Assembly: GCA_964016885.1 (NCBI GenBank) | Contig: OZ024752.1 | Coordinates: forward strand, 3,720,001-3,784,000 | DNA: 64,000 bases | Reading direction: 5' to 3' | Source of the DNA: Eledone cirrhosa | Taxonomy: Eukaryota | In this document: in pieces, positions 1 through 64,000 of the stretch | How positions within the stretch are numbered: position 1 is the first letter of the stretch | Layout: each line of letters starts with the position of its first letter | Notes under the pieces: model-generated | Seen by the model: the letters and a program-made list of their open reading frames with translations, nothing else | What the model was told of the DNA's origin: nothing | Databases searched by the model: none | Translations under genes and position numbers: made by a program

Positions 1-535
1 AGGACTTCCTGTATTTGGGAACAAAGATTGGGAATACGGAAGATGATGTGGTTGAGAGGAAGAGCAAAGCCTGGGCGGTGCGCCACAGCTGGAGATCGGT
101 GTGGAAGTTGGACCATCATAAAGACCTGAAAATCCACCTCTACATTTCTGTAGTGGAGTCTGTGCTGCTGTACGGGTCTGACACTTGGACACTGACCAAG
201 AAACTCACTCAGATGGTGGATGGGTGCTACACGAGAATGCTGAGGATGGCTCTGAAAATTAATCAGTATACACTGAGGATGAACAACTCAGAGCTGTCAG
301 AGCTGTAAGGGAGCCTCCCAAACGTTAGCTCAAAAGTGACACAGAGGAGACTGAGCTGAGCTGGACATGCTCACCGACATCCAGAGTTGACATTGCACTC
401 AGTGCTCCTCTGGGTGTCTCTAAGGACAGAGGAAGACCAAGGTTAATGTATGTAACGCAGGATATGGCAGCGATAATGAGGGACAGAGACCGCTGGAGAG
501 ACTCGTCCATGGATCTCGCGAATTATACCCGCCCT
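1..535 (+). mobile_element. RTE-clade LINE, degenerate 3' end of the RT ORF
   Basis: ORF 15..308 reads LYISVVESVLLYGSDTWTLTKK...DGCYTRMLRMAL. After a frameshift it continues AGHAHRHPE...RGRPR...MRDRDRWR, the typical RTE C-terminus. Confidence 0.8.
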
Positions 536-539
536 AGAA

Positions 540-817
540 TATATATTCATTTATACTGCCAATACATGAATTGAATAACCAAAACCGTAGCGGAATGTCA
601 CGTATCAAATCTTATATTTTGTCTGATGAAAACGTACTTAAACATACATTGAAATATGTATAATAAAATATATATTCTGATTATGAGAATATTTTTCATT
701 TATTAACAATTGCAATAATATTAAATATTCCAGGAAAATCTCTTGTCCAGTGCTTCTAATGTATTCTAAAATTGCATTTGTTGATTAATCAACGAACCGT
801 ATTAATCGTTGGTTATA

Positions 818-822
<5 letters not shown>
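540..822 (+). mobile_element. Penelope-like element terminal-repeat (pLTR) remnant
   Basis: Shares GGAATGTCAC...TATTTTGTCTGATGA...TTTTCATTTATTAA with the pLTRs at 1161-1398 and 52860-53056; ends in (TA)n. Confidence 0.6.
613..672 (+). ncRNA. Type I minimal hammerhead ribozyme, degenerate stem II
   Basis: TATATTTTGT-CTGATGA-aaacgta...tacatt-GAAA-tatgta-TA-ATAAAATATA. Stem I pairs and stem III is near-palindromic. Confidence 0.65.
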
Positions 823-859
<37 letters not shown>

Positions 860-879
860 TATAACCAACGATTAATACG

Positions 880-942
<63 letters not shown>

Positions 943-945
943 GAA

Positions 946-996
<51 letters not shown>

Positions 997-999
997 GAA

Positions 1000-1046
<47 letters not shown>

Positions 1047-1049
1047 GAA

Positions 1050-1100
<51 letters not shown>

Positions 1101-1117
1101 GAATATATGTATATATA

Positions 1118-1160
<43 letters not shown>

Positions 1161-1163
<3 letters not shown>

Positions 1164-1394
1164 ATATTAATAAATGAAAACTATATTTATAAAAGCATAT
1201 TTATTTTATTGTATATATTTCAATTGCAACCAAGGCAATTTATGGTGCGCTTTCATCAGATAAAATACAGATTTGTTTTATAAATAAATAGTGACATACC
1301 CGGAAAAAAAGACAACCTTAACGGTTGGAGCTTCCTGGATAGGATATTAAAGATTGTTAAGCTTGTTGAATCCCAACAAATTAAATATAACCTC

Positions 1395-1398
<4 letters not shown>
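1161..1398 (-). mobile_element. PLE pLTR remnant with degenerate hammerhead (1202-1267)
   Basis: Reverse complement reads TATTTTAT-CTGATGA-aagcgcacca...tggttgcaatt-GAAA-tatata-CA-ATAAAATA (U16.1 changed to C). The downstream tail matches 53010-53056. Confidence 0.7.
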
Positions 1399-1443
<45 letters not shown>

Positions 1444-1466
1444 GAATATATATATATATATATAAA

Positions 1467-1638
<172 letters not shown>

Positions 1639-1653
1639 TATATATATAAAGAT

Positions 1654-1953
1654 GGCTGGGAGTAGTGGCGTGCTCCTGTAATCTAGCTACTATGAAGCTT
1701 GGTTGGTCGGCCGGTTTGAGAATGGGGGTACTGGTAGTCGATCTTCTATGGCGATCGGGTGTCCGCGCTAACCTTGGCATCAATATGGTGCTGGAGAGGG
1801 AGCTCACTAGAACCAGGTTGACTAAGGAGGGTTGCTTCGGCCCAGGGCGGAAACGCAGCAGGCAAAAGACCCCGTGTTGAGCAGTAGTGAGATCGCGCCT
1901 GTGAATAGTTGTCGATTAGCAGCCTGTTTGATATAATTGAACACCAATCTCTT
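1654..1953 (+). ncRNA. RN7SL: Full-length 7SL (SRP) RNA sequence, probably a retrocopy
   Basis: Colinear with metazoan 7SL: Alu domain GGCTGGGAGTAGTGGCGTGCTCCTGTAATCTAGCTACT; CGATCGGGTGTCCGC; GGCATCAATATGGTG; helix 6 GGAG loop; helix 8 CCCAGGGCGGAAACGCAGCAGG; AGTAGTGAGATCGCGCCTGTGAATAG; ends TCTCTT. Confidence 0.95.
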
Positions 1954-2030
1954 ATATATAGATGAATATATATATATATAAATGAATATGTATATATATA
2001 TATATATATATTTGTATAAATGAATATATA

Positions 2031-2064
<34 letters not shown>

Positions 2065-2066
2065 GA

Positions 2067-2128
<62 letters not shown>

Positions 2129-2164
2129 ATAAATGAATATATAGAATATATATATATATATAAA

Positions 2165-3715
<1,551 letters not shown>

Positions 3716-4452
3716 ATATATATATATTCATTTATATGTATATATATATATATTCATTTATATATATATATATTTTGATGTATAAATATAAATGAGTATT
3801 ACATATATGTGTGCGCGCGCGTATCATATTAAATATGTATACCTTTCTATCTTTTATGCGTGTGTATATATGAGGGGGGGGTCGTGTGCGTGTGTCTCTG
3901 TGGGTGCGTGTGTTCATGCGAATGGCGGAGAAAGTGTGTTGGTGAGCTTGTATGTACATGCAGTAATTACAATTCCAAATCTCTGTAAATGTACTGAATT
4001 CTACAACATTGCGGTCATAACGACAACAACCATTTTCTTATTAATAAAATATCGTATCTCCTTAACATTTTCTCTCCTTTCAACTCAACTTCAGCCTTGA
4101 GGAAGTCTTTTGAAAAGAAACCAAACAATATTCGTTCATAATATTTTATATGAAATGCTCTGTTTTGTATTCACTTTTTTCTTTGCTTTTCGCTTTTTTT
4201 TTTTTTTGAGAAAGAGAGAGAAACCTTTTTGCTCACATTCATAACATATCTCGTATATGAAGCATTTCACTCAAAACTTCAAGCGGAACTGAGAACGTAT
4301 CTCATATCACAATCAACTCGAGTATAATACATTCTAAAGAATCCTACGTCAGTTTTCTTACCATATTTATAAACAAATAATGTCTCGAGCCAACGATATA
4401 TGTTCTACATGGCTGCTTGATCTAAGCTAGAAATAGCAGCTCCGTATCTTCC

Positions 4453-4645
4453 ATACAAGGGTCGGCTGAAACGTTTATAGGGTGACCACGATACTCTCAT
4501 AACATGACCAAATGAGGTTTATTTAGTCACTGGAAAGAAACACTGCAGCTATTAATAAGAAGAGTTAAAATTAATACATGCAGCATTTCACAGCTCTATC
4601 ATCAATCCTTCATTGTCAGCCCTATGATCTTTTCCCAATAAACCT
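4453..4645. mobile_element. Mariner-type MITE relic
   Basis: TACAAGGGTCGGCTGAAACGTTTATAGGGTGAC at the left, with an imperfect inverted counterpart GTCAGCCCTATGATCTTTTC at the right. Confidence 0.5.
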
Positions 4646-5345
4646 TTTTTTCTGGGAGCACTTTTACTACCTCTGTTGTTCCCACGACCCGTAACTACAG
4701 ACTTACAAACCAACAAGGGTACCATGTTATTTTTGCTGAAGCTGCTAGTAAAAGCAGTCAAATACAACTCAATTTGTGTGGTGGGGTATTAAACATAGTT
4801 TGGTCCAATATATATATCTAAAAGAAGGAGATTGTCACGACTGGAATGCGTGGCATGTTTTTTCTAAATACTGTTTTTGAATATCCATTTTTTTTCTAAT
4901 GATGTATAAATACAAATGAACATTAAATCTCACTTTCTGACGGAGTTTACTTTGTATCCGTAGAATTCTATATCTGTTGCGGTTGTCGTAGTTTTATTCT
5001 TAAGAAACATAATTAGGTGAACAAATAAGCCTCCTTGGGATAGAACGGTGTCCTCCAAATAACTGTAAAATCATCTCAGCTGAATGAAGCCACTGTACAT
5101 TAGGATCGGTGGACATGTGACGTTCAGTATACTGTTAGGCAGTACCTACATTACACAGGCCCTTATGTAGAAACATTAGTTGGAAACCATGGTATAGATA
5201 CAAAATATGGACAGAAAGTATAGTTTTAATATGTCTGTTTTATCCACCTTTTCAGAGTAGAGTATTGCGTTGCACAGCGTATAATGCAGAATGAGGAACG
5301 TGATTTACTTTCAAATGTTCAATTATTTCATTAATTTATGAAATT

Positions 5346-5459
5346 AATTGTTTCTACTTCTGGCACAAGGCCAGCAATTATCCAGTGTATTACTGGTACT
5401 TTATTTTATCGACCCCGTAAGGATGAAAGGCAAAGTTAACCTCAGCGGGATTTGAACTC
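5346..5459 (-). mobile_element. tRNA-derived SINE family A (Nin-domain-like), 3' part
   Basis: Reverse complement GAGTTCAAATCCCGC...AACTTTGCCTTTCATCCTTACGGGGTCGATAAAATAAAGTACCAGT; about 12 copies in the window. Confidence 0.85.
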
Positions 5460-5604
5460 GTTATCAAATAACAACGATCTCAAAACTACTATAAACAGCT
5501 AAATGTTTATATTTCATGCTCTTACATAGGAAAGCATCTACCATATTCTCCTATTACTGATAATCATACAACATTTTAGGGGCGCATAAACTAATGAAGA
5601 CGTC

Positions 5605-5780
5605 TCCGCGTGTTTACTTAATCTTCTAGAAATAGCAGCTAGATATTCATTCAAATCATATGGTACTGTTTTAATTAATAGACGACATAAAATTATAAAA
5701 ATTCACAATGCCCTCAAAAGACATAGCTGCAAATTGAATGCTTTTGATAACAGGTCTGTCAGATTAGAGCTAAATAACAG
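5605..5780 (+). repeat. Unclassified dispersed repeat
   Basis: CTAGAAATAGCAGC and ATA(AC)AGGTCTG segments recur at ~4410-4450, ~19340-19520 and, inverted, at ~59930-60030. Confidence 0.4.
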
Positions 5781-8192
5781 TGATAGTACTCAGAGTATTA
5801 TGGATTGTTCAAAATTTAGTGATCTTTTTTTTTGTTTTGCTTTCATTTCAAATCAGTTTCACATCTTATTTTATGAAAGAAAATAGTGAAAACTCATGCT
5901 CATATGTTATTAATCTCCTATTAAAAATTTAGTAATTACTGTAACATTGACCGCAGTAAGTACACTTTCAGCATTTCTCGTTCAAAGCTTATACTTTATG
6001 GAGAATGTTACTGTGGGGCTTACACTGGAAGTGCTGACCGAGTGGATTAAAACTCCTGTAAGAGAAAGCTATTAAGTAATAGACTAGTGTACTTTCCAGA
6101 ATGAGCCATGTTACTCATCATTCTTACAGTAACATTTATGTGAGATCATTAGGGTCAATGAAATAATTTTTCATTCTATTTACTTTGGATGTTTTCTCCG
6201 TGAACTTTACAATGTCAATTTACTACATTATCTCTGATACCAATCACATTTGTCAATAACTTTTGATGTGAATTATACTATATCTTTTGTCTATGATGCT
6301 TTACTTTCATTGTATTATCGGCTGCATTTCTGAATCTGATCTAAAGCTCCTTTGAGTGGTTTCTATACATTATTTGTTGTTTCATTCAGTTAGTTATTAG
6401 CTATAGATGTTTATCTTAGTTATTGTACCATATCTCATAACAAACTAGGAATAAAGAGGTATAAAACATTTTTTAGTCTTTTTTTTTCTACTTTATCAGT
6501 GACTCAGTTCTTCACAATCTTGTTCGAGATTATAATATATTTATTAGGTTTTTAAAAGATTATAACTTCATCTTGTAAGAATAAAAGAATTTAAAGAATT
6601 CAAAAATAAAATTAAAAACAGAGTAGAGATATAGAAATTAGATAAAATCCATTCCATTATTTTATAAGCATATTAATTATTTGTTTATTTATTTCCTTAT
6701 GAATATTTATATTATTTTTTTAGACCATATTCCCTATAGTACTGCGATAATTTTCATTTTACTTCTGTGTTAAAATTGGACTGTGGTAATGAATATATAT
6801 TATATGTTTTATACGTGGTTGTATGTGTGCTATTGTATGTTGGCTGATTGATGATTTCCATAAGAAGAAAATTGTTTGTATATCTAAAAATGTATTATTT
6901 CCCTCGTAAATAATAAACGTCTGTATTACAATTCTAGAAATGTTGCTGTCTGTCCGTACATTCTGAAGTTCCACATTCCATATCTTTCATAACATGACAA
7001 TTAATCATCTACTAATTAAAGTATATTTAATTATATTAATTAATTAAATAATTATAATGTTTACAAAATGTATTTTAGAATTCTTGCAACAGCAAACATT
7101 ATAATGGCTGAGAACAGTCATTTAAATCAGAATCATTATTTTATTGTTTTATCAGCGCAGATGTAATGAAGTATAGAATAAGCTCATAAATATGAATTTC
7201 GAACTTAAAATATGTATACATCACGTGGTATTGTAGATTAATTTGTTGGACGCTCTACTGATTCTGCTTTGTATCATTCTCCTGTCATCAAATAATGTTA
7301 AGTAACCTGTAAGGAATGTTATAAAGATTTCATAGGGAACAGATTAGTCACAGAAAGTAGTTAGATTACCACGGATATTTAACGTTTTAACACAGCAAGC
7401 TTCGCTCGTAATCCTTTCATATGGTGTCATACCCCTCCGACGTAAAATATCACCGCCAAACTATATCCCGAATATTCCATGGTTCCCTTAAAACCTATCA
7501 AATCTGTTACATATTTAGCCCCTCTGTAAAATTAGTATGTGGACGTGTTTGTCTTTTCTACAGGGTTAATAGATGCCTGCGTGTTACGTGTATATATGCT
7601 ACAGGTTTTCACCACGTTTGACTGTTTTAAACATTTTCCTTCCGATTGAATGCAAAAGAACCCATCAAATGTACAGAGGTCAAATAAACTATTTAAATTT
7701 GATGGAAGGATATTTTCCAGTTACATCCCCAAAGCGGGAAAATAAGCAGTATCTCTAAGAAAACGCCCAGAATGAGAAACTACAAAGGATATTATGCGCA
7801 GAAACAATTGTAAGAGTTTCTGATAGATTTCTGTTTGGAGACACCATTGTATTTGGTTAATTATAAACTATAGAAAATGGAATACTCGGATAAATCTCGG
7901 TTAGTATATACCGCAATTTAACACCTATCTCCTTATGAATAATTTCTAAAATGTACATGTAATAGTAATTTACTTTGAATCAGAAAGTCAGCGATGGAAC
8001 AATGTTGCTTTTGATTGCGCAAATATTCACCATATTTTGTTTCAATATAGCTGTTATGTTTAAGTAATATTAAGGCGTAACAACTTGTATAAACTATGCA
8101 TATATAAACACACTTAATACACACGCTATCACACACACACACACACACGCACATACAACACACACACACATACACACACACACACACACATG

Positions 8193-8220
<28 letters not shown>

Positions 8221-8227
<7 letters not shown>

Positions 8228-8651
8228 GAATTACAATTTACCTTCAGGCATAGTTGTATACAGATATGTATTGGAATTTCGTATTTCAGGAGAAATACAG
8301 TGTGTTTAAAACAAACATGTGGAGAGCCGTAGCTATGCCAAAACACAAGCGACTAATGCCATCTGGCGGTGTCCAACAGAAGTAAGGTGGACCATCGTGG
8401 ATGTGCATTTCGAACTGAACTAGTTCCCATCAGCACGATTCCTCCCACTCTTGCAATTTTGAAAACAGACGAGAACATATAGTTTTCTCGTCTGTGTAAA
8501 TGAAGTGCTTAATCTCATTTGCAAATGGAGCTGTGTAAGTTGACTCAACGTATAATAGTATAGAATTACAATTTAGTTTCAGGCATAGTTGTATACAGTG
8601 TATACAGATATGTATCAGAATTTAGTATTTCAGAAGAAATACTGTATGTTC

Positions 8652-8655
<4 letters not shown>
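8221..8655 (-). mobile_element. Retrozyme-like unit: ~335-bp monomer with ~85-bp direct terminal repeats and one hammerhead, inside (TA)n
   Basis: ATAGAATTACAATTTA..TTCAGGCATAGTTGTATACAG...GTATTTCAG.AGAAATAC occurs at 8225-8300 and 8560-8643. HHR at 8394-8439. No recognisable coding sequence. Confidence 0.7.
8394..8439 (-). ncRNA. Type I hammerhead ribozyme (A9G core variant)
   Basis: Reverse complement ATCGTG-CTGATGG-GAACT agttc AGTTC-GAAA-TGcaCA-TC-CACGAT. Stem I 6 bp, stem II 5 bp, minimal stem III, AUC cleavage triplet. Confidence 0.8.
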
Positions 8656-8734
<79 letters not shown>

Positions 8735-9955
8735 GAAATCAGGGAGAAAAAGACGATTATTAGGAATAACAAATTTCTTTTCCATTTTTATTTCTTTCTC
8801 TCTTTTTTTCTGGGTTAGAAAATGATTAAAACGAAATATTTTACTTTGTGTGAAGTGTTAAGGTATTAGTTGATTTATTTATTAATTAACAATGGCATTT
8901 ATTTATTTATTTATATATTTAATAAGTGTCTATTAACGGTTTCAACATTTTTATGCATTATCAAATGATAATAATATGTATTGGTATAGAATGGTGGTGT
9001 TGGACATGTTAAAGAAATGGTGCAGAAAGAATAATGTGATTTACAAAGAAGGTTTATGAAGTGAAAAGAAAAAAGAAAAAAAGGAAAAAAATGGAAAAAA
9101 AAGGACAGTAATGTGGAGCTTAATAAGTGAATGTGAAAGAAAAAATAATGTTATTTACAGGCATAGTTCTTGAAGATAAGCAGATGAAAATGTGTTAATA
9201 TAGCAAGAGTGCTTAGTTGATCTATGATGGAGGAAAATGGTGGACTGGGGTTTGATATGATTTCCCTTTTTAGAGAGTTAATATGCAGAGGGAGGTAATT
9301 CATGCTGTATGATATTTTATTTATTTAAGAAAAAGGATTAGGTAGGGTGTAAGGGAGGTGACTCTTTATAGAGACATAGGTATTTGTAAATGTTTGATTG
9401 TTCGTTCCAGTTTTAGTCCGAAGTTTAGTGCATTAATTAGGGGTTGGAATTTGTTAATGAAATACGTTTCTTTCTTGGTACGATGGATGAAAGTAGCGTT
9501 GTCTATGAATTTGTAAATGGGGAATTTTTTAAAGTTTGGATGTTGGTTGGGTGCACAATTGGCGATATGTTCACTAAATGCAATATTTCTGTATTCCTGT
9601 ATTTTGATTTGTGATTTATGGACGGTCATACGATGTCGGAGGCTGTTTTTTGTCTGTCCTGTGTAGTGCTCTTGACAACCTGGGCTGGTCAAAACATAGA
9701 TTAGGTTTTCAGATGCACATGTAAAGTTGTGTTTAACTGTGAAATATTGTCCTTGTTTAAAATGGAATGTTGAACCTTCTATTAGATTTATGCATATGCC
9801 ACATTTGAGCCTTCCGCATTTTGTTACTGTAGGGTTCATTGTGAGGTTTTGTTGGATTTTGGCTTGTGTGAGGATGTTTTATTATGGATTTAGGTTGTCT
9901 TTTACTCTTTATGATGTTGTGTGTTTGGAGGATTTTGTTCATTCTTGGGTCTCTA
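8735..9955 (-). mobile_element. Penelope-like element 3' part (GIY-YIG + ~630-bp 3' UTR/pLTR), left arm
   Basis: ORF 9366..9839 reads KCGRLKCGIC...FTCASENLIYVLTSPGCQEHYTGQTKNSLRHRMTVHKSQI...FSEHIANC...KETYFINKFQPLIN, a Cys-rich linker plus GIY-YIG (Neptune-like). Confidence 0.92.
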
Positions 9956-10862
9956 ACCACCATCCCTAAACAACAATGGATTCCAACATGCCCTAAAACT
10001 CGACATCCAGGAACTCAGACACCCCAAACCCAGGAATGAACCGCAACAGAAAACTCTACCATGCATCTCCACACACAACCCCCTCAACAATGAGGCATTC
10101 GACACCATCCTCCAGAACATTCCTTTACTAAAAAGAGACCCAAGAATGAAAAAAATCCTCCAAACACACAACACCATAAAGAGCAAAAGACAACCTAAAT
10201 CTATAAAAAACATCCTCACACAATCCAAAATCCAACAGACCCTCACAATGAATCCTTCAGTAACAAAATGCGGAAGGCCCAACTAATCCTTTTTCTTAAA
10301 TAAATTATATATCATCCAGCATGAATTACCTCCCCCTGCATATTAACTCTCTAAAAAGGGAAATCATATCAAACCCCAGTCCACCATTTGCCTCCATCAT
10401 GGACTCTTACATTTGATCTGCTTATCTTCAAGAACTATACCTGTAAATAACATTATTTTTTCTTTCACATTCATTTATTATGATCCACATTACTCCCCTT
10501 TTTTTCCTTTTTTTTCTTTTTTCTTTTCACTTCATAAACCTTCTTTGTAAATCACATTATTCTTTCTGCACCAATTCTGTAACATGTCCAAAACCACCAT
10601 TCTACACCAATACATATTATTATCATTTGATAATGCATAAAAATGTTGAAACCGGTAATAGACAATTATTAAATATATAAATAAATAAATAAATGCCATT
10701 GTTAATTAATAAATAAATCAAGTAATGCCTTAACACTTCACACAAAGTAAAATATTTCGCTTTAATCATTTTCTAACCCAGAAAAAGAGAGAAATAAATA
10801 AAAAGGGAAAAAAAAATATTTTTCTTCCTAATAATCGTCTTTTTCTCCCTGTTTCTCCCTGT
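9955..10862 (+). mobile_element. Second copy of the same PLE in opposite orientation, internally deleted, right arm
   Basis: 10135-10281 is the reverse complement of 9808-9955, and 10282-10860 is the reverse complement of ~8740-9343. The GIY-YIG region is deleted after KCGRP. Confidence 0.9.
10622..10665 (+). ncRNA. Degenerate hammerhead in the pLTR (inverted twin at 8928-8970)
   Basis: TTGATAA-tgcat aaaa atgtt-GAAA-CCGG-TA. Palindromic stem III ACCGGT; core deviates from CUGAUGA in both arms. Confidence 0.5.
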
Positions 10863-10892
10863 ATATATATATATGTGCTTCCTCTCCACATT

Positions 10893-10987
<95 letters not shown>

Positions 10988-11649
10988 CATATTTATATAT
11001 ATTTACATATTTATATATATTGCATTGAAAATAGATTTCTTTGATGTATTGTTAGTTTTATAATGGCTATTATTTTATTTTCATATATTTTGACTAAACT
11101 TGCCACAGTTTATTTCAATCTACGTACTTCACTTATAATTGATAATGATAAAAAAAAATGAAAACAACTATTAAAGTTAAAGGAAGCGAGACTGTATTCT
11201 CTAATATATAAATCATAATTTCCATGGTTTAATTGAAATCATTATCAGTTCAAATTATTATTAAGAGAATTCCCACGTTTACCAAAAGAAAAAATAGAAT
11301 GTTATTATCAACAATGATAAATGAATTTAGTATCGTAACCAAATAGAAATCAATAAAAACTCAGAAAAGGCCGACATTTTCTCATGGTGAAAGGCGAATA
11401 TATTCTTAATATATCAGCTATCTTGTAGGAATTGTAGGAGAATGAGAATTCAGTAAGCAGTTAAGAGAATCTATAACAAAACGTTATTTTTTTTATTCCT
11501 CAGCCGTATATTTTCCAGCTGACATTCAGTACAGGTGAATCTTTAGAATGGTGTAAACTAGCAATTCCTTACTAAGCTTTCTTTGTACTCTGAACCATTA
11601 CCATGTTTTAATATCCAAATACATCATTAGAAGCATACCACGTGCTATA

Positions 11650-11945
11650 GTTTGAAATCTGTAAATTTCTAGGTCACTGCTGATAGTAACTGGGAAAGAA
11701 TGACTGTGAGAGAGTAAATGTGGGAGAAGCTTCGAGCAAGGTAGGTATTTATGAATATATATGAGAAATATCTGTAAAGGAATGCGTGAGCAAGATAAGC
11801 GTATTACTGTTCTTTTGAAAGCAAAAGCGAACATTTCAAATATTATTTGGGCCTGAAATGTCCTCCCCTTCAGTGAGAAGTTTCTCTGATGTTTAAGAGA
11901 TCATATATTTCTTCAGAGAAGAGAAGAAATTACTGAAGTGTGTGT
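11650..11945 (+). mobile_element. hAT-superfamily transposase C-terminal relic
   Basis: Frameshifted FKY...SV(E)RSFS-MFK..ISSEKRRN at ~11835-11935 resembles the hAT dimerisation-domain motif ERSFS. Confidence 0.35.
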
Positions 11946-12519
11946 TCTGTAAACATTTTCTGCCAGTGCTGTCATAAAACAAAAATTAAAACATTACAAA
12001 ATAGCAAAGAAAAATTTTGGAAGAATGTCAATAATTCTTTAATTATATTTGCTAACGTTCAGAGAAATATTATAAGAATATATTTTGAAGAGATATAGCT
12101 CTATATCAATATTAGTAGTAAAACACGTTTGGTTCAGAAATATTTGCAATGGGGTGGCTTAACCTCAGAAAATTACAGAATGCCAACTTGAAATACACAT
12201 ATGTGTTATAGCCTGTATCGTTAGCTGGTTTCAAACGGTCTAATGTAATGTTGTTTAATAGAATACGTTACCAGATTGCTCTACATTCGGACGTAGTTCA
12301 ACATATATTAAAATGAAAATAGGGTTCAGCATTTTCTTTGATTTGATTTAGATGAGCGGGAACTGTCCATGTGTCTTTTTCCGAGTTATCTGTTTTCGTT
12401 ATATGTTACACGTGTTTTGTAATGATATTATGATTGGAACCGATACAACCTAAATTTAAGTAAAATCTATCTATCTATATATAAAGAAATGCACCAAACA
12501 GCTGAAGTGTAAAATAAAG

Positions 12520-12642
<123 letters not shown>

Positions 12643-12749
12643 GAGAGAGAGAGAGAGAGGGGGGGAGAGAGAGAGTAGATAACTGTGTCTGAGCCAATAT
12701 GATTATAAATATATAACTTTTTAATATGTAGATATACACATTTCGCCGT

Positions 12750-12815
12750 AAATTGAGTACATTCACTCGACTTTCGGACCCAGTTGTGTCATCATCAGAA
12801 GATATATATATCCTA
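12750..12815 (-). ncRNA. Candidate degenerate hammerhead
   Basis: Reverse complement aggatatatatatctt-CTGATGA-tGACacaactggGTCc-GAAA-gtcgagt...actc. Core intact; stems I and III ambiguous. Confidence 0.35.
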
Positions 12816-13349
12816 AACAACCATTACGACATACTTATTTGATGGACTTATATAATTCGGTGCAGTCATGATTGGTGACTCTGTATATATACGGATATAA
12901 CTTTCCCGTACAAATATATTTTTCCTTGTGGTTGTTTAGATGACACGTACTCCCAATGAAGACCCATCTTGGTAAAGAACATCGATTAAAGGTATTTATT
13001 ATATTTCAATATACAGGGGAATTCGTATTTCTGACATGTTTACATGTCTATATATTAAGATTGTATATATTTATATACACAATGGTGCAGTCTCGTTTCC
13101 CCATTGAATATATTTCGATAATAATACAAATAGTGAAGATGAAATTGGTCAGCAGCTGAATCACCCGTTACATATATTAAAATTAGGCTATGTGATTTTA
13201 TTAGAATCTAAAGTTTAGATTCTAATAAACTCTAAAGTTTAGATTCTAAACTTCACTTCAACTTGCATATCTCAGATTGTTGAAAAGATTAAGCAGTGTT
13301 GCAGTAACACAATTGATGTAGGTTTGTATTTCATGTTAGAGACTAGGTT

Positions 13350-13520
13350 TTGATCATTATAGTCCCTTGTGTTCTGAGATCAAATCTCAGCGTGGTTGGC
13401 TTTGCCTTTTATACTTAAGGAATTACTTAAGTAAAGTACCAGTAACGCACTGGATTCGGTTTCATCTACATTCCCCTTCTTTTTAAATTGCTGGCTTTGT
13501 GCCAAAATTAGAAACACTTA
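13350..13520 (+). mobile_element. SINE family A, old copy
   Basis: TTCTGAGATCAAATCTCAGC...GGCTTTGCCTTTTAT...AAAGTACCAGTAACGCACTGG...GCTGGCTTTGTGCCAAAATTAGAAAC. Confidence 0.7.
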
Positions 13521-13712
13521 TTGCGCTGCTTTGTACAACTTTGTCACTCAAATACACAATTAAATATATTATTTACACATGTATGTATGTGCGTAGGTAT
13601 GTATTTATGCATACTTACATACACACGTACATATATATATATATATATATATGTATATATGCATATATATAAATACATGTGCATATATCAATATATATAT
13701 GTTCATATATAT

Positions 13713-13773
<61 letters not shown>

Positions 13774-14504
13774 AAGGAAAAGCGAAGTAGTTTCAGATGT
13801 TTACCCTAATATATATATATATATATATATACATTATATCACTTATATAATAGTATAATTCAGTGAGAAGCTTAATTTAGATACAGAGGCCAATTTTTAT
13901 TGAATGTTATAAATTGTGCAAAAAATGGTTCTCCAGGCTTGAATGAACAGAACTAAGGAGTGTGTCCATTAATCAAACAGCAGGTATCACTGTATGTATA
14001 TAAGTGTGAGTATGCGTGTGTATGTGTGATTTTGTTTATGTGTGTATGTGATTCTGTGTGTGTTTATGTATAATTGAGATGGAGATGGACTAAGTATCAC
14101 GTTAATATTGGTTAAAAATAATAAGGTCTGATAATTAAATTCATATAACTGTCAACGTAAAAACTGAATGTGGAAAGTTGTGGAGCGTATTAAAAATAAC
14201 CATCAATATCATCATCACGATCTTTGTCCCCATCGTCTGTATCATCATTGTCGTCCTCACCAAGCAATCAATCATCATAAATGTTATTGTTTTATTATCC
14301 CTGGTGGTCGAAATTAATAAGGGTTTGATGATCGTTCAATAATTGGTTACCTCTCTCCCTAAATCACAGTCGTATATCATCCATGTTGAATCTCCCGAAG
14401 TCTGCCTTACTCACGTCAGATACATGCACACTATTGATTACTGTTGCTCTGTAGTTACGGGTTAGATCTTATAATGGGTAACGTTACAGTAGAGTGAATT
14501 ATTC

Positions 14505-14780
14505 CTCTTTTCTTCTCCTTTTCTTCTTTTCTTTTTCTTTTCTTCTTTTCTTTTTCTTTTTTTTTTTTATTCTTCGCCCACGTATTCCCTAGTTGGTCGT
14601 GGGAAACAGAGTCCTCAAACAATCTTTCCAGTAGGTCCTCTCAGAAGCAACCGTCTCCAAATAATCCGGCTGGATCCCCAAGCGTGACCAACCAACCTCA
14701 TGGATGTTATCCAAACATCATGCTCGGTGTCTACCCCTGGGTCTTCTCCCGGCTGGTTTTGCCCGTAAAATCTAACCAGC
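14505..14780 (-). mobile_element. RTE-clade LINE 3' end with (AAG)-rich tail
   Basis: Minus strand reads KPAGRRPRGRHRA*CLDNIHEVGWSRLGIQP...VASERTYWK. Confidence 0.75.
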
Positions 14781-15169
14781 GATTCTTTCCTGAAAAATAA
14801 TCCATTTTCCTTTATTTCACCATAGTCTATATACATCTTCAATATTCAATGCAATGTATTTTACCCATTATATTGAGACGGATGTGGATTAAATAAGATG
14901 CACTTAATTTTTACTGCCGAAATCCCCGCTGTAGAAATTCACTGGCATCTCTTTGATATAGTGAGTGATATTTGTTCCTAATGTTGTTGACGGGAATATA
15001 TTTTAGCCCCTGATCAGCCCCCAGCGACAGTTTTCCAATAATAACTCTCTTTCCATTCTAAAGGAGTGTTGTCGAACGCCTTTCTGCTATGTATTACCAT
15101 ACAGAATTCAACCATTCTACTTAATACACATTGCTTTCATTGCAGACTATTCTTGAAATGCATTCTCAA

Positions 15170-15314
<145 letters not shown>

Positions 15315-18300
15315 AAAGCTTGAAGTATTTTGTTGTTCGTAAAGTTATCTCTGTACAACGTTATCACTAACGCCATCTCAGAAACTAATTATTTCATCTA
15401 GGTAAGAGAGACTTGTTATTAGTAAGTGAACTGGATAGTATATCCCTGAATCGGGATTCAAACATTTCGAATGACTAGTTTCGTAAATTACTGATTAAGA
15501 AAATGTGATGCCTGACATATTTCGAATTTTAATATCATTAAACTTATCATAAATCGCTCTCTGCCAATTGTTTTTACTGAGAGCATTTTATTCAATTCTT
15601 TACAATCTATTATTTTATACCTTAGTGTACAAAGTTGTTACATTTTTAATGTGATTTGCTTTTGTGGCAAATTGTAAAAAACAATTTATTACATTTTATG
15701 TGGGATTTTAGCGCTTGGGTGTTTTTTTTTATTATAATTCATATAACCATGTTAAAATATAATTCTTGTTCTACAGAATCGGCAATAAAAGCAGGTGTAC
15801 TTTCATAGAAAGATTTGTATAGATATGCAGTCCTAAATATCTTGCTATGTAACAATTTTATTAACGTGAATCTTACATAAGTGCTATACTCTCTAATGAA
15901 ATTTCCATGGATATTGTTTTCTTCTCAAGAATAAATTTTAAAATTTAAAACATTCTAAAACGTACATAAATTTTATAAGCATCTGAATGTTTCAGAAAAT
16001 AACTCTAATTGTTGCACCATTAAGAATAATATAACACTTAAAGACCGCTAATTTTATTTATATTTATTTATATATCACATATGTTAACAAATGAAATGTT
16101 TTGCTAAATATTTAAAGAGCCGATTTATTGTTCATAATATCACAGTTTTATGCACAATAAACGTCACCTCACACGTGTATCGTTACAACATTTATATATA
16201 CACTGTTTACACTGATTTGATCGCTCATCGTTATCGCTTAGTGGCTTGACCTCCTTGTATATATATTGAGGTTACAAGTATTTTTGGTGCATTCATAAAC
16301 ACCTTCAAAATTATAATGTGGAAAGTGATATAAGGCTAAACAATGCAAATAGACGGTAAAATCGAGGTAATGAAAAAGTTAGCTGCCTGGTAATCTTGTT
16401 TAGTATTTTTTTTTTTTGCTGTTTGGTTTTCTTTCGTCCTTATATTTCGGGACTTAACATTCTCTTCTTCAGAGTATAAGGAAGAGTACAAGGAACTGTC
16501 AGAGAAAGAATGTTCTGTTTTCTTCCCTTTTGAATTAAATTTTTCACGAACTATGTTTGAATTATGAAACTTTATTTCTCGGAAAGTCTCGTTCTAACAT
16601 CACCACTGAATCTTTGATTCCCTTTAGCAGATGCTATTAGATCTGGTGCACGATCGGAACATAATAACTGAGTAATTGTTTCTTAATGCTTTCCCATTCC
16701 TGCGACGGTTTCGGTGTACTTACAAAAAAAAAAATGTTTTGGTTGTTGCTCCTCATTAAATGAAAAAAGCGTTAAGAAGATAACTATCCTCAATGTATGA
16801 TAAATAAAAATGCTGTTTTGATTTAATTTGATCTGTGATGTCATATTTTCTCATTCTTGAAATTCATTCGTTCTGTGAATATCATCAATTTGTTTCTTAT
16901 CATAGGCAATAGTTACAATATTTGGCACACCCAGAATATTGTTGCAATCAAAAAATCTTTCCATTGCTGAAAAGTATTCGTTTCTTTATAATATTCAACA
17001 TCATAACGAATACATCTGATGATACGATCGTCCGTTTTTGTTTTCATATCTAAAGATCCACTTAATTGAATGTATGCCCCTCCCTTCAAATGTATTTAAA
17101 ATAAAACAAACAGCGAACCCTTCGTGCATCGGTTTTAAAGATATCTAGTTTGTTTTCGTTAAGAGATAAAGACAAGTAGACGAAACAGAGAGACGTGGTT
17201 GTTTGAAAAAGGGGATTTTAAAGAAAAAGATAAATATATTTCACTTTCACTTAAAGGATACGTGGAAGAAGATGGAGTAGAAATACAGTTTAATGCTGGT
17301 TAATGAGAATGTAGGGATCAGACGTAGACAGAGTGCGGAGTGATGAGTAGGGAAAAAATAAACTTAGTTTAACAGCAAATGAATGACAAAAACAGGGGAA
17401 TAGAATAGTATTATAAAAAATGGGTAAAGGAAGAAAAACTAATTTCCCCCATCCACCCGTTTATTGCTGTTATCTTAGACAGAAGCCTTAATCCTTATTG
17501 TCTGTACGAGTGAAGGATAAAGTCTCATTTCTCCTGTTAATGCTTCTGAAATAGAAGAGAGTGGAGAGAAACGAGAATAGTGAAGAGTCTTGAATCAATA
17601 TTTTGTATTAGAATAGTCTAAGGATAATCTTTTATGAGGAAGAACTTGAGAAATTAAGCTTTCTAATGAAGGAAATGAAGAAATAAGCTCTCTAATGAAA
17701 TGTACTGCAGTTCAGTTACCGATTTAGTCTGTGTTTAATAAAGTAAAATACCAGATTATTGCATATATTTTTTCACGGGGAAAAGAATTGTTTTTGTCAA
17801 ATCAATGATCAATGGTTTTTTGTGACATACAGCAATCAATTACGTTTTTTTTGAGTGACACTAATTATTTTTCCTTTATATTTTATTTTTATCGTTCAAC
17901 TATTTCATCTATACTTTTGGAAACCAGGGAAATAAGTTCAAGTATTTTTTTTTTTCTTAAGTGGCTTATACGTTTAATCTTCTACAGTTGCAAAAGTAAA
18001 TACCAGTAATACGTTGCGTTCATACATAGAAATTACAAGGATGAAGAGTGTTATCCTCCTCTACTAATAAAAATAGAATATGATAAAATAATCATTGGAT
18101 TGCTTCAACATCCAGATCTTGATAAGAGAAAATCCGTGGGAATAAAAAAAAACCTACTTAAGAGTTGTTTTTGTTATCATTGTTGTTGTTGCGCCTGTTG
18201 TCGGTTCTCTTACTGTTGTTTATATTTTTATTGGTGATGTGCTTGAGCAACTGCTGTTAGATTTACTTGAATACACTTGAACACACAGACGGCATGACTC

Positions 18301-18612
18301 ACAAATCCTGCACACCAGAAATACCATACTTCAGTCTATTTTAGAATCTCAATGATTATATTGTCATGTTTGTGTTTCGTTTATGTGTTAGGAACGGATG
18401 TACTCGTTTTTGTTTTTTGTCTAGTGTATTGTTGTAGCTGTTTTAATTTGGTTGAGGATCTTCCCTGGTAGAGCAGACCTATGTCTAAAATCATTCCAGC
18501 CTTGCCAATCATGTTGTAGTTTTCGTTTCAAGCATTCTGAACCCCTAAATAAATTAGCGAATACGTATTTTAATAAGATAACAAAAAGTACGTTGAGGCC
18601 CGATAATATATA

Positions 18613-18945
18613 GTAAAGGTAAAGGTAAAGACCCCTTTCGGTCACGAATGACCTCGGGATTTGCACCAAGAAAGTTCCCCTCCGAGGAATAAATCCGGGC
18701 AAGGTTACTTGTGGAAGATCAGTAGTCGCCCATGCATACAGGGCTCCCATCTGCACACCATTAATGTTGTCCAAGGGAAAGGCAAAGCTTGGCCCCAGTG
18801 ACGTCGCAACTCATTTCTACAGCTGAGTACACTGGAGCAACGTGAAAATGAAGTGTCTTGCTCAAGAACATAACACAAACCCGAGAATCGAACTCACAAC
18901 TTCACGATTGTAAGCCCGATGCTCTAACCACTAAACCATGCGCCT
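18613..18945 (-). mobile_element. tRNA-derived CORE-type SINE family B, full length
   Basis: Reverse complement has A box TGGTTTAGTGG, B box GAGTTCGATTC, CORE-like TTCTTGAGCAAGACACTT...GCTCCAGTGTACTCAGCTGTAGAAATGAG and a (TTTACC)n tail. Confidence 0.85.
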
Positions 18946-20624
18946 TCACATATAATGTATAGTACCAGTAACATTTTCGGGTCGATTTACCCACGTGAGA
19001 GTTTATTCTTATGTCACATATCAATATCTTAATTACTAAATAGGATGTTATTCCTACCTTATTCAGTTATCGATTTTTATATTTAGCAATAAGCCACACA
19101 TGTCTAGTTCGGATGCGGTGCTCCTGTTGGGGACGCTGGAATAATAACAGACTAGAAACTCCTTATGGGAATTTGAATTCAGAATGGAAAATGAGTGTAG
19201 TTAAATCACTTGTCATGTTATGCACGGCTTTAGTCTATCTTCCCTCATGTGGTGCAATCATTGTCAGTACTTCTGTAACAGAAATATGAAGCCGTCACCA
19301 GGAGCACCTGTATAAGGAATACGAGACAACAACATATTCTACAAGAAATAGACGCCTATTATATCACTAATCCCACCATTTTCTTTAAGAAAAGGAATGA
19401 CACATAGATGAAATAGTTCAAGATACACAGCCCTGAATAGTCTAATTCAGGATGGACAATGCTAGAGAATATTCAATGATAGGTCTGCTGTATATGGTCT
19501 GAGCTGCGAGCAAACAATGAAAACAAGAAATCTATTTTTTTTTATGTTCCAAGATGCTAGTATCACTCTTAGTGTTATTCAAGATTCTTACAGACTCCTT
19601 ACACATTATATTGCAGGATACCTAATCAACTGGCCCAGCAATCATAACAGAATATTACAATCAATGCGAAATCTAAGACCAGAGTGGTGTGACATCAAAG
19701 CTAACTTCATAACTATTTAGTTTGCAAGCAAGATGCCATTTACAAATAGAAGAATGCGGCCTTCTTTGAATCTAGCTATTTGAAAAAGAAACATGAATAG
19801 CCAAGTGGTTAAAGACACGCACTACTGATCTATTACAGAATTCTGATATTGTTTACGTTATCTAGCTATAATTAAGACACCGATTGTCGATGAATGTAAC
19901 TTTCTTGTTATTCTTTAAGCTTAGGTCAACGTTGATTGAGATATAACAAGTACACGGGGAATTTATGTGACGTCAGGTAAAAGTATGGTGCTTCTCATAG
20001 CACGAAAGTCTGTGAAATGGCAAAGGAAATAAGAAAAGGAAGAGAAAAAAAGCAAGAAAACGAAAGTAAAATGTCGTGTTAAAATGTAAGCCATTTAAAT
20101 TTAGGTGGGAGAAGATATAACACGCTCGTCACAGATTATTAATGATTAAGTTAGGAAAATATCAACTGACACTCGGATTTCAAAGCTTTGTCACACAGGT
20201 AATTGCGCCCCTTTTCGTTAGACGATCCCACATTCTTCAGCCGCATGTTTTCTTTGTTTCAAAAAAAGTCAACTTCTTCCTCGCCCTATTCTTGATGAAT
20301 TCGTAAAACAAATTACTGTCTTTAATGAAATGTATTCTGAAATCCTTAAAGCTATCTCAAGTCTAGATGGTCTTTTCATTCACACAATGTATGGAATGCT
20401 ATTAACGCTTTTCATACATTTTTTTTTTTAAATTCATGTTTACAAAAACTATTCTTTTTTTGTGGCGGCCATTGCCTTATTTTAACTGCTTAAAGCTTGA
20501 AGTTCTGCTTGGTCGAATAAGTTTTTCATTGTCAACTCTTTTTATTTCGGGTATTTTCTTCTGTTATTTTTGCGTTTGAGTATATTGTTGTGTGTGCGTA
20601 TGTGTAATTAAGACTTGTTCTAGG

Positions 20625-20830
20625 ATGTTAGGTCGGCAGAATCATTACAGCGTCCGGTAAATATGTTTGTCATTTACGGCCCTTTTACTTCCTGCGTTCA
20701 AATCCTTTTAACTTTACCTTCGACCTTCCGGGGTCGATAAAATAAAGTACTAATCAAGTATTAGGTTCCCTTTAAATGAACGTTCACCTCCCAAACATTA
20801 TTGGGTTTTTCCTGCATTAGAGCCCGTTAG
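20625..20830 (+). mobile_element. SINE family A, old copy
   Basis: GCGTTCAAATCC...ACCTTCCGGGGTCGATAAAATAAAGTAC. Confidence 0.7.
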
Positions 20831-20959
20831 TGAGGCTAATACTGCCACTGCTAGTGAAAATACTTCTTCCTAATAAATCTGAGGTCATTTATAACCTAAG
20901 TAACAATTGAAATGTCTGTATAAATAGTTAATCTGTCTAAGGTGAATGTATATCCAATA

Positions 20960-21240
20960 TATAACTCGGCTAAAATTACATTCTCCTCCAAGCTCTCTCA
21001 GAATCATCGGTACAGAGTTGGCTACCAGCTGGTGCTCGCCTCGCAAGCTGGAATAACTCTTCCAGCGCGTCTCCCTCACCATTCTCTGGGGAAACGCCTT
21101 CTGTATTCTGTCCGCCGGGGCCGCGGGGTGGCCAGCGCGTGGGATCAATTTGCTCATAATAGTGAGATATGGGGATAGCGGAAGAGGCGGAGGCATTGAC
21201 AGTGCGAGATTCGTTTGTTGGTTTTCGGACCTGGTGTATA
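20960..21240 (+). mobile_element. CRE-clade (restriction-like endonuclease) non-LTR retrotransposon 3' end
   Basis: A frame missing from the ORF track reads LRIIGTELATSWCSPRKLE*LFQRVSLTILWGNAFCILSA, matching the CRE-type C-terminal motif LFQRISLAIQRGNA. GC/CpG-rich island ending in TA-rich sequence. Confidence 0.7.
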
Positions 21241-21359
21241 TCTATATATTTATTTACCCCACTGCATGTAACATACAATTGTTTCAACATGGAATTCTAC
21301 ATTCCCACACAATAATGCTGTATACTCCTCGAAGTATCACCTACTTTTGGTACATATCA

Positions 21360-21552
21360 AATAATTGTTTCTTCTTTTGGCACAAGGCCAGCAATTACCC
21401 AGTACATTACTGGTACTTTATTTTATCGACCCCGTAAGGATGAAAGGCAAAGTTAACCACGGCGGGATTTGAACTCAGAATGGCAAGGGCCGTAACTCTA
21501 TACGTCAAAGCATGGTGTTTGACCCTCTACCGATACTGCCAATCCCCCGCCC
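21360..21552 (-). mobile_element. SINE family A, full length
   Basis: Reverse complement has GGCGGGGGATTGGCAGTATCGGTAGAG (A box), GAGTTCAAATCCC (B box), the body and an (ATT) tail. Confidence 0.9.
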
Positions 21553-21568
21553 TAATATATATACATTA

Positions 21569-21647
21569 TAGTTACGTCCCTTTATGGTCTGAGTTCAAAT
21601 CCCGCCGAGGTTAACTTTGCCTTTCATCCTTACGGGGTCGATAAAAT
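21569..21647 (+). mobile_element. SINE family A fragment, inverted relative to its neighbour
   Basis: CTGAGTTCAAATCCCGCCGAGGTTAACTTTGCCTTTCATCCTTACGGGGTCGATAAAAT. Confidence 0.85.
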
Positions 21648-22137
21648 ATGATGATGATGATTAAAGACAGATGTGTAGGAGGGGATTAAGTGTTTATGTG
21701 TGCGTGTGTATATCGGTTGTGACTTCGAAATACTATTTTATGATCACATGGATAACTGCTCCGTGTTAGACAGTAAAATTGTAGCTTAGTCTCCGTTTTG
21801 TCCATTCCTAAATGTATTTCTCACAATAAATCACGGAAACTCTTTTAGACAGATCTGTTTGAGATACATGCAGAGCAATGAAACCGTACAGCACACATTC
21901 GTCCAATGTCCGAGCATTGATCACTTGGTGATGTTCCCATCTCAAGGAGAATTCTGTTGTTTTAATTTTATTGTTATTCTGTTACCAGTTTTATTTGTGT
22001 ACACGTTATATATCATGTAAATCTCCACTGCCCTTGTCCATTTGTATTGTCCTTTGTGTTTCGGCCCATGTGACCAATAAAGGAAAAAATATTGCTATCG
22101 TTGTTGTTATTATTATTATTGTTCGAATACCATACTT

Positions 22138-22475
22138 CATAGCATGGAGGTACGGCCCTTTACATTCTCAGTTCAAATCCCACCAAGGTTAGCTTTCCCT
22201 TTCATCTCTACGGGGTCGATAAAATAAAGCACCAGTGACGCACTGGGGTCGATTTAATCGACTTTTCCCATCCCTTTCAAATTGCTGGCCTTGTGCCTAA
22301 AGTAGAAACAATTATTATTATTAGTATAGAGTTACGGCCCTTGCCATTCTAAGTTCAAATCCCGCCGAGGTTAATTTTGTCTTTCATCCTTACGGGGTCG
22401 ATAAAATAAAGTACCAGTAATGTACTGGGTAATTTTGGCCTTGGGCCAATAGTAGAAACAATTATTAGTATTATT
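22138..22475 (+). mobile_element. Two tandem SINE family A copies
   Basis: Copies at ~22138-22322 and ~22325-22475, each with a B box, body and (ATT)n tail. Confidence 0.85.
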
Positions 22476-24898
22476 ATTATCATTTAAGTAATAAATGAAT
22501 AAATAAATAAACGTGTAAATAAATAAATGTTAAAGATGAATATTTATAAACGCAACAAAATGCTATAATGGGTTGCGTAGCGGAGTATGCTCGTTTCCCG
22601 ATTTGCCGAGAGTAAGGAATACTGATTAAAACATACGAAATAACGAAAAAAGAAAACTAAAAAGTTTCTCGTAATACAATCGAAACAATATCAGTAAAAA
22701 TGATATGTATAAAGTAAGAAATAAAAACGTATATAAAATGGAATGTATCAACAACATGAAATGAAGGGGGCTAAATTGGCGATTTTAGCAAATCTATAAG
22801 GATTAGTTCAAATTGAAATCTTATCTACAACTCATAGCCCAACAGAGTTTTTTTTCTCTTCACAAAGGACACCTAATTATGACTGTGCTGCAATTTCCAT
22901 ATTAAGCCTTGTCTGATTTTATGGCTTACCATAAAAATTAATTTCAATCAATCTCTTTCCTCCCACCCCCCTTTCCCTGTACACTTCCAATCAATTCTAT
23001 TGTTATCCTGGGCCTGTCCGACCACCACCACCTCCACCACTACTGCTATAACTACTACTACTAATACTAATAATACTAATAATATCCTCCTTCTAACTAC
23101 CGTTCTGCAGCCACACTGCTCGCTTCCTTGACAAATGGAACCTAGGAGAATAGCAATAAAAAAGCTAACTGACGCGTTATTATTGCTGTTGTTGTTGTTC
23201 CTTTGTCTGCTTCCAATTTTATTCTCTTTCCTCCTACTACCTCTAAACTCTTGCCACCTCCTCCTCGTCAAAGTTCAAAGATTGCTTTTAATGTAACCTT
23301 TACTTGAAGTGTGTTGCTTAGGGGAAATCTTAACATCTATATGCAAATATATTTGTTCATTAATTGCTATCAGTTATTGTAGTTTTCCTTGTTGTTATTA
23401 AAACTCTTTTATCATTACTAATTCATCTCCTCTACTATTTTGTCTCTATTTTTCTTTTGCTTCGTTTTATTTCATTTGTTGTTTATATTTTTATATCCTC
23501 CTGAACCTGAAAGTGAATTCACATGACTGAAGATTTGCATTGAATTTCTCCTGATGAAAACATATTGTCTGTAGTTGAAAAAAATGGATCGTGTACCATA
23601 CGAATGTTTTTTTTTGGGGGGGGGCATACGAAGCTAAATTCAAGAATTTTTTTTTAATATATATAACAACTGATTGCTAATATTTGCTGCCTATCAATTA
23701 GAGTATTGAAAAAAAAATGTTACAAAATGTCTGCGGCTATTTGTACAACCCATATCCTGAAGAATGTCAACTCAAATTTTCCGTCTATCGTTGCATCCTA
23801 CCTAGATTAGCTTCAATAATGCTAATTGTCATATAAGTATAACAAAAAAAAAAAAATGAAATAGCATAACATAGGATGGCATAAATACGTTTTTTTCGTC
23901 ATCTTTTTTTTTTTAATGTTACTTCTGGTCAGGCCTAGTTGAAAAGAACGGTTTTCAAAAAGACGTTTACCGTGATTATCGCATCTTTATTTTGAGGCAA
24001 ACATTTGAGTATAAGTGTTTGATTAAAGATATTAATTCTACTCGTTCAGCTGCATTAGGTGTTAGCTAGGGCAAAGTATCATCAAAGATTGACCGGTAGA
24101 ATTTCATAGAGGAAAAGTCTGCCGAAGCTCATCAGTTTTGCACAAGTATGCCAAATGGCTCAATTTCTACATAATCACGATAGCTCAGTACAGCAGTACC
24201 TGCTGTGAGAAAGGTTCCACTTTCTACACAGTCATGATGGCTACGTACAGCAGTACTTGCGCTGAGAAAGGTTCCACATTCGCTACATATAACTCGATCG
24301 GGAAAGTCCACCAAATATTTTCCACTTTAAGCTGAACATCAGCAATCTCAAAGTTTTTCATTTAATTCTGAGTCCAGATTCTGGAATGGTATTTTTCTGT
24401 GACATATTAAAATAAAACAAAATATTTTAATAGTTTATGTAAGATACTCAGATAAATGAATACCAGCTATAAACTGAATTAATTTCAATCGAGCATTCAC
24501 TTATCCATGAATTTCGCATTTTATATCATACTAATAATAGAAATCCTTATTTCAATATCTGTGAGCGTTAGTTTTCCATTGTCAAGCACACTTCACTAAA
24601 GTTGAACATCTCTGTTGCACATTCCATTTCTTTCTCATACAACATATGCCATGTTTCTCTCAGTAACATTAGATCAATTTCTTCCTGGAAACATACACCA
24701 ACTGCGTCCTTCCAGACGTGTATGCTGTCAGAAAACTAAATATCTTGAAACATAATATAGATTTAGAGAAGTTAGATTTCCATACAGGATACAATCTGTT
24801 TGACATTCAGATAATTTAATGTCACTTCTCTATGCTTGTACGAAGTCTTTTCTTCTTTATATTTTTTATATTTTACATTGTGTGTAAGTTTGTGTAAC

Positions 24899-26250
<1,352 letters not shown>

Positions 26251-26789
26251 GCACGTGCCAATATGTCCTGGGAACATATTGCAAGACAAGACATGTCAAC
26301 AGGTATTTACTCCTTTGTCATGTGATGGCCATCCATCTATATTATTTGGTATAATCATTATTTTGTCAACAAGTTTATAATAACACATGAATTACTGCAA
26401 TTATAAGGTTGAATGATGTCTGAATTTGCATTCAACTGTTGAAACCGGATGATAGTCTGTCAGTGAAATTAGAAATTGCTGATGTGGCAAGCATGGTAAT
26501 AGACAGTCCATCAAACGTTAGGCTCGGTCAAAATCTGTCATCACTAATTGCCGCTATATTTCATATATCAGCTATCCTATCACGTGTAGAGGGCGTGTGG
26601 TGTAAGAATGGGGGATATTTTTCAAGTGTCTATCCATATTTGAGTAGTAGTAGTAGGCTTTCGGATAACTGTTATCTTTCAAACAATGAAATAGACCGAA
26701 CATAACTATGCATTAGAATATGGATGAACACTCATGTTGCCAGGTTGTTTATTTCGATATGCATTGAAAACCTAAGAATTTATAAATCC

Positions 26790-26951
26790 AGTGCAAATGG
26801 CTTCCAATACGCATAGTTACGTCCCTTACGATCTGAGTTCAAATCCTGCCGAGGTTGACTTTGCCTTTCATCCTTACGGGGTCGATGAAATAAAGTACCA
26901 GTAATGCACAGGGTAATTGCTGGCTTTATGCCTAAAGTAGAAACAATTATA
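26790..26951 (+). mobile_element. SINE family A
   Basis: GATCTGAGTTCAAATCCTGCCGAGGTTGACTTTGCC...AAAGTAGAAACAATTAT. Confidence 0.85.
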
Positions 26952-27187
26952 TAATCAACATCACCAGTGACATTATCGTTGAGTCCGCATGGATTTTCCT
27001 GTCTATACAAATGATCACATCATCTTGTTACAGTTATTTGTCATCTAACACGTGAAGCATTACATTTTAAGAAACTGTTGTACTATGTTTTCTTTACTAC
27101 TCCTTTCTCATGGTCAATTCCCGAATTCCTTGGGCTATCAGTTCTACAAACAGGGTATAGAATACAGAGTGACCTATTAACATATGT

Positions 27188-27450
27188 GGAGACACGTGGC
27201 TTAGTAGTAAGTGTGTTAGACTTACGATCATATCATTGTGGGTCCAATTACTGGAGTAGGGTTATGTGTTGTTGTGTTCTTGAAACTTCATTTCACATTA
27301 TTCCAGTATACTCAGATGAACATGAGTACCAGCTGTTGCTGGGGTTTAACCCAACGATGGAATTGCGTTTTGTTCAGGGAGGAAGTATTTTTACTCTTAG
27401 TCGCATAATTCTATGAAAAACTGGAATAAGCACCGGTTTGGTAAGCCTCA
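27188..27450 (+). mobile_element. CORE-type SINE, old copy
   Basis: GGAGACACGTGGCTTAGTAGTAAGTGTG head followed by TGTGTTCTTGAAAC..TTTCACATTATTCCAGTATACTCAG. Confidence 0.6.
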
Positions 27451-27459
27451 GGGCTAGAG

Positions 27460-28075
27460 ACGGACTCTTTTAGACTGCTAACGTCGAGTGTATTTCGCAA
27501 CTGGAAGATGAGAGTAAATGGATTGACGAAGATAAATGGATCTACTCTGACAATACATTTCCAAAATCGAGGAATGAAACTACATGCCAGAATCCACCAG
27601 ATGTTAATGTTGGGTGGAATATTGGTAATATTTATTCTCTGTGTTCTTTTTACCATGTATGTTGGGAAAAAGGTGTGTGTGGCAGAGGTGACCGGGTCAC
27701 TGAGTATTTTTTCGCAAGGGCCTCACTTTTGAAGAGCACCGAAATGCTTCCATATAGTTTAGCCCTTTGTATGCATTGTATTTCCGGCATTGCCTCTTTC
27801 AAGACGATTTCAATTTCGCCTTGAGTAAGGAAAGCCGTTTTTTTTTTTTGTTTGTTCAAAATAGTGCGAAAAACCACAGTCCTTCGCATTGTGTCGGCTT
27901 TGATTTGTGGCAGAGGGGTGATTTTAAATCCCCCTTTTTCCTCGAAGGTAATATATTTTTTTCCTTCATTGATCATTTCCTTCGCATTGGAAATATCAAT
28001 ATTTGTAAAATTTCCTTTGCTTACTGTCGCAAAAGATTGTTTATGGTTGCTGTTGTTGTTGTCATTGTTAACAGA
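27460..28075 (-). mobile_element. Tx1/L1-clade LINE ORF1 fragment (RRM-like), frameshifted
   Basis: RRTVVFRT...IQCIQRAKLYGSISVLFKSEALAKKYS...FFPTYMVKRTQRINITNIPPNINIWWILAC. Confidence 0.6.
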
Positions 28076-28370
28076 TAGATAGATATATAGGTATTGTGTA
28101 GTTAGATAGATATATAGGTATTGTGTAGTTAGATAGATATATAGATAGGTATTGTGTAGTTAGATAGATATATAGATAGGTATTGTGTAGTTAGATAGAT
28201 ATATAGATAGGTATTGTGTAGTTAGATAGATAGATATATAGGTATTGTGTAGTTAGATAGATACATAGATAGGTATGTACATAGATATGTAGGTATGTAA
28301 GTAGATAGGCAGATATATATATAGAGAGAGATAGGTAGGTATATAGCTATATAGGTATTATGTAGGTTGA
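28072..28370. repeat. Minisatellite, 27-31-bp unit (AGATAGATATATAG[ATAG]GTATTGTGTAGTT), about 6 copies then decaying
   Basis: Seen directly. Confidence 0.9.
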
Positions 28371-59518: not shown

Positions 59519-61836
59519 ATATATATATATATAATGTGAGTGTGTTTTAGGAAGTGTTTGTGTGCGTAGGTGTGTATGTATTCATATCTGATGTGAATAT
59601 CTAGGGTTAACTTAATGTCTATGCATAATGAAATAACAAAACAATAAATTCATTTCTTGTGAACCAATTACACATATCTACTGTATTACAATTCATTATA
59701 AATGTCCACAATATCTTGATAATATGTCATTGTTTAAGGTTGCTGGAAGCTGTTACCGTTCACTTTTGGTTAAATCCACATATGCTATGTGCGTTTGAGA
59801 TAACAATATACATAACGAGAGCCAAGTACAAATGTAAGACAAAAATGATAAAAAGCAGCCTTTTCTTCGATTAAATAAACCCATTTCACAATATATTATT
59901 AGTATTCTTAGTTTGCCCCAAACGGTCTAGTCAAGTCCATGCTACCTTTACAGACAATTTATCTCTTCTTTTTTCTTAAGATAGCGCAGTGAAATATTAT
60001 AGCTGCTAGTTCTTTTAAACCAAGTGACTACGTAGAATCTCATGCATTATGTCGTAGTGTGCGAGGATCTGTCGTTATATGTTGATTTTTGTTGGACATC
60101 CGTAGATTTCTACGAAGAGTGTTCCGGTTGATAGATCAACGGAATAGCCTCCGCATGAAATAAACGTACAAATCCCTGAAAATCCCATACATCTGTGCCA
60201 TTAATTCATTTATTAAGGCTATTCAACATAATGTAATACTTTGAATTACATTTAAATTTTATTTTACTAGTTTAGTGGACTGGGACAAGGTAATATAAAT
60301 TATCCAGACTATAACACACTGTCTAGAATCAAACTCACAGCCATACAATCGCGAGAGGAACACTAAGCCACCCACTTTCCAGTTATTACTTGTGTAATTT
60401 TGGTGATCAAACGAATACAGTCTCTCGGTGAGTAATTAAACTAGACTTTGATACAGTGTTTAAGATGATACGGAGATGCAATTATAGGGAGGATAGTGTA
60501 GACAGAGTTATCCACAGAATTATTTATAAGTCAGTGTATTTTGGACCGTGACAAGTCAAAATAGAAGAATGCCGTCAATAAGGTTCCTCAATAGAAGAAA
60601 TATTGGTTTTGTAGTGATGCATACATATAATAAGCAAGGAAATAACACAATTTTACTATGTCTAGCTATAGAAACTATTAATATAATATTCCTTGATAGA
60701 CATGAATCTGACTGAAAGTTAATTTTTACACGCAAATCTTGATGGTCTCCTTGCTGCTGTTCTGGTTCAAATGACTATTACATGTGTTCTGTGATTCATA
60801 TGACAATTGTTTTTGACCTATTAGTTTATAAATCCACACGGTAAATAATGCCTTTTTCTCTGCAGTTGAATGTTGAAGGAGCAAGACCTGTATTTCTGCA
60901 ATTACATATCGTACTTCTTTTTAACCCTGAGTTATTTGAAATATAATTGCATATCTCTCTCATATTCGTTTTTGACATATTCATCCGACAGCTGTAGCTC
61001 ATCTTAATGTTGATATTCTTCTTTTTCTATTATAATTCCATCTATATTTTGGATGCCTTATAGACATATGATTAAATCGACACCGGTACTAGACTGTTAG
61101 TACAGTTTCTCCATTCTGACCGCTGGAAAAGCAAAGAACGTAAAAAGGCTGTAATTAAATTCTACAGGCATTCTATCCGACGATCTCAGTTTTGCAAATA
61201 CATCGTGTATACACAGAGAGGAATTCGGGACCATTTGCAATATTTTCTGTTGAGTGTGAGAAAATATTTTGCAGCAATTTACATCAATATAACTTTGATG
61301 TAAAACCACTGTTGCAAAACATTTGTATTTCGACACTTTGTATTTCATAACTATATTCTCTTTGAGCATGATTTTAAATGTTTGCAGTACCTGTGAATGT
61401 AAATATGCGTATGGTTACGTGTATATGTATATGCGTTTGGATTTATGCGTTTTACTAAATTTATTCATGCGATCATCTGCAATAAGCTGGGAATATCTTG
61501 AACACTCTTAAAATGTGTTCAATACATACCGTTTGTATGTAAATAAATTTATTCCCTTAAGGTAAAGAAATTTATTGATGTAAGAAAAGATATTGAGCCA
61601 TAAAATTCGCGTTGTAAATAAATGTAACATATCTAAGTAACTATATACATATATATTCTATCTCTCTACACACAACTGTTGCAGATATACATACACACAC
61701 CACTCACATACATATATACATAAATACATACAAGCGTACATACTTGCATTAATACATAAATTAATATATACTTACATGTGCATACATAGATACATATATA
61801 AATGCATACACACATAAATACATACTAACATTATAA

Positions 61837-61952
<116 letters not shown>

Positions 61953-64000
61953 AAGAAGACAGAGAAAGGGTCTGAAATGCAGATAGTTGAAACCTCTCTA
62001 ATTCTAACTCAGAGTTTCTAGTTGCCGATCTACAGGAGATAATCGTTCGGAATATTCAGCTGCCAATCAATATTTAGATTCTGAAGAAAAGATAATAAAT
62101 CATTTTATTTCACCGATTCTGCCACAAATATCTTGTATTTTTATTTCCATAAAGGTTTTTTTTTTTTTTTTGTATTATTATCATACTTTTATCAAGCCCT
62201 TTTTTAAATAATACAAGCTCTAATTTATACTATTATTCATAAAATACTGCAAAAGACCATCTTTGCTTTGAAGATATGTTAAATTCATCTTTCACTCAGT
62301 AATCTGTTGTACATTTTCTATAGGGTTTGGGACTGGAAAATGTCCAGGACGAAACAATATGTTAATTTAATGATGCTGGAGTATATTTTGGACTAATTTG
62401 GCAGAATCTTCATAGGCATCATCATGCTGGACTATCGCCAACTTTGGTTTGGTAAGCCGTTGTATAAAGTAAAATGTTTCTCGAAAATTTATTCCGAGTA
62501 ATATCGTAATTCATTGTAGAGAACACATAACCCAATAATGCCACTGGTACAAGACTCCAGTAGCATTATATTACCGGCTTAAAATAACCATCTTACTAAT
62601 TATAGGTGATTTTCAGGGATATTCACGGCTACTTATGATGACTGGGTGGGAAGATGTAACATTTAATTCATCAAATTAACCATCCTGCTATACTACCGAC
62701 TCTAAATAACCATCTTAATAATTATAAGGAATAGTTTCTAATATCTTCATGCGATATTCTCAGATATTTATGATGTCCGCCTTAATTCATTCAAGAAAAT
62801 GTTTGATTCCTTTTTTTCTATGTAGTTCTAGAAAGTGATTATTGTCAGCATTACATTCCTTGCTTAATTAAAAGAAAAACGTAGTTTGATATCAGTGGAT
62901 TGTGTCATAGGCCCTTCATACTATACTGCATTTTTTATGGCACCTTTCATTCGTTGTAGTTTCATTCTTCGTAATCAAAATAGGAGCGTTTACCATCGTT
63001 AAAGCTAGATTTATGAACCTGCTCATACAGCTTCATTTCAACTGGGAGTCTTTTTCGTATCGGGAATGTTGTTTTTTTTTACTTATATTTTGCTTAGCCA
63101 GGTTTTTCTTTATTTTTATTGACAATTACGTAATCAATAAAAAGTAGATAAGGTTTTAGGTTATCTTTCTTGGTGGTCTTTCAACTGTGGTCCTCATCAT
63201 CAATAGAAGGAGCTCTATTAGCTGTTGTGGGAGTCATAAAGCCTAAACATATACAGACCACGTACAATTTAATTCCATAAAAAGACATTAAAATTAGCAG
63301 GGACACAATTGAAAAAGCGTTTTAAGAAAATACTTGTCCTCATCAATTATTTTCATATTCACACACAACCTACTTACTGTTACGTCCCAACCTATGCAGA
63401 CGATACTACTGTTCATTAGACTAACTTGTTGCATCAGAGTGTTATCTACATGCAATCTACACATCATAGATTAGGTTAAAATTCCTTATATGCCCGTATG
63501 AGTATTCCCATGCTCAGACGTGCATACAAATACATACCGCAAAGAGCTGTGTACGTGTGTACTGGTCCCTCTCGATATAGCACAGGATTCTCTTTCAATT
63601 CTGCCCCTGCCTCCCGCTTAAAAGACGAATGACATATTGTTTAATGTGTTTGACTGTTTCATATTTTCATTATATTCTCTTAATTTCGGGGATGTTAGAC
63701 GCACGGTAATTCCGGTGTGGTTCATGAAGTTGTTCATGAGAGGGTTATATTCATGTTATTTCCGCTCTTATTTCACCAACAACTGAGGGCTTGGTAACAC
63801 TGATGCTATATATTACTATCAATAGCTTACATAATTCCCATTTTAGACTTGCTTTATCTGTCTCAAATCATAAAACAATCTATAATTTCGTATTATGAAG
63901 TCAATATCGGAAGCGAAGATGTCAGCCTTATTAAGAAATCCATAGTTGCATGTTATGTTAAGTGACTTATATAACCTCCACATCTTGCTAACTTCTGTAT

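Follow-up and report, generated by a model that had tools for sequence, protein, structure and literature searches.

A full-length, tail-less 7SL retrocopy in a TA microsatellite of Eledone cirrhosa, and U6 and 7SL sequences joined to Penelope-type repeats at predicted hammerhead cuts

Main findings

The window analysed here, a stretch of 64,000 nucleotides from Eledone cirrhosa (assembly GCA_964016885.1, contig OZ024752.1, positions 3,720,001 to 3,784,000 of the forward strand), carries a complete 7SL (SRP RNA) sequence which, judged from the DNA, is likely to be a young, non-functional copy of one 7SL gene. On its own the locus is an ordinary pseudogene, and its value is modest, being that of a tail-less, duplication-flanked small-RNA retrocopy found outside the vertebrates. 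That it was made from mature 7SL RNA by a TA-targeting LINE enzyme is given slightly better than an even chance. A wider reading of small-RNA ends across the genome yielded a second result: Penelope-type elements (PLEs) of this species probably copy Pol III RNAs in trans, their weak hammerheads cutting in vivo and U6 or 7SL RNA being joined to the cut RNA and written into TA repeats.

The 7SL copy, its ends and its target site

An Rfam search with Metazoa_SRP (RF00017), as proposed in the original prediction, gave a full-length match (model 1-299) at window positions 1655-1952 on the plus strand, scoring 228.8 bits where the gathering score is 70. The model is covered entirely, with neither a central deletion nor a LINE-derived 3' tail. 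The copy and its surroundings are composed as follows.

1399..1642, no strand: TA microsatellite upstream of the 7SL copy, with local AAATGAAT units, standing in place of the upstream element of the genes
1643..1654, plus strand: left 12-bp target-site duplication (TATATAAAGATG), matching 1953-1964 at 11 of 12 positions
1655..1953, plus strand: full-length, tail-less 7SL (SRP RNA) retrocopy, from the RF00017 match and the alignment of genome copies
1953..1964, plus strand: right 12-bp target-site duplication (TATATATAGATG), spanned by short-read contigs of runs X1 and X2
1965..2269, no strand: TA microsatellite downstream of the 7SL copy, without a T4
2315..2318, plus strand: first T4 downstream, the expected stop of a putative Pol III read-through, about 660 nt from 1655

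The complete 7SL sequence, the roughly 250 bp of TA microsatellite upstream, the CTCTT end running directly into ATATAT and the lack of both a poly(A) and a terminal T4 are all as first described. The extent needs a small correction, in that the 7SL sequence starts at 1655 and G1654 belongs to the 12-bp target-site duplication, while T1953 can be read either as the end of the 7SL RNA or as the first base of the right duplication. Insertion into a (TA)n tract likewise stands insofar as TA lies on both sides, but the tract is not pure TA and carries the local AAATGAAT unit. The boundaries of the copy are those of a transcript, beginning at +1 and stopping two T into the T-run of the parent gene, and the marks of a functional gene are missing: there is no T-run terminator, the nearest T4 on the 3' side lying at 2315, and the microsatellite reaches to -1 where the source genes have their upstream sequence. 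Lacking a terminator, the copy would, if transcribed at all, be read through into an RNA of about 660 nt. Sequencing runs recorded as RNA contain at most 0.11 of the words of the copy, and the runs with the largest share overall resemble genomic DNA. Minimum-energy folding did not set the copy apart from shuffled sequence (z -0.22, with 81 of 200 shuffles equally good).

The target-site duplication draws on the composition of the tract as well as on the match itself. Between 821 and 2269, AAATG occurs 11 times and AGATG only twice, at 1650 and 1960, one per junction; the left repeat unit stops after ATG, and the right unit continues whole. Compared under the same rule with 86 unrelated left flanks, the right flank of the 7SL copy matched two. 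With a looser rule, a 24-bp repeat can be aligned in a different register, and since the tract is periodic and permits such an alternative register, the reading as a 12-bp duplication is strong but not unique. The AAATGAAT unit was also considered as a tail added by a PLE or a LINE, a candidate that was rejected because, by eye, the unit is not a regular flank of other PLE-type or LINE copies. Very long degenerate TA tracts, of up to 5.8 kb, lie elsewhere in the window (36923-42702, 53055-56980, 24969-26232 and 44374-46069).

Source gene and age of the copy

BLAST returned 41 7SL matches in the 3.0-Gb genome of the species itself (44 candidates, 40 scored), among them two groups of genes.

G000:C12:42105148-42134272: array of 22 tandem 7SL genes (L004-L022, L024-L026), spaced 1.2-1.4 kb apart
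C12:42.858-42.860 Mb: pair of 7SL genes (L002, L003)

Genes of the array and the pair have a common upstream sequence and, in most cases, T-run terminators; their presence elsewhere in the genome disposes of the possibility that the window holds the main 7SL locus. U6 genes (C19:31.78-31.84 Mb) and U2 genes (C3:307.35-307.45 Mb) are likewise arrayed. The other 7SL matches, classed by their flanks, comprise six with gene-like flanks elsewhere, four chimeras tailed by mobile elements and six old fragments.

The window copy differs from gene L002 (C12:42.86 Mb) at six positions and from every other aligned copy at 12 or more, and it has A38, C54 and T298 (the CTT end) in common with L002, unlike L003. 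At one of the six positions the copy agrees with all 22 array genes, which leaves five changes (1.7%) that arose in the copy, at 1693, 1741, 1772, 1890 and 1929, and these five differ from both genes of the pair and from the array majority. Placed on the Rfam structure, three of the six differences break pairs, two are tolerated and one, the array state, restores a pair; none is compensatory, and standard base pairs number 96 of 120 in the parent versus 94 of 120 in the copy. The decay thus described appears neutral. Differences from the human sequence that keep the pairing had been offered as a sign of preservation, an argument that falls with the three broken pairs and with the finding that the helices cited are identical in the parent gene, and are therefore a property of the 7SL genes of this species. 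The copy looks intact because it is young. As a recent retrocopy, in contrast, the locus fared well, given its transcript-end boundaries, the loss of the upstream element and T-run, a source gene six changes away and the target-site duplication.

A working gene, relocated by DNA duplication and kept by selection, would agree with the high Rfam score and with most pairs being intact. It is nevertheless extremely improbable, as the copy has no flank in common with any 7SL gene, whereas dispersed DNA paralogues (L027, L028, L029, L034, L035) retain their gene flanks; it has, moreover, no terminator for 360 nt, and three of its five private changes break pairs.

The assembly itself was also considered. 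Long TA runs flank the copy on both sides, and read support is limited to the 3' junction, where short-read contigs from two of three runs (X1 and X2) cover 1907-1982 with zero differences; X1-X3 represent one sample, possibly the assembled individual, and the piece is absent among those listed for run X3 and for the RAD run X21. The contigs show that the 3' junction is no mis-join, which removes that junction from the (TA)n mis-join contemplated in the original prediction. On the 5' side, a mis-join within the microsatellite is very unlikely, since it is at odds not only with the clean 3' junction but also with the five changes relative to both pair genes and the array majority, and since the rare AGATG would not be expected to recur at the +1 side.

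Membership in a 7SL-derived mobile family had been proposed as well. Four other dispersed 7SL copies (L023, L030, L031, L033) do carry mobile-element 3' tails, and such tailed chimeras are described as the kind that gave rise to the hagfish SINE1 (PMC7245038). In searches by BLAST and exact motif, by which old, strongly diverged families could be missed, the 41 BLAST matches were accompanied by 30 exact 5' and 31 exact 3' motifs genome-wide, nearly all inside genes, four of the 31 being chance matches as the reversed control predicted, and no other 7SL match in the genome descends from the window copy. With these counts, with a window copy that has neither internal deletion nor tail, and with four chimeras that differ in their junctions and have no daughters among the matches, the copy can hardly be one member of a 7SL-derived SINE family. 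The four 7SL-headed chimeras instead show the starting material of a SINE1, as yet unamplified.

The enzyme behind the insertion

Four pieces of mobile elements lie in the neighbourhood of the copy.

1..540, plus strand: 3' end of a 5'-truncated RTE-like LINE, candidate source of the enzyme (genome search: 1804 candidates, 40 scored)
556..820, plus strand: second Penelope-type fragment, with a CTGATGA..GAAA core (motif scan of the window)
1158..1398, minus strand: Penelope-type element of 240 bp with a hammerhead-like core and TA on both sides (2940 candidates, 40 scored)
2270..3643, minus strand: broken Penelope-like element with an RT end, a GIY-YIG endonuclease and inverted ends (translation)

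The LINE at 1-540 is presumably of RTE type, a label given on characteristic features and not on a tree. Of 30 copies inspected by eye, 28 are followed by a TA run on the 3' side, and copy L048 contains an RVT_1 domain (Pfam, E 2.7e-24); no endonuclease domain was seen in the RTE-like loci. In nine of 24 copies examined (L049, L052, L054-L056, L058-L060 and L066) the 5' part is inverted, a pattern resembling twin priming. A further tail of 60 nt, ending in GTAAAAGA repeats, is joined to 21 U6 ends and to three 7SL copies (L023, L031, L033). Its parent LINE was not found in the genome, and the available part of PMC4758252 gave no identification. The U6 loci with this tail include L169, L175 and L221, and the tail alone stands in TA at L057 and L042. 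At least three TA-targeting systems are active in this genome, namely the RTE-like LINE, the parent of the 60-nt tail and the Penelope-type elements, and TA targeting, being common to the LINE, the 60-nt-tail U6 chimeras and the PLE-type copies, does not identify the enzyme.

Target-site duplications are more telling. Among the RTE-like copies, with L048, L050 and L067 left out as references because their 5' ends lie outside the loci, duplication-like matches were found in 6 of 21 testable cases versus 16 of 200 mismatched pairs (binomial p 0.005); the clear duplications measure 11, 12, 14 and 46 bp, two of the six positives are weak (L053, L059) and 15 of the 21 are negative. U6 chimeras with the 60-nt tail show duplications in 3 of 20 testable cases (one of 12 bp, one of 30 bp) versus 14 of 400. 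Penelope-type insertions show none in 34 testable (240-bp element 0 of 16, the repeat family found at locus L030 0 of 18), of which at most 28 have sound boundaries, the left boundary lying inside the element in six of the 18 L030-family copies. A Fisher p of 0.002 is too kind, since the RTE class had looser boundaries in the test. An earlier and looser duplication test (8/27 and 3/30, controls about 10%) was dropped in favour of this stricter rule. As duplications accompany the RTE-like and 60-nt-tail classes and not the PLE-type class, a LINE is likelier than a Penelope element to have placed the 7SL copy. The length of the 7SL duplication and its TA start agree with those of RTE-like copies L055, L056 and L064, though no LINE sequence is attached to the 7SL copy. 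Among the 73 dispersed U6 ends there is no join to the final 1.7 kb of the local RTE-like family, so that no copying of foreign RNA is seen for this family.

The enzyme, from the RTE-like family of this tract or from the LINE behind the 60-nt-tail chimeras, would have cut the TA repeat on both strands, 12 bases apart. Mature 7SL RNA would then have been reverse-transcribed from its tail-less 3' end by target-primed reverse transcription, priming presumably with the RNA end (UU or UUA) paired to the TA target over no more than one or two bases. Human 7SL is described as U-trimmed and mono-adenylated (PMC11838476), which fits the short end of the window copy.

The original prediction had the copy placed in trans by the (TA)n-targeting machinery that also placed the flanking PLEs. 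In general, PLE-type machinery copying 7SL is supported by L030, where 7SL is joined to a PLE-type family, as U6 is elsewhere, and was likely copied by PLE machinery; for the window copy itself it is less likely, the duplications pointing elsewhere. A Penelope-type reverse transcriptase with GIY-YIG endonuclease would here have inserted 7SL by priming on its 3' end, with no PLE sequence attached. Three PLE-type pieces do lie in the same tract as the copy, Naiad PLEs are reported to favour (TA)n with duplications often not discernible (PMC8557442), and an anole PLE to cleave both strands of AT-rich DNA (PMC11167929). However, duplications are absent from the testable PLE-type insertions, as given above, and the anole PLE is described as requiring a segment of its own RNA and starting internally (PMC11167929). 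All 12 small-RNA ends assigned to PLE-type families have a 3' PLE segment, 17-149 nt before the TA run, and the copy has none. An inverted arm is missing too, which weighs little, as one family has arms in 5 of its 29 copies, and 4 of the 9 U6 chimera loci have them. Of the marks of Penelope insertion the copy thus shows the microsatellite target, which is not diagnostic, and neither the PLE 3' segment nor the inverted arm. A Penelope origin of the window copy is therefore rated as doubtful.

Repair offers a route with no element endonuclease, in which 7SL cDNA or RNA patched a break in the fragile TA tract. The tail-less state of the copy and its near-zero priming homology are in keeping with this, as are two tail-less U6 ends (L178, L223) and a 5' U2 fragment (L179) in TA without visible duplication, and because 13% of the window consists of pure TA runs, landing in TA would require little targeting. 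Repair patches usually lack duplications, however, and the 12-bp duplication with exact ends fits staggered cutting and complete reverse transcription better, which leaves repair improbable beside insertion by a LINE enzyme. Small-RNA pieces without a tail do occur in TA, though rarely; the U2 piece at L179 (G000:C3:113045519-113045545) is a 5' fragment of about 40 nt.

U6 and 7SL chimeras at predicted hammerhead cuts

The U6 3' motif has 103 matches in the genome, of which 100 were listed, 30 of those in the U6 array, and 73 dispersed U6 ends at 71 loci were examined, with L170 left out as having no U6 motif. Eleven of these ends, at nine loci (L197, L210, L211, L176, L199, L181, L188, L201 and L226), run at constant positions into four TA-targeting repeat families, putatively of Penelope type, and four of the nine loci have head-to-head inverted arms. 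A 7SL counterpart is found at L030 (G000:C2:30716090-30716460, minus strand), where a 5'-truncated 7SL is followed by five T, a Penelope-type repeat and then TA. The 7SL of L030 and the U6 copies L201 and L226 are joined to one family at the same base, with the proviso that a 2-base T overlap at the L030 join makes L030 alone exact to within 2 nt. That the L030 family is of Penelope type is inferred from its TA target, two alternative 3' ends, inverted arms and predicted ribozyme; no ORF was found that ties it to an autonomous PLE.

For 12 loci, Rfam gave no hammerhead among the matches listed (150 of 163), and a type I hammerhead descriptor of our own was therefore used. In the L030 family, 9 of 29 copies pass this descriptor, each with a single predicted cut in 400 nt that falls on the join base; a further nine of the 29 lack any family sequence upstream of the join point. 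One of two copies of a second family passes, again with a single predicted cut, at the join, while a third family (0 of 2 copies) offers a by-eye fit with a 3-bp stem I and a fourth has no core. In a control of 300 shuffles the descriptor found no site. Since in two families the join falls exactly at the predicted hammerhead cut, Penelope machinery likely copies host RNAs here. Most of the segments that follow the join measure 78-125 nt. In the anole PLE the ribozyme cut lies at +26 and the internal start of reverse transcription at +111 to +118 (PMC11167929), a spacing close to that of these segments.

U6 or 7SL RNA may have been linked to freshly cut element RNA, whether through ligation by RtcB or through a template jump, cleavage and ligation at these joins being alike putative. 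Hammerhead cleavage leaves a 5'-OH, and the predicted cut would supply the 5'-OH that RtcB needs. RtcB is reported to ligate the cyclic phosphate of U6 to RNA with a 5'-OH (PMC6789731). A window copy that is the tail-less product of the same Penelope-type enzymes would be a further step, and an unlikely one. The 7SL case at L030 matters because ligation requires a cyclic phosphate, an end that 7SL is not known to carry. If this account is true, the fixed U6 and 7SL joins preserve in the DNA a trace of in vivo cleavage and of PLEs acting in trans, which bears on the open question of the role of PLE hammerheads, which has been called unclear (PMC8557442). For the anole PLE, no RNA reads that end at the ribozyme cut are reported to have been found (PMC11167929). 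Among the titles listed in literature searches, none concerned small RNAs joined at PLE ribozyme cuts.

Comparison with known systems

Mammalian 7SL processed pseudogenes, reportedly described by Ullu and Weiner in 1984, resemble the window copy in being dispersed, in having boundaries at the RNA ends and in their flanking direct repeat. The window copy differs in that the 3' poly(A), the mark of an L1-type processed pseudogene, is absent, in that the target is a TA microsatellite and not the L1 consensus site, and in that the genome is that of an invertebrate. Tailless retropseudogenes of therians and the anole (Noll et al. 2015, PMC5322556) are described as L1-dependent, internally primed and 3'-truncated by at least 10 nt. 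They too are small-RNA copies, complete at the 5' end and without an A-tail, and the duplication seen here falls within their 8-35 nt; the window copy, in contrast, is full-length and has at most one or two bases of priming homology. It therefore resembles a tail-less retropseudogene yet falls outside the published definition, which includes 3' truncation with internal priming.

RTE enzymes are reported to leave duplications without poly(A) (PMC6007223), and RTE can mobilise 7SL-derived sequence, as with the hagfish SINE1-1_EBu (PMC7245038). Such RTE-mobilised short retroposons, SINE1-1_EBu among them, have a 3' tail in common with their LINE and form amplified families, whereas the window copy has neither tail nor daughters; a central 7SL deletion is given as a further feature of SINE1 (PMC13023118). 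Chimeric U6/LINE-1 and 7SL/LINE-1 pseudogenes (PMC6789731, PMC11838501) are like the chimeras of the present genome in combining a small RNA, about five T and the 3' part of a retroelement, five T being found in 49 of the 73 U6 ends here. They differ in that the partners here include Penelope-type elements and that the position of the join is constant, at a predicted hammerhead cut.

Penelope-type elements of the window and other U6 chimeras

The 240-bp element has identical ends in the best 30 of its loci and aligns to repeats flanking a PLE-like ORF at 50192-51415. This 407-aa ORF on the plus strand resembles, by eye, a PLE RT end with a zinc-linker GIY-YIG region, and it is enclosed by inverted repeats near 50136 (minus) and 52955 (plus) that are related to the 240-bp element; a Pfam search gave no match for it. 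The GIY-YIG region of the broken element at 2270..3643 was recovered by Pfam with E 0.00037 and 21.2 bits, slightly below the cut-off of 22.6. Four pieces of the window, including 556-820, 1158-1398 and 2300-2340, all fail the strict hammerhead descriptor. The last of these resembles a hammerhead, with CTGAAAA as its core, and lies on the plus strand, opposite to the PLE ORF; its possible cut coincides with the other end of the element near 3643.

U6 is also joined to the 5' ends of repeats that, by eye, are labelled tRNA-headed and SINE-like, at L166, L172, L177, L219, L224, L230, L191, L195 and L235.
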